Translations under genes and position numbers: made by a program
Part shown: positions 1 to 64,000 of the stretch, one piece after another
How the letters are laid out: every line of letters begins with the position of its first letter
Numbering within the stretch: position 1 is the first letter of the stretch
The notes under the pieces: model-generated
Database searches by the model: none
What the model was told of the DNA's origin: nothing
Seen by the model: only the letters and a program-made list of their open reading frames with translations
Assembly: GCA_963662545.2 (NCBI GenBank)
Contig: CAXXLL010000003.1
Span: 1,504,001-1,568,000, forward strand
From: Gammaproteobacteria bacterium
Lineage (GTDB): Bacteria > Pseudomonadota > Gammaproteobacteria > Ga0077536
Direction: 5' to 3'
Length of the DNA stretch: 64,000 bases

Positions 1-1116
1 CGGCACCGGCAGCAGTTTCTGCCGTGCCAGTTCGTAGCGTTTCTGATAGAAATCAGATTTCTGCAAGGCGTCGATCGCCTGCTGTTTGAATGTCACGCCC
101 TCAATGAAATTGATGCCGCTCCAGCCGGCGCCGCCCAGCAACAGGATCATGCCCGCCGCGGCGAGACGGACGCGGTAGCGGTGCATGGAGTAGAACTGCG
201 TTTCGGCGCGTTTCGCATAATGATTGGGCGGCGCCCGATCGGCGAGAAGTTTGGCGAATATCAAATCACCGTAGTGCGAATCGCCAGATTGTTTGCACCC
301 CAGGCGCCGTGTGACTTCATCCACTTCGAGGAGCAAGAATCGCTCCTGATCGGTATCGCGACAGTGCTGTTCGAGCTCGGTCAGTAATTGACCCTGGCTC
401 AAGATGTAAATGTTCAGGGGGCTGTCGCGCGAAATAAGCGCGAGACTGTTAAGGTAGCGACGCAGCTTTTCGACCTCGCCCATCAAGTGTGCGGCGAAAG
501 GGACTGAACCCAGGCGCGGCATATACGCGAGGCGGCTGATCTTGAGCTGCTGATCGCGGAAGAAGGTCTGTCTCAGACCACTCGCTTTCTGCAGGCTGAT
601 CAGGAGCACGTTAGTCTCGGTCGCACCGATTTTCTTAAGCAGACCTTCGCTCAGGATCGGCAGTGAGTAGATCCCCGCAAGCGGAACTTTGTGATCGATG
701 AGGATATCGATCCAGGGGGTCAGGATCTCCGGCCGTGTGATCGCGGTCAGCAGCACGTGGTCGTCCCGGCGGCCTTCGGATTCGCGTCCCTGGCGCAGGG
801 CATGATGATAAGGCGTGCCGCGAAACAGCCTTGCGTACTTGCGTTCCAGCACCGCCTTGCGATCCGCTCCCCCGACGTGGGGAATGGTGTCCTGCCGATA
901 CTCTTCTTCGACCGCGTCGACCAGCAAACACACGGGCGCGGGTGGCAGATCGCTCAAAGCGCGGTTGAACAGCACGAGCCCGGCTTCGTCGGCGTTGAAT
1001 ATATAGGCGTGTGCCAGTTCGCCGGCTTCGAACAGATAGAGTATGGCGCGCTCGGCCGCCACCAGAAGAACGCGGGTTTCGCTGATGCTAAAAGTCGATT
1101 TGAGTAAAGAGATCAT
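1..1116 (-). CDS. Pilus-assembly protein, PilM/PilN (MshI-like) type, 3' end runs off the window
   Basis: Absent from the ORF track because it has no stop in the window. Manual translation from ATG 1116 (overlapping the end of the GspF-family gene) stays open to base 1: MISLLKSTFSISETRVLLVAAERA...LLVDAVEEEYRQDTIPHV...GLRQTFFRDQQLKISRL..., with a hydrophobic TM segment (LAAAGMILLLGGAGWSGI) near the end. Confidence 0.7.
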   Translation of the reverse strand, partial: MISLLKSTFSISETRVLLVAAERAILYLFEAGELAHAYIFNADEAGLVLFNRALSDLPPAPVCLLVDAVEEEYRQDTIPHVGGADRKAVLERKYARLFRGTPYHHALRQGRESEGRRDDHVLLTAITRPEILTPWIDILIDHKVPLAGIYSLPILSEGLLKKIGATETNVLLISLQKASGLRQTFFRDQQLKISRLAYMPRLGSVPFAAHLMGEVEKLRRYLNSLALISRDSPLNIYILSQGQLLTELEQHCRDTDQERFLLLEVDEVTRRLGCKQSGDSHYGDLIFAKLLADRAPPNHYAKRAETQFYSMHRYRVRLAAAGMILLLGGAGWSGINFIEGVTFKQQAIDALQKSDFYQKRYELARQKLLPVP

Positions 1117-2293
1117 AAATTGGACCTAGTACAGAGGCCATAATCCAGAACAGGAGTGCGCCTAGAACCACTGTGATCCCGGGCATGATCATCTCCTGCA
1201 ATCGTTCGATCGTTTCGGCCACGTCGCGCGCGTAGAAATAGCTGACGTTGTCGAGCGCCTCTCCAAGCGCGCCGGTATTCTCGCCGACCTGCAACATGCG
1301 TACGACCAGCGGCGGGAACAACCCGGTCGCTGCAAAGCTCGCGCTGATGCCGCCGCCATCCGCGATCATCCTGCCGGCATCGCGCAGCGCCGTGGCGACG
1401 GCGCGGTTACCCGAAACATCTTCAGCGCTTCTGATGGAATCGAGGACCGTAATGCCCGACGAATACATGATTGAGAACACCTGGCATACCCGTGTCACGA
1501 TCAGCTTTTTCATGACCGGGCCGATCAGCGGCAAACGCAGCACGATGTTGTCGATGCGTTCGGCGAATTTCGGATTCGTCTTGAACCCGATGACGACGCC
1601 GCCGATCAAAATGATCGGCGTCAGCAGAACCACATACCAGTATTCGGTCATGAATACCGAAGTCGCGATCAAGGCCTTCGTCTGCAATGGGAGCTCCTGG
1701 CCCATCGTCGCCAGAAAGGAAATCAGTTGGGGCACGACATAGAGCATCAGGAAAAAGAGCACCGCGATGACGATGACTGTCACGATTGCCGGATACACCA
1801 ACAACTTCTTGGTATAGGCTATTTGCTCGTCCTGCCATTTCAGATTCTCTATGATCTTACCGAGCACGCGGTTTAACTGACCGCTCTCCTCCCCGGCGCG
1901 GATCAGAGAAACAAAAACAGGGCTGAACACGAAGGGGAAATCCTCCATCGCCCCGGACAGGTTCTTGCCGCCCTCGATGGCTTCGATGATGGCGGCAGTC
2001 ACTTCCCTCAGACGCTTGTTGTCGACGGTGTCCCGGATATCACCCAAACCTTCGAGAATGGGCACGCCGGCGCGCACGAGGTGTTCGAGATGAAAGCAGA
2101 ACGTGATCAGATCCGTGCGCTTGACGCCGCGGCCCGTTATGTTCTTGGTGCGCGAGCTCAACTCGCGGAAATTGACGAGGTCGAGCCCTAGGCGGCTCAG
2201 GCGGAGTTCGAGATCAGCCGGGTTCACGGCATCGACGCGCCCCTGGATCGTGCGGCCCTGGGCGTTGATGGCCTTGTAACGGTAGGCTTCCAT
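1088..2293 (-). CDS. Type II secretion/type IV pilus inner-membrane platform protein (GspF/PilC/MshG family)
   Basis: 401 aa; YRYKAINAQG N-terminus, two GspF domains (LIRAGEESGQL, MLQVGENTGAL), TM segments. Confidence 0.92.
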   Translation of the reverse strand: MEAYRYKAINAQGRTIQGRVDAVNPADLELRLSRLGLDLVNFRELSSRTKNITGRGVKRTDLITFCFHLEHLVRAGVPILEGLGDIRDTVDNKRLREVTAAIIEAIEGGKNLSGAMEDFPFVFSPVFVSLIRAGEESGQLNRVLGKIIENLKWQDEQIAYTKKLLVYPAIVTVIVIAVLFFLMLYVVPQLISFLATMGQELPLQTKALIATSVFMTEYWYVVLLTPIILIGGVVIGFKTNPKFAERIDNIVLRLPLIGPVMKKLIVTRVCQVFSIMYSSGITVLDSIRSAEDVSGNRAVATALRDAGRMIADGGGISASFAATGLFPPLVVRMLQVGENTGALGEALDNVSYFYARDVAETIERLQEMIMPGITVVLGALLFWIMASVLGPIYDLFTQIDF

Positions 2294-2300
2294 CGCCTAT

Positions 2301-4010
2301 TTAGTCCAGGCGCTCCGTCAGGTCGACCACGCGGGATACTTCGTCGAGCGAGGTAATGCCTTCGATCACGCGTTTGATGGCGACGTCCGCTAGCGTCTGA
2401 AAGCCTTTTCTGCGCGCCGCCTCGGTCATTTCCCTGAACGTTGCGTTCTGCGCGATCAATTCGTCCAGCTCGCGATCGAAGCGCAACAGTTCCATCAATG
2501 CCATTCTCCCTTCATAACCCTGGTGGGGCGCGTGGCGATGCTCTTCGACGACACGGTAGATGGGATGGCCTCGGTAGGCCGGATCGATGCCTAGAATACG
2601 GCGTTCGACCGCGCTCGGCTCGTAAGCTTCCTTACACTCCTCCTTGAGCACGCGCATCAGGCGCTGCGCCAAAATACCGATGAGGTTGCCGGCCATGATG
2701 TCGGATTTGATCCCCATGTCGGACAGGCGCGGGATCGCGCCAAGCGACGAATTCGTATGCAGAGTGGAGAATACCTGGTGGCCGGTCATCGCCGCGCGAA
2801 AGGCCATGGCCGCGGTGTCTTCATCTCGAATTTCGCCGACCAGGATGATGTCCGGATCCTGGCGCAGCATCGAACGTACGCCGCCGGCGAAATCGAGGCG
2901 GACGGTTTCGTTGATCGAGGTCTGCCGGATCATGCCCATGGGATATTCCACCGGGTCTTCGAGCGTCATGATGTTAACGGCCTCGGTGTTCAGATGATTG
3001 AGCAGACTGTAAAGTGTGGTCGTTTTGCCACTCCCGGTCGGCCCCGTCACAAGCAGGAGACCCTCGGGACGGGCATCCATGAGCTTGAGCGTCACCAGGA
3101 TTTCTTCATCGAGCCCGAGCGCCTCGATGGGCACGATGCCCTTCTGCCGGTCGAGGATACGCAGCACGATGTTCTCGCCGTGCACCGTCGGCAGGGTGGA
3201 CACGCGAAAATCGATCTGCCGGCCCGACAGGGTCAGGGTAATGCGGCCGTCCTGTGGCCCACGCGTCTCCGCAATGTCCATGCCTGACATGACCTTTAGG
3301 CGCACCGCGAGTGCGGACCAGTAGTTTTTGTGCAGGGATCGTATCTGGCGCAGCACACCGTCGATGCGATAGCGGAATCTCAAAAATCCTTCTTCGGGCT
3401 CGAAATGAATGTCCGAAGCACCCCGCTTGACCGCGCCGGACAACAGCGCGTTGACCAGCCTTACGACGGGCTGACTGTATTCTTCGCTATCGGCATCCAG
3501 GCTCTCGTAGTCGATCTCGCCGGTTTCGATTTCGCGCAGAATGCCGTCGACGGAAAGTTCGAAGCCGTAGAACTGATCGATGGCCTTTTCGATTTCTGCC
3601 TCGCCGGCCATCAGCGGCTGGATATCGACATCGCCGCCCAGACGCGCTGCGATTTGATCGAGCGCAACGACGTTGAAAATGTCTGCCATCGCGAGCGTCA
3701 GCCGGTTGCTGTTCGCGTCAAAGGTCAGCGGCAAAATGTGGAACCGCCGCGCCATGTCCTTTGGGATCAGGCGAATCGCTTCTGCATCGACCACCACCTG
3801 CGAAAGCAGCGCCTTTTGCTGGCCGAGCGCGCCGCCCAATACGTCGAGGATAATGGCTTCGGTAGCAAAGCCGAGCCTGACGAGAATCTTGCCCAGGTGA
3901 TCGCGGTTCTTGGCCTGCTCGGTCAGTGCGATACGGATTTGATCCGAACTGACGACACCCTTCTGGACGAGCAGCTCGCCGATGCGCAGCGATATCTTGG
4001 GTTCGTTCAT
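2301..4010 (-). CDS. GspE/PilB/MshE-family assembly ATPase
   Basis: N-terminal RIGELLVQKGVV (MshEN-like), ASDIHFEP, Walker A GPTGSGKTT, TLEDPVEY, LRQDPDIILVGEIRD, His box TGHQVFSTLHTN. Confidence 0.95.
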   Translation of the reverse strand: MNEPKISLRIGELLVQKGVVSSDQIRIALTEQAKNRDHLGKILVRLGFATEAIILDVLGGALGQQKALLSQVVVDAEAIRLIPKDMARRFHILPLTFDANSNRLTLAMADIFNVVALDQIAARLGGDVDIQPLMAGEAEIEKAIDQFYGFELSVDGILREIETGEIDYESLDADSEEYSQPVVRLVNALLSGAVKRGASDIHFEPEEGFLRFRYRIDGVLRQIRSLHKNYWSALAVRLKVMSGMDIAETRGPQDGRITLTLSGRQIDFRVSTLPTVHGENIVLRILDRQKGIVPIEALGLDEEILVTLKLMDARPEGLLLVTGPTGSGKTTTLYSLLNHLNTEAVNIMTLEDPVEYPMGMIRQTSINETVRLDFAGGVRSMLRQDPDIILVGEIRDEDTAAMAFRAAMTGHQVFSTLHTNSSLGAIPRLSDMGIKSDIMAGNLIGILAQRLMRVLKEECKEAYEPSAVERRILGIDPAYRGHPIYRVVEEHRHAPHQGYEGRMALMELLRFDRELDELIAQNATFREMTEAARRKGFQTLADVAIKRVIEGITSLDEVSRVVDLTERLD

Positions 4011-4037
4011 TTGAAACCGGGTGTTTTCGGCACCCGC

Positions 4038-5738
4038 CTAGGGAGCAAGCGTGCTGGACAGATTGCTGATCCGCTGGAGCACATTGGCCGGGTTGAAGTT
4101 GCCGCCGCTGGCGTCGGCGAGACTCAAACTTTTCTGGTAATAGTTCAATGCCGCCGGACCCTGCCCTAAGCGATCGAGGCTGACGGCGAGATTGAAGTTG
4201 TAATCGGCGTTTTCGGCATCGAGGCCGACGGCCGAGAAATAAGCCTGCTGAGCATTACCCCAGCGGCCTTGCCTGGCATACCAATTGCCGAGCGCAAAAT
4301 GGATGAACGCGGAGTCGCCATGGCTGTCGAGCAGCATGCGCAGGCGCGCGGCCGTCGCTTCACCCCTACCGCCCGTCAGCGACAGGAGCGCGGCGGTCGC
4401 CACCGGATCGTCGGGGACCCGCTTGAGCACGGCGGCGTAATGCCGGTAAGCCGTCGCCAGATCACCCTCCCCTTGTGCAATCGCCCCGAGGCCTAAAAGC
4501 GCATCGCGGCGGTCGGGATGACCCGCCAGCGCCGTTTCGTATCGGGACTTGGCTGTTGCCATGTCGCCGTTGGAGAAGGCGTCGTAAGCGCCCTGGATGT
4601 CAGCGTCGACCGCCGCCGGCTTGCGGGTGCGTGAAATGCGGACTTCGCCGACGCCAACGTCGATCACGGGCTCAGTCGATATCGGGGGAGGTGCTGGCAC
4701 CGAGGGCGTTCCTGTCGGTAGGGGCGCTTCGGCAATTGGTGCCGGCTCGACTTCGGGCAAGGGCTCATCCGATTCAACTGTTGCGATTTCCACCGGCGCT
4801 TTCATGGCGAGAGCTGCCTCGGAGGTTTGCGGCGCGAGGTCCTGTCGCCCTTCGACCAGGGGCAGGGGCTCGGTTTCACTAATCGTCAACGGTGGCCGGG
4901 TATCGATGCGCGGCAACGCGGCCGCAGCGCTCGTTGTCCTCGGTTGAATCGGGACCACCGGCAGTTCGCGGGAGTCCTGGCGTTCGACGCCGTCGGCGAC
5001 AGCCGGCGATGGCATGGTGCGCTGCTCGGGCGTCTGCTGGGCGTAGAAAAACCCGATGATCCCGATGCCGATTACGATCAATAGGGCAAGAGAAGCGCCG
5101 ATCAGTAAAATCGGCCGCGAGCGCGGTCGCTCGCCGGCCGCAAAGACCGTTTGCGCACCGACGACGGTATGTGCCGCGACGTCCTCGAGCGTGCTATCTC
5201 CGGCGCTGCGCGAATCGCCGCGGGGCAATTCCATCGATTGTGATTGTTCGAAATAGGCTTCCAAATCATGTTGCACCGCGCGCGTCGAGGGAAGGGTTGA
5301 GGTTTGGTCCGATCGTGCGCGCGCACCTCCGCGCGTCGTCGCGCCCGTCGAATCCGCGCCGGTTTCGAGCGTATCGGATCGCGTATCGTCCTGACCGATG
5401 TCGTCGTCGACCTCGAGCGGTGTGAGTTCGAGCCCGTCGGACTGCATCATCGAAGCGCTGGTATCGCCGTCTTCGAATGGATCCAGCGGTTCCATTTCGA
5501 GCTGCGCCGGCGGCTGTTCGAGCGCGGCGGACTCCTCTTCAAGCGAGGCGGCCTCGATCTGCATGGTGACGTCTTCGGGTCCGGCCGCCGCCGATTGCAC
5601 CGTAACCGCGCCCGTATCGACGCCCGGCTCTGGCGCCTTTTCCGCGCCCGCCGGCCGGGCTGTCTCTTTGCCCTCTTGCGCTTCCTGCCGCTTCTTCTCC
5701 TCTTCGGCGCGACGCAGGGCGTCCATCAACAAACTCAT
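4038..5738 (-). CDS. Membrane-anchored TPR protein (MshN/GspB-like)
   Basis: MSLLMDALRRAEEEK N-terminus, acidic low-complexity linker, one TM helix, C-terminal TPRs (FALGNWYARQGRW...FNLAVSLDRLG). Confidence 0.8.
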   Translation of the reverse strand: MSLLMDALRRAEEEKKRQEAQEGKETARPAGAEKAPEPGVDTGAVTVQSAAAGPEDVTMQIEAASLEEESAALEQPPAQLEMEPLDPFEDGDTSASMMQSDGLELTPLEVDDDIGQDDTRSDTLETGADSTGATTRGGARARSDQTSTLPSTRAVQHDLEAYFEQSQSMELPRGDSRSAGDSTLEDVAAHTVVGAQTVFAAGERPRSRPILLIGASLALLIVIGIGIIGFFYAQQTPEQRTMPSPAVADGVERQDSRELPVVPIQPRTTSAAAALPRIDTRPPLTISETEPLPLVEGRQDLAPQTSEAALAMKAPVEIATVESDEPLPEVEPAPIAEAPLPTGTPSVPAPPPISTEPVIDVGVGEVRISRTRKPAAVDADIQGAYDAFSNGDMATAKSRYETALAGHPDRRDALLGLGAIAQGEGDLATAYRHYAAVLKRVPDDPVATAALLSLTGGRGEATAARLRMLLDSHGDSAFIHFALGNWYARQGRWGNAQQAYFSAVGLDAENADYNFNLAVSLDRLGQGPAALNYYQKSLSLADASGGNFNPANVLQRISNLSSTLAP

Positions 5739-7026
5739 GTCAACAACCTCCGCCCATCCCGTTTACGGCGTCGCCCTGCCCCTTAGATATTCGCGGTAGT
5801 CTTTCAGATCCGTGTTGACGCTCGGGTCACGCACGATGACGGGGCGCAGGAAGATCACGAGCTCCGTTTTAGTCATCCTGATTTCGTCTGCATTGAAGAG
5901 GAGGTCACCAATGAAGGGGATCTTCGACAAGCCGGGCACTTCACGTTGACCGGTTTGGACTTCGTCCTGCATCAAACCGCCCAGCACCGCGATCTGTCCG
6001 TCGACGAGCTTGAGTACCGATTCCATTTCCCGTACGCGAATGATCGGCACGAGATTGGTCACCGTCGGGTTCACCGCGCCCGCAACTTGTGCCGCCAGTT
6101 GGGGACCGGGATCGATCGCGTCGCCGATCCGCTGCGAGATGGTGGGGCGCACCGTCAACGTAATTTCGTCATTCGAAGAAATCTGCGGCGTCACCGCCAT
6201 CACCAGACCGACCGGCACCGAGTGGACCTCAGACTCGACGATCGTACGCCCTTGCGAGGTTGCCGTTGAGTCTTTGTCCGTTACCTCGACGGTGAAATAG
6301 ACCAGTTCCTCGACGACTTTCAGCACCGCCGTCTGGTTGTTCAAGACCATTAGCCGAGGGCTAGACAGTACGGTCGTATCGCCGAATTCGCGCAACAGGC
6401 GGACGGTCGCCTGGATGGCGTTGTTGCCAACCGTGGGATCGAAATAGGTCACACGGGTCGCCGAAATGGCGTTATCGATAACGCCGTCGGTGATCGCGCC
6501 CAGCAGACTCTGCGAGACGTCGAAACCCGCTTCTTCGTTCAGAAAAAAGTCCCAGTCGACCCCCGCCTGGTATTGATCGTTCAGCGTCACCTCGACGATC
6601 GTCGCTTCGACCAGGACCTGCCGCCGCACACTGACCAGGACCTTGTCGACGTACTCTTCGATGAACCGATGCTGGCGGCTGGTGGCTTTGACCGACATCA
6701 ACCCTGCTTCCGCGTTGATGATGACTTTGTCCGAAATCTCCTCGCCGCCAGCGCTCCCGGTTTCACCGAGTATCGCCAGCACATTGTCGTGCAGCGTTTC
6801 CCAGAAGCGGTTGTAGGATCGCGAACGCAATCGGGTCGACGACCTGTTTGCGCCGCCGCCGCTTCCGCCACCACTGTCGTCGACCGTACCACCACCCGTC
6901 GTGGCGACGCGGGTCTCGACCGTAACCGTGGTGTCGACTTCACGCGACAGATTGACGTAACCGACCTCGTAGGTCCGCAGGTACGGCTCATCGGTCGTGA
7001 TGATGTAGGTTTCGCCGCTCAGTTCG

Positions 7027-8412
7027 GAGTTATAACTGAATCTGGTGTTTGAGCGAGTTGAATAAAGGCGGCGTATCTGGTTGAAATGTTGTTACCAAGC
7101 AGCAAGCCAACCAAAGAGGATACGCCACCATGAGAGAGAGTAAGGTTGTTGAATTATCAGGTCGAGAAGGAATACCAGAGCCGTTGACGGAGGTTTTGAG
7201 AAACGGTGCACGGGCGCTGATTGAGCGAGCAGTTGAAAGCGAGCTGGCAGAATATATGGCGCAGTATTCAGGACATCGCACGGCGGACGACAAAGCAGGT
7301 GTGGTTCGCAACGGCTATTTGCCGGAACGCCAGTTGCAGACGGGCTTGGGGCCGGTGACGGTGAGGATCCCGAAGGTTCGTTCGAAGCTCGGCGAGCCGG
7401 TGACCTTCCGTTCAGCGCTGGTGCCGCCGTATGTGCGCAAGACAAGAACCTTGGAGGCGGCCGTGCCGTGGCTGTATTTGAAGGGCGTTTCCAGTGGCGA
7501 AATGGGCGCTGCGCTGGAAGTTTTGTTGGGGCCGCAGGCGAAGGGCCTGTCGGCGAGCACCGTGTCGCGCTTGAAGCAGGTGTGGGCGCAAGAATACCGC
7601 GACTGGTGCGAGGGGCGATTGGACCAAGACCGCTGGGTGTAGGTGTGGGCGGACGGTGTCTACAGTGGCCTGCGGGCGGAGCACACGAAGCTGTGTGCGT
7701 TGGTGGTGATCGGCGTCAATGAGCGAGGCGAGAAGCGTTTTTTGGCGATGGAGGATGGTGTGCGGGAGTCCACGCAGAGCTGGCGCGAGGTGTTGCTGAA
7801 ATTGAAGTCACGCGGGATGAATATTCCCAAGCTGGCGATCGGGGACGGTGCCATGGGCTTCTGGGCCGCACTGGAGGAAGTCTACGGTGAGACCCGCCAG
7901 CAACGCTGCTGGATGCACAAGACGATGAACGTGCTGAACTGCCTACCGAAGTCGGCACAGGCCAAAGCCAAGCAAGCCCTGCACGCGATCTGGCAGGCCG
8001 CGACAAAGGCCGACGCCGAGAAGGCGTTCGAGCTGTTCCTCAAGACCTATGAACCGAAGTATCCCAAGGCGACCCTGTGCCTACAGAAAGACCGTGAGGA
8101 GTTGCTGGCGTTCTATGATTTTCCGGCACCACATTGGCAAAGCATTCGCACGAGCAATCCGATTGAATCCACCTTCGCTACGATCCGGCACCGGACCCGG
8201 CGCTCCAAGGGCGGTCTCTCTCGGGACGGCATGCTCCATATGATGTTCAAGCTGGGGCGGTGTGCGCAGAAGAATTGGCGACGCCTACGTGGATTCGACT
8301 ACCTGGCCAAGGTGATTACTGGAGTTAAATTTGAAGATGGTATCGAGGTGACAAGGGTCAATCAGGTCGCCGCTTGATTCAACCGCCTGAACACCACTTT
8401 TGACAATAACTC
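7027..8412 (+). mobile_element. IS256-family insertion sequence
   Basis: Imperfect terminal IRs (GAGTTATAACTGAATCTGGTGTT / reverse complement GAGTTATTGTCAAAAGTGGTGTT) and 9-bp target duplication CTCAGTTCG at 7018-7026 and 8413-8421. Confidence 0.95.
7130..8377 (+). pseudogene. IS256 transposase with in-frame amber stop
   Basis: Motifs RNGYLPER, WADGVY, GDGAMGFW, QRCWMHK, IRTSNPIES. TAG at 7640-7642 in RWV*VWADG, where homologues usually have Tyr. Confidence 0.88.
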
Positions 8413-8921
8413 CTCAGTTCGTAACGCAGGTCAACCTGCCGGGCAATGCGTTCGAGGACCTGGGGCAAGGTTTGATCGATGGCGTTGAGCGTGACCTTGC
8501 CCTCAACCGCACCACCGATGTCGATATTGAGTTCGGCGTCGCGGGCGAGAGCGAATAGCAGTTCGCGCACCGGGACGTTGTTGACCACCACCGTGTAGCG
8601 TTCGCTTTCGGGGACCGGCTCCGGCGCGGGTACGAAGGGCGCCTGGCTGACGACCTCCGGGATATCCCGTGACGGCTGCGCCGCGGCTTCGAGATGCCCC
8701 CCGGGCGCCGCAGGCTCGGGTCGCATCTGTGTGCAGCTGACGAGGCCCGCCACTATCAAGCCCGCAGCAATTCCTCTCAAATTCATGTGCTTAAGCCCAT
8801 CCTCGGGACGAAATGTCCCATAGATCTAAGATAACACATTATATATATATTACAACTTACTAATAATAAACAAATAATTAAAGTGTTCTGTCCTCAAATG
8901 AGGCACGGCCGGGTCCTTCGC

Positions 8922-10145
8922 TCACTCGCCGTCGCGGATCCATCTCGCCATCGTATCGGGCGCCAGGCGGCGCGGCGCCGTCAGCGGTGCCAAGTGATCG
9001 ATACTCACCATGCCCGTGATGGTCGATACCGTTGGGTATACAGGTCGATTATCGTTAAATTCCCGCGCGGTTTCAGCCGCGCGCTCGGGTATTGCGTCAC
9101 GGGCCCGCAGATCGCCCGCGCCGGTCGGCGCCGCGCGTTCTGCGGGCGCCGGCAAGGGCCCCTCGACAATGAGCCTATCGCCGTCCGCCGCTTCTGACTT
9201 TAAGGTTCCGGTTCCGTAGGACGCGGGCGGGAGGATTTCCCGCTCGTAGGTCAGCGTCCAGACCGCCGTGATCGCGACGATCACCACACCCGCCGCCGCG
9301 ATCACGCGCTTCAGCGCCGCTCTAGCGCGGTGCCGCGGTCGAAATTCGCTGTCGCGCACGGCGAGGCGCACGTGGCCCGGCTTAACCACCGCCTCGTTCG
9401 CCGCAAAGGCCGCCAGCAGCGCCTTGTCGGCGAGTATATTGATTCGCCGCAGTAATCCCCGGGAATGCCGTTCAAGCTCCTTGATCGCCGCCGTAGTGAA
9501 CAGTTCGTTGCCACGGTAGCCACTGGCCCGGATCCGCGTCGACACATAGTCACGTATTTGATCCGCGTCGAAAGGCGCCAGTTCGAATCCGTGCGTGATG
9601 CGCTCGCGCAGTTGACGGATTTCGTGCAGGTCCAGTTTATCGTCGAGTTCAGGCTGTCCGAACAGAACTATCTGCAACAGTTTTTCCTGAGTGGTCTCGA
9701 GATTGCTGAGCAGGCGGATCTCTTCGAGCGTTTCCACGGGCATACCCTGCGCCTCTTCGACGAAGACGATGACCCGAGCATTCTGCGCATGCTTGGCCAG
9801 AACATACTCCTGCAAAGCATGCATGACCTTGAGTTTGACCTCGGCAGGATCGAGCTCGATACCGAGTTCGATTGCGATCGCGTGCAGGATTTCGGCCGGC
9901 GTGAGGTGCGGATTGACGAGGTATACGATTTCGCAGGACGGGGGTAGTTCCCGTTCGAGCATGCGGCACAACATGGTCTTGCCGCTGCCGACTTCGCCGA
10001 CTACCTTGACGATCCCCTCGCCGCGCATAACGGCGTAAACGAGGGCTTCGAGCACCGCGCCCCGGTTCCCGCCGGGAAAGAAGAATTCGGGATCGGGCGT
10101 GATCCTGAACGGCGGTTTAGCCAGTCCGAAATGCTGTTCGTACAT
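8922..10145 (-). CDS. ExeA/MshM-family AAA ATPase
   Basis: MYEQHFGLAKPPFRITPDP N-terminus, Walker A GEVGSGKT, EEAQ, LQIVLFGQPEL. Confidence 0.92.
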   Translation of the reverse strand: MYEQHFGLAKPPFRITPDPEFFFPGGNRGAVLEALVYAVMRGEGIVKVVGEVGSGKTMLCRMLERELPPSCEIVYLVNPHLTPAEILHAIAIELGIELDPAEVKLKVMHALQEYVLAKHAQNARVIVFVEEAQGMPVETLEEIRLLSNLETTQEKLLQIVLFGQPELDDKLDLHEIRQLRERITHGFELAPFDADQIRDYVSTRIRASGYRGNELFTTAAIKELERHSRGLLRRINILADKALLAAFAANEAVVKPGHVRLAVRDSEFRPRHRARAALKRVIAAAGVVIVAITAVWTLTYEREILPPASYGTGTLKSEAADGDRLIVEGPLPAPAERAAPTGAGDLRARDAIPERAAETAREFNDNRPVYPTVSTITGMVSIDHLAPLTAPRRLAPDTMARWIRDGE

Positions 10146-10151
10146 TAGGTT

Positions 10152-11600
10152 CTATATTTCCTCCGTGTCGTCCCGGTTCGCCGATCGGCCCAGTCCCAGT
10201 CGCGAAACCCGACTGTAAAGCGTGTTGCGGTTGATGCCGAGCAGGCGCGCCGCCTTGCTCAGGTTACCGTCGCCGAGACGCAGCGCCGCCTGGATGTAGC
10301 GGCGTTCGATCTCGCCCAGTTCCTCGTCCAGGCGGAATCCCGCGGATTCGATACGCTGCTCGACACCGTCCAGGTCGGACGGCAGGCCGTCCGCGCGCAG
10401 CATCTTGTCGTAATCCAGTTCGAGTTCCGGACGCAGCCGCTCGGCGTCGACCGTCTGGCCGGGATATTTCGCGCCCAGGCGAATAACGATGTTACGCAGC
10501 TCGCGGACATTGCCCGGATACGAATAAGCGGCCAGCAAGGCTTCGGCGTCTTCGGTCAGCTTGAAGGGTTTGATGCTGTCGGCATACTGGCGCTGAAAGG
10601 TGTCGAGCAGCATGCGCCAATCCCCCTCGCAGCTCCTGAGCGGCGGCACGCTGATCGTCAGCACGCTGATCCGGTGGAAGACGTCCTGACGGAATTCTCC
10701 GGACCGTACCGACTCGCGCAACTCGCGGTTGGTCGCAGCGACGATGCGGGCGTTCGAGCGGCGCGGCTCTGTTTCCCCAACACGGTAGTACTCGCCGTTT
10801 TCCAGCACCCGCAGGAATTTCGATTGCAGGTCGAGCGGCATTTCCCCGACTTCATCGAGAAACAGGGTGCCGTCGCTGGCTTCCTCGAAAAACCCCGTCC
10901 GCGCCTTGTCCGCCCCCGTGTAGGCGCCCTTGGCATGTCCGAACAACTGTGCTTCCAACAATTCCGGACTGAAAGCCGCGCAGTTAATAGTGAGCAGCGG
11001 TCCGTCACGCCGCGCGCTGGCTAGATGCAGACACTGCGCTACCAGCTCTTTTCCGGTGCCGGACTCGCCCTCGACGAGAACGGTAAAAGGCGTGTCCGCG
11101 AACTGTTCGATCAAGGCGCGCAGCGTAGCCATGCCTGCACTCGATCCGATCAGAACATCGTCGGTTGCCTGCTGCGGCGCGACCGCCGGCATCTCCGCCT
11201 CGCGGATCATGAGCTGGTGGCGCAGGCGCGTCTTGAGAAGTTCCGCATCACAGGGTTTGCGCACGAAATCGACAGCGCCCAGGGTCAGAGCGTGCTGGAT
11301 GTTGCCGCGCTCGTCCTGGCCCGACAGCACCAGGACTTTCATCGCATGGTTGAACGCGAACAGCTCACCGATCAGGGCGAACCCTTCATCGGGAGTGTGA
11401 GGCGTCGGCGGCAAGCCAAGGTCGACCAGTGCCAGGTTTGGAATTTCACGGAGACCCTGCAAGCGTTTGCGGGCGCTCGCGCGGGAATCCGCCTCGATCA
11501 CCTCGAATTCATCGGCCAGGGCAAAGCTCAACGTTTCGACGATGAGCGCGTCATCGTCGACCAGCAAAAGCAGTGGCCGTGGTGACGCTTGTTCAGACAC
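10152..11600 (-). CDS. Sigma-54-dependent response regulator (NtrC family)
   Basis: Receiver domain (LVDDD, DLGLP), GESGTGKE, GAYTGA loop, LFLDEVGEM, YPGNVRELRN, C-terminal Fis HTH. Confidence 0.93.
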   Translation of the reverse strand: MSEQASPRPLLLLVDDDALIVETLSFALADEFEVIEADSRASARKRLQGLREIPNLALVDLGLPPTPHTPDEGFALIGELFAFNHAMKVLVLSGQDERGNIQHALTLGAVDFVRKPCDAELLKTRLRHQLMIREAEMPAVAPQQATDDVLIGSSAGMATLRALIEQFADTPFTVLVEGESGTGKELVAQCLHLASARRDGPLLTINCAAFSPELLEAQLFGHAKGAYTGADKARTGFFEEASDGTLFLDEVGEMPLDLQSKFLRVLENGEYYRVGETEPRRSNARIVAATNRELRESVRSGEFRQDVFHRISVLTISVPPLRSCEGDWRMLLDTFQRQYADSIKPFKLTEDAEALLAAYSYPGNVRELRNIVIRLGAKYPGQTVDAERLRPELELDYDKMLRADGLPSDLDGVEQRIESAGFRLDEELGEIERRYIQAALRLGDGNLSKAARLLGINRNTLYSRVSRLGLGRSANRDDTEEI

Positions 11601-11609
11601 GAATGCCGC

Positions 11610-12467
11610 TCACACCGCCGCCGCGGGCGCGTGATCGATCAGGTTGAGGTTCGTGCAGACCGCGACGGAAGCCTCGTGTTGATTCATCGTATAGAAATGC
11701 AGACCGGGCGCGCCTTCACTCAAAAGCCGCTCGCACAAGCGGGTTGTTACATCGACACCGAAGGCTCGAATGGCGGTGCGATCATCGCCGAAATCCTGTA
11801 AGCGCTTGAGTATCCAGCGCGGAATCTCCGCTCCGCACATGTCCGAAAAACGCTTGAGCTGGGAGTAGTTCGTAATCGGCATGATGCCCGGCACGATTGG
11901 GATATCGATGCCCGCGCCGCCGCAGCTTTCAACAAAGCGAAAATAGGCGTCCGGGTTGTAGAAGTACTGCGTGATGGCGCCGTTCGCGCCAGCGTCCACC
12001 TTGCGCTTGAAATTTTCGAGATCGGCAGAAGCGCCGGCTGATTGCGGGTGAACTTCGGGATAGGCCGCGACTTCGATATGAAACACCTCTCCGGTCTCAT
12101 TGCGAATGAACTCGACGAGCTCATTGGCAAAGCGCAGTTCACCGAACCCCGTCGTACCGGACGGCATGTCGCCACGCAGCGCCACGAGCCGGCGGATCCC
12201 GGCCCGCCGATAGCGTTCGAGGACCGCGCGGATCTCGAGGATCGGAAAACCGAAACACGAGACATGCGGCGCGCTGTCCACGCCGGTGTCATCGCGGATC
12301 TCCAGGACCGTTTCGAGGGTGAGATCGCGGGTACTGCCGCCGGCGCCGAAGGTCACCGAAAAGAAACCGGGATTGAGTTCCGTGAGCTTGCGGCGCGTCG
12401 TCTCGAGGCGGGCCGCGGCTTCGAGGGTACGCGGCGGGAAAAACTCGAAGCTCAAGCCGCCCGTCAT
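11610..12467 (-). CDS. metF: 5,10-methylenetetrahydrofolate reductase
   Basis: SFEFFPPRT, SVTFGAGGST, ALRGD, AAYPEVHP, AITQYFY, GLHFYTMN. Start placed at ATG 12467 from homology. Confidence 0.95.
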   Translation of the reverse strand: MTGGLSFEFFPPRTLEAAARLETTRRKLTELNPGFFSVTFGAGGSTRDLTLETVLEIRDDTGVDSAPHVSCFGFPILEIRAVLERYRRAGIRRLVALRGDMPSGTTGFGELRFANELVEFIRNETGEVFHIEVAAYPEVHPQSAGASADLENFKRKVDAGANGAITQYFYNPDAYFRFVESCGGAGIDIPIVPGIMPITNYSQLKRFSDMCGAEIPRWILKRLQDFGDDRTAIRAFGVDVTTRLCERLLSEGAPGLHFYTMNQHEASVAVCTNLNLIDHAPAAAV

Positions 12468-12996
12468 GTGCTTAACCCTGTTCATCGAGGTGCGAACCAT
12501 TGCTGCCGGGCCAAACTGGCGCCGGACCTTGTGAAAACGGGGTTCGGTATAGCCGGTTAGGCGCTCGTATGGCATGGCATAAATTGGTTTTGGCGGTGGG
12601 AAATCGGTACATCTCTCCGGTCATTCTCGTTAACCGGCGCCTATCATAAACCCTTCACCGGCGTACAAGGTCGATGGCATGGCCGCCGCATACGATTCCG
12701 CACAGCATTCCGGCGCCCGGTCCATGGGGGCCTGAACACGCGATGCTGGCAGGTAAGCCTGTCGCGGGCGGGCTAATGATTTTGTCGCTTGAGCGGAAGC
12801 GCTAGAATAAGGCATCTTCCGGGGTTGGTTTTCGCTCCTGATCAGCCGGTTTTCGGCCATCCAGAGCACCTATGAGGGGGCAACGCGGCCGTTTGTTGCG
12901 CGTATCCGCCGGCGCTCACTCGCTCACCCGGATCGAATAAGGGCGGCGGTTGCGGGAACCCGAGACCGCTTTCAGACAAGCTCACCCTTTGAGGTA

Positions 12997-15054
12997 ATGA
13001 TCATGAGCGAACCGCTGAGCAAGCGGCGCGGCGCCGCGAGCGCGCCGCAGCGCCGCGAGTGCGCGAACGCCATCCGAGCGCTCAGCATGGACGCGGTGCA
13101 GGCGGCGAATTCCGGGCACCCCGGCGCGCCGATGGGCATGGCAGACGTTGCCGAGGTTCTGTGGCGCGATTTCCTCAAGCACAATCCCCAAAACCCGTCG
13201 TGGTTCGACCGCGACCGCTTCGTGCTGTCCAACGGGCACAGTTCGATGCTGCTTTACTCGCTGTTGCATTTGAGCGGTTATGAGATCTCTATCGACGACA
13301 TCAAACAATTCCGGCAACTCGGTTCGAAAACACCCGGCCACCCGGAACGGGGAGACACGCCGGGCGTTGAGACGACGACCGGCCCGCTGGGCCAGGGTCT
13401 CGCCAATGGCATCGGCATGGCGATCGCTGAAAGTCATTTCGCCCGCCGCTTCAACCGGCCCGGGTACCCGATCATCGATCACCATACTTACGTTTTCGCC
13501 GGCGATGGTTGCCTCATGGAAGGCATTTCGCACGAAGCCTGTTCGCTCGCGGGAACGCTCGGCCTCGGTAAGCTGATCGTCGTCTACGACGACAACGGTA
13601 TTTCCATCGACGGCGAAGTGGACGCCTGGTTCACCGACGATACCGCGGCACGGTTCGAAGCGTACCGCTGGCATGTCATACGAGACGTCGACGGCCATGA
13701 TGCGGCAGCCTGCAATGCCGCGATCAAGAAGGCACGTTCGACCATCGACAAGCCTTCGCTGATCTGCTGCCGCACGATCATCGGCTGGGGTGCGCCCAAC
13801 AAAAGCGGCACCGCGGCTTGTCACGGGGCGGCGCTGGGCGAAGAAGAAGTCCGCGCGACACGCGAAGCCATCGGCTGGCATGCGAAACCTTTCGAAATCC
13901 CCGCGGATCTCTACGCAGCCTGGAATGCACGCGAGTCCGGTGCCGAACTCGAGCAAAACTGGCGGCAGCGCTTCGTGGAATACGCCGCGGCCCATCCAGA
14001 ACTCGCCCACGAGTTGGAACGTCTCGCCGCAAACCAGTTGCCCGAACAATGGCCGGCGGCCGCGCAGGCCTGCGTCACCGTCCTCGCCGCAAACGACGGC
14101 ACCGAAGCGACACGTAAATCGTCCGAGCGGGTACTGAACGCCATCGCGCCCGTGCTGCCCGAACTGATCGGCGGATCAGCCGATCTGACCGGTTCCAACA
14201 ACACCTTTCACGAAACCAGCCGAGCCCTCTCCGCGGCTGAGCCGGATGGCAATTACATCTTCTATGGGGTTCGGGAGTTCGCCATGAGCGCCATCATGAA
14301 TGGCATGTGCCTGCACGGCGGCGTAATCCCCTACGGCGGCACTTTTCTCGTGTTCTCGGATTACGCTCGCAACGCCGTGCGCATGGCGGCCTTGATGCGC
14401 CTCGGCACCATCTTCGTGTACACCCACGATTCCATCGGTCTCGGCGAGGATGGGCCAACCCATCAGCCGATTGAGCATGCCGGCGCGCTTCGCATGATTC
14501 CCGGGCTGGACGTGTGGCGGCCCAGCGACGCTGCCGAGACCGCGTGTGCATGGCGCGCCGCGATCGAGCAACGGATCGCGCCGAGCTGCCTGCTCTTGAC
14601 CCGACAGGGTCTGCCGCAGCAGGCGCGTGACGAAACGCAGTTGAACGATATTGCGCGTGGCGCCTATGTATTGATCGAAGCCGGCAGCGAAGCCGAAGCG
14701 GTCGTTATTGCGACCGGCTCGGAAGTGCACCTGGCACGCGCGGCCGTGACGCGCCTCAACGCGGAAGGCCAGGCGATTCGCCTGGTGTCGATGCCCTGCG
14801 CCGAGGTATTCGAACGGCAAGCTCAATCCTACCGGGACCGGGTGCTGCCGGACGCCGTGCGCAAACGTATTGTCGTCGAAGCCGGCGCCCGCGATTTCTG
14901 GTTCCGCTACGCGGGGCTGGACGGACTCGTGATCGGACTCGACGGCTTCGGCGCATCAGCCCCGGGCGCGGACGCGTTCGAGCATTTCGGCTTTACCCCT
15001 GATCACTTAACGCGACGGATCCGAGACTATCTCGGTAAACCGATTTCCGCATGA
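12997..15054 (+). CDS. tkt: Transketolase
   Basis: [58 protein letters not shown]. Confidence 0.97.
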
Positions 15055-15143
15055 AAACCAAACGGCTTCCAAGCGAAACACGACGATTAGGGAATCTCGT
15101 TTTCGCGCTTTCCGCCCTTTAGCTGCCTGAGGAGAAACGAGAC

Positions 15144-16160
15144 ATGACCATTCGAGTCGGTATCAACGGATATGGCCGCATCGGCCGCAATGTGGTGCGC
15201 GCGCTGTTTGAGTCCGGCCGCACCGACGAGATTGAAATCGTCGCAGTCAACGACCTCGGTGACGCCGAGACGAACGCTCATCTGACGCGATACGACAGTG
15301 CGCACGGCCCGTTCCCGGGCACCATCGAGGTGCGGGACGGCATGATGATCGTCGACGGCAGATCGATCAAGGTGCTGAGCGAACGCGACCCGGCGAAGCT
15401 GCCCTGGGGGGACTTGGGCGTCGATGTGGTGCATGAATCCACCGGCCTGTTTGCAAACAGGACCAAAGCCCGAGCGCATTTAGACGGCGGCGCGAAGAAA
15501 GTATTGATCTCCGCGCCGGCCGGTACCGATATCGACGCCACCATCGTCTATGGCGTCAACCACGGCGTGCTTAAAGCGTCCGATACGGTCGTTTCCAACG
15601 CGTCGTGCACGACCAACTGCCTGGCTCCTCTGGTGAAGCCCTTGTTTGAGACGATCGGGCTCCAAGCGGGCATCATGACGACGATTCATTCCTACACCAA
15701 TGACCAAGTGTTGACCGATGTTTATCATCCGGATCTCAGGCGTGCGCGCTCGGCGACCCAGTCGATGATTCCGACCAAGACCGGCGCGGCGGCGGCGGTC
15801 GGCCTGGTAATGCCGGAGTTGAACGGTAAGCTCGACGGCTACGCGGTGCGCGTTCCCACGATCAACGTCTCCCTGGTTGACCTCACGTTCAAGGCCGCGC
15901 GCGATACGTCCATCGAGGAAATCTGCGACATCATGCGCGCCGCGGCCGCAGGCGAACTCGAAGGCATCCTCACTTACAACGACGCCCCGCTGGTCTCCAT
16001 TGACTTCAACCACAATCCGGCGTCGTCGATTTTCGAAGCGAGTCAGACCAAGGTCATTGAAGGCAGTATGGTCAAGGTGCTGTCGTGGTATGACAACGAA
16101 TGGGGTTTTGCAAACCGCATGCTCGACACAACGGTCGCGATGGTCAACGCTGGAACCTAA
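15144..16160 (+). CDS. gap: Type I glyceraldehyde-3-phosphate dehydrogenase
   Basis: [29 protein letters not shown]. Confidence 0.97.
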
Positions 16161-16164
16161 CCTG

Positions 16165-17328
16165 ATGCTGAGCGTCGCCGACGTGGACGTCCGCGGCAGG
16201 CGGGTCCTGATTCGTGAAGACTTCAACGTGCCGCTCAAGAACGGCGAGATTGGCGACGATACGCGCCTCAAAGCGGGCATACCGACGATACGCGGCGCGC
16301 TCGATCGGGGCGCGACGGTCATCATCGTGTCGCACCTGGGACGCCCGCGCGAGGGCGAGTTCGACGAAGCGTTTTCCTTAAAACCCGTCGCCCGCGCGCT
16401 GTCCGTCTTGCTCGAGACCGAGGTTCGGTTCGAGCAGGAGTGGATCGATGGCTTCGACCCGCCGCCGCATTCCGTCACCTTGTGCGAAAACGTGCGCTTC
16501 CTCGAGGGCGAAAAGGCCAACGACGACGATCTCGCCCGGCGCATGGCGGCGCTGTGCGAAGTCTATGTGAACGATGCGTTCGCCACTGCGCATCGTACCC
16601 AGGCGTCGACCTACGGCATTGCGAAATTCGCGCCCGTTGCCTGCGCTGGCCCGCTGCTCATGGCGGAACTAGATGCGCTCGGCCGGGCGCTCGAAGACGC
16701 GGTGCGCCCCTTGGTCGCCATCGTCGGCGGCGCGAAAGTATCGACCAAGCTCGAAGTGCTCGAATCTCTGATCGACAAAGTCGACCAACTCATCGTCGGC
16801 GGCGGCATCGCCAATACCTTTCTCAAGGCGGCCGGCTACGCGATCGGCAAGTCCCTGTACGAACCCGATCTGGTGGACACCGCCTCGCGCCTGATCGCAT
16901 CCGACGCGGACATCCCGCTGCCCGTGGACGTCGTCTGTGGCGAGGCGTTCGACGAGCAGACCGCCGCCGTCGTCAGGGACGTCAAAGCGATCGGCGAGAA
17001 CGAGATGATCATGGACCTCGGACCTGAAACGATCCGCACTCTTTGTGAGCTTGTGGGCGCCGCGGGCACGATCGTGTGGAACGGTCCGCTCGGCGTTTTC
17101 GAGTTCAACCGCTTCGCAAACGGTACGCGCGAACTCGCCCGCGCGATCGCGCGCGCCGATGCTTTCTCGATCGCCGGTGGCGGCGACACGCTCGCGGCGA
17201 TATCCGCCTTCGGCGTCGCCGATTCGATTTCCTACATCTCGACCGGCGGGGGCGCGTTCCTGGAGTTCCTCGAGGGTAAAACGCTGCCCGCCGTGGAGAT
17301 ACTTAAACAGCGTGCGACCGATGCGTGA
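16165..17328 (+). CDS. pgk: Phosphoglycerate kinase
   Basis: [45 protein letters not shown]. Start at ATG 16165, 4 nt after the gap stop. Confidence 0.97.
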
Positions 17329-17379
17329 CGCGACACGAATCTTGACAGGCCGGCGCATCCAGGGATTGGAGGGGACAAC

Positions 17380-18822
<1,443 letters not shown>

Positions 18823-18893
18823 ATTCCTTAGTTCCCGCTCCCAGTCAGTGCAGCGGGCGGTTGCTCAGGCAGGCGGAATCCTTTAATTTTTAA

Positions 18894-20248
18894 GGGTCTA
18901 CGCGGAAACGTGTGGATTGATATTGGCATTTCTGGGTAGTGGCGGAAGAAATGCCGCAATGATTTTCAGTTTGAGGAATTCCTCATCACGATAGCCATAG
19001 GCGCGTCGTTGCAGGACCCGGATTTTGTTGTTGACCCCTTCGACCAATCCAAGACTGACTTTATTCTTAGCATCACAATAGGAAGCAATGCCATCCCAAT
19101 GGGATTCAATCAGCTCAGCAAACTTGCGATACGGCGCCAATCGCTGCCATTTCAGACTGTCCTTCCAGCGCTCGAAAAAGGCACGCGCGCCGCGCTCGGT
19201 ACGGTAGTCCCAGAGTTGGCCGAAGGTTTCCTTGAGGACGTAGGCGGTGTTCAGACGCCGGTTGGCCTGGAGCAGTTTTTTCAGGGCTCGTCTGCCATCC
19301 AGATTCAGGTTCTCGCGTCGCGAGAGCAAGGTATATCGCTGGCCTTTGATGTAACTCCTGTCCTTGCCGCGGAGACGTTTGTATTCACGGCGCCGGACTT
19401 CATCGAGAGCCTTTGAGAGGTGGCGCATGATATGGAACTTGTCATAGATGATCCGCGCCTGCGGTGCGTTGTTCATGACCGAGTTACGGAACGGCTTCCA
19501 CATGTCCATCGCCGCCAGTTCGATGCGAGCGCTCTTGTTCTCGCCCAATGCCTGGAAAAACAGGTCGATGTCAGCCTCTTTGCGACCTTCACCACCGACC
19601 CAGATAGGACGCCCCCGATCCAGGTCACTGACGATGACCCGGTAGTTATGTCCTTTGCGGATGGAGATCTCATCAATACCGATGGCCCGGGGTGCTGGCA
19701 TGCCCGCCAGCTCAACCTGCTTTTGCATGTACAGCTTATCGAGGTCTTTCACCGTGCTGTGGTGCAGGCGTTCCCTCTCGGCGACAGCCTGGTTCGGCAT
19801 GTCCCGGCACAGCTTGCCCACCTGCATGGCAAAGCGCTGCGTATAGCGAGGGTTCTTTGCCAGCCAGTCAAGATGTTCTACCTGCACGCCGCCGCACCTC
19901 CGGCAACTGACACGCCAGCGTTCGAACTCCAGGTAGATTCGCCATCCGGCAACTGACAGGTCTCGTACTCGCAGCACCTTCTTGTCGTAACGCCCGCGGC
20001 ACCGGTGAGCACAGTGAGAACAGATCGCTGTTTTTTTCGCCTCTTGAGTTGGATCACACGGGCATACCGATCACCAAACATGCCCACCAATTTCGATGCG
20101 GCGGTAAAACCAGGGAACGCAAACAGCGCTCGGATCGACTTGGGATTCTTCATGGCCTTAGCCTACCCACAAAATGAAACCACTTTCACCCCATACGAAA
20201 TCTCTGAATGTCTACATGATTTCAATGGTTTACACTTGGTCTAGACCC
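18894..20248 (-). mobile_element. ISL3-family insertion sequence
   Basis: Ends GGGTCTA (18894) and TAGACCC (20248) enclose an ISL3 transposase. No matching target duplication in the flanks. Confidence 0.85.
18898..20153 (-). CDS. ISL3 transposase in two frames joined by a probable -1 frameshift
   Basis: ORF A MKNPKSIRALFAFPGF...KRRKK. An A7 run at 20031-20037 leads in the -1 frame to TAICSHC...RVRDL...RVSCRRC, then IGIDE, AMDMW, YDKFH, VEGVNNKIR. Confidence 0.85.
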
Positions 20249-20305
20249 ACAAAAGTGTTACCCATCTACCTTGGCACTTTTGTTACCTTTCTCCCGGTCC
20301 GCTCA
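20249..20305 (-). mobile_element. Isolated terminus resembling an IS481-family end
   Basis: Minus strand TGAGCGGACCGGGAGAAAGGTAACA-AAAGTGCCAAGGTAGATGGGTAACA, with two GGTAACA boxes. No transposase follows. Confidence 0.55.
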
Positions 20306-20308
20306 GGC

Positions 20309-20362
20309 GTTTAACGAAGCCGCGGACATATTTGCTAATTATTCCTCGGTATTTTGTTGTAC
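20309..20362 (-). other. Probable degenerate short attC of cassette 2
   Basis: Minus strand GTACAAC...CCGAGGA...TCCGCGG...GTTAAAC, an imperfect palindrome just after the cassette ORF stop. Alternative inverse core ATTCAAC at 20369-20375. Confidence 0.45.
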
Positions 20363-20375
20363 TTCGATGTTGAAT

Positions 20376-20816
20376 CTACGTGGTACTTTCGCTGTTCTTT
20401 ATGATTAGTCTGCAGAATTCTAAAAGCTCTTTCATATTGAGATCGTTCTTGCAATCATTAGTTCGCCAACCGCATATCTTAAAATTGGCAGCACCTTTCC
20501 CATCATCGACATGGTCTACGGTTGGAAGTAGATCAAACTTTCTCTTATAGCTCCTTTTCAACAATTTAGAGTCTTCATTCGCATACGTACTCAACAATGA
20601 CCAATTTAGTTCTTCTCCAGTATATGCATCGACGCCTTTAGAGTGCTTTACGGCATTGTGAATTGCGACTTTGTATTCGGCTTGAGTCGCTAATACGTTT
20701 CCCCTGTTTCGATCACGCCTTATATGCGCGGCGGCCTTTCTTTGCAGCCAGCGCTCGTAATTGAACTGCGTCTGCACGCCGCGCAGAAAATCTGGTATTT
20801 CGTATTTCCTCGGCAT
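20376..20816 (-). CDS. Integron cassette protein, HNH-like nuclease fold
   Basis: 146 aa, AT-rich; DAYTGE...LPTVDHVD...NFKICGWRTNDCKNDL resembles a His-Me finger. ATG lies 3 nt after the attC core GTTAGGT. Confidence 0.7.
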   Translation of the reverse strand: MPRKYEIPDFLRGVQTQFNYERWLQRKAAAHIRRDRNRGNVLATQAEYKVAIHNAVKHSKGVDAYTGEELNWSLLSTYANEDSKLLKRSYKRKFDLLPTVDHVDDGKGAANFKICGWRTNDCKNDLNMKELLEFCRLIIKNSESTT

Positions 20817-20819
20817 GCC

Positions 20820-20929
20820 ACCTAACGCTTGGATAACCGGCGTGTTACGGCAGGCTCATTTGACGCGAAAATGCGCAGCCGCTTCAAATGAGCCTGCTGT
20901 AACACGTCCGGTTGATCCATTTGTTAGGT
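20820..20929 (-). other. attC site (110 bp)
   Basis: Inverse core ACCTAAC and core GTTAGGT bracket a long palindrome (GGATCAACCGGACGTGTTACAGCAGGCTCATTTGA ... TCAAATGAGCCTGCCGTAACACGCCGGTTATCC) with unpaired bases. Confidence 0.93.
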
Positions 20930-20964
20930 GGGTGTTGCACTTCGCTTCGAAATCTAAGTGCTGC

Positions 20965-21485
20965 TCATGGTCGCGGCCTTGCCAAAGAACCGAGTTGATC
21001 CGGGGTGAACTCGCCCATGTCGGCGGACTCGATGCTTTCTATAAATGAACGGGTGTAGACCGGTTGAATTCGTTCGGATTTCCACCATTCGGCAAATACA
21101 GGCAGCGTCAAGAATCCCGCACACCATTTGCGATGAGCCTCCCAGATCTCTTTTTCCAAAAGCTGAGCCTGAAATTGGAACATCTCGGACTCGAATCTTT
21201 GCAGCATGGCACGTGCAAACCAGAAGACCATTTGCTTCTCTTCTTGTGAAAAGTCGCCGAACGACGCTTCCGGATCGAATGCTCGGGCGATCACCATTCG
21301 GTCCGGTGACTGCCCACGCTTAGTGTTTCGTTCACGATGGCCCATTGCAGTTGGGTTTCTTTCGCTGCGTTGGCCTTCAGGACCTTGGTATTTGTTCGTA
21401 CCTGGTAGGCCAAATAGAGCAAAGATACGACAACGGCGCTTGCACCGATTATCTCTGCTGTCCCGGATATCGCCTCCCAAGTCAT
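20965..21485 (-). pseudogene. Frameshifted cassette gene (N-terminal TM helix, unknown function)
   Basis: MTWEAISGTAEIIGASAVVVSLLYLAYQVRTNT... stops at 21291. The protein-like continuation (SPDRMVIARAFDPEAS...FAEWWKSE) is in another frame, with the shift near 21310-21320. Confidence 0.7.
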
Positions 21486-21516
21486 ACGGGTCGTTTCGTA
21501 ACACCTAACAGTAATT

Positions 21517-22939
21517 CATAGGTCGGATCTTATAAGCCGTTGAAAAGAGGGAACCAAAAGCGCTCCATCCGATCAGATCATGAAATCAACACCAATCGAC
21601 TTCGTGATCTGGGAGTATCGGATGAAGCACAGCGAAATTAGCACAGTGAGCCGGCAGTTAAAACGCACGCTAGGCGAGCGTACGCTCAACGACTTGGGGC
21701 GTGCAACGCGATTCTGTCGCCGAGAAAGGGAGGTCACGCCGTTCCGTTTAGCGGTAAGCCTAATCGAAAGCTTCGCCGGGCACTCAGCGAGCTGTATCGC
21801 TGATATTCAACGCGCTTTCAATGCGCTGTGCTCGACCACGGTGCGCTACAAACCGTTTCATAATCAGCTCGCCAAAAAACAGTTTCCGATGTTTATGCAA
21901 GCGCTGCTAAGCGAATTGCTCAATGGCCTGGCCTGCGATGTCCTCCGATTCGAACCCAACAGCCCATTTGCGCAGTTTGACCACATCCGCATCCAGGACG
22001 GCACCTCGTTTGCGTTAAAACCGGCGCTGAAGGACAGCTTTCCCGGTCGCTTCACGACCGTGAGTCCCGCCGCGGTAGAGCTCCATGCCGATCTCGACCT
22101 GCTCAGTGAGACCCTGAACGAGGTCGTACTCAGCCCTGACAGCTCAGCAGAGCGGCAGTTCTTGCCGGCCGTTGAAGAGGTCGCTGGTGGTTTGCTGCTG
22201 GCCGACCGTGGCTACTTCGCGCGGCCTTACTTTGAAGCGCTCGACACCGCCGGCGGCTATTTCATCGTGCGCGCGGGTCAAGGTATCAATCCGCTGATCG
22301 TTGCCGCTCGTCGCGCCGATGGGCGGCGGGTCAAACGCTTTGACAAGCAGCGATTGAAAGCGGTGGCATCGACCTTAAAGCGCTTCGATTGCCTCGACAT
22401 GGCCGTGCAATTCGACGGCGTGCAGGGACCCTGGACCTGTCGTTTAGTCGTGCACCCCAACCTTAAAAAAGGTGCAGCACCTCGTTATCTCATCACCAAT
22501 CTCGACGCCACCACCTTTACGCCCGAGCATATTAGCGACGCGTATCGATTACGCTGGCAGGTCGAGCTGCTATTCAAAGAGTGGAAGTCTTACGCCAATC
22601 TACACGCCTTTGATACCGCCAACCCGCACATCGCCGAAGGGCTTATCTGGGCCGCACTATGCGCCGCAACGCTGCAGCGCTATTGCGCTCATGTCACCGA
22701 GCGCTGGTTGAACGTCGCCATCTCGACTCATACCGCGGCCAAGTGCATTCATCACGTGCTCGGTCCCATTCTCCATACGCTTATCCATCGGCCCCGCTCT
22801 TTACACCGACCGCTCGAACACGCGTTGCGCTATTTGGCCAGCAACGCTCAGCGCGCAAAACCTGACCGCGATTGCATTTCGGGACGACTCAAGCTCGGCC
22901 TTCAGCATGTTCATGCGGCCGCTTAAGAACTAACCTATG
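21517..22939 (+). mobile_element. IS4-family insertion sequence
   Basis: IRs CATAGGTCGGATCTTA / TAAGAACTAACCTATG; 10-bp target duplication AACAGTAATT at 21507-21516 and 22940-22949. Confidence 0.93.
21622..22926 (+). CDS. IS4-family DDE transposase
   Basis: IQDGTSF, LADRGY and YRLRWQVELLFKEWK (YREK signature). The ORF is intact. Confidence 0.93.
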   Translation: MKHSEISTVSRQLKRTLGERTLNDLGRATRFCRREREVTPFRLAVSLIESFAGHSASCIADIQRAFNALCSTTVRYKPFHNQLAKKQFPMFMQALLSELLNGLACDVLRFEPNSPFAQFDHIRIQDGTSFALKPALKDSFPGRFTTVSPAAVELHADLDLLSETLNEVVLSPDSSAERQFLPAVEEVAGGLLLADRGYFARPYFEALDTAGGYFIVRAGQGINPLIVAARRADGRRVKRFDKQRLKAVASTLKRFDCLDMAVQFDGVQGPWTCRLVVHPNLKKGAAPRYLITNLDATTFTPEHISDAYRLRWQVELLFKEWKSYANLHAFDTANPHIAEGLIWAALCAATLQRYCAHVTERWLNVAISTHTAAKCIHHVLGPILHTLIHRPRSLHRPLEHALRYLASNAQRAKPDRDCISGRLKLGLQHVHAAA

Positions 22940-23151
22940 AACAGTAATTAGCGTGCATATTGCACGAAATCAAACCGGCATTCGCCTGTTTGAAACCGTG
23001 CAAAGTGCACAATATTACGCTCATTGGAAGTTCCAGAAGGATCCTGACACCGGACTTAACGCCCTGACCCGCCGAGGGAAATCGACACGGCGCTATCAAC
23101 ACCAGAGGAACACCGCGCGTCAATAGTATGCATTTCGCGATGCCATGCGAG

Positions 23152-23180
23152 TTGTCTTGCACGAGCTCCGTAAGTATGCT
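23152..23180 (+). promoter_or_regulatory. Candidate sigma-70 promoter of intI
   Basis: TTGTCT-N17-TATGCT, 38 nt before the GTG start. Confidence 0.4.
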
Positions 23181-23217
23181 CCTCGTGAGAACGCGATTTG
23201 ATGCAGGGAGGCATATC

Positions 23218-24210
23218 GTGAAAGCAGGACGCTCGCCTTTACTTGAATCCGTACGCTCAGCTATTCGGCTTCGTCACTACAGTATCCGTACGGAAGAGGC
23301 GTATGTCGGCTGGATTGTCCGCTACATCCACTTTCATCATGTCACACATCCCTCCGAATTGGGGCCCGATGCCGTCACGGCTTTTCTAACGTATCTCGCG
23401 GTCAAGCGCAATGTCGCGCCGAGCACCCAGAACCAGGCCTTGAACGCGCTCAATTTCCTTTATGCGCACGTACTCGATCGACCTTTGGGCGAACTCGATG
23501 GCCTTGTACGCGCGCGGCGCCCGCAACGCTTGCCAAGCGTGCTGAGCGAATCGGAGATTGGCCGCCTACTAGACCAAATGGAAGGGCAGCAGTGGCTAGT
23601 CGCATGCCTGCTCTACGGCTCTGGGTTGCGGTTGCTGGAATCGCTGCGTTTGCGGGTGAACGATATCGATTTCGAGCACAGGTGTCTCATCGTTCGAGAC
23701 GGTAAGGGCGCGAAGGACCGCGTCGTTACACTCGCTGACGAGCTGCTGGAGCCAATCAAGCGCCACCTCGGCGAACGTCGCACAATTTGGGAACGTGATT
23801 GCGCGAGGGGCGTGGCCGGAGTCTATCTTCCCTATGCGCTCGCCCGTAAATATCCGAATGCGGCGCAAGCCTGGGGCTGGCAATACGTATTCGTCTCGAA
23901 TGCGATCACTAAAGACCCACGCAGCGAGGCGCTCCGACGCCACCACTTGAACGAATCTGTCGTGCGCCGCGCCGTCTATCGCGCCGCGTTCAAGGCTGGC
24001 ATTGAGCGGCGCGTAAGCTGTCATACTTTAAGGCACTCGTTCGCTACTCATCTACTTGAACGTGGCGCCGACATCCGTACAGTGCAGGAACAGCTGGGGC
24101 ACAGCGATGTTAGGACTACGCAGATCTATACGCATGTAATCAAACGGGGCGGGTTTGCAGTTAAAAGTCCATTGGGAGCGATACTTGGGCGCAGCCAACA
24201 CAACGACTAA
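23218..24210 (+). CDS. intI: Integron integrase
   Basis: IRLRHYSIRTEEAY, LLYGSGLR, RDGKGAKDR, IntI patch VYLPYALARKYPNAAQAWGWQYVF...RRHHL, HTLRHSFATHLL, LGHSDVRTTQIYTH. GGAGG RBS before GTG 23218; divergent from an attC-bearing array. Confidence 0.96.
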   Translation: MKAGRSPLLESVRSAIRLRHYSIRTEEAYVGWIVRYIHFHHVTHPSELGPDAVTAFLTYLAVKRNVAPSTQNQALNALNFLYAHVLDRPLGELDGLVRARRPQRLPSVLSESEIGRLLDQMEGQQWLVACLLYGSGLRLLESLRLRVNDIDFEHRCLIVRDGKGAKDRVVTLADELLEPIKRHLGERRTIWERDCARGVAGVYLPYALARKYPNAAQAWGWQYVFVSNAITKDPRSEALRRHHLNESVVRRAVYRAAFKAGIERRVSCHTLRHSFATHLLERGADIRTVQEQLGHSDVRTTQIYTHVIKRGGFAVKSPLGAILGRSQHND

Positions 24211-24357
24211 GCATCGCCTTCGTGCGGAAAGCGATTCATTCCATATAAGTTAAGTGTTTAAGGGCAAACGGATCATGATTGTCTCTTAACGTTCCCAAAA
24301 AGTCTTGAAGGTCACTCGAGAGACCTCAAGGCCTAGATCGCGACGAGCCGAACCCTG

Positions 24358-26931
24358 CTAATTCAATTCAGCCGCGTCATGTAAACGCTGTATCAGGAGA
24401 TCCGTCTGCACCTGGTCGAGCTTGTGTCCTCGGCGGTCAGTTACAAAGAACACGTCGACCGCTTTTTCACCAAAGGTGCTGATGTTGGCGCCGCGCATGT
24501 CGATATCCGTTTCCGCGATCGCTGCGGCCAGTTTTGCGAGTAGGCCTCTGCGATCCGCCGCGACGACCTCTATGGCGGTAATGCTTTTCGCCGCTGCTTC
24601 GAGATGACGGACTTCCACAGGCAGGGCCCGCATCAGGACGTCGGGCTCGGCTGGATGCTTGACCTGGGGCGGCTCCGCGCCGGCCAAAACAGCTTCGATG
24701 CGCTGGCGCAACCGTTCGAGCTGATCCGGATCTCGTACCGGAACGTCAGCGGCGTCGGTTATATGGAATTCGTCGAGTATCCGCCCGTCGCGCAACGCAT
24801 AGGCATGCGCGGTCAACGCTTTGGTGTTGGCATTTGCGAGCGTTGCGGTCAATTGTGAAAACAGCTTCGGCCGGTCGACGCCCCAGGCCAGTACCTGCGT
24901 GTAGCCGAGCGGTTCATTCACGGCGAGATGGGCGCCGGATTCTTCCTTCAACATTCGGCACAGATCCAGCAGCAGTGCCGGCGGGAAATGCAGGGTCAAG
25001 GTGGCAGAGAGTACGGCGAATGTCTTCGCCACTTCGTCCCGTTCGCCTGGTTCGCACATCGCCAGCACGCTTTCCCTGCGCGAAGCGAGCCGGCTTTCCT
25101 TGTCCGATGGTGTAACCCGCCCCGTGCGAAGACAGGCTTCGGCCGAATGAAATAACTGGGTAAACAAATAGCCCTTCCATTCGGTCCACACGTCCGGCCC
25201 GACTGCAGTGACGTCCGCCACTGTCAAGAGAAACAGATAGACCAGGCGCTCACGGTCGCCGACGAAACGGGCGAAATCGGCGATGACCTCCGGATCTGAA
25301 AGATCGTAATGCTGCGCGGTCTTTGAAAGCGTTAAATGATAAAGCACGAGCCAGGCGACGAGTTCGATGTCGTCGTTCGAAAGGCCTAGACGTTGGCAGA
25401 ACTTGCGCGCGAGCTGGTCGCCAAGCTCCGAATGATCGCCCCCCCGGCCCTTGGCAATGTCGTGGTAGAGCAGCGCGAGATACAACAGTTCAGGGCGCTG
25501 TAATTCGGGCATCAACTTCGAGGCGAGCGGCATGTCGATGAATCGGCCTTCGCCCAGTCTGAAGTCGCGCAGAATATCGATCGCGCGGATCGTGTGCGCG
25601 TCCACTGTGTAGCTGTGATAACGATCGAACTGGCCGTGGCCGGTAATGCGTCCGAAATCCGGAACCAGGCGGCCCAGTACACCCGTCTCGTGCATCTGCC
25701 TGAGCGCTGTTGCAACGTTGCGCGGGGATCTCAAGATTTCAAGCAGTCCGTCGTTGGCCGCCTTGGATGCACGCACTGCTGCGTTTACCAGGCCGGCATG
25801 TTTGCGTATCGTGCGCAGCGCCCGGCTGTTTAGATAACGGTGCTCTTTCTGGGATTCGACGAATACGCGGATCAGATTAAGCGGTTCGGCGGAGAATGCC
25901 TGCGTATCGTGGATACTGATTTTGTCTTTCCGCACTTCCATTCCGCCGCCAAGATCTACCCTGCGGCCCAGTCGCCTCGGCGGACGAATTTGCTCTTCGA
26001 AATGCAGGAGGAAGATATCGGACAGATCGGCGATCCTGCGCACGGTGAGAAAGTAGTTTTTCAGGAATCTTTCTTCCGCGCTCGACTTCACGCTGTCGCG
26101 ATAACGAAAGCGGGACGCGAGTTCCTGCTGGTATTCGAACCGCAGGCGGTCATCTTCGCGACCGGCCAGCAGATGCAGACCGCTGCGCACGCGCCAGAGG
26201 AAGTCACGCCCGCGCACGAAGTCTTCGAACTCTTTCTCGTCGACCACGCCCTGGCCTATCAATTCGCGCGCCGTCGGTACGCCATACCAGGCCATCGACA
26301 GCCAGAAAATCGTGCTGACGTCGCGTAAGCCGCCTTTACCGCTCTTGATGTCCGGCTCCATGAGAAAGGCCGTATCACCAATAGACCGTCGCCGCGCGGA
26401 GCACTCTTCGAGCTTGAGTCTACAAAACGCAACTCGCTGCCGTTTGCTCCAGTGTTGTTGGGCGCAGCTTTTCTGTACCTGCCCCCACAACTTACCCACA
26501 CCCGAAATCAGGCGTGACTCGAGCAGCGCGGTGCGCGCGTGGTGATCGGTTTCCGCATGCTTGCGCGTCTCAACGGGCGTGCGGACCGCATGTCCGATAT
26601 GCGCGCCGCAGTCCCACAGCACCTGGAGGAAGCGCTGGATCGCCGCGTCGATCTCCGCACCTCTCGATTTGGGGACCAGGAATAGCAGATCCCAGTCGGA
26701 ATGGGGGCAAAGCTCCGAACGGCCGTAGCCGCCGACACCCACCAGGTCCACTTGATCACACGCGGGCCCGGCGATGTCCCGCCACAGATCAATTAGCAGC
26801 GCATCGACTTCGGTGCTGATGTACTTGACGATTGCGCGGCCGCCCTGATGCGCATCCAGGCGCCGTTGGGCACCCGCCATGATCTCCTGGCGGCTGAGCG
26901 TGGCGCGTTCTTTGAAATCTGGCTCGGGCAT
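24358..26931 (-). CDS. glnD: [Protein-PII] uridylyltransferase/uridylyl-removing enzyme
   Basis: GGYGRSELCPHSDWDL, EPDIKSGKGGLRD, QFDRYHSYTVDAH, HDIAKGRGGDHS, two ACT domains. Confidence 0.95.
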   Translation of the reverse strand: MPEPDFKERATLSRQEIMAGAQRRLDAHQGGRAIVKYISTEVDALLIDLWRDIAGPACDQVDLVGVGGYGRSELCPHSDWDLLFLVPKSRGAEIDAAIQRFLQVLWDCGAHIGHAVRTPVETRKHAETDHHARTALLESRLISGVGKLWGQVQKSCAQQHWSKRQRVAFCRLKLEECSARRRSIGDTAFLMEPDIKSGKGGLRDVSTIFWLSMAWYGVPTARELIGQGVVDEKEFEDFVRGRDFLWRVRSGLHLLAGREDDRLRFEYQQELASRFRYRDSVKSSAEERFLKNYFLTVRRIADLSDIFLLHFEEQIRPPRRLGRRVDLGGGMEVRKDKISIHDTQAFSAEPLNLIRVFVESQKEHRYLNSRALRTIRKHAGLVNAAVRASKAANDGLLEILRSPRNVATALRQMHETGVLGRLVPDFGRITGHGQFDRYHSYTVDAHTIRAIDILRDFRLGEGRFIDMPLASKLMPELQRPELLYLALLYHDIAKGRGGDHSELGDQLARKFCQRLGLSNDDIELVAWLVLYHLTLSKTAQHYDLSDPEVIADFARFVGDRERLVYLFLLTVADVTAVGPDVWTEWKGYLFTQLFHSAEACLRTGRVTPSDKESRLASRRESVLAMCEPGERDEVAKTFAVLSATLTLHFPPALLLDLCRMLKEESGAHLAVNEPLGYTQVLAWGVDRPKLFSQLTATLANANTKALTAHAYALRDGRILDEFHITDAADVPVRDPDQLERLRQRIEAVLAGAEPPQVKHPAEPDVLMRALPVEVRHLEAAAKSITAIEVVAADRRGLLAKLAAAIAETDIDMRGANISTFGEKAVDVFFVTDRRGHKLDQVQTDLLIQRLHDAAELN

Positions 26932-27172
26932 CTATCGCCCCTCCCGCGGGGTCTTGCTATTGAAGTATCGCATTGCGAGGCAGCCTCGAAGCTGATGCGC
27001 TTAAATCTTTATAATTCATGCGTTTATAGCCAAGCGGGGCATGAATGTCCCCATGTACACCTTGCGCATCTCCGGATGCAAGTAAGCTGATTGGGAAGGT
27101 ATTTCGGGATACGAATAGCCGACTGATTTTATCATGGACAGTCCCATGGCTTTACACCAATAGGTTGAAACG

Positions 27173-28192
27173 ATGACCGATGACCAATGGCTGGCCCAGG
27201 TACAAGAAGAGATCCTCGAGCCGGATCTCAAAATCTGCGATCCGCACCATCACTTGTGGGACTACCCGCACAACCGCTACCTGTTCGACGAACTCTTGGC
27301 CGACTTGAGATCCGGGCATAACGTGATGTCTACAGTGTTCATGGAGTGCGCCTCCATGTATCGCGCGGACGGACCCGATGTGATGAAGCCGGTGGGCGAG
27401 ACGGAGTTCGTGAACGGCGTTGCGGCGATGAGCGCGAGTGGAAATTACGGTGATCTCCGCGTGTGCTCATCGATCGTCGGCTTCGCCGATTTAACCCTGG
27501 GACCGGCGGTAGGGGAGGTACTGGACGCGCATCGGGCCGTAAGCCCGCGCTTTGTGGGGATCCGCCACGCGACCGGTTGGGATGCAAGCGGGGAGGTGCG
27601 TAACTCGCATACCAATCCGCGGGAGAATCTGCTGCTCGATAGGACATTCCGCGAAGGCTTCGCGGAGCTCGGCAAGCGCGGGCTGACTTTCGACGCGTGG
27701 CTCTACCACCCGCAGATCCCCGAGCTCACCGCGCTCGCTAGAGCGTTTCCCGACCAGCTTATCGTGTTGGATCATTTCGGCGGCCCCCTCGGTATCGGAC
27801 CCTACGCCGGTAAACGCGATGCGATCCTGGATTACTGGAAGGGGGCTGTTGCCGAACTCGCGCGATGCGAGAACGTCGTAGCGAAACTGGGAGGCTTGGC
27901 CATGCCGATCAACGGGTTCGGTTTTCATAAGGCCGAACGGCCGGCAACATCGGCACAGCTTGCGCAGGCGACCCGTGCGTATTATCTGCACATGATCGAT
28001 CAGTTCGGGCCGACGCGGTGTATGTTCGAGAGCAATTTTCCCGTCGATAAAGTGAGCTGTTCTTATGCAGTGCTGTGGAACTCTTTCAAGCACATCACCT
28101 CAGGATTCTCAGCGGACGAGAAAGCGGCCTTGTATCACGATACCGCGGCAAGGGTTTACCGTACCGAAAAATCGGTCGGCGCGGACGTTTAG
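27173..28192 (+). CDS. Amidohydrolase family protein (Amidohydro_2, lactonase-like)
   Basis: DPHHHLW, VLDHFGGP, MFESNFPVDK. Confidence 0.88.
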   Translation: MTDDQWLAQVQEEILEPDLKICDPHHHLWDYPHNRYLFDELLADLRSGHNVMSTVFMECASMYRADGPDVMKPVGETEFVNGVAAMSASGNYGDLRVCSSIVGFADLTLGPAVGEVLDAHRAVSPRFVGIRHATGWDASGEVRNSHTNPRENLLLDRTFREGFAELGKRGLTFDAWLYHPQIPELTALARAFPDQLIVLDHFGGPLGIGPYAGKRDAILDYWKGAVAELARCENVVAKLGGLAMPINGFGFHKAERPATSAQLAQATRAYYLHMIDQFGPTRCMFESNFPVDKVSCSYAVLWNSFKHITSGFSADEKAALYHDTAARVYRTEKSVGADV

Positions 28193-28225
28193 AGGGCAGA
28201 GGGTATTGTATTTCGTGGAAGTCGA

Positions 28226-28699
28226 TTAAAGACGCGGGTATACATCCCAAACCTGCAGTACGGCTCTATCGATCCAAACGGCACGTACGCCATTTAAGGC
28301 CAGTTTGGAATCAAGCTCGAGGTGGCTAAACATTTGCGGCCCCCCACTTTCTATCGGATCAGCCTCGGTCAGTACCAAGCCCTTGTAGCCGCGATAGAAA
28401 GAATAACCCGTATGCACCAGCTTGAGTTGCTTGCCATCCTGGCCCGTCAAGAAGGCGCTTACCGATCCCTCCGGTACGATCGTTTTGAATGCATCCGCTA
28501 CATCGGAATCGGTAATTCCGAGACCGTCGGTTTCACGCACGAACAGAATGAGCCGTGCACCGGAAGTACGCACCTCCAGCGATTTACGGAGTTCGACGGC
28601 GTGCCGTCCAACCTGTATGTCGAGCGGGGTTACGGGCAGGGCTTCCTTTCCACATGCGAGCGCACTTATCAATACGATGTTGGCCAGCAGATTCAGCAT
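28226..28699 (-). CDS. Hypothetical exported protein
   Basis: 157 aa with a hydrophobic N-terminus ending LAC; GAGG RBS; fills the intergenic gap. Confidence 0.6.
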   Translation of the reverse strand: MLNLLANIVLISALACGKEALPVTPLDIQVGRHAVELRKSLEVRTSGARLILFVRETDGLGITDSDVADAFKTIVPEGSVSAFLTGQDGKQLKLVHTGYSFYRGYKGLVLTEADPIESGGPQMFSHLELDSKLALNGVRAVWIDRAVLQVWDVYPRL

Positions 28700-29089
28700 G
28701 CGGATACCTCGAATAATTCGTTCTCGTGCCGACAGCAGATTTGACCCTGAAACCGGTGGTAGTTCAATGATTTCTCTTTACGCGGTAGTGATGGAGACGC
28801 GGCGGAGGATCACGGCGAGATAAGGTGTTTTATCGTTCCTGTGCTTTCACCGACGGTGACCTGCGCTTCGACATCGACTTCGGCAGATACCAGTTGCTCG
28901 GCTAGATCTATGATCGGATTTCGGGCATTGAGGACAGCGCGCTGCGTTTTTTCGGGAATACCTCAAACAATTTGTTTACTCTGGCGGGGTGTGGTCACAG
29001 TCTTGGTGCATGTGGATATGAAATCGGCAGTTCCGATTCAGGCCCGATACGTTTAGGATCCGCAATCATTCATAAAAAAGAGGAATGAT

Positions 29090-29887
29090 GTGTACATAAT
29101 TCGACGCGCTCCTGTAATCGGGATCGTGCTTTGTTTATCGACGTTCGGAGCAGTCGCCTTTGACACCGCGCGAATCGAGGATCCGGACGTTCGCGCTTGC
29201 GCAGATCGCGCATTGCCGGCGACCCAGGTACAGAAGGTACAAGTTGTCGGCACCAATGGTTACGTGCGCGAGTCGAAGCGCAAGGTCTACTGGAAACGTT
29301 CGCCGAATAATGATTCTCGTGTGCTCGTACGCGTGATGGAGCCACCTGACGAAAAAGGTATCGGAGTCCTGATCAATGATAATGCTGAAAAAAATGTCGT
29401 TACTTATATGACCTATTCACCCAAGATCAAGCGCGTTAGACGGGTCAGCGGTGAATCGTTTTTCGGCTCCATTCTCGGCACTGACTTTACATACGAAGAT
29501 TTTTCATACTTCTATCGCGTTGACGAACGCGAAGAAGTCGCTCGTGTAGAAGATTCCGACGTCGATGGCTATCCGGCCTACGTACTCGAGACGGTGAAGC
29601 CGGACGACAATTCACACTACAGTCTGCTTCGCTTCTACATCGATAAGGAGGTCTGCCTGCCCGTACAAACAGATTTCTTTGCACCCAACGGCGCCTTGCG
29701 CAAGCAGCTTATCGTCGAACGGAGCGAGATTCAGATGGTCGACGACCACTGGGTCCCGTTTCGAACGACGATGACCGACCTCAAGTTCAAGACTCACAGT
29801 GTCTTTATCGTTGAAGAAATTGAGATCGATCCGGAACTCGATGACGGTATATTCGAAACCTCTGAACTCTCGCGCGGGGGTAATTAG
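29090..29887 (+). CDS. LolA-like outer-membrane lipoprotein-sorting protein
   Basis: Signal peptide, PKIKRVRRVS, GTDFTYEDF; directly upstream of an MMPL gene. Confidence 0.85.
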   Translation: MYIIRRAPVIGIVLCLSTFGAVAFDTARIEDPDVRACADRALPATQVQKVQVVGTNGYVRESKRKVYWKRSPNNDSRVLVRVMEPPDEKGIGVLINDNAEKNVVTYMTYSPKIKRVRRVSGESFFGSILGTDFTYEDFSYFYRVDEREEVARVEDSDVDGYPAYVLETVKPDDNSHYSLLRFYIDKEVCLPVQTDFFAPNGALRKQLIVERSEIQMVDDHWVPFRTTMTDLKFKTHSVFIVEEIEIDPELDDGIFETSELSRGGN

Positions 29888-29912
29888 GGAACCTCTCAAA
29901 AAGTCATGGTGC
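29888..29912 (+). repeat. Solo terminus of MITE family A
   Basis: TTAG|GGAACCTCTCAAAAAGTCATGGTGC matches the ends of the copies at 42128, 51008 and 63751. Confidence 0.75.
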
Positions 29913-30008
29913 ATGAGAATGCGGCTTGGACCGCGATGTCAAAGTGTAACGCTACGATAACCTAGCACCTATAGTTCTATTTTCTGAAAAGGCGTTGGCG
30001 CCCCATTC

Positions 30009-32318
30009 ATGATTGCACGTCTGTTCGACATGCTCGTCGAGCGCCCGCGACGCGTTATCGCTGTTGCCTCCCTGTTGGCTCTGGTCGGGCTCGTTCTCTT
30101 GGTCGAATGGCCGAGTCTCAACCTCGCGCTTGAAGTCGATCCTTCCGTGCGCGCCTTGTTGCCGCAGCAGGGTGTCGAACTAGAGATTTTTGAGGCTGTT
30201 CGCGATCGCTACTCGAGCGATGATCTCCTCCTTGTCGCATGGGTCGCTGATGACCTGTTCACGCCAACGCGACTCGCTGCGCTCAAGCGCCTGACGCGCC
30301 GGGTAGAACGCATGCCCGGCGTCGAGCATGTGGAAAGCCTTGCCACGGCGGTCCGTACGAAAGTGTATGAAGACTATACCGAGGTGGGCGCTTATCTGAG
30401 CGAGATTCCGGAGACCGCAGCCGAGGCGCTGGAGGTGCGCGACGCGGTGTTGGATAACCCGCTCTATGCAGGCTACCTCGTCTCGCGGGACGGCCACGGA
30501 GCGATGCTCGCCGTCCGCTTCGACCGCGAACTCTCGGCCAGGACGCTGATCGGTATCGTCGCCGACATCACGGCGGCCTCGCGCGAAGAAGCAAGCGAGG
30601 TAGAACAGTTCCTTTCCGGGCCCTTGTTCATTCGCCTCGAAATCAGCCGCTTGCTGCTACGCGATCTTTATCGCGTGATGCCGCTTGCCGTCGGCGTAAC
30701 GCTGATCGTAGTCGCTATCGGTTTTCGTCATGTGCGCGGTGTTGTGTTGCCATTTTTATCAAATGCAATCGCGCTTATTCTGACCTTGGCCTTATTCGTG
30801 GTATCCGGCCATACACTCAACTACGTCACAGTAATTCTGCCCCCGACCGTTTACGTAGTGGGCTTCGCCTACGCGATTCACGTGGTCAGTGATTTTGATC
30901 GGCACTTTGGGGCGGGCCTCGACCGTGCCGCCGCGACGCGTGCGGCTCTTGGCGATGTTGCGGTGCCCATAACACTTACCGCCATTACCACGGCGCTCGG
31001 CTTCGCTTCGCTTATGCTCAGCGATATCGATTCCATTCGTTTGTTCGGTGCGTATTCAAGTTTCGGCACGATATTGGCGTGGTTGGCCGCGCTCATCGTC
31101 GTCCCGGCAGGCCTGGTGCTCATGCCTGGGCGGCGTCGCGCGAACGCGGTTCGCCGCGCTGATCTTCTTGGCCCTTGGCTCGCGCACCTCGCCGAACGCC
31201 GTGGACGCGTATTCCTGACGTGCGGGCTGTTGTTGATCGGACTCTCTCTCATGGGCGCCACCCGAATAAATGTGAGTACGGATTACCTGGCGAATTTCCC
31301 GGCCGCGAGTGAATTGCGGCGCAATTTCGACCGCATGAGTACCGTATTCGCAGGCTCGGTACCGTTACAGATCGTGCTGGAGAGCGACACGATCGATGCT
31401 TTCAAAACGCCGCACGCGCTACGCGCCGTGGACCAGCTCAAGGACTGGCTGCTCGAGCAGCCGGAAATCGGTGGCGTGTACACCCTGCTCGACTATATCG
31501 GTGTTCTCGAGCGCGCCCTCGCACCAGAGTTGGTTGACGGCGACCCTGTGCCCGACTCGGCAGTTCTTGCCAACCACCTCCTCTTGCTCGGTGGCGGCGA
31601 GGACGTGCGACGCTTCGCTGATCCGGAGTTCACGAGCACGCTCCTGCAGGTGCGGGCCCGGGTCGTGGCAAGCGCGGATCTAAATGCGCTGGCTGACCGG
31701 ATCGAGAAGCGCTTGCGGGGGCTACCCCCTGACTTGCAGGGCTACGTCACCGGTAGCTCATACCTGATTGCGCGTACCCTCGACGAGGTCACCCGCGGCC
31801 AGGTTTTGAGCCTGAGCGCCGCGTTGGTGCCGATTTTCCTGGTGCTGGTCGCGATGTTTCGTTCACTCAGGCTCGCCGCCCTTGCGCTCATTCCCAACGT
31901 CCTGCCGATCGTGGCGTTCTTCGGCATCCTGGGCTGGAGCGGCATCACGCTCAACCTGACCACGAGCCTCGTCGCCTCCGTGGTGCTCGGCATAGCAGTC
32001 GACGACAGCATCCACTTTTTTGCGCGTCTGCGCCAAACCGCGCGGCACGCGGGCTCCGAGCACGAGGCCTTAGGGGCCGCGCTCGCCGCAGTCATCCGCC
32101 CGGTTAGCTTCACGACCGCGGGACTCGCGCTTGGATTTATCACACTGATCGTCGGTGAGCTGCGCAGCCAGGCCGAATTCGGATTGCTCGCCGCGATTAC
32201 GCTGGTCATCGCGTGGCTACTCGATCTCACCTTCACACCGGCGCTCGCGCGGCGCTACGGCTTAGCGCGGGTCACGGCAGCAGCCGATCGCAGGTTTACG
32301 CGTCACAAGCCGCGCTAG
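30009..32318 (+). CDS. MMPL-family RND transporter
   Basis: Two MMPL halves; TAITTALGFASL, LGIAVDDSIH. Confidence 0.9.
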   Translation: MIARLFDMLVERPRRVIAVASLLALVGLVLLVEWPSLNLALEVDPSVRALLPQQGVELEIFEAVRDRYSSDDLLLVAWVADDLFTPTRLAALKRLTRRVERMPGVEHVESLATAVRTKVYEDYTEVGAYLSEIPETAAEALEVRDAVLDNPLYAGYLVSRDGHGAMLAVRFDRELSARTLIGIVADITAASREEASEVEQFLSGPLFIRLEISRLLLRDLYRVMPLAVGVTLIVVAIGFRHVRGVVLPFLSNAIALILTLALFVVSGHTLNYVTVILPPTVYVVGFAYAIHVVSDFDRHFGAGLDRAAATRAALGDVAVPITLTAITTALGFASLMLSDIDSIRLFGAYSSFGTILAWLAALIVVPAGLVLMPGRRRANAVRRADLLGPWLAHLAERRGRVFLTCGLLLIGLSLMGATRINVSTDYLANFPAASELRRNFDRMSTVFAGSVPLQIVLESDTIDAFKTPHALRAVDQLKDWLLEQPEIGGVYTLLDYIGVLERALAPELVDGDPVPDSAVLANHLLLLGGGEDVRRFADPEFTSTLLQVRARVVASADLNALADRIEKRLRGLPPDLQGYVTGSSYLIARTLDEVTRGQVLSLSAALVPIFLVLVAMFRSLRLAALALIPNVLPIVAFFGILGWSGITLNLTTSLVASVVLGIAVDDSIHFFARLRQTARHAGSEHEALGAALAAVIRPVSFTTAGLALGFITLIVGELRSQAEFGLLAAITLVIAWLLDLTFTPALARRYGLARVTAAADRRFTRHKPR

Positions 32319-32560
32319 CCCGCATGCAGCCGAAATCTCCGCGCAGGAGCGCCTCTGGATCGTCCACGACAACGCCAAGGAACTGTTTCAGCTTGCCTGT
32401 CCATGAGCCTTGGGTTGGGGAGTCTCAGGGCTGGTTTGCATCGCATGTGCTTCCGAAATGCTGGACAATGCATAAGCCCTGAGTGGGCGCGTTAGCAGTC
32501 TGGTCACAAACCACCATTCGGAACTGCCGGCACCGTTAACCGGGTTATGGAGGCGCAGTA

Positions 32561-33973
32561 ATGAGAAACAAGAACCCTACAGCTCATCCGTACATGGCGA
32601 ATTCGGTCCCTGCAACAAAGCAGGCGATGATGACCGCCATCGGGGTCAAGGATATTGCCGAACTCTATGAACAGATTCCGGCAGACCACAGAATCAAACG
32701 AAAGCTCGAGCTGCCGGAACGCATTTTGTCTGAGAGTGATCTGAAGAGACATCTGGTCACGTTACTCTCAAAGAACAAAACCTGCGAAGAAAATCTGAGC
32801 TTCCTGGGCGGTGGTTGCTGGCAGCATTACGTTCCCGCCGTCTGCGATGAAATCGCCGGGCGCAGTGAATTTCTGACGCCGCTTTGGGGTTCACCATCGT
32901 CCGACCATGGCAGAAATCAAGCGTGGTTCGAATTCACCAGTCAGCTCGGTGAACTGGTCAGCATGGATGTCGTGGGACTCCCCTGTTACAGCTGGGGTTG
33001 CGCGGCGGGCTATGCCCTGCGAATGGCGTCTCGGATTACCGGAAGAAATGAGGTTCTACTACCCAGAACGATCAGCCCTGAAAGACTCGCGGTGATCAGG
33101 AACTATTGCGAGCCTCCGGAAATGGATAACCATATCGAGATTACCCTCGTTGACTTTGACGCCAAAACCGGCTTGCTCGACATCGAGGATTTAGCGCGAA
33201 AAGTATCGGCAAGAACGGCGGCCGTTTACTTTGAAAACCCGTCCTATTTGGGGTTCATCGAATCCCGGGGTTTGATGATCGCCGAGATCGCTCGTGCAAA
33301 CGGAGCAGAGACCATCATAGGAGTCGATGCCATTTCACTCGGTGTGCTCGCGGCGCCGGCCGATTACGGCGCCGACATCGTGGTCGGGACGACACAGCCG
33401 CTCGGCGTGCATATGAATTGCGGCGGTGGTTGCACCGGATTCATCGCAACCCGGGACGAAGTGAAATACGTAGGCGAGTACCCGACCCTTTTGATCAGCA
33501 TTACGAACACGCTGAAAGAAGGGGAATATGGATTTGGCGTCAGTTCGGAACACCAAACTTCCTACGGATTACGAGACAAAGGTAAGGACTGGACCGGCTG
33601 CACGGTCTATCTCTGGACCATCGTCAACGCGGTCTACATGTCCTTGCTCGGGCCGCAGGGCTTCCGGGAGATCGGCGAACTGATCATTCAGCGCGCGCAT
33701 TATGCGGCTAAATTGCTAGCCGACATCGAAGGCATTGAAGTGCGCTTTTCTTCGAACTGTTTCAAAGAATTCGTCGTCAACTTCGACGGCACGGGAAAAA
33801 CCGTAAATGAAATCAATCGCGCTCTGCAAGATCATCAGATCTTTGGAGGTAAGGATATCTCGGGCGAGTTTCCCGAATTGGGCAACAGCGCTTTGTATTG
33901 TGTCACGGAGATGCATACCCAAGGTGATATCGAACGCCTCGCGAGTGCCATGCAGGAGGTTTTAGGCCAATGA
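32561..33973 (+). CDS. gcvPA: Glycine-dehydrogenase-like subunit 1, divergent
   Basis: HPYMANS, FLGGGCWQHYVP, YFENPSYLG, APADYGADIVVG, YCVTE. The stop overlaps the next start (ATGA). Confidence 0.85.
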   Translation: MRNKNPTAHPYMANSVPATKQAMMTAIGVKDIAELYEQIPADHRIKRKLELPERILSESDLKRHLVTLLSKNKTCEENLSFLGGGCWQHYVPAVCDEIAGRSEFLTPLWGSPSSDHGRNQAWFEFTSQLGELVSMDVVGLPCYSWGCAAGYALRMASRITGRNEVLLPRTISPERLAVIRNYCEPPEMDNHIEITLVDFDAKTGLLDIEDLARKVSARTAAVYFENPSYLGFIESRGLMIAEIARANGAETIIGVDAISLGVLAAPADYGADIVVGTTQPLGVHMNCGGGCTGFIATRDEVKYVGEYPTLLISITNTLKEGEYGFGVSSEHQTSYGLRDKGKDWTGCTVYLWTIVNAVYMSLLGPQGFREIGELIIQRAHYAAKLLADIEGIEVRFSSNCFKEFVVNFDGTGKTVNEINRALQDHQIFGGKDISGEFPELGNSALYCVTEMHTQGDIERLASAMQEVLGQ

Positions 33974-35559
33974 CTACCGATGTAAACCTCAGAAACTATC
34001 ACGCCCCCGTGTGGGACGAGCCCATTATCCTGGAGATGGGTCGGCCGGGGGGACGGGGTGTTGTCTTCGCGGAAGCTGAAGACGACGTCAGGGAAACAGT
34101 TGGTGACGCCGAAGTCCATATTCCAATCGGGATGAGGCGCAAGAAAGCGCCGGCGCTACCGGAGCTTTCCGAGCCCGAGGTGCTCAGGCATTACCTGCAT
34201 CTGTCACAGCAAACATTAGGCATGATCGGAATCAGCCTCTTTGGAACCTGTACGATGAAATACAACCCGCGGGTTAACGAAATCGTCGGGAAGATGCCGC
34301 AGATGGCAGAAATTCATCCGTGCCAGCCGGAAGATACGCTGCAAGGCATCTTGGAGGTGATCCACCGTTTCGATCTCATCTTGCGAGAACTTTCCGGCAT
34401 GGATCAGTTTGTATTCCAAGCGGGAGGCGGCGCCGACGCGGCTTATATCCACACCTGCGTATTGAGGGCCTACCATGCGGCCAAGGGTGAACTACCGCAG
34501 CGCAACGAAATCATCAACACCGTATACACGCATCCCTGCAATCCCGCGACTGCCGCAACGGCTGGGTTCAAGGTCATAAACCTGATGCCGGAGGAGAACG
34601 GCTACCCGTCTCTCGACGCGCTGAAAGCGGCCGTGTCGGATCGAACCGCCGGACTGATGGTCAACAATCCCGACGACTTGGGTGTCTACAATCCGCATAT
34701 CAAGGATTGGGTAAAAGTCGTTCATGATGCCGGCGGTTTGTGTTTTTACGATCATGCTAATTTCAACGGCGTCATGGGCGTGATCAGAGCACGGGAGATC
34801 GGTTTTGACGCGTGCATGTTCATGCTGCACAAGACATTCGGCGCCCCCAAAGGCGGCATGGGTCCGGCCGCCGGTGCTTATGGATGTACCGAGGAACTCG
34901 CGAAGTTCCTACCCGCTCCGGTCGTAACATTCGACGATGAAAAATATCGGCTCGATTACGACCGGCCGCACAGTGTCGGAAACGTTCGCGAGTTCTGGGG
35001 AAACATACCGCTGGTCCTGAAGGCGTATTCGTGGGTAATGAGCATGGGCGCAGAAGGTATTTTGGAAGCCTGCCATCTATCGGTCTTGGCGAACAATTAC
35101 ATGGAAAAGTTGATCATGGAAATCCCGGGGGTGTCGAAACCCAATCCTGAAATGAAGAAAAGGCGTATGGAAATGACGCGCTACAGCTGGGAAAAACTGC
35201 AGAAAGATACGGGTGTTGGAACCCTGGATGTATTGAACAGGATGATTGACTTCGGACTTGACGCTTACTGGATGAGTCATGAACCCTGGCTCATTCCGGA
35301 ACCCTTCACACCGGAGGCAGGCGAGACTTATTCAAAAGAAGATCTGGAGTATTGGGTCGCGGTGCTCAAACATATTTCGAAGGAAGCGTATTCGGATCCG
35401 GAGATCGTAAAAACCGCACCGCATAATCAGGCGATCCACCAGGTCAATTTGGAGGCATTGGAAGACCCGGAGAAATGGGCCATGACCTGGCGATCCTTCG
35501 TCAAGAAACGGAAGAAACACAAGGATGCGTCTGGAGAATTGCAATCCCGGGTGGGTTAA
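33970..35559 (+). CDS. gcvPB: Glycine-dehydrogenase-like subunit 2, divergent
   Basis: LPELSEPEVLRHY, GTCTMKYNP, DHANFNG, PLP-lysine motif LHKTF, SVLANNY. Confidence 0.87.
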   Translation: MTTDVNLRNYHAPVWDEPIILEMGRPGGRGVVFAEAEDDVRETVGDAEVHIPIGMRRKKAPALPELSEPEVLRHYLHLSQQTLGMIGISLFGTCTMKYNPRVNEIVGKMPQMAEIHPCQPEDTLQGILEVIHRFDLILRELSGMDQFVFQAGGGADAAYIHTCVLRAYHAAKGELPQRNEIINTVYTHPCNPATAATAGFKVINLMPEENGYPSLDALKAAVSDRTAGLMVNNPDDLGVYNPHIKDWVKVVHDAGGLCFYDHANFNGVMGVIRAREIGFDACMFMLHKTFGAPKGGMGPAAGAYGCTEELAKFLPAPVVTFDDEKYRLDYDRPHSVGNVREFWGNIPLVLKAYSWVMSMGAEGILEACHLSVLANNYMEKLIMEIPGVSKPNPEMKKRRMEMTRYSWEKLQKDTGVGTLDVLNRMIDFGLDAYWMSHEPWLIPEPFTPEAGETYSKEDLEYWVAVLKHISKEAYSDPEIVKTAPHNQAIHQVNLEALEDPEKWAMTWRSFVKKRKKHKDASGELQSRVG

Positions 35560-35747
35560 GGAAAACGGGGCGCACTAAGCAACATTTAGCCGTTACTGAA
35601 TAGTTCGTCATCTCATGCCACCACGACTACTGAGAGAGGGCCATTGTTCCGACGGGCACGGAGATCGTTCCACTTAAAGCGCACCGTTCCTGTTGTCAGC
35701 GTCGAATGCTCGTCCGCGACCGTGCCTGACAGTCGCTCCATTATTTC

Positions 35748-36899
35748 ATGCGAACAAAAGGGACCCTAGGATTGAAAAGAAAACGGCTGGGCGTGATCGT
35801 CAACCCCATTGCCGGCATGGGCGGCAAGGTTGGCCTCAAGGGAACTGATAGTTTCGCAATACTCGAAGAAGCTCGAAAGCGGGGCGCCACCCCAGTCTCA
35901 CCCGGACGGGCGGTTAAGGCGCTCAAGCGGATCGCCGCCCTCAGAGAAACCGTGGAGATCATAACTTATCCCCACGAAATGGGAGAGGACGAAGCCAATG
36001 AGTGCGGTTTCCAGCCGACGGTTCTAGGTTCGGTAAAACCCGGGAAAGCCCGCGCTCAAGATACCCGCAATGCGGCAAAGGAACTGTTGCGTTCTAAAGT
36101 CGATCTCCTGCTGTTTGCCGGCGGCGACGGTACCGCACGAGATATTTACGATGCCGTCAGAGACAAGATTCCAATATTGGGGATACCAACCGGGGTAAAG
36201 ATGCACTCGGCCGTGTATGGAACAACGCCTGAAAATGCCGGCAATCTGGCCGCGCTGTATCTTGGGAAAGATTTCGCAAAGTTCCGCCTTCACGACGTTG
36301 AGGTAATGGACATTGACGAAGACGCTGTCAGGCAAAACCGGCTTTCCGCCATGCTCTATGGATACGTCAAAGTTCCCTATCAGAGATCTTTAATCCAAAG
36401 CGCTAAAGCCGGTATGCCCATTGGCGGGGAGGCTGCACTGGACGGTGCTTGTTGGGATGTCATCAATAATCTCGAGGAGGATTGCCTCTACATAGTCGGG
36501 CCGGGAACGACGACGAAAAGACTGATGGAAAGACTCGGATTAAAGGGGACTTTGCTGGGCGTGGACGCGATACGTGACCGCATACTCATCGGTTCGGATC
36601 TGAACGAAAACCAATTGTTGCAGCTCATGGAAGGCAAGAGAACGAAAATTATCGTCACTGTAATCGGCGGGCACGGGTGTCTGTTCGGGCGAGGCAATCA
36701 ACAGATAAGCCCCGATGTGATCAAGCACGCTGGTAGGCAAAATATCATCATCGTATCCACGATGGAAAAAATTTGTTTGCTTCAAACCAGGTCGCTATTT
36801 GTTGATACGGGCGACGATGAAACCGATGAAATGCTGCGTGGATACATAAGCGTGATAACGGGTTTGAAACAAAGCACTATGCTCAGGATCGCATCTTGA
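35748..36899 (+). CDS. ATP-NAD kinase / AcoX-family protein
   Basis: IVNPIAGMGGKVGLKGTD, GGDGTARD, GVKMHS, FGRGNQQ. Confidence 0.88.
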   Translation: MRTKGTLGLKRKRLGVIVNPIAGMGGKVGLKGTDSFAILEEARKRGATPVSPGRAVKALKRIAALRETVEIITYPHEMGEDEANECGFQPTVLGSVKPGKARAQDTRNAAKELLRSKVDLLLFAGGDGTARDIYDAVRDKIPILGIPTGVKMHSAVYGTTPENAGNLAALYLGKDFAKFRLHDVEVMDIDEDAVRQNRLSAMLYGYVKVPYQRSLIQSAKAGMPIGGEAALDGACWDVINNLEEDCLYIVGPGTTTKRLMERLGLKGTLLGVDAIRDRILIGSDLNENQLLQLMEGKRTKIIVTVIGGHGCLFGRGNQQISPDVIKHAGRQNIIIVSTMEKICLLQTRSLFVDTGDDETDEMLRGYISVITGLKQSTMLRIAS

Positions 36900-37119
36900 G
36901 AATTGGCCCACCGTTCTTGCGCACTGGCTGGGATGACGCACGCCCGACCTCGACGACCGCCGCGCGTGTCGGCCTCGCCGGCGATCTGTAGAGTATGATC
37001 ACGCGGTGGGTGGCCGCGCGCTGTAGACGACCACCTAGAGCATTCTGACTCCGAGTCTTATAGATAAATTGATCCGCGCGCGGACTTGCGGCGCGGCGGA
37101 ATTAGAGGGAGATGCGATC

Positions 37120-37632
37120 ATGTTAGATCAAACCGGTGCTGGAACATTTTCAATTTTATTCACCCTTGCGGTCGCAGCGGGGTTCGCGACAGTTGCCCTG
37201 GCGCATGGCGATGAAGCGTCAGAGCAGGCTGTCAGCACTTCCGGCGAGAATTACGATCCGGTAAGCCGCGGCACGCGGAAACTCGCACTCGGCGAGGTAA
37301 CGATTCGAATGCTGATCGACGAATCAAACATCGGCCGCAGTGATATCGAGATCGGTGAACTGATCCTCCCGGCGGACAGCCCGGATTCGGTGTCGCACGC
37401 CCATGGCAGTCTCGAGATTTTCTACGTTGTGGAGGGGATCCTCGGGCATGAAGTGAACGGCAAACCTTTCACCTTGCATCCGGGCGAGGCCGGTTATTTG
37501 AAGCCGGGCGATAAAGTCGTCCATCGCGTCCTCTCGGAGGGCCCCGTCAAGGCCTTGGTCATCTGGGTGCCGGGCGGTGAAGCTGATGCGATGGTCGAAC
37601 ACGCGGGTTTCGTCGAAGTGCCACTTCATTAG
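37120..37632 (+). CDS. Exported cupin-domain protein
   Basis: Signal-like N-terminus (VALA-HG), SHAHGSLEIFYVVEG, PGDKVVH. Confidence 0.8.
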   Translation: MLDQTGAGTFSILFTLAVAAGFATVALAHGDEASEQAVSTSGENYDPVSRGTRKLALGEVTIRMLIDESNIGRSDIEIGELILPADSPDSVSHAHGSLEIFYVVEGILGHEVNGKPFTLHPGEAGYLKPGDKVVHRVLSEGPVKALVIWVPGGEADAMVEHAGFVEVPLH

Positions 37633-37734
37633 AGCGGTGCCATCGCTGCCTTACTGACTCCGCAGACGGGCACGGATAACGACAGAAAAAGAAGTGTGAC
37701 GACGACGGACTACGACCAATCCGAATTCTGTCGT

Positions 37735-38886
37735 TCAAAAGCAGGACATCATCGCACTCATCAGAGTCTTCGAGAGCGGCCCTTCGTCGAGTGCGTGAGC
37801 CATGCGGTTTTCGACGCACGCAAACCCCAGTCGGCGCGACGGCACCCCGACCCCGACATAGCCGCCGGCGCCGAGTCCGGCGAAGGTATCGGGCGTACCG
37901 GTAAACTCGAGCGCACCGCCCGACAGCAGAAAGCCGAGCCCGTGACGCACCGGAACGCCGAGCACCGCGTCCTCTTCGTTCCATATTTCCGTCGTCGCTT
38001 CGGTGAGGATGGCCTCACTCAAGATGCGCTCCCCGTCAAACTCACCGCCGCAGGCGAGTACCCCGTAGACACGGGCCAGCCCGCGCGGATTGCCGAAACC
38101 GACATTCGGTGTGCCCCAGGTGCGGCCCTCTGACGAGTTAACGAAACCCGCCAGGTCCGCACCCTCCGGAAGCGCCTTCCAGGCGCGGCCGATCGGATTG
38201 TCGGTGTCTTTTAGTAGCGCCAGGAAGGGATGATCGGGATCGCAGATGGTATCCGCGCAGCGCGCCTGCTCCGCCTCGTTCAACGCGATTTGGAAATCGA
38301 CGCCCAGCGGTTCCGCGAATTCCTCGCGCCAATATTCGGCGATGGCGCGGCCCGTGACACGATAGACCAACTCGCGGTTGAGAATCCCGATGGTGAACGT
38401 GTGGTAGGCAGGCTGTGTGCCGGGTGGCCATTGCGGTGATTGACATTCGACGGCAGCGCGCAGGGCGGCGTAGTCGGATATGCTGCCGCGCCCTAGTGCA
38501 TCCAGAAACACGAGCCCCGACGTGTGTGATCACACCTGGCGTACCGTGATCTTGTCCTTTCCGGCTTGACCGAACTCCGGCCAGTACTCCGCTAGGGGCG
38601 TGTCCAGCCCGATCTTGCCTTCGTCGACGAGTTTCAAAACGCACAGGCAACCCATCGCCTTGCCCGTGCTCATCATGCACGCGAGGGTGTCTTCTTTCCA
38701 CGCATCCGTACGGCCCGCGTCACGGTAGCCGGCCCAAAGATCGACGGCCAATTTTCCGTCCACGTAAGCAGCCGCGGTGGCGCCGACTTCGAAGCCTTCG
38801 TCGACATGCGCTTGAAATGCCTTTCGGACAGCAGCGAAACGGGCGTCACAACTCCCATGAACGGTAACGGCGGTGCACCTTGTCAT
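37735..38886 (-). pseudogene. Beta-lactamase-family serine hydrolase with in-frame TGA
   Basis: The two ORF-track pieces are in one frame: ITVRQV*SHTSGL (TGA at 38530-38532). SxxK motif STGK and PAYH present. Confidence 0.85.
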
Positions 38887-39059
38887 CAATATCCCCTTGC
38901 GTTGGATTGCAGCGCTTAACAAATGATATCCGCGGGCACTTGTACCAGTCCTCGGCTACAGCGAGTGAAAGATCGAGACCCTGATCGACGACGCAGTGAT
39001 CTAAAGCACCAGTGAGATAGGCCGGCTGGGGCCAATCCCAGCCACCTCGGCCGGCCCGC

Positions 39060-39731
39060 TTATCCGATGTGTTCTGCAAAGAAGGACAAGGTCCTTTCCT
39101 TCGCCGTCGCCGTGGCCGCGGCGTCGTAGCTCTCTCGATGATTGCAATTGAATCCATGACCGGCGTCGTAGAGGAACACCTGGACCTCGGGCTGCGCTTT
39201 GCGGACTTTCTCCACATCGCTCATGGGTATGTGCGCGTCCTTTTCCCCGAAGTGCATCATCACCGGGCATTGGGCGCTACGCTCGGCCTCGCCCGCGATG
39301 CCGCCACCGTAATAGGCTGAAGCGGCAGAAACACCATTCAATTCACAGGCCGAAAGCCAGGTCAACAAGCCGCCGAAACAATAGCCGACAACGCCGACCT
39401 TGCCGTGTTCGGACGCCGCGTCGACGGCCGCCTGAAGATCCTTCAAGGTCTCTTCCATGTTGAGATCCTCGAAGGCGAGTTTCAGGCCCTTGTCGAACTC
39501 AGTCTGATCCTCGTACCCGAGTTCGACGTTACGCTCGACCCGGTCGAAGATCTGGGGCGCAATCGCCGCGTATCCTTCCGCAGCGTAAAGGTCGATGACT
39601 TCGCGTATGTGCGAGTTGACCCCGAATATTTCCTGGATGACGACTACACCCGCCTTGGGTTTGCCCTCCGGCAAGGCTTCGTAGGCGCCGAGCGTGAAGC
39701 CGTCGGACGATTTGAGTTGTCGCTGTTTCAT
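39060..39731 (-). CDS. Dienelactone hydrolase family protein
   Basis: QEIFGVN, GYCFGG, HFGEKD, AGHGFNC. Confidence 0.93.
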   Translation of the reverse strand: MKQRQLKSSDGFTLGAYEALPEGKPKAGVVVIQEIFGVNSHIREVIDLYAAEGYAAIAPQIFDRVERNVELGYEDQTEFDKGLKLAFEDLNMEETLKDLQAAVDAASEHGKVGVVGYCFGGLLTWLSACELNGVSAASAYYGGGIAGEAERSAQCPVMMHFGEKDAHIPMSDVEKVRKAQPEVQVFLYDAGHGFNCNHRESYDAAATATAKERTLSFFAEHIG

Positions 39732-39873
39732 AGTCGTTCTCCTGGAATGGCAGCCGAATAGGATACTTCAGTTCTGTTGGCTTACCTGCTTTTTTGAGGG
39801 TGTCCGTGACCACTCACTTAAACTATGCTAGGGCCGTTGTCATAGAAGAACCATCTATGCGGAGGGATCTCTC

Positions 39874-40272
39874 ATGAGCGCAAGTGCAATCTGTTTAATG
39901 GGCCTGATCGGCTGGACCATCGTGCTCACATTCATCCTGTTGGGCGCGCGCGGCGCGGCCATGATGAAGGGGCACGCCATTGCGCCCTTCGATCAGGACG
40001 GCGGCGATCTCGCCGGCTTCGGCACCCGGGTAACACGGGCACACGGTAACAGCCTAGAATGGCTGACGATTCCCGCGGCCATCCTCGTTTACGCGATAGC
40101 AACCGGTCAGGGCGAAATCACGGACGGCCTGGCAATGTGGGTGCTCTACGCTCGCTTGATCCAATCCATCGTACACATGATTTCGATGGGCACGCCGTTC
40201 ATCGCGGTCAGGGGAACGATGTTAACGGTGCAGATCGTCATCTGGATCATCTGGATGGTTAAGCTGGCCTGA
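39874..40272 (+). CDS. MAPEG family membrane protein
   Basis: RVTRAHGNSLE, YARLIQSIVH, hydrophobic helices. Confidence 0.85.
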   Translation: MSASAICLMGLIGWTIVLTFILLGARGAAMMKGHAIAPFDQDGGDLAGFGTRVTRAHGNSLEWLTIPAAILVYAIATGQGEITDGLAMWVLYARLIQSIVHMISMGTPFIAVRGTMLTVQIVIWIIWMVKLA

Positions 40273-40443
40273 GATCCGGTCCGGGTAATCTTCGCCTAAC
40301 GAGAATGATTACTCCGACAGACTCTTAGTTTCGCGGAAGCGGGCGTTTCGCTACCCGCTCCGAGTCGACAACACGATACCCTCCCGCGGTTTCGCGACGC
40401 GACGCGACGCGCTGCGAGAGAGGGAAAATGGAGATTGATAAAA

Positions 40444-40842
40444 ATGAGCCCTGAAGAACGCAAGACGGTTATCGCCGGGGTATTCGAGGCCTTCGCCAAC
40501 GGTGATGGCGAGCCCTTGATGAACATGATCGACGATGACATTAAGTGGACGATTATCGGCAACACGAAGTTCTCGGCGACCTACCTCGGCAAGGAGGATC
40601 TCGGTAAGCGCCTTCTCGGCCCGCTCAGCGGACTCATCGAGGGTCATTTGCACATCACGCTGGACAACATGATTGCAGAGGACGATTTCGTAGTGGCGCA
40701 GGGCCGCGGCGAATCCAATACGGTCGCCGGCGGCACCTATAACAACACCTACCGCTGGGTCTACCGCTGGTCCGGCGACAAGGTCGTCGAGATCACGGAG
40801 TATCTCGACACGGAAGTACTCACCGCTTCGTTCGGTCGCTAG
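40444..40842 (+). CDS. SnoaL/NTF2-like protein
   Basis: DDDIKWTIIG, IAEDDFVV, YNNTYRWV, EITEYLDT. Confidence 0.85.
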   Translation: MSPEERKTVIAGVFEAFANGDGEPLMNMIDDDIKWTIIGNTKFSATYLGKEDLGKRLLGPLSGLIEGHLHITLDNMIAEDDFVVAQGRGESNTVAGGTYNNTYRWVYRWSGDKVVEITEYLDTEVLTASFGR

Positions 40843-40861
40843 ACCGCAGACTACGGTCGGG

Positions 40862-42088
40862 ATGGAAGATCCGCTCGAGCTACTGGCGGGCCTTACGGAC
40901 GAGGACTGGGCCGGCGCGAACCCGTTGTCGCCGGAATTCCGGGACGATCCCTACCCGGCGCTACACCGACTGCGCGCACGCGATCCGGTGAATCTCTCTC
41001 CGATCGGTACCTGGCGCCTGACCCGTTACGACGACGTCGCGCGAGTATTCAAGCACGCGCCGACCAGCATGACGCTGCCCGACGGATCGAATCCGAATTT
41101 CGATCCGCTCGATCGCCGCGGCAGTTTCAATGAATTCATGCTCAACAAGGACGGCAGCGAACACATGCGCCTGCGGCGCCTCGTGGTCAAGGCGTTTACG
41201 CGCCGGGCTCTGGACAATATTCAGTTGGAGATCGACCTGGCGGTGACGAGCGCTCTCGACCGCGCGGAGGCGGACGGCGGTATGGAGGTGGTCCACGATT
41301 TGGCGCTTTATGTGCCGAGTCGCATGATCTGCCGCATCATGGGCGTACCGGATGCCGATCGGATGCAGTTCACCGCCTGGACAGCCGCCCGGACCAACGC
41401 CTTCTTCGCTCGCTTTTTGCCCGAAGAAGTCAAGCAACGCGTACGCGAGGCCGGCTCCGCCATTGCGGATTACTTCGATGCGCTCGTCGAGGAACGACGC
41501 AAGAATCTCGGGGATGATCTACTGAGCGAATTGATCCGAGCCGAAGAAGATGGCGATCGCTTGCACGAAGGCGAGTTGACAGTGCAGGCGGTGGGCTTAT
41601 TGGTAGCGGGGTTCGAGACCACCATCGGCCTCATCGGCAACGGATTACGGGCCTTCATCGAGCATCCCGACCAGATGCGGATCTTGAGGGAACGTCCCGA
41701 ACTCATCGACAACGCGGTCGAGGAATGCCTGCGTTACGACGCGCCGATCCTCTTCAACTGGCGCATCTTGACCGAGGATTATGAAATCGGCGGGCGCTTG
41801 CTTCCGCGTGACGCCGTGCTGTGGCCGATGCTCGGCGCCGCCAATCGCGATCCCGCGCAATTTCCCGATCCGGACCGTTTTGACATCATGAGGGACGATG
41901 TCGCGCACCAGTCGTTCGGCGGCGGCGCACATTTCTGCCTGGGACATCAACTCGCCCGCATGGAAGCGCGGTCGGCGATCGGTGCTTTCGTACGGCGATT
42001 CGAAGCGCCACGGATCGACACTCACGGTTTGAGCTGGTCACAGTCATTCTTCCGTGTGCTCGGAAATCTGCCGGTTACTTTCGCGTGA
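40862..42088 (+). CDS. Cytochrome P450
   Basis: AGFETT (I-helix), EECLR (ExxR), heme motif FGGGAHFCLG. Confidence 0.96.
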   Translation: MEDPLELLAGLTDEDWAGANPLSPEFRDDPYPALHRLRARDPVNLSPIGTWRLTRYDDVARVFKHAPTSMTLPDGSNPNFDPLDRRGSFNEFMLNKDGSEHMRLRRLVVKAFTRRALDNIQLEIDLAVTSALDRAEADGGMEVVHDLALYVPSRMICRIMGVPDADRMQFTAWTAARTNAFFARFLPEEVKQRVREAGSAIADYFDALVEERRKNLGDDLLSELIRAEEDGDRLHEGELTVQAVGLLVAGFETTIGLIGNGLRAFIEHPDQMRILRERPELIDNAVEECLRYDAPILFNWRILTEDYEIGGRLLPRDAVLWPMLGAANRDPAQFPDPDRFDIMRDDVAHQSFGGGAHFCLGHQLARMEARSAIGAFVRRFEAPRIDTHGLSWSQSFFRVLGNLPVTFA

Positions 42089-42127
42089 ATCGAAGACCCA
42101 GGGTTAACAGGCTTGTGAATAACTTAG

Positions 42128-42289
42128 GGAACCTCTGAATAAGTCATGGTGCGTCTGAATTGTTCATGCAATTGTGCAGATCAAGGCACGAATCGCAGGC
42201 CATAGCGGGGACTATGGGCAAGGTTCGTAACGCCGAGCTGCGCGATTTCATGGGCAAGGCAGATGTGCCATGACTTTTTCAGAGGTTCC
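42128..42289 (+). repeat. MITE-like repeat family A (162 bp)
   Basis: TIR GGAACCTCTGAAWAAGTCATGG, flanked by TTAG on both sides. Confidence 0.9.
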
Positions 42290-42431
42290 TTAGGTCTTTG
42301 CCAGCCTGTCAGAGTTTGACTACGGAGTCTGGGCGGCACTGCCGCTTTCGATACCCTGGCCGGCTCAAGCGGCCTTGCGCTCCTTGAACCAGGTTTCCAG
42401 CATTGATCGCTCATTTAAATGTTTCCGTTAT

Positions 42432-42905
42432 TTATCCGGTTTCAACCAGGCTTCGGAGCATCCACGCGTTCTTTTCGTGGATCTGCATCCGCTGGGTCAA
42501 AAGGTCCGCGCTGGGTTCGTCTCCCGCCTGATTGACGAGCGGAATGATGCTGCGCGCGGTACGCACGACGGCTTCCTGCCCCGACACGAGTCGGCGGATC
42601 ATTTCCGTCGCGCACGGCACGTCATCCTCCTCGGTAATCGAGGTCAGATCGGCGAAATCTCTATAAGACCCGGGAGCCCGGTTTCCGAGCGCGCGGATAC
42701 GCTCGGCAATCTGATCGACCGCGAGGGCAAGCTCCGTGTAATGCGTTTCGAACAAAGTGTGCAAGGACGTGAACTGCGGTCCCGTCACGTTCCAATGGTA
42801 ATTGTGCGTCTTGAGATAAAGCGTGTAGCTGTCCGCGAGCAGCCGGGATAATCCCTCGGCGATGGCCGATCGTTTTTCAGTGGGTATTCCGATATCGATT
42901 TCCAT
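42432..42905 (-). CDS. dps: Dps-family ferritin-like protein
   Basis: [43 protein letters not shown]. Confidence 0.95.
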
Positions 42906-42957
42906 CGTTCTTTCTCCGTAATTCGGGTTACGGGAGATACTTTACGACGATGAGATC

Positions 42958-43004
42958 GATAACTAAATTTAATTTTATATTCATTTTTAATAGATATTAT
43001 CTAT
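42958..43004 (-). promoter_or_regulatory. Candidate OxyR/LysR-type site upstream of dps
   Basis: ATAG-N7-CTAT at 42990-43004 within a very AT-rich tract. Confidence 0.55.
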
Positions 43005-43009
43005 CATTA

Positions 43010-46000
43010 TCAGGACGCGGGAGCGACGTGTTCACCGGCCGCTTTTCCGCCGGGGCGCAAACGGCGGCCGAGGTCGAACGTCAAGGTCAGGAGTGCCGGC
43101 ATGAACGTGATCGTGACTAAGGTTGAAAACAAAATACCGAACAGCACGATAGCGCCGAGTCCGCGATAAAGCTCGGTGCCGGCGCCCGGGTTGAGGACCA
43201 GCGGAGACAAGCTGATCACCGTGGTAACCATGGACATCATGATCGGCCGCAGTCGCGAGCGCGTCGCTTCTATGACTGCCTCGCGAATATCCATCCGGCC
43301 CTGCTTCAGGTTTCTGACGGCGCGCTCAACCAGCAGGATAGGATTGTTGACGACCGTACCGATCAAAACCAGAAAGCCCAGCATCGTGATCACGTCTAAA
43401 GGCTGCTGTATGACCGGTAGACCAAAGCGGCCCATTTCCTGGCCCACCACGTTCATCAGCCACAGCCCGACGATACCACCGCTGATCCCGATAGGGACGG
43501 ATGCCAATATCAGCAGGGGATATCCCCAATGAGAAAAGATCGCGACGAGAAGCAGGTAGGAGATAAGGACGGCGATGATGAAATTCCCGCCCAGGGCTTC
43601 TCGTGTCGCCCTCAGCCGATCGTTTGCCCCGCTGATATCCATTGACACGCTGGGCGCGATCTCGCCGGATTCCTGCAGATGCCGAATGAGTTCGCGTTCG
43701 ACTCGCTCCACACCGACCTCGAGTGGGATTTCCTTAGGCGGGATGATGGAGAGCGTGATGGTGCGACGCCCGTCGACGCGGCGAATGGTTTCCGTATTCA
43801 CGGTTTCGGTCACCTTCGCGATGGCGTCGAGCGGAACCACGCCGCCATTCGGCGAGAAGAGCAGCAGGTTTTCGATGTCTTCCGGTCCTTCGATCGAGCC
43901 CTGGGTCGAATAGATGAACATGTCAATCTTATCGTCGCCGAGGAAAAATTCGTCGACGAAAGCACCGTCGGAAAACGCCCAGATGGCGTAGCCCAGGTCG
44001 TCGGTTTCGATACCGAGTTCGGCAGCGCGCTCCCAATCGGGTTTGATTTCGATCATGGGCTGCCCCATCGTTAAACTCGACGGTTGCGGTCGAACCTGCG
44101 GATTGACGAAGATCTCTCGGGACCTCGCGAAAGCACGCGCGCCGGCTTCGAACAGGGGCGCCAGCTCAGGACCGCTAATGTCGAGATTAATGCTCCGCGT
44201 ACCGCCCAGGTTGCTCGCGAAAATGGAACCGCGCGACGCGAACGAGATGACGCCGGGAACCTCACGAAAACGCGCCGTCACTGCTTTGACCAGGTCGTCT
44301 GTTTGCGCCCGATCGGTCGCCTCCGGGATAAGCATTACCATACCGGCATAGGCATAGCTGATGACAAAATTGAGCGCCGGAACTTCGGCTTCGCCCGCAT
44401 CGAAAACAGCCGGATCCTGGCCGATGAAGGGCACGAAATAGTCATTCAACTGACCCAGAATGCCGTCCATGACCGCAATGTTGTAGCCCGGCGGCGAAAA
44501 CATGAAAGCGAAGATCTTCTGCTCTTCGCCCTCGGGCAAGTATTCTGCCTTGGGCGTTAGGAAACCGATGATGCCCGCTGATACCGCGAGTACGACGCCG
44601 ATCAAAACGACGGCCCGTATCGACCCCGAGACGAGCCAGCGGACAAAGGCGACCACGGCTTCGCCGATACGTGCGCCGACTATTTGAATACCGGAGAGAA
44701 ATCCCGGGGCTCGACTCTGCCGGGGTTTCACCCAGCGGCTCATCGCCGCCGGGACCAGCGTGACCGCCACCACCATCGACATCAAAATGGACGCCGAGAT
44801 GGCAACCGCGATATCGGAATAGAGCTGCCCCGCTTCCTCCTTGATGAAGATCACCGGCAGAAAGACGAGCACCGTGGTCATTGTCGAGGCAAGTATCGCG
44901 GGCCATACTTCCCGCACACCTGTGATTGCTGCATCCACCCGCGACTTGCCTTCCGCAAGATGGCGGTAGATGTTCTCCAGCACAACGATGCTGTTGTCGA
45001 GCGTCATCCCGATCGCGAAAGCAACGCCCGCGAGCGAAATGACGTTGATCGTTCGCCCCGCCAACATCAGCCCGAGAAACGCCACCACGGTGCAGATGGG
45101 TATACCGACCGCGCCGATCGCCGTCGCCGCCGCGGACCGCAGAAACAGGAAAAGCACAACGATCGCAAAACTGGCGCCGATTAAGAGATTGCGCCCTACC
45201 ACCCACACCGCGTCCTTGACGTACTGGACGTCCTCGCTGCTGAGCTCCATCTGCAGTCCCCGCGAACTCAAAACGGTCCTGTTGAGGTCCGCGACTTCCT
45301 CGACTACGGCGTCCAACACCTCGACCACGTTCGCACCGATCATGCGGCGGACGCCTATCGTGATGTTCGGGCGCCCGTTGGCGTAGGACACGTTCCTGAC
45401 TTCGAAGCTCCCCATCGCCGCGTACCCCACGTCCCGCAGGCGTACCGAGACATCACCGCGCCGCGCGATGATCAGGTCATCGATGGACTCGACCGTGTCG
45501 AACCGGCCGATGGTACGAACGATGTAGCGCCGCTTGCCTGCATCCAGATCTCCGCCTGAGACGTCGCGATTGCGGCCGCGAATGGCATCGCGCAACTCCC
45601 GCACGCTGATGCGCCGATCGGCAAGTTTGATCGGATCGACATAGATCTTTACCTGGCGCTCAGTGCCACCCCAGACTTCGGCCTCCGACACGCCCGTGAC
45701 CCGCTCGATCCGCACCGCCACGTAATCCTGTACGAAATCACGCATGAGGTGGACGTCCACGTTCATCGGGTTTCCCGGCAGAGGCGTCACCCGGAAGAAC
45801 ATGAACGGATTATTGGAGTAGGAACTCGTGATGATTCGCGGTTCGTCTACGTTCTCGGGATAGGATGGAACCTGTGTGAGAGCATTGTTCACGCGGATCA
45901 GGATCTCGTTGAGATCGGCGCCGTGTGAAAATTCGAGTTCGATGCGCGCCTGGCCCATGCGTGACTCGGAGATCATCCGCTCGAGGCCAATGATGTTTCG

Positions 46001-46207
46001 CAGATAATCCTCTTGCTCGATGATGATTTCCTTTTCGATGTCCTGTGGCGTCGCACCCGGCCAGGTCGTGCGTACCCTGACCGTGCGTACGTCCAGGTCC
46101 GGGATCATCTGCTTGGGTATGCGTGAGATCGACGTCAGCCCGAACAGGCAGACGATCAGAATGACAACCGTCATGACAATGGGCTTGCGGACTGCAAACT
46201 CGAACAT
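43010..46207 (-). CDS. RND efflux permease (AcrB/MdtB-like)
   Basis: 1065 aa; WPGATPQDIE, GMTLDNSIVVLENIYR, SRLRPIMM. Confidence 0.93.
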   Translation of the reverse strand: MFEFAVRKPIVMTVVILIVCLFGLTSISRIPKQMIPDLDVRTVRVRTTWPGATPQDIEKEIIIEQEDYLRNIIGLERMISESRMGQARIELEFSHGADLNEILIRVNNALTQVPSYPENVDEPRIITSSYSNNPFMFFRVTPLPGNPMNVDVHLMRDFVQDYVAVRIERVTGVSEAEVWGGTERQVKIYVDPIKLADRRISVRELRDAIRGRNRDVSGGDLDAGKRRYIVRTIGRFDTVESIDDLIIARRGDVSVRLRDVGYAAMGSFEVRNVSYANGRPNITIGVRRMIGANVVEVLDAVVEEVADLNRTVLSSRGLQMELSSEDVQYVKDAVWVVGRNLLIGASFAIVVLFLFLRSAAATAIGAVGIPICTVVAFLGLMLAGRTINVISLAGVAFAIGMTLDNSIVVLENIYRHLAEGKSRVDAAITGVREVWPAILASTMTTVLVFLPVIFIKEEAGQLYSDIAVAISASILMSMVVAVTLVPAAMSRWVKPRQSRAPGFLSGIQIVGARIGEAVVAFVRWLVSGSIRAVVLIGVVLAVSAGIIGFLTPKAEYLPEGEEQKIFAFMFSPPGYNIAVMDGILGQLNDYFVPFIGQDPAVFDAGEAEVPALNFVISYAYAGMVMLIPEATDRAQTDDLVKAVTARFREVPGVISFASRGSIFASNLGGTRSINLDISGPELAPLFEAGARAFARSREIFVNPQVRPQPSSLTMGQPMIEIKPDWERAAELGIETDDLGYAIWAFSDGAFVDEFFLGDDKIDMFIYSTQGSIEGPEDIENLLLFSPNGGVVPLDAIAKVTETVNTETIRRVDGRRTITLSIIPPKEIPLEVGVERVERELIRHLQESGEIAPSVSMDISGANDRLRATREALGGNFIIAVLISYLLLVAIFSHWGYPLLILASVPIGISGGIVGLWLMNVVGQEMGRFGLPVIQQPLDVITMLGFLVLIGTVVNNPILLVERAVRNLKQGRMDIREAVIEATRSRLRPIMMSMVTTVISLSPLVLNPGAGTELYRGLGAIVLFGILFSTLVTITFMPALLTLTFDLGRRLRPGGKAAGEHVAPAS

Positions 46208-46237
46208 GACGGATTCAGGCCACCCGGAAAGAGGGTG

Positions 46238-47335
46238 TCATATGTCCTGCGCGCGCTCTTCGGCGACGAGGACCGATTGGCCGGGCCTCAGGATCTCGTT
46301 GCCGCGAACGACTACTTGCTGCCCGGCACTGACGTCACCGTGCACAATCTCGATGTGATCCCGATAGGAACGGCCCGTCTCGATTCGCCGCGGGACGGCC
46401 TTGGTGACGCCATCTTCGACGACGATGACCCAGACATTGGCGCTACCATCCGGTTTCCGCACCACCGCATCGCGCGGTAGCAGCAGCGCGGATGCCTGGC
46501 CGCGCGCGCCGATGTACAGAGAGACGCGCGCCGACATCCCGGGTGCCAACCGCTTCTCATCATTGGGAATATCGATCCATATTCTGAACGTTCTCGAGGT
46601 CGCGTCGCTAATGGGAATCTTTCTCGCTACCTTCGCCTCGAAAGTCCGCTCGGGCATGGCGTCAAAGCGAATGGTCACGTCGGTGTCGATTTCGACACCC
46701 GCGTAATAAAACTGCGGTACGGGCACCTCCAATCGCAACAGCTTGACGTCGACAAGCTCGACGAGAGCCGTGTTGGTTTCAACCCATTCGCCTTGCTCAA
46801 CCAGCTTGCGGCTCACGACGGCATCGAAGGGGGCGTGAACAACGTGACGCCGCAGCAATTCCCGCGCCCTCTCCAATTGCGCTGCGGCCTGCTTAACCGT
46901 AGCGGCGGCGATATCTATCTGAGCCTTGGCGGCAGAGACAGCCGTGTCGGCGACATTGCGGGTCTCCTGCAACTCGAGCAGTTCACGATATCGTCGTTCG
47001 GACTCGAGCTTGCGTGCGCGGGCTTCTTCGAGCCGCGCATTTGCCACATTGACGTCGATTCGCGCAAGCGCTCGATCTAGCCGTAGAACGACTGCACCGC
47101 GCTCAATACGATCACCGTCATCGACCCGTATCTCGGTAACAAGGCCGTCGATTTCAGTCGAAAGGCGCGCAGTCCTGTGTGCGATCAGGCTGCCGTTGAG
47201 CGTGACTTCCTCACGTATTTCGGCTGTCTGTACGATAGAGACGCCGACCGGTACGGGTGCTTCGGCCATCAAGCCCGGCGGCGCGAAACAGATACCGCCG
47301 AGCGCCAAGACGCGGACGAGTCGCGCCGCTATCAA
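46238..47335 (-). CDS. RND periplasmic adaptor (membrane fusion protein)
   Basis: HAPFDAVV, LAPGMSARV, LLPRDAVV, VVVRGNEILRPG. Confidence 0.92.
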   Translation of the reverse strand: MIAARLVRVLALGGICFAPPGLMAEAPVPVGVSIVQTAEIREEVTLNGSLIAHRTARLSTEIDGLVTEIRVDDGDRIERGAVVLRLDRALARIDVNVANARLEEARARKLESERRYRELLELQETRNVADTAVSAAKAQIDIAAATVKQAAAQLERARELLRRHVVHAPFDAVVSRKLVEQGEWVETNTALVELVDVKLLRLEVPVPQFYYAGVEIDTDVTIRFDAMPERTFEAKVARKIPISDATSRTFRIWIDIPNDEKRLAPGMSARVSLYIGARGQASALLLPRDAVVRKPDGSANVWVIVVEDGVTKAVPRRIETGRSYRDHIEIVHGDVSAGQQVVVRGNEILRPGQSVLVAEERAQDI

Positions 47336-47604
47336 GACTGGATTTCCCTGTTCACCGGCACATTATCGGCGTTGGCGGGGACGCTTGTCACATACTCCCA
47401 GCCGCGGAGTGAACGAGGGGCATCGCACGAAACATGGAAATCCGGATCCGCACTGCTATATTTAGAACATGGGGTGAGTTCAAGGCGCGCCAAACCGGCG
47501 AGGACGCCCGCGATCACCCACTGATGAGTGACGCGTCACAAATCAAGTGTGCAGTAGACGCCTATCAAGGAGGACCTCGCTCAGCGAGGCCAAATCGCCG
47601 GTCC

Positions 47605-47628
47605 AAACCCCGCCTTAGTGCGGGGTTT
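47605..47628 (-). terminator. Hairpin terminator after the MNIO operon
   Basis: AAACCCCGC-N6-GCGGGGTTT, about 37 nt past the DUF2063 stop. Confidence 0.6.
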
Positions 47629-47664
47629 ACTTTTCTATCGTCTGTTCTTCACGCAAAAGGGAAA

Positions 47665-48459
47665 TTAGTTTCGCCGGGTACCGAGTATCACCACCCGTTC
47701 GAGCATCCGTTCGAGAATTGCACTGCTGGCCTCGATTAGAGCGGAAACATCGTCACGGCCCAACTCGTTCGCGACGATTTGGTAAATCTCGAACCCGGTC
47801 CTTCCCCTATCCTCGATGATGAGTCCCAGAAGGCGCGCTGAGGCGCTGCTCAAATCCAGGAAACCATAGAGGTTGTCCAAATCGCGAAACGCGGCGATCC
47901 GCGTCGCCGCGGGAGGCGGTACGATAGGCTGATACTCCGAATCGATGGTATGCACCGGAAATCGATAGGTCACGATCTCGAGGATGGGATTGGGCACCGG
48001 GATTTCCTTGATCAGGTCGCCGCTGCGATCGACCCCCGTCAGATCGATCTGCCGCTCATCCGCGCCTATCAAGGTTTCAAGCCAATCGAAGTGCGCGAGT
48101 TCGGCCAGGAAGGGCGGATCAGCCGGATCCTTACGCTCGCTTTCGAGATACTCGAGAAACTCCAGCGGCAGGTCGACGAAGGCCGACGCCCCGGATGCAT
48201 GGACAATAAGATAATCCCGCACCATGGCGTTCCAGCGCTCGTCATCGAAGATCTCACGCACCCTCGGAAAGTTGTCCTTCATGAAACCTTCGACGTTCGC
48301 GAATACCGCGTGGCGGTAGATAGCCATGCGACGATCCTCGTGACCTGGCGGAGAAGCCTGCTGGTCGGGATCGCGCAGGTGTCGGGTAAACAAGCGCTGC
48401 AGGCGAATGAACTCCGGTTCCATCACGAAAGATTTCTCAGGCTGCGGTGTCCTCGACAC
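47665..48459 (-). CDS. DUF2063 (HvfC/BufC-like) MNIO partner protein
   Basis: FTRHLRDP, RRMAIYR, NFPRVR, PFLAELAHFDWLE; overlaps the DUF692 gene. Confidence 0.88.
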   Translation of the reverse strand: MSRTPQPEKSFVMEPEFIRLQRLFTRHLRDPDQQASPPGHEDRRMAIYRHAVFANVEGFMKDNFPRVREIFDDERWNAMVRDYLIVHASGASAFVDLPLEFLEYLESERKDPADPPFLAELAHFDWLETLIGADERQIDLTGVDRSGDLIKEIPVPNPILEIVTYRFPVHTIDSEYQPIVPPPAATRIAAFRDLDNLYGFLDLSSASARLLGLIIEDRGRTGFEIYQIVANELGRDDVSALIEASSAILERMLERVVILGTRRN

Positions 48460-49345
48460 TTCGAGCGTATCGCGATTGCAATGCTCTGATTCTGTCCACT
48501 TCGGGCATCACCTCGCCGAGCGGCGGGATATTCTCGTCGCGCTCCAGCAATGTCGGAAATACGCCAAATTCCTGGTACGCGAATTCCAATAAGGACCACA
48601 CGGGATCGATGATGGGCTCGCCATGCGTATCGACGATGAGGTCCTCATCCTCGTTGGTATGCCCGGCAATGTGTGCATAGGCTAATCGTTCCGCGGGAAT
48701 GCTCGAGATGAACGACTTCGCCTCATAGCAATGATTCACGCTGTTGACGTAGACGTTGTTCACATCGAACAGAAGCTGGCAGTCGGCTTCCTCGAGTACG
48801 GCCTTGATGAAGGTAATTTCATCTAATTCCGTCGACAAAGCCAGATAATACGACGCGTTTTCCACCGCGATCGTCCGCTCCAGCACATCCTGGACTTGCC
48901 GAATTCTCGCGGCAACATGGCGCACGGCTTCATCGGTGAATGGAATTGGAAGGAGCTCGTATAGCTGACCACTCTCCGCGCAGAAAGTCAGGTGATCGCC
49001 ATAGATGAGAACCTTGTGGCGGTCCAGGAATTTTTTTACGCGCTCGAGGTATTCGAGGTCCAGGGGATCCGGACCGCCGAGATTGAGCAGTAATCCGTGG
49101 CAGACGAGGGGTCGTTCACGGGTAATCCGTTCAAATGCCTCGCCGAGGCGGCCGCCTACACCGACCCAGTTCTCGGGAGCGACTTCAAGGAATTCGATTT
49201 CGTCTGGGATGTGGTCTTGCAGCGGACCCATGTGGGTCCGCCGCAGACCAAGACCGGCGCCGTTGACGGCGAACTTCCGCTGCACCGGTTTTGTTTGGAC
49301 AGAGATGTCCGGGTCGTTTATTTCTTGAGGTGCTTCATCGAGCAC
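48437..49345 (-). CDS. DUF692 multinuclear non-heme iron oxidative enzyme (MNIO, HvfB/BufB-like)
   Basis: GLGLRR, EVAPENW, HGL, DHL, ENASYY, DVNNVYVN, HIAGH, VDTHG, LLERDENIP. The true start may be slightly downstream. Confidence 0.95.
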   Translation of the reverse strand: MLDEAPQEINDPDISVQTKPVQRKFAVNGAGLGLRRTHMGPLQDHIPDEIEFLEVAPENWVGVGGRLGEAFERITRERPLVCHGLLLNLGGPDPLDLEYLERVKKFLDRHKVLIYGDHLTFCAESGQLYELLPIPFTDEAVRHVAARIRQVQDVLERTIAVENASYYLALSTELDEITFIKAVLEEADCQLLFDVNNVYVNSVNHCYEAKSFISSIPAERLAYAHIAGHTNEDEDLIVDTHGEPIIDPVWSLLEFAYQEFGVFPTLLERDENIPPLGEVMPEVDRIRALQSRYARSVEDTAA

Positions 49346-49629
49346 ATATCACCAGCGAAGGTCCCGCAAACACCGGGATCTTTCATGCCGGTCGCGAGCT
49401 TCCCGCCAGCGTATTTAGCCTTCTGGTCGCCACCGTAGGTGAAACCGGTTTCGTCATTGATCATGACTTTGTTGCCCTGCATATCCATGGCTTCCCCGGC
49501 AACAGTAATGCCTTCACCGAATTCCACCATCTGGAAAGGGTTGTCGGCCGCGTTAGCGGACACCGCTAATGCCAGAATGACACTCGAACCAAGCGCAGCA
49601 GCAACAGGCTTCAGGTTATTTTTCTTCAT
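49318..49629 (-). CDS. Secreted MNIO precursor peptide (103 aa)
   Basis: GAGGAGG RBS, Sec signal ending ANA-A, ADNPF motif, C-terminal PGVCGTFAGDMCSMKHLKK; first gene of the DUF692-DUF2063 operon. Confidence 0.85.
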   Translation of the reverse strand: MKKNNLKPVAAALGSSVILALAVSANAADNPFQMVEFGEGITVAGEAMDMQGNKVMINDETGFTYGGDQKAKYAGGKLATGMKDPGVCGTFAGDMCSMKHLKK

Positions 49630-49955
49630 GATTGACCTTCCTCCTCGGAGATTTTTTAACGTTGTACAACACCCCCAGGGACCGGCCGCGACACGCCCAT
49701 GCATCCATTCGGGCAGGGTCCGGCAGCTATCCGGGCGGGGCTAGGAATGTTAGCGATCGAGGTAATATAAGTCTAGGCAGGCGGGATCCCGACGGACGCG
49801 GTCGGTGGGCAAAAAAACCCCGCTCGGGCAAACCGCCGCGGACTTAGGCGAATTGGAGCATAACGCTATCACTACGCAGGCTATGTTAGAGCCGGCAGGC
49901 CGAATCCCCTTGGGAAATTCTCGTAGACATCTTAAGCACCGGGCGCGAAATTCGA

Positions 49956-51007
49956 ATGCAAGGTAACGTGTTGATTGCATTTATTTTATTGAGCTTGTCC
50001 GCGCTTGCTCAAGGCGCAGACACGGGCATCGATGCCTTCCGCTGCGGCGATTTTGGCGCCGCCCACCGGTACTTCACGGCAAAGGCCGAGCGCGGCGACC
50101 GGATAGCGCAGAACAATCTGGGCGTCATGTATCTGAAAGGGCGTGGCGTCGAGGTCGATTTCGACCAGGCTAGAGAGTATTTCGAAGCGGCCGCCGGGCA
50201 GGCTCTCGCGGGCGCGATGTTCAATCTGGGCATCATGCACCTGCGGGGCTACGGCAGCGACATCAATCACCGCGAGGCGGTCACCTGGTTTCATAAAAGT
50301 GCCGCGCGCGGTGATCGCGAAGCGCAATTCTTCCTCGGGCTGATGTATTTCAAAGGCCAGGGGATCATGCCCGACCCTGAGAAGGCGCGTCAGTGGTTTC
50401 AGAAATCCGCTGAGGCAGGCTTAGCGGCGGCGCAGTTCAATCTCGCCATGATGGTTCTCGATGGTGAAGATAGCACCGCCGATGGTGAAGATAGCACGAG
50501 GACGAGGCGCTGCGCTGGCTCGATGCGGCAGCCGAGCAGGGTCATGAACAAGCCAAGCTGCATATTGCCAAGGTGCATCTCGCACACGTGGACGACCCCG
50601 ATAGAGCGGCTCACGCCGCCACCGTCTTGCACGAACTTGTCGACGCCGGCGAACCCGAAGCGCAGATGCAATACGGGTTGATGCATACCTTCGGGCACGG
50701 CGTACCGCTCGATCACGAAGAAGGCCGGTTCTGGTTGCGGCAATCGGCCCTGCAGGGACTGACGGCAGCCCAAATCAATCTCGGGGCAATTTATGCCGAA
50801 GGGCTGGGCACGGATCCGGACCTCGTCAAAGCCTTTGCCTGGTTGACCCTCGGCGCGGAAAATAGTCGTGCGGCGAACCAGGCTTTGGAGCAGGTCTCTC
50901 AACGGATCAAGCTCGAAGACCGCGCGCTGGCCGAAGCGATGATCACCGAACTGAGGCGGAAGACGGCGAAGGACCGCATTCCGAAGGTCGGCGAAACCGC
51001 ACACTAA
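49956..51007 (+). pseudogene. Sel1-like repeat exported protein, frameshifted
   Basis: AQNNLGVMY, AMFNLGIM, AQFFLGLMY repeats. Deleting the 14-nt insert 50483-50496 joins both ORFs into 345 aa. Confidence 0.85.
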
Positions 51008-51169
51008 GGAACCTCTGAATAAGTCATGGTGGGTCTGAATTGTTCATGCAATGGTGCAGGTCAAGGCCCGAATCGCAGACCCTAGCGGGGACTATTGGCA
51101 AGGTTCGTAACGCCGAGCTGCGCGACTACATGGGCAAGGCAGATGCGACATGACTTAATCAGAGTTTGC
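51008..51169 (+). repeat. MITE-like repeat family A (162 bp, right TIR degraded)
   Basis: Aligns over its full length with 42128-42289. Confidence 0.88.
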
Positions 51170-51285
51170 TCAAGCATCAAATGCGTCGAATCGATGCGGG
51201 TAGGTAAATAAATGCGGCCCCGTACGGATCGATTCGTACTTCGTTCGATTGCCACTGGCAATATTTTCTTTGAAAATGCAGGCTA

Positions 51286-51444
51286 GTGTGCGGTCCCGTG
51301 AAATAATTGCGTAAGTCGCGTTGGATTTTTCGTTCCTGGCAAAGCACGAGGACGCCGCATAGCGGGCTCTACGCAAGGACGAGCAACACCGCCAGCGACG
51401 AAAAAGACCAGCGAATTATAAAAGTTTTTCGCGGGACAGCGCAC
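51286..51444 (+). repeat. MITE-like repeat family C (159 bp)
   Basis: TA|GTGTGCGGTCCCG...CGGGACAGCGCAC|TA; aligns with 54568-54726. Confidence 0.82.
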
Positions 51445-51530
51445 TAAGCACTTACGGCCGGTTCATGTGAGGTTCAGTTCAAAGCGCGAGAATGCACCGG
51501 TATTAGCGCGCATCCAAATCGGTAGACGAC

Positions 51531-51812
51531 ATGTTCATGACTAAACTAACTCGCGTTTCTCGCCGGCCGGTCGGGGCTCTCGCACTGTTTGCCGCCTTGA
51601 ACCTGTGGCAACCGGGCTTGATGTCCGCGGAAAGCGAAACCGCGCCGGCCACATCACCAACGGAGCAATCCCAGAGTACGGGCGAATCGAAACCCGCGGA
51701 TAAGAAGTGCTTTCATGGCTGCCTCAGGTGGGGCAGGTTCTGCAACGTCGATCCGCGCGGAGTCTACAAGTGCCGGCGGCGTTGCGAGAAATTCGGCGAA
51801 ATTTGCGAGTGA
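51531..51812 (+). CDS. Small exported six-cysteine peptide
   Basis: Signal-like N-terminus, S/T/E/P linker, C-terminal CFHGCLRWGRFCNVDPRGVYKCRRRCEKFGEICE; GTGA overlap with the next gene. Confidence 0.72.
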   Translation: MFMTKLTRVSRRPVGALALFAALNLWQPGLMSAESETAPATSPTEQSQSTGESKPADKKCFHGCLRWGRFCNVDPRGVYKCRRRCEKFGEICE

Positions 51813-52495
51813 GGTCCGCGGCGATTCCCCGCCCGGACTGGAACGCTGTCGACGTTGCCGTTCTCGACATGGACGGTACGCTTCTCGATCTCCATTTCGA
51901 CTACCAGGTGTGGAACGTACTGCTGCCGAAGCGATACGGCGAATTGCACTCCATTGACGAACACGAGGCTCGTGAACGGATAAACGGTTTCCTCGACGAA
52001 CGCCGCGGCACGCTGAGCTGGTACTGTCTCGACTATTGGAGCGAAACTCTCGAAATCGAGATTCGCGCACTCGAGGCCGAACTCGATTGCCTGATCAGCT
52101 TGCGGCCCGGTGCCCGGGGTTTTCTCGAATGGCTCAAGGGACTCGGACTGCGAATGATCCTGGCAACCAATGCACACCCGGCAAGCCTGGAGCGCAAGCT
52201 TAATCTCACCGGCATCGGCAAGTATTTCGACGGTGTCGTCAGCGCCCACGCGGTGGGCGCGGCGAAGGAAAGTTCCGAATTCTGGATCGAACTCGAACGG
52301 TGCTACGACCTCGCGTGCGATCGGGCGGTGTTGATCGATGACAATCATACCGTGTTGCAAACGGCAAGCGATCATGGCATCGCACACGTCTACGGTATCT
52401 CGCAACCCGACAGCCGGCGTGCACCGGTGGAGGACGCGGCGTTTCCCTGTATCCGGTCCTTTTCCGATCTGGCTGGGCAAATTCTAGCGGATTAG
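51809..52495 (+). CDS. yrfG: HAD-family GMP/IMP nucleotidase (YrfG-like)
   Basis: LDMDGTLLDLHFD, GTLSWYCLDYWS, TNAHP, IDDN, QPDS. Confidence 0.88.
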   Translation: MRSAAIPRPDWNAVDVAVLDMDGTLLDLHFDYQVWNVLLPKRYGELHSIDEHEARERINGFLDERRGTLSWYCLDYWSETLEIEIRALEAELDCLISLRPGARGFLEWLKGLGLRMILATNAHPASLERKLNLTGIGKYFDGVVSAHAVGAAKESSEFWIELERCYDLACDRAVLIDDNHTVLQTASDHGIAHVYGISQPDSRRAPVEDAAFPCIRSFSDLAGQILAD

Positions 52496-52656
52496 CAGGC
52501 TGTTGAAAAACTCGTTTTTCGACAGCCTGTGCCCGGCACAGGGATGTGCCGGCATCAATCGAGCACGCTATGTGGTTGATTGATGGAGCAATACGGAAAC
52601 CGCGTTTTCGTCTTGCGAGTTGAAAAACGATAGGGACATCGTTTTTCAACAACCTG
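52496..52656 (+). repeat. MITE-like repeat family B (161 bp)
   Basis: TTAG|CAGGCTGTTGAAAAA...TTTTTCAACAACCTG|TTAG; aligns with 57225-57385. Confidence 0.88.
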
Positions 52657-52718
52657 TTAGGGGATGATTGATGCCCCTCGAATCAGGCGGTTATCGAGGG
52701 CCGCTTTGTCGCGCGGGA

Positions 52719-53435
52719 TCAACCGGCCGCTTTGGCGATCGCAATTTCATAGACCCGGTGTTGGTCGCAAAGCGCGCGATGCTCGAACCGCGTGATCACA
52801 CGGTAGCGGGGACGCGGTGCCCAGTGGCCCGCGCCGGCTAAATTGAGCCATACCGGTGACCGGTCGATCATTTCGAGTATCGATTCGGCATAACCGGCGT
52901 TGTCGCTGGCAAAATGGACCTGTCCCGAGCGTTTGATCCGATCCGCCAAGAGATCGAGAAAGGCACCTCCTATGAGCCGGCGTTTGTGATGGCGCTTTTT
53001 CGGCCAGGGATCAGGAAAAAAGAGGTAAACGCGATCGAGAGACGCGGGCATTAGTATATGAAGGAGATCGACCGCGTCGCTTTCGACGAGTTTGACATTG
53101 TGTAGGCGCCTCGATCGCAGGCCAAGAAGCGTGTGCCCCAATCCCGGTCGATGAACTTCGCAACCCAGGTAGTTATTGCCGGGCGCCGATTGGGCCATGG
53201 CGAGCAGATTCTCGCCGTTGCCCGTGCCAATCTCGAGGTGGATGGGCCCACTCCCGGAATAAATATGGTCAAGACCGTGGGTCAGATTTTGCAGTCCCAC
53301 ACCGTAATTAGGCCACAGCTCGCGCAGTGCTTGGGCCTGGGCAGGTGTCGTGCGCCCTTCGCGAATTACGAAACTACGAATCGTCCGCGTTCGCCGCGGT
53401 ATCGTGGCGGGACGCTTAGGCGGGGTCGCGCTCAG
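52719..53435 (-). CDS. trmB: tRNA (guanine-N7)-methyltransferase
   Basis: [43 protein letters not shown]. Start inferred at CTG 53435. Confidence 0.9.
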
Positions 53436-54244
53436 GAGAAGAAAGTACCGTCGATCGGGGAAGACGCCGAGGCGTACGCTCGTTTCGGCATGCGCCCGGC
53501 AAGAAAGGCTTCGCGACCGGCCTCGACCGCTTTTCGCATTGCGGACGCCATCAGTACCGGATGCTTCGCTTCGGCAATCGCGGTATTCATCAACACCGCA
53601 TCACAACCGATTTCCATGGCGACGCTTGCATCCGACGCCGTGCCGACACCGGCATCGACGATGACCGGGACGCCGCTGTTCTCTACGATGGTGCGGAGAG
53701 TGTAGCGGTTCTGAATGCCGAGACCCGAGCCTATGGGCGCGGCCAGCGGCATAACAGCCACGCAGCCTATCACTTCGAGTTCCTTCGCAATCAACGGATC
53801 GTCGGTCGTATAAACCATCACGGAAAAGCCGTCCTCACAGAGTGTTTTCGCCGCAGCCAAGGTCTCCACGACATTGGGATACAGGGTTTTTTCGTCACCC
53901 AGGACTTCGAGCTTGACGAGATCGCGGCCCTCCAGGAGTTCGCGCGCAAGTCGGCAGGTTCGAACCGCGGATTCCGCGTCATAGCATCCAGCCGTATTCG
54001 GTAGGATGATATATCGATCCGGTGAAATGACGTCGAGCAAGTTCGGTTCACCCGGCGTTTGCCCCATATTGGTTCGACGCACGGCGACGGTCACCACTTC
54101 GGCACCACTGGCCTCGATCGCTCGGGCGGTCTCCTCATGGTCACGATATTTTCCCGTTCCAACGAGCAGCCTGGACCGGAACGTTCTTCCGGCCAGCTTC
54201 AACAAATCCGGTTCTTCGGCAAGTACGGGCTGACTGTCATTCAT
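53432..54244 (-). CDS. thiG: Thiazole synthase
   Basis: [49 protein letters not shown]. Confidence 0.97.
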
Positions 54245-54293
54245 TGGCGTATTCGTGAAGCGATTGGATCGGACCGATTATAACCGAGCCAGG

Positions 54294-54512
54294 CTATCCG
54301 CCGCCGATGGCGGCAACGATTTCGATGATGTCGCCGTCGGCCAAAAAATGGCTGGCATGCACGCTACGAGGAACGATATCGCCGTTTATTTCAACCGCAT
54401 ACCGCGCCGAAACGTCCATTTTCTCGATCAGGTCGTCGATGGAGCAGGGCTGTGGAAGGCGCATCGATTCACCGTTCACAATGACCGTCTGGCTCTCGGT
54501 GGTGGAGCCCAT
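54294..54512 (-). CDS. thiS: Sulfur carrier protein
   Basis: VNGE, AVEINGDIVPRS, C-terminal IEIVAAIGGG. Confidence 0.93.
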   Translation of the reverse strand: MGSTTESQTVIVNGESMRLPQPCSIDDLIEKMDVSARYAVEINGDIVPRSVHASHFLADGDIIEIVAAIGGG

Positions 54513-54567
54513 CTCAATCTTTCGCGTAATGCATCGCGACGGTGCCGGCACTCATCGCAAGATTTTA

Positions 54568-54726
54568 GTGTGCCGTCCCGTAAATAGGTTTCATAAGTCG
54601 CGCAGGAATTTTTGTTCCTGGCAAGGCGCGAGGACGCTTATGTGCGGGCTCTAAACTCCGACGAGCAACGCAGCCAGGGGCAAAAATAACCAGCGAATTA
54701 TCGAACCTATTTACGGGACGGCACAC
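54568..54726 (+). repeat. MITE-like repeat family C (159 bp)
   Basis: 23-bp perfect TIR GTGTGCCGTCCCGTAAATAGGTT flanked by TA. Confidence 0.9.
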
Positions 54727-55634
54727 TACAGATCGACTTTCAAGCCCTCACAACCGATGTGGCATTCCATATCGGAGCCGCGTTCGCGAATGATTTGCAA
54801 GCTGTCCTGGTGAATAGCGGCCACTTGATCGTCGTCGTATGTCGGGTCGTGGTGATAGAGGTAAAGGCACTTTACACCGGCGTCTATCGCGAGGTTGACG
54901 GTATCCACATAGCAAGAATGTCCCCAGCCGCGCTTACTATCGTAATCGTGGGGCGTGTACTGTGCGTCGTGAATGAGTATGTCTACTCCCTCAATAGCGG
55001 AAACCTCGGAATTTCGTTGTTCCGAGACCATGCGTTCAAGCAGTTCATGCTCGTCCTGCTCGAATTCATGTATACGCTTTGCGATTGAGGTCTTGAGAAA
55101 ATGAACCTCGTTGTCGGACACGTACACGACGCTCTTGCCGCCGACTTGGAATCGGTAACCATAAGTCAATCCGGGATGGTGGACGTTGTGGTAGCTTATT
55201 TTGATCGGGCCATGCGACAAGCCATTCACATCGGGTTCTAGATAATCGATTTTAGCCATCCAGGTCTCGGTCTCGACCGGAAAATAGGGCGCCTTCATCT
55301 GATCCGACAAACGCTTTTCGATGTCTCCCGAGCTTTCACCGGGACCAAAGAATTTGATTTTCCAATCGGGCGAAAACGCCGGTTGAAAAAAAGGCAGGCC
55401 GCAAATGTGATCCCAATGGTAATGAGTGAACAGCACCATCATTTCGGACAGCTCTTCGTCGTGCATCAACTGTTCACCGAGGGAAATAATGCCGGTGCCG
55501 CCATCGCAAACTAACAGTGTGTCATCACTGCGGATTTCCACGCAGGAAGTATTGCCGCCTACGTTCAGATGTGACTTGTGAGGGGCGGCGTAAGATCCTC
55601 GGACGCCCCAGAAACGCAGATAGCTGTTGCTCAT
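54726..55634 (-). CDS. MBL-fold metallo-hydrolase
   Basis: FWGVRGS, GGNTSCV, THYHWDHICG, HDAQYT, GWGHS, HHDP. Confidence 0.9.
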   Translation of the reverse strand: MSNSYLRFWGVRGSYAAPHKSHLNVGGNTSCVEIRSDDTLLVCDGGTGIISLGEQLMHDEELSEMMVLFTHYHWDHICGLPFFQPAFSPDWKIKFFGPGESSGDIEKRLSDQMKAPYFPVETETWMAKIDYLEPDVNGLSHGPIKISYHNVHHPGLTYGYRFQVGGKSVVYVSDNEVHFLKTSIAKRIHEFEQDEHELLERMVSEQRNSEVSAIEGVDILIHDAQYTPHDYDSKRGWGHSCYVDTVNLAIDAGVKCLYLYHHDPTYDDDQVAAIHQDSLQIIRERGSDMECHIGCEGLKVDL

Positions 55635-56023
55635 ACGTCGGCGTTGCCGGTTCCCACGTACTTGTCGATGAGCGAACGTATCGCCTTTTTCGATATTGGC
55701 TTCGCCACGAACTCCAGCACTCCCAACTCTTTAGCCTCGGTGCGATCTTGTGCGTAATCTTTGGAGCTGATCATGACAGTTGGCGTATCAAAGTGAAGCT
55801 CGTGAGCTCGAAGCTCCTTGAGAAAAGTGAAGCCATCCTTGTTGGGCATGATGATGTTTAGAAACAAGAGGTTGGGTTGCCGGGTATTGAGAAAGCGGAG
55901 AGATTCCTCAGCCGACTCATACGCGTGAAAATCGAGATCCGCCTCCTCGGCGACCTGTTCGAAAAACGCCCGCATGGCGATACTGTCGTCGACGAGAACG
56001 ATGGTCGGTTTGCTTGTTTGCAT
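55631..56023 (-). CDS. Single-domain receiver protein with atypical phosphoacceptor
   Basis: LVDDS, LFLNIIMP (Asn at the usual Asp position), KP; ATGA overlap with the MBL gene. Confidence 0.85.
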   Translation of the reverse strand: MQTSKPTIVLVDDSIAMRAFFEQVAEEADLDFHAYESAEESLRFLNTRQPNLLFLNIIMPNKDGFTFLKELRAHELHFDTPTVMISSKDYAQDRTEAKELGVLEFVAKPISKKAIRSLIDKYVGTGNADV

Positions 56024-56434
56024 GCGCTTTTGATACCCGAATCCCCGCGTCCGCCGGCTCTAGGCTTACGCTCAGCCTTATACATTTATCCTAACCGCAT
56101 GAGATCAGGACTATTATAGACAAGAATTCTGCGATATCCCTAGCTTCGGGACAAGCTTAATTTTCAACAATTTTTGACTCAAAGCCATAATACCCCACCG
56201 CGAAGCGTAAAAGTATGCCGCCCGGCTCGGGCGTTTATTTCGCGAAATTCGAGCACTGCTTCTTTGTCCGTTGACTGTGCCTTTCCAGATAATAGAATCG
56301 GTCGTGATACCCATTTACTTTAATAATAAAGTGCGAAATTTTAGAAATGCCGGCCCCGAGAGGGGAGTACAGGGGCCTGCAGAGTAATCCCACCGCAGTT
56401 CGTGATGGAAATCGTCAGGCACATTTATTTCAGA

Positions 56435-56508
56435 GCGGGTGTAGTTCAATGGTAGAACATCAGCTTCCCAAGCTGAGAACGTGGGTTCGATCCCCATCAC
56501 CCGCTCCA
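56435..56508 (+). tRNA. tRNA-Gly (CCC)
   Basis: Acceptor stem GCGGGTG/CACCCGC, anticodon arm TCAGC-TTCCCAA-GCTGA, GTTCGA T-loop, encoded CCA. Confidence 0.97.
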
Positions 56509-56569
56509 CTAGGCTGCACATCTCACCAGTCCGCTGATGCGGCCACCCAATCGTACGCCCTCGATTGAT

Positions 56570-57220
56570 ATGTTGAACGATATTCGCGACGCGCAACTGG
56601 AGGCCAAGGCCAAAGCCTTGTACAGCGACGAACTGCCTTACCACAACTTCTCTCATATTCTGGATACTCTCAATTCAGCCGGCATCATCCTAACGCGCTG
56701 TGTGCGCGAGAACATCCGGATAGACGCCCGCGCAGTATATTTCGCGCTGCTGTTTCACGATGCGGGTTACCACGAAGATCACGCCGCGAAAGGTTACAAA
56801 AACAAAGAGCTTTACTCGGTCAAGCTCGCCCAGGAAATCCTGCGCGAGCATGGCATTTCCGCCAATCTTATCGGTAAAGTGTCCAAGGCGATTCTCGCCA
56901 CGGAGCGCAACGCGAGCTTTGTGAGTGCGGAACACAAAGCCGTCAGGGCGGCGGACCTGTCAGGCCTGGCTGCCGAATATGAGCGCTTTCTCGAAAGCTC
57001 GATCAAGCTCAAGCGGGAACACGAATACCTGAACCAGCAGCCCATTAGCTGGCCCTCATGGCAATCCGTATCGCGCGAAGTCATCGGCTTTTACCTTTCA
57101 CAGGAAATACGGCTGACGAGCTATTTCCACGATGAAAACGGCGAATCGGCCTACCATAAATCCGTACGTCAAAATCTCGCCCGTTTGCTGAGTGAACCCC
57201 GGGAACCCAGGATCAACTGA
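56570..57220 (+). CDS. HD-domain metal-dependent phosphohydrolase
   Basis: LPYHNFSH, ALLFHDAGY, AADL. Confidence 0.85.
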   Translation: MLNDIRDAQLEAKAKALYSDELPYHNFSHILDTLNSAGIILTRCVRENIRIDARAVYFALLFHDAGYHEDHAAKGYKNKELYSVKLAQEILREHGISANLIGKVSKAILATERNASFVSAEHKAVRAADLSGLAAEYERFLESSIKLKREHEYLNQQPISWPSWQSVSREVIGFYLSQEIRLTSYFHDENGESAYHKSVRQNLARLLSEPREPRIN

Positions 57221-57224
57221 TTAG

Positions 57225-57385
57225 CAGGCTGGTGAAAAACCCCGTTTTTCGTCAGCCTGTGTCCGGTATATGGATGTACCGGCATCCATCTCGCGGTCAA
57301 CTGCTCGATGGATGGAGCGCAACGGAAACTACGTTTTCGCTGTAGCAAGGTGAAAAATGTCGGGAAGACATTTTTCACCAACCTG
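57225..57385 (+). repeat. MITE-like repeat family B (161 bp)
   Basis: TTAG|CAGGCTGGTGAAAAA...TTTTTCACCAACCTG|TTAG. Confidence 0.88.
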
Positions 57386-57399
57386 TTAGGACCCGCGGA

Positions 57400-57996
57400 T
57401 CAGGTGGCATCCTCGGCACCGATCCTCAGCAGAATAAAATCCATATCGTTTTCAATTAGCTTGACGCGCATGGCGCGGATGTCCTTGATTTCGGAAAACG
57501 GCCCGACATGCACCCGGAACCAAACGTCCTGGCCATTGATGACGACGCGCTGAATTCGTGCGCTGACCCCACGCAGAGCGAGTCTTGCTTTTGCACGATC
57601 GGCGTGATTGAACTGCTTGAATGACCCGACCTGCAAGACATAGGTACCAGGCGCCAGACTCGGTTCACCTTCATCATCTTTGACCGATAACTCCCATTCC
57701 GGAACGGGAACCTCCATCTCGGGAAGGATCTTGTAGAAATCGAATTTGGGGCGGGGAAGCACCGGTTTGGTGTCCGATGCGAAATCGGGATCGTCGAATT
57801 CCCCTTGATCGATCGAACTGGAATCCCACTTGCTGATCAATGATGCGGGCGGCGGCAAGCTGCTGGACCAGAGGTAGACCGCCAGAGCGACCAGCAAACC
57901 GAGCGCCAGTCCGCTGAGGAAGGACATCCAGCTGCCCCGTCGCTCGCTCGCTTTGGACGAAGGCCGAGCGGTGTTTTTGTAGTCTTTCTGGGTCAT
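57400..57996 (-). CDS. SPOR-domain cell division protein (FtsN-like)
   Basis: N-terminal QKDY, TM helix, FDFYKILP, LQVGSF, WFRVHVGPF; downstream of argS. Confidence 0.85.
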   Translation of the reverse strand: MTQKDYKNTARPSSKASERRGSWMSFLSGLALGLLVALAVYLWSSSLPPPASLISKWDSSSIDQGEFDDPDFASDTKPVLPRPKFDFYKILPEMEVPVPEWELSVKDDEGEPSLAPGTYVLQVGSFKQFNHADRAKARLALRGVSARIQRVVINGQDVWFRVHVGPFSEIKDIRAMRVKLIENDMDFILLRIGAEDAT

Positions 57997-58011
57997 CGCG
58001 ACGATCTGCGT

Positions 58012-59754
58012 CTACATCTCCATCGGTGCCTGAATGCCGAGAATCGCGAGTCCGTTAGCGATGATCTGGCGTACCGCGGTAACCAGTACGATGCGCGCGT
58101 TGCGCACGGCGTCATCGTCCACCAGCATTCTGTGGGCGTTGTAGTAAGCATGAAACTCGGTAGCCAGGTCACGCAAATAGTTGCTCAGTTGATGCGGTTC
58201 CCGGCCCAGGCATGCGGTCTCGACGACATCCGGATACTGTGCCAGCAAAACCGCTATCGCTCGCTCGGCGGGTTCGACCAGGTATTCGTCCAGCGCCTCA
58301 GTGCATCCCGTTACTTTCAGCTTTCTTCCGCTCATCTGCCGCAATACGCTGCAGATCCGCGCGTGGGCATACTGTACATAGTAGACGGGATTATCGTTGC
58401 TCTGTGCCTTCGCGAGATCGAGGTCGAATTCAAGGTGCTGATCTGAGCGGCGCATTACGTAGAAAAATCGCGCGGCGTCGACGCCGACATCCTCGACGAG
58501 TTGCTTCAGGGTCACGAATTCGCCAGCGCGGGTCGACATCGCCACTTTTTCGCCGCCCTGAATGAGGGTCGCAAATTGCACCAGCAGAATTTCGAGGTTT
58601 TCAGGATCCAGATCCAGTGCCTGCATCGCCGCCTTTACCCGCGGGATATAGCCATGATGATCCGCGCCCCAGATATCGATCACGCTTTCGAATCCACGCG
58701 AAAACTTGTCGAGGTGATAGGCAATATCCGAAGCGAAGTAAGTCTTAGCACCGTTCTCCCTCACGACAACACGGTCCTTCTCGTCACCGAAAGCGGAGGA
58801 TTTAAACCACCGCGCGCCACTTTCGTCAAACAGTTGCCCGCATTGGTCCAAGGCCTCGATGGCGTCGTCTATTAAACCCCGCTGGTCGAGCGAAGTTTCC
58901 GAATACCACGAATCGAATCGCACGCCGAATTCCGCAAGATCGGCTTTGATTTCCTCGAGAATAGTGCTCTTGGCCGAACGATGAATTTCGTCGAAGTGCT
59001 CCGCTCCGAGCGCCTGTTTTGCCTTTGCGATCATGTCGTCGAGCGCGCGTTCGGGATCGCCCGACGCATCGATGTTTTGAAAGGCCGAGGCCTCGACCAG
59101 CATCGCTTCGCCGCACCTGGCCTTGAGAACGGATGCGATCTGCCCGATGTAATCGCCCTGGTAAGCCAGTTGGGGGAATTCGACGCCGACTCCGAACGAT
59201 TCGAGATAGCGCAGCCAGACGCTCAACGCGAGAATATCCATTTGGCGGCCGGCGTCGTTCACGTAGTATTCGCGATGTACCTCATAACCGCAGGTTTCGA
59301 AAAGATTGGCGAGAGAAGATCCGAAGGCCGCTCCTCTCCCGTGGCCGATATGTAGCGGCCCGGTCGGGTTTGCCGATACGAACTCCAATTGAACCTTGCG
59401 ACCAGCGCCGAGATCGCAGCACCCATAGGACTCTTGCTCGGCATAGATCCGGCGAATGATGCCGAACACGTCCCTGTTACGAATGACGAAATTGATGAAT
59501 CCGGCGCCGGCGACTTCGACCTGTTCGAGCAGATCCAGGGCAGACATTTCCGCGGCGATGAGGGCGGCGATTTCATGTGGCGGACGCCGGCAGGATTTGG
59601 CCAGTAACATCGCGACGTTGGTACTGAAATCCCCGTGCGCGGTTTGTTTCGGCGTCTCAATCGTATAATCCGCGGTCGCCTCATGCGGGATCTCACCACG
59701 GGTGCGCAGGTGGTCGAGCGCGCTTTCGAGTGAAGCCCGTAGTTTACGCTTCAA
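58012..59754 (-). CDS. argS: Arginine--tRNA ligase
   Basis: EFVSANPTGPLHIGHGRG, WGADHHGY, MSTRAG, NPVYYVQYAHAR. Confidence 0.97.
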   Translation of the reverse strand: MKRKLRASLESALDHLRTRGEIPHEATADYTIETPKQTAHGDFSTNVAMLLAKSCRRPPHEIAALIAAEMSALDLLEQVEVAGAGFINFVIRNRDVFGIIRRIYAEQESYGCCDLGAGRKVQLEFVSANPTGPLHIGHGRGAAFGSSLANLFETCGYEVHREYYVNDAGRQMDILALSVWLRYLESFGVGVEFPQLAYQGDYIGQIASVLKARCGEAMLVEASAFQNIDASGDPERALDDMIAKAKQALGAEHFDEIHRSAKSTILEEIKADLAEFGVRFDSWYSETSLDQRGLIDDAIEALDQCGQLFDESGARWFKSSAFGDEKDRVVVRENGAKTYFASDIAYHLDKFSRGFESVIDIWGADHHGYIPRVKAAMQALDLDPENLEILLVQFATLIQGGEKVAMSTRAGEFVTLKQLVEDVGVDAARFFYVMRRSDQHLEFDLDLAKAQSNDNPVYYVQYAHARICSVLRQMSGRKLKVTGCTEALDEYLVEPAERAIAVLLAQYPDVVETACLGREPHQLSNYLRDLATEFHAYYNAHRMLVDDDAVRNARIVLVTAVRQIIANGLAILGIQAPMEM

Positions 59755-59891
59755 TGTTCTTCGTCCCTATAATCCGCGTGTCGATTGTGCCGTGCAAGCA
59801 CGGTGGTGCAGCGTTGAGTTCCTCACTATTCAAGTGCTGCAACAAAGCAGGTTCGGTTTCAGGGCGTAAGCCTGCGGACCGCAGTCCGCAT

Positions 59892-60527
59892 TCACTTCAC
59901 GACCGTCAACCCGAGGATCTCCCAATCCTGCAAGCCACCGCGATACCATTTTATTTTTGCTGCCGGGTAACCGAACTTGAGGAGGGTTTTTATATTGGTG
60001 GGCGATTGCCCACACCACATGCCGTTGCAGAAGAGCACCAGGGTCTTGGCGTGCGTGAAATCCCACAGACCCTCCAAGCTCAATGCACCGAATCGTTCCT
60101 CGAGGACTGCGGCGATTTGCAGCGGATCGGCCCCAGCTGCGGCGTTGAGTTCCGTCCAAGGGATATTAACGGAGCCGGGAATGGTGCCCTTGCTGACCCA
60201 GCCGGGCGTGCGTGAATCGATAACAAGGATTGAATCATCCGTAACGGCTCTCGAAATATAGTCGATGAGTTCGAGTTCCCCGATCGTTTGAACACCTTCC
60301 GCAACAACGATGGGCTGAATGCAAAAGGGCGGGCATTTTCGTGACGTCTTGGCATACCGCGGATCGACCGTATCATCCGGGTCCTGGTTGCGCATGATGG
60401 TGACTGGCTTGCCATTATGCTTAATGTCGACTTTGAACAGTCCCCGGTCAATGGCAACGGCAAGTTCCTCAGCAACTGTTACCTGCAGAGCGAACAAACA
60501 TCCCGCGATTAGTAGCAAGCTCTTCAT
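59892..60527 (-). CDS. Periplasmic rhodanese-domain sulfurtransferase
   Basis: Signal peptide, CPPFC, IDSR, GTIPGS, CNGMWCGQS, WYRGGLQDW. Confidence 0.88.
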   Translation of the reverse strand: MKSLLLIAGCLFALQVTVAEELAVAIDRGLFKVDIKHNGKPVTIMRNQDPDDTVDPRYAKTSRKCPPFCIQPIVVAEGVQTIGELELIDYISRAVTDDSILVIDSRTPGWVSKGTIPGSVNIPWTELNAAAGADPLQIAAVLEERFGALSLEGLWDFTHAKTLVLFCNGMWCGQSPTNIKTLLKFGYPAAKIKWYRGGLQDWEILGLTVVK

Positions 60528-60641
60528 AACGCCACCTTACTGCTTGTGGAAAATAGGCAGGTCATCATCGGCCCCGCTGCCACCTTCCGTACGGCGCGCC
60601 GATTGCAAAGCCGCGCCCACCATTGTAGAACCAGATGAGCT

Positions 60642-62843
60642 TTACAAGGTGTCTTGAGGGTCAATATCCAGTGACCAGCGAACACGTGCTTGACGGGCGA
60701 GATCCTCTAGCCGTTCCAGGTGATCGGAAATTAGCTCGCCAGTATGCGAGCGCTTCGATGCACGGATCACCACCAGCGCCCGATACTTTCCCGCTCTACG
60801 TTCCATCAGCGCCGGAATGGGGTAGCTTACCTCGACCCGAGCTACCGCATGCTCTACCAACAGACCGCGTGCCTGTCGCAGGAAATCCAACGCACCCGTG
60901 GGTTTCGCCGATTCCGCCCTGATAATTACCATCGCTGAATAAGGCGGTAGACCGGCTTGCTTGCGCTCCCTCAGGGCGGCCTCTGCATAAGCATTGTAGC
61001 CATCGTCAATGATTTTCCGCAGCACCGGGTGATGCGGATGATGGGTCTGAATCAGGACGCGCCCCTGAGTCTGGGTACGGCCCGCGCGCCCAGCAACCTG
61101 CAACAGAAGCTGGGCGAGTCGCTCGTCGGCTCGAAAGTCGACCGAATACAGCCGGCTGTCTGCATCGACTACTCCAACCAAAGTAACGCCCTCGAAATCC
61201 AGCCCCTTGGCCACCATCTGCGTTCCGATCAGGATATCCACTTCCCCTCCCGCGACGGCTGTGATGACTTCCTCGTAATAACCTTGGCGCCTGACCGAGT
61301 CCCGGTCCAGGCGGCGCACCCGTTTATCTGGAAACAATTCGGTGATCGCCTCCTCGATTCTTTCAGTCCCAAGACCGATCTGCGCAATATTAGCTTCTTC
61401 GCAACAGCGAGCCCGGCGGTTCACGTGCCATTGCCGGTCGCAATGATGACACCGCGTCACTCCGAGCGCCTTGTGGAATACGACATAAGCGTCACACTGA
61501 TCGCATCGTTGAGGTTCTCCGCAATTACGGCAGATCAAAAGGGGCGAGTAGCCGCGACGGTTGAGAAATAACAGGGCTTGTTCGCCGCGATCTAGGTGCG
61601 TGCGTATCGCATCGATCAATGCGTCGCTAAGCCCTGCGGTGAGCTCTAATCCCCTGACGTCGACACAGCTTATGAGCGGCATGGGAATATCCCGCGGCCG
61701 GGATGATATGACCGCTCTCGCATACTTACCTCGTTCCACATTGGCCAAGGATTCCAGTGATGGCGTCGCCGATCCGAGGACTACCGGAAATCCTCCCTGC
61801 TGGGCACGCACCGTCGCGATATCGCGCGCCGAATAGCGGAATCCTTCCTGCTGCTTGTAGGATTGATCGTGCTCTTCGTCGACTACCACGAGTGCTAGAT
61901 CGGGCATAGGCACCCATACCGCCGATCGTGTACCGATGAGGACCCGGACCTCGCGGTGCATGCAAAGCACCCATGTCGAAGCGCGTTCGAGATCCGTCAA
62001 GCCCGAATGTATGACGCCGACGCGGTCGCCGAAGCGCGCTTGAAAGCGCTCGACGAGCTGTTTCGTCAAGCCGATTTCCGGGACCAGAACAAGTGACTGA
62101 CCTCCTCTGTCCAGGCAACATTCGACCGCCGCAAGATATACCTCGGTCTTGCCGCTGCCTGTAACGCCCTGCAGAACGATGGCCTTAAATGCCGAAAAAC
62201 TCTCGATGATCATTTGGGCCGCATTATTCTGCTCTTTGGTGAGGACGACCCCGGGCTCGACGGGAGCATTCGGAACCGGCGCGGTGTCGCAATCGATCTG
62301 TTCGATCCAAGCTTTGGCAACCAAGCGCTTGATGACCGGCCGCCATGCGAACTCGAGGCTCGCAAGTGCCTTGGGCGCGAACGGGCCTGAACCCAGCAAC
62401 CGCAATACCTCTTTCTGCCGCCCGGCGTTGCGGCCCAGGGCGGCTAGCCCCTGTTTTCCGCTGGCAGTAATCTGCCAGGCGTGAGGTTTGACGGGTGGTA
62501 GTGAGCGACGGCGACGCAAGCGGGTCGGCAACATCGTAGCGATCACTTCGCCCAGCGGGTGATGGTAGTAGCGCGCCGCCCAGCGTGCGAGCTTGAGATT
62601 CTCACCGTCGAGTAGCGGATGATCGTCCAGTAATTCGACGAGCGCCTTGAGCTTTTCTTGCGCAACCTCGCTCGAAGATTTGCGATCGAGCACGACGCCA
62701 ACGCGTGTAGAGCGGCCAAAGGGCACTAGAACGCGCGTACCGATTAGATTGTCGACCGATTGAAATTTTTTCGGCAACCGGTAGTCGAAAGTCTGTCGCA
62801 ATGGGGCGAATACAGCGACGACGACGACCGAACGACCGGACAT
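60642..62843 (-). CDS. priA: Primosomal protein N' (replication restart helicase)
   Basis: GVTGSGKTEVY, DEEH, GSATPS, LNRRGY, Cys-rich region, QVAGRAGR, LDIDP. Confidence 0.96.
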   Translation of the reverse strand: MSGRSVVVVAVFAPLRQTFDYRLPKKFQSVDNLIGTRVLVPFGRSTRVGVVLDRKSSSEVAQEKLKALVELLDDHPLLDGENLKLARWAARYYHHPLGEVIATMLPTRLRRRRSLPPVKPHAWQITASGKQGLAALGRNAGRQKEVLRLLGSGPFAPKALASLEFAWRPVIKRLVAKAWIEQIDCDTAPVPNAPVEPGVVLTKEQNNAAQMIIESFSAFKAIVLQGVTGSGKTEVYLAAVECCLDRGGQSLVLVPEIGLTKQLVERFQARFGDRVGVIHSGLTDLERASTWVLCMHREVRVLIGTRSAVWVPMPDLALVVVDEEHDQSYKQQEGFRYSARDIATVRAQQGGFPVVLGSATPSLESLANVERGKYARAVISSRPRDIPMPLISCVDVRGLELTAGLSDALIDAIRTHLDRGEQALLFLNRRGYSPLLICRNCGEPQRCDQCDAYVVFHKALGVTRCHHCDRQWHVNRRARCCEEANIAQIGLGTERIEEAITELFPDKRVRRLDRDSVRRQGYYEEVITAVAGGEVDILIGTQMVAKGLDFEGVTLVGVVDADSRLYSVDFRADERLAQLLLQVAGRAGRTQTQGRVLIQTHHPHHPVLRKIIDDGYNAYAEAALRERKQAGLPPYSAMVIIRAESAKPTGALDFLRQARGLLVEHAVARVEVSYPIPALMERRAGKYRALVVIRASKRSHTGELISDHLERLEDLARQARVRWSLDIDPQDTL

Positions 62844-63017
62844 GTCAGTGGGGTCCGGTCCGCAACCGAGGTGGTGTCGCCCGTTCGCGCCACGAGTCCA
62901 TGTCAATGCCGTATAAGTGAACGAAACGGACGGGCGACATGAAAAGTATCAACACACTGCCGACCCACCGACGAAAGACAATGGGAACGTTCTTTTTTAC
63001 CCCGCACGCTTATCGAA

Positions 63018-63677
63018 TCACGGCATTTTGGTATGGGTAACGGAGAGCCATACGGAATTGAATACCCGGCCTGAGCTGATCAGACGGGCAACCGCCGTAA
63101 TCGCAGCTCGCTGCATTGGCCGGCCGTCGATTGGACTCAAGGGATGTCGCATAGCACCTTCCGTTGGAAACACGGCCAGCTCGAATTGCTGTCCCGCGAT
63201 AATCAAGTTGAACACCGGCACGGATTGCATCGCGGTCGAACGGCCGAATCGAAATCGGGCTTCGATAATTTCGTAGGCGAGTCGCCGCTCAATAAGGTAG
63301 CGCGTCACGGCTTCGAGTTCAGGACTGAACAAATGAAGATGGATCGCCGAATGATCGCAGGCCGTTCCATATAACACGGGCCCGGTCAGCCGCGGCTCGA
63401 AAATTTCGAGAAACTCCATCGCCTCGAGGGCTGCTTCGCGCAGGAGCAGTACCCGAGTTTCATGCGTGTCACCGTAAAAAAGCGTTAGATGCTCGGCAAG
63501 CGCGTTGTGTAATTCGAGATTATCCGGAAGATTGTGGCTGTTCTCCGCACCGAGTTCTCGCGCCGCTTTACGCTTTGCGCCTTCGAAACCGCCAGCGGTC
63601 CCGTCCGCGATCATTCTCGCCGCCGTCGCCGCAATTTCGGCACGGACATTTTTCGACTGCTGTCGTTTCTGCGCCAT
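63018..63677 (-). CDS. Conserved hypothetical protein (nucleotidyltransferase-like)
   Basis: AKRKAA, LPDN, FEPRLTGPVLYGTA, IHLHLF. Confidence 0.75.
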   Translation of the reverse strand: MAQKRQQSKNVRAEIAATAARMIADGTAGGFEGAKRKAARELGAENSHNLPDNLELHNALAEHLTLFYGDTHETRVLLLREAALEAMEFLEIFEPRLTGPVLYGTACDHSAIHLHLFSPELEAVTRYLIERRLAYEIIEARFRFGRSTAMQSVPVFNLIIAGQQFELAVFPTEGAMRHPLSPIDGRPMQRAAITAVARLISSGRVFNSVWLSVTHTKMP

Positions 63678-63750
63678 TGTAATTCGCTGGTGTACAGCGA
63701 TCGTGACTTCGGTTATGTCCGAACCCCGTGTCCACCATCGGGATTATTAG

Positions 63751-63911
63751 GGAACCTCTGAATAAGTCATGGCACCTCTGCCTTGCTTTTGAAATCGCGG
63801 AGCCTAACGTGACGAACCTTAGCCCTAGTCCCGCTATGGCCTGCGATTCGTGCCTCGATCTGCACCATTGCATGAACCATTCAGACCCACCATGACTTAT
63901 TCAGAGATTCC
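63751..63911 (-). repeat. MITE-like repeat family A (161 bp, inverted)
   Basis: TTAG|GGAACCTCTGAATAAGTCATGG...CCATGACTTATTCAGAGATTCC|TTAG; interior is the reverse complement of the other A copies. Confidence 0.9.
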
Positions 63912-64000
63912 TTAGAATAGTTGTTCGGGAATGATGTCCCGCTTCTCCGGCGAAAAGCCTGAATCGAGGCTATCGCCTCGCGGTGGTAGGTATCCCGGAC
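63912..64000 (-). CDS. 3' end of a gene entering from the right edge, possibly penicillin-binding protein 1A
   Basis: Frame reads PGYLPPRGDSLDSGFSPEKRDIIPEQLF*. The -ExLF/-QLF tail recalls PBP1A C-termini, but only 28 codons are visible. Confidence 0.4.
   Translation of the reverse strand, partial: PGYLPPRGDSLDSGFSPEKRDIIPEQLF

Follow-up and report, generated by a model that had tools for sequence, protein, structure and literature searches.

Organisation of the operon

Within the window, the 64,000 nt stretch of DNA analysed here, three overlapping ORFs on the minus strand encode a 103 aa precursor (49629..49318; P0001), an MNIO of the HvfB family (49345..48437; P0002; PF05114, NF003818) and its HvfC partner (48459..47665; P0003; NF050145), the last composed of a DUF2063 domain and an RRE-like NGO1945_C domain. 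Together with the Pfam and NCBIfam matches, the positions of these ORFs bear out the original prediction of an MNIO/DUF2063 RiPP operon. The precursor, which consists of a signal peptide, an HvfA-type leader motif and a C-terminal two-Cys module, is preceded by a GGAGG box lying 9-13 nt upstream of its ATG. The longest ORF of the MNIO begins with a GTG that overlaps the 3' end of the precursor gene, and the true start may be downstream of this codon. As had been proposed, a hairpin is present at the end of the operon: it is G+C-rich, has a 10 bp stem (47605-47628; z -1.8) and is found 37 nt past the hvfC stop codon, though the T-run is on the plus strand only, the stem ending in no more than UUU on the operon strand. 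The hairpin right behind the stop codon of the precursor was not significant (5 bp, z -0.34).

No DoxX, sigma-70 domain protein or NrsF was detected among the 23 larger flanking ORFs scanned (35.7-63.7 kb), in agreement with the suggestion that ECF sigma/anti-sigma and DoxX genes are absent from the vicinity, nor did the flanking ORFs scanned include any copper gene or regulator adjacent to the operon. An RND pump encoded downstream was rejected as a functional partner because it is common to only two of 73 loci. Around 43 loci have the ThiG-TrmB-HAD-Sel1 synteny upstream, but these are all kin, and hence it does not constitute evidence of function.

Metatranscriptome contigs from three runs, representing two studies, extend from 49255, 49268 and 49314 to 49711, 49728 and 49733 with 0-1 differences, thereby covering the precursor gene. 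They also delimit what is probably the 5' untranslated region of the precursor mRNA (49630..49733, minus strand), a weak assignment, as such contigs cannot reveal the transcript start. Some stretches of the MNIO gene and of hvfC lack cover in these RNA-library contigs, in which gaps are uninformative.

A secreted precursor with two conserved cysteines

Residues 1-27 of the precursor (MKKNNLKP..SANA; 49549..49629, minus strand) read as a Sec-type signal peptide and form a family-conserved N-terminus, with an A-N-A cleavage site placed by the AXA rule and not by computation. Thirteen of the 76 residues beyond this presumed site are Gly. Inspection of the codons confirmed that there are exactly two Cys residues, Cys88 and Cys96, along with His100, as originally described. 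Neither Pfam nor NCBIfam models match the precursor at E <= 1, hence it belongs to neither the DUF2282 nor the HvfA/KCGExKCG model; as it also lacks any KCG and has just the two Cys, the earlier view that both EGKCG repeats and the DUF2282 pattern are missing is upheld. A search of Pfam, NCBIfam and the literature found neither a curated model nor a published description of the family.

The precursor has 208 relatives at E <= 0.01, in uncultured Gammaproteobacteria; the 120 listed are 72-97% identical and about 103 aa in length. Alignments A1, A2 and A5 define a conserved C-terminal module, DMQGNxV..F.YGGD....Y..GK..TG.KDP.VCG[TS]F....CS..[HY], at residues 47-103 (49321..49491, minus strand). 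None of the 121 close members lacks Cys88, found within V-C-G (codon 49366..49368, minus strand); of the 116 that were scorable, 115 have Val87, all have Cys96 and Ser97, and 115 have His at position 100. Across the 61 sequences of alignment A2, Cys88 and Gly89 are invariant and Cys96 nearly so. A distant subgroup (e.g. L044, L053, L057 and L068-70) has Tyr in place of the His. The Cx7C spacing, whose conservation had been put forward as a check, is therefore kept across the family along with the His. The invariance of Cys88 and the precedent of FonBC make this residue the most likely site of modification; on the basis of its conservation, Cys96, in the context C-S-[MVI] (codon 49342..49344, minus strand), may be a second site or a metal or disulfide partner, and His100 (codon 49330..49332, minus strand) is a candidate metal ligand.

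Seven Met residues lie past the signal peptide (34, 48, 50, 56, 82, 95 and 98), so this copy is indeed Met-rich, but this is not a trait of the family: the mature part has between two and seven Met (median four) in the 116 scorable close relatives, only M34, M50 and M98 being conserved and M56 being present in about half. As most Met positions are not conserved, there is little support beyond Met98 for the mixed Met/heterocycle copper site that had been envisaged.

Using the 61-sequence alignment, AlphaFold2 predicted no secondary structure for the precursor (mean pLDDT 48.7, pTM 0.18), which fits a peptide substrate whose conservation stems from its partners and not from a core. With the precursor family as profile, a search of the PDB returned no matches at E <= 1, and the best score from an ESM Atlas look-up was at chance level (0.80), with a PcoE cluster at rank 13 likewise unusable (0.76). 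EPTP-like repeats in giant proteins align with residues 25-60 at 35-46% identity over 30-40 residues; these were rejected as homologues because the presence of up to 11 repeats inflates the E-values, the likeness being, as judged from the sequences, a resemblance between beta-hairpin motifs.

The leader motif and its predicted recognition

A profile of the family aligns with the N-terminal region (positions 3-54, E 1.7e-7) of the canonical HvfA encoded in the same genome, and side-by-side comparison reveals that the segment NPFQMVEFGE, at residues 30-39 (49513..49542, minus strand), is homologous to the NPFxxxxFxSGYMVA of canonical HvfA precursors. The HvfA-like signal peptide and NPF start noted originally are thus corroborated by homology of the leader. 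The complex of HvfB, HvfC and the precursor was predicted with a score of 0.67 (individual runs 0.71, 0.64 and 0.67), a mark reached by 116 of 157 solved complexes and two of 215 mismatched pairs, while the best control scored 0.01; the runs agreed in at least 21% of contacts. The confident interface joins precursor residues 30-39 to residues 197-207 and 233-255 of the HvfC C-terminal domain, the lowest-error contacts (1.0-1.8 A expected error) being a predicted strand pairing between HvfC residues 197-207 (47839..47871, minus strand) and the leader motif. No other part of the precursor is placed with confidence: the core is unplaced and the fold of the partner uncertain (pLDDT around 33).

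The leader motif is missing from 11 of the 20 copies lacking an adjacent MNIO. In three syntenic copies (L048, L051 and L053) both the enzymes and the NPF segment are absent, one of these, L053, retaining a 28 aa remnant of the MNIO; such joint loss would be anticipated for a segment needed by the enzymes alone. In both HvfA and bufferin, the Sec signal is itself described as part of the leader in the accessible text of 10.64898/2026.07.17.739211.

A distinct branch of HvfB-type enzymes

The MNIO scores 398.9 bits on the HvfB model NF003818 (cut-off 360), covering all of its 264 positions (1-264), and matches PF05114 with an E-value of 1.2e-97, but scores 261.9 against the BufB model, below the cut-off of 310. 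The HvfC protein likewise exceeds the threshold of NF050145 (208.2 bits, cut-off 142) and contains PF09836 (E 2.3e-22) and PF22106 (E 1.3e-14); its only solved relative detectable by sequence is 3DEE (E 1.5e-4). Nine candidate iron-site residues of the MNIO, putative ligands by the spacing in MbnB, are invariant in 29 sequences (H83, H118, E162, D194, N197, H225, D239, H241 and E268). Also invariant in these is D270, at the position of the FonB base Asp249.

The adjacent residue is Glu271 (codon 48533..48535, minus strand), which aligns with FonB Phe250. This position is Glu in 39, Leu in four, Val in three, Ile in one and Phe in none of 47 MNIOs found beside repeat-less precursors, as against Phe in 27, Tyr in one and Ala in one of 29 from the canonical clade. 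Hence, of the residues forming the Lys-Cys-type pocket of FonB (R15, R16 and F250), the MNIO keeps the Arg-Arg pair, in the sequence GLGLRR, but not the Phe. Two residues past the Arg-Arg pair is a His found in all 47 repeat-less-type enzymes and in only two of the 29 canonical sequences. In a tree the two types are split by a branch with 99% SH-aLRT support, its root resting on one very long outgroup branch; as the loss of Phe and the gain of His fall on this one split, they represent one evolutionary event rather than repeated covariation. The MNIO is nonetheless 55-62% identical to canonical HvfB enzymes (tblastn).

The order precursor-MNIO-HvfC is kept in 48 of the 73 loci from other genomes. 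Within the window's own family, 23 of the 36 relatives searched carry the repeat-less type, and 23 of the 26 module matches in relatives are directly beside an HvfB-type match. This is the sole HvfB-type match in five relatives (G010, G011, G016, G031 and G032), and therefore the repeat-less type does not depend on a canonical operon. The carriers are uncultured Gammaproteobacteria of one family, apparently from marine or sponge-associated settings.

Relationship to known MNIO systems

The gene order precursor-MNIO-DUF2063 is common to HvfA/oxazolin, fontiphorin (FonA), gonophorin and bulbicupramide (MmrA). The precursor shares with those of the HvfA/captophorin kind a Sec signal with an NPF..G[YF]xVA leader behind it, a Cys-Gly dyad at the likely site and an expected periplasmic fate; the enzymes score above the thresholds of the HvfB and HvfC models, and the operon likewise encodes no protease or exporter. 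Captophorins are defined in the accessible text of PMC13097082 as Cu-associated peptidic 5-thiooxazole metallophores of MNIO-PME1 systems, in which the MNIO and PME1 are encoded beside a Cys-containing precursor; the window has this arrangement at the level of its genes.

However, the precursor has no EGKCG repeats and does not match NF050188 or NF050137 at E <= 1, HvfA models that the control precursors P0131 and P0184 do match; these models describe metallophores with an oxazolone/thioamide modification, since reassigned to 5-thiooxazole. Its two Cys are eight residues apart, unlike the 4-58 Cys arranged in five-residue units of HvfA and captophorin precursors; Val rather than Lys is found ahead of the Cys, a conserved 40-residue stretch without Cys precedes the site, and the equivalent of Phe250 is missing from the MNIO. 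Among the Cys-rich ORF sequences in the accessible part of PMC13097082, no member of the precursor family was found. We therefore see it as derived from the HvfA kind rather than as the new precursor class of the original prediction, because the leader is common to both and the HvfB and HvfC proteins exceed the NCBI cut-offs.

Bufferin 1 (DUF2282, BufA1) is a Sec-exported precursor too, and one modified by an MNIO together with a DUF2063 protein, BufB and BufC; it has few Cys, two of which become thiooxazoles, and binds copper at a single site (PMC11626156; PMC12452194, accessible parts). Modification of the window precursor is suggested by analogy with it. In contrast to bufferin 1, this precursor has no DUF2282 match and no four-Cys pattern and is predicted to be disordered, DoxX and sigma/anti-sigma genes are not found near the operon, and the MNIO falls under the BufB cut-off.

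As described in accessible sections of PMC12452194 (Antoine et al. 2025), Buf_EGKCG can be fused to EF-hand_5 domains, a precedent for an HvfA-type leader with a second, unrelated C-terminal domain. We observed such EF-hand fusions in L098 and L100, and five precursors in which the two-Cys module takes the place of the EF-hands behind EGKCG repeats (P0131, L054, L055, L062 and L064). The window family differs from Buf_EGKCG-EF-hand_5 in lacking the EGKCG part altogether, such that the added module holds the only Cys. The same sections describe 'CxxxxC' precursors and 'hundreds of small ORFs with 1 to 18 Cys' ahead of MNIOs of the mega-cluster. These share with our precursor a signal peptide, few Cys and a position adjoining the large cluster of bufferin and oxazolin MNIOs; compared by description rather than by sequence, the spacing here is Cx7C and not Cx4C, and CxxxxC clusters often include DoxX and a Lactamase_B_2 gene. 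The window family may be among these unclassified small ORFs.

A candidate repeat-less metallophore

On balance, and by analogy with these systems, we favour the interpretation that the operon belongs to the HvfA/captophorin kind as a member without repeats and specifies an MNIO-made periplasmic metallophore with a 5-thiooxazole at Cys88, maybe also at Cys96, and a Cu(I) site. The 103 aa precursor would be made in the cytoplasm, its signal peptide and NPFQMVEFG segment being held, as predicted, by the RRE-like C-terminal domain of HvfC, which would bring the C-terminal tail, itself disordered, to the iron centre of HvfB, here a specialised paralogue. This enzyme would oxidise Cys88 of V-C-G, and possibly Cys96 of C-S-M, to 5-thiooxazole, a step suggested by its identity to canonical HvfB and by the published chemistry of the clade. 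Following Sec export and removal of the signal peptide, a 76-residue periplasmic peptide would result, in which one or two thiooxazole thiolates together with His100, and perhaps Met98, might bind one Cu(I) or other soft metal ion, as oxazolin, fontiphorin and bufferins would lead us to expect. According to the accessible text of PMC13097082, FonBC accepts only Gly or Ala after the Cys, modifies an NVCGG variant once and leaves a substrate with a single EGKCG unit unmodified; hence a lone site, or Cys96-Ser97, would require a tolerance different from that of FonBC.

The Cys-bearing tail of 55 aa is a module in its own right, found not only behind EGKCG repeats but also free-standing without leader or MNIO. 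At 20 of the 73 loci there is no MNIO despite at least around 1 kb of downstream sequence, and in 11 of these the leader is gone too, while Cys88, Cys96, Ser97 and the His or Tyr at position 100 are retained; these copies have unrelated gene surroundings, such as positions following nqrF or next to apbE. In such copies the Cys must be conserved for a reason independent of an adjacent MNIO, which weakens the inference that their conservation reflects modification. The module could accordingly be an autonomous periplasmic peptide with an unmodified Cys2-His/Tyr metal site or a Cx7C disulfide loop, a mere passenger on an HvfA-type leader that the MNIO modifies marginally or not at all. The fusion precursors, whose enzymes keep the canonical Phe (three of three), and the EF-hand fusions, both published and observed here, are in keeping with this, yet we judge it unlikely. 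In 47 operons the precursor has no other Cys, and still the MNIO and HvfC proteins keep the iron-site residues at 59-92% identity, when an enzyme pair deprived of substrate would be expected to decay; furthermore, the leader is kept only alongside the enzymes, and the pocket residue is changed exactly where the EGKCG repeats have vanished. Under the favoured metallophore interpretation, the module would have existed, or would still exist, as an independent secreted peptide, and in this lineage would have become the sole core of an HvfA-type leader, the substrate pocket of the enzyme changing alongside.

The chemistry might also be other than 5-thiooxazole formation, for instance an oxazolone-thioamide, a cross-link of two Cys-derived units or an oxidation not involving Cys. 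The MNIO superfamily is described, in the accessible literature, as catalysing many reactions; the pocket differs from that of canonical HvfB in two respects, the replacement of Phe by Glu, Leu, Val or Ile and the new invariant His; and both the Cx7C spacing and the C-S context are unlike every tested substrate in the accessible text of PMC13097082. The same text reports that in FonB the residues on either side of the Cys are contacted by Phe250, substitution of which alters the flanks accepted, but also that F250D and F250A enzymes still form 5-thiooxazole, and it unifies the MNIO-PME1 pairs of the clade as 5-thiooxazole formers. With the MNIO scoring above the HvfB cut-off and so similar to canonical HvfB, a different product appears improbable. 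That the 103 aa protein is no substrate, with the enzymes instead acting in trans on the canonical EGKCG-repeat HvfA found elsewhere in the same genome, is hardly credible, since HvfA is encoded there beside an HvfB and an HvfC of its own, five relatives hold only the repeat-less type, and the predicted complex puts the leader of this precursor on this HvfC.

Implications

Few RiPP systems of Pseudomonadota are as common as MNIO-PME1 pairs, whose characterised substrates are all either rich in Cys repeats, of the EGKCG or CK types, or DUF2282 proteins. By analogy with these, the repeat-less precursor probably represents a new, minimal type of thiooxazole peptide that binds copper, of a sort that genome mining by 'Cys-rich' rules would miss. 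With two Cys, the family is a minimal natural candidate substrate for probing what HvfB-type enzymes need, and its MNIOs are natural variants at the pocket residue mutated in FonB; the unmodified, leaderless counterparts of the core would allow the contribution of the heterocycle to metal binding to be gauged directly. More speculatively, and as a possibility that we hold only tentatively, the module may be an autonomous secreted metal- or redox-active peptide captured by the HvfBC machinery, its core now existing in three states: free and unmodified, behind EGKCG repeats with a canonical enzyme, and as sole core with a re-tuned enzyme in which Phe has become Glu and a His has been gained. Were this so, these loci would constitute a living series for the recruitment of RiPP cores and the co-adaptation of MNIO pockets, and the metal selectivity of the peptide may be shifted by a heterocycle, single-site or of different chemistry, that the re-tuned enzyme introduces.

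Operon organisation and gene content

The window's minus strand carries three overlapping genes: a 103 aa precursor, P0001 (49629..49318), preceded by a GGAGG box; a 302 aa MNIO, P0002 (49345..48437); and a 264 aa partner, P0003 (48459..47665), consisting of DUF2063 and NGO1945_C domains. A 10 bp G+C-rich hairpin (47605-47628) lies 3' of the operon, with a T-run on the opposite strand to it. P0002 is identified as an MNIO by Pfam (PF05114, E = 1.2e-97), and exceeds the cut-off of the NCBI HvfB equivalog model (398.9 bits against 360) but not those of the NCBIfam BufB, ApyH, MbnB and ChrH models; P0003 exceeds that for HvfC (208.2 bits against 142). P0001 has no Pfam or NCBIfam match at E ≤ 1. 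The original prediction of a precursor-DUF692-DUF2063 operon closed by a hairpin is borne out, as is its description of a peptide with a Gly-rich middle, seven Met, His100 and only two cysteines, Cys88 and Cys96; it was also right that no DoxX or sigma/anti-sigma gene is adjacent, none being present among the 23 flanking ORFs scanned.

Downstream on the same strand (43010-47335) are a divergent RND permease, scoring 519.6 bits against a multidrug subfamily model (far under its cut-off of 1250), and an adaptor; this pump is common to just two of 73 related loci, and beyond it are Dps and a cytochrome P450. On the plus strand, a divergently transcribed Sel1-repeat gene (49956-51007) occupies two overlapping ORFs (49956-50681 and 50573-51007), with a 17 nt direct duplication at about 50461-50498; relatives have a single ORF of around 350 aa (as at locus L048), and the split may represent a frameshift or an assembly error. 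Also on the plus strand, a 93 aa ORF (51531-51812) with a signal-like N terminus and six Cys (..CFHGCLRWGRFCNVDPRGVYKCRRRCEKFGEICE) overlaps the annotated start of the HAD nucleotidase ORF; neither Pfam nor NCBIfam matches it, and 28 of the 73 related loci conserve it. Two further MNIO operons lie elsewhere in this genome, outside the window, at G000:C3:654761-658543 (L075) and G000:C3:1280810-1284592 (L074): one is a canonical EGKCG HvfA-HvfB-HvfC operon, the other Buf2-like, its precursor having CKG..GGC units and an RRDFNK twin-arginine-like N terminus, and an MNIO and a DUF2063 protein being encoded next.

The precursor gene and about 85-105 nt upstream are represented in contigs of three metatranscriptomic runs, which belong to two studies (spanning 49255, 49268 or 49314 to 49711, 49728 or 49733, with 0-1 differences), and a fourth run contains a relative; contigs can neither prove transcription nor set transcript ends, so these only weakly suggest expression.

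A conserved precursor family of two parts

By word-indexed search, 208 relatives of P0001 at E ≤ 0.01 were found among 5.8 billion proteins. The 120 listed have 72-97% identity, are nearly all 102-104 aa long and originate from uncultured Gammaproteobacteria, the sole name, where given, being 'hypothetical protein'; further small, more distant relatives emerged when 1.84 billion cluster representatives were searched exhaustively. Cys88 is present in all 121 close family members, and in the 116 scorable ones Cys96 and Ser97 are universal, with His100 and Val87 each in 115; hence the Cx7C pattern, proposed originally as a point to check, is conserved. G66, G67, Y73, G81, K83, D84, C88 and G89 are invariant in an alignment of 61 sequences, with identity down to 37%. 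The suggested richness in Met did not extend to the family, as mature parts contain 2-7 (median 4), with only M34, M50 and M98 conserved. AlphaFold2, given the 61-sequence alignment, returned no fold (mean pLDDT 48.7), so what is conserved is a peptide that partners read, as opposed to a packed domain. The family is real, conserved and unnamed.

Residues 1-46 comprise a signal peptide followed by A-x-NPFQMVEFGxGxxVA, and are homologous to the N terminus of canonical EGKCG precursors. A profile of the family matches this part of the canonical HvfA encoded in the same genome (starting ..ANDNPFSATAFTSGYMVAD; E = 1.7e-7), and the same pattern is found in twenty-odd canonical precursors of relatives. 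The leader region (window 49513-49560; precursor residues 25-60) also resembles a repeat of around 42 aa, SAADNxWxSVTYGNGLFVA...GNRVMTSPDGITW, present in up to 11 copies in giant FN3- and Por-tail-bearing proteins (P0135, P0137, P0139 and others). These repeats score as EPTP repeats and have 35-46% identity to the leader region over 30-40 residues, which probably reflects a shared beta-hairpin pattern, not common descent.

Residues 47-103, DMQGNxV..F.YGGD....Y..GK..TG.KDP.VCG[TS]F....CS..[HY], are a module of their own, found in other settings. It is fused behind EGKCG repeats in protein P0131 and at L054, L055, L062 and, partly, L064, and stands free with a plain signal peptide or lipoprotein box at L063, L065, L067-L071 and L073.

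Genomic contexts of the module

A pattern scan, with one genome per species, gave 73 loci, 48 of which have precursor, MNIO and HvfC in that order; five are cut by contig ends or are fragments only (L035, L049, L050, L055 and L061), and 20 have the module but no MNIO, although their sequence continues for about 1 kb or more downstream. The NPF leader is kept in nine of these 20 and absent from 11, and their surroundings are diverse, including a PQQ dehydrogenase with a TonB receptor, the end of an nqr operon, and apbE. Three leaderless copies (L048, L051 and L053) are syntenic with the window, having ThiG/TrmB/HAD/Sel1 genes upstream, and lack both enzymes and the NPF segment, with a 28 aa MNIO remnant in L053; thus leader and enzymes were lost together and the module survives. 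Across 61 genomes (60 relatives and the window's own) the module is present in 25: 23 of 36 in the window's own family, against 1 of 24 outside it. Most module matches (23/26) directly adjoin an HvfB-type match, which in five genomes is the only one.

Among the copies lacking MNIOs nearby, L066:5001-5384 and L072:4941-5312 encode a divergent protein in which a long acidic/Ala-rich middle separates an NPF leader from VCGADGG[GS]HL; it is flanked by a LuxR-type response regulator on one side and by a PQQ-dependent dehydrogenase with a TonB-dependent receptor on the other. Leaderless or lipoprotein forms (L065:4872-5159, L071:4863-5162, and L068 and L073 at about 4947-5189) directly follow nqrF and a CBS-domain gene or are neighbours of apbE; such a form closes Na+-NQR gene clusters in several genomes.

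A distinct HvfB lineage

In published work on FonB, a characterised HvfB-type MNIO, Asp249 is the catalytic base, Phe250 touches the residues flanking the Cys, F250D tolerates a bulky residue before it, Arg15 and Arg16 recognise the preceding Glu, and a Gly after the Cys is required (PMC13097082). We took 80 MNIOs from the loci, labelling each by its upstream precursor. The Phe250 position is F in 27, Y in one and A in one of the 29 canonical enzymes, and F in all three beside fusion precursors; the 47 beside repeat-less precursors have E (39), L (4), V (3) or I (1), and never F. P0002, with the motif ERDEN, has Glu271 here. A His two residues past the Arg-Arg pair is likewise found in 47/47 of these, against 2/29 canonical enzymes. 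In a quick IQ-TREE phylogeny of the 80 rows, rooted by one long outgroup branch, a branch with 99% SH-aLRT support divides the canonical and fusion enzymes (32 rows) from the 47, and the change therefore counts as one event. P0001 has Val before Cys88, where canonical precursors have Lys, and Gly after it; judged from these residues, the direction of the pocket change is sensible, with the Gly that FonB needs retained. P0002 is a specialised HvfB paralogue. Separately, HvfB-type enzymes with GLGLRRVH at L102 and L104 (genomes G012 and G019) lie beside precursors with KCGNICGG or KCxSxCG units and no EGKCG, another unclassified type on the same leader.

Predicted docking, proposed mechanism and alternatives

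The predicted HvfB, HvfC and precursor complex scored 0.67 (runs 0.71, 0.64 and 0.67) against 0.01 for the best control. Of 157 solved complexes, 116 attained that mark, as did two of 215 mismatched pairs. Contact agreement between runs is at least 21%, with a partner pLDDT of about 33. The sole confident contacts join precursor residues 30-39 (NPFQMVEFGE) to HvfC 197-207 and 233-255, in the NGO1945_C domain, a predicted strand addition of the mode expected of an RRE; the Cys-bearing tail has no placement in this model. The solved relative of P0003 by sequence is the apo structure 3DEE only. Solved complexes exist for the distantly related MbnABC, so the predicted docking may partly reflect memory of these.

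The analysis establishes what the genes are, which families the enzymes belong to, that the precursor is conserved, that its leader is homologous to that of canonical precursors and that the enzyme pocket differs. The reading that we favour, as probable, is that HvfBC forms 5-thiooxazole at Cys88, perhaps also Cys96, and that the exported peptide binds Cu(I). The leader, as docking predicts, would be held by HvfC as the specialised HvfB modifies the Cys in the cytoplasm; following Sec export, the thiolate or thiolates and His100 would bind Cu(I) in the periplasm. Chemistry, modified site or sites and metal are inferred. In the main rival reading, the module would be a passenger domain that functions without modification: the leaderless orphan modules accord with this, yet 47 intact enzyme pairs have their adjacent Cys solely in the module, and we think it unlikely. 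Less likely still is that the MNIO performs a chemistry other than 5-thiooxazole formation, and it is highly improbable that the enzymes act in trans on canonical HvfA.

Relationship to described precursors

The literature compared comprised Antoine et al. 2025 (PMC12452194), Gadgil et al. 2026 (PMC13097082), a Microbulbifer paper (PMC12538549) and an HvfBC cofactor preprint (10.64898/2026.07.17.739211). Signal-peptide precursor groups already known are DUF2282, Buf2 (CK), EGKCG (EF-hands present or absent), CxxxxC and adjamnio-3, besides 'hundreds' of small ORFs that have 1-18 Cys and no classification; the P0001 family may sit unremarked among the latter. No description of an HvfA leader bearing a Cx7C-His core, of the fusion and orphan module forms or of the Phe-to-Glu enzyme lineage was found in the portions of the four that were compared. 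VCGTF and KDPAVCG do not occur in the 'Cys-rich ORFs' sequence table of PMC13097082, which is RefSeq-built and possibly incomplete. The original interpretation is partly supported: the family is conserved and unnamed, but with a leader homologous to that of EGKCG precursors it is a variant of the HvfA type and not a separate class. P0001, an HvfA-type precursor with two Cys and no repeats, is accompanied by a co-adapted HvfB paralogue and rests on a module that is found outside MNIO operons too.
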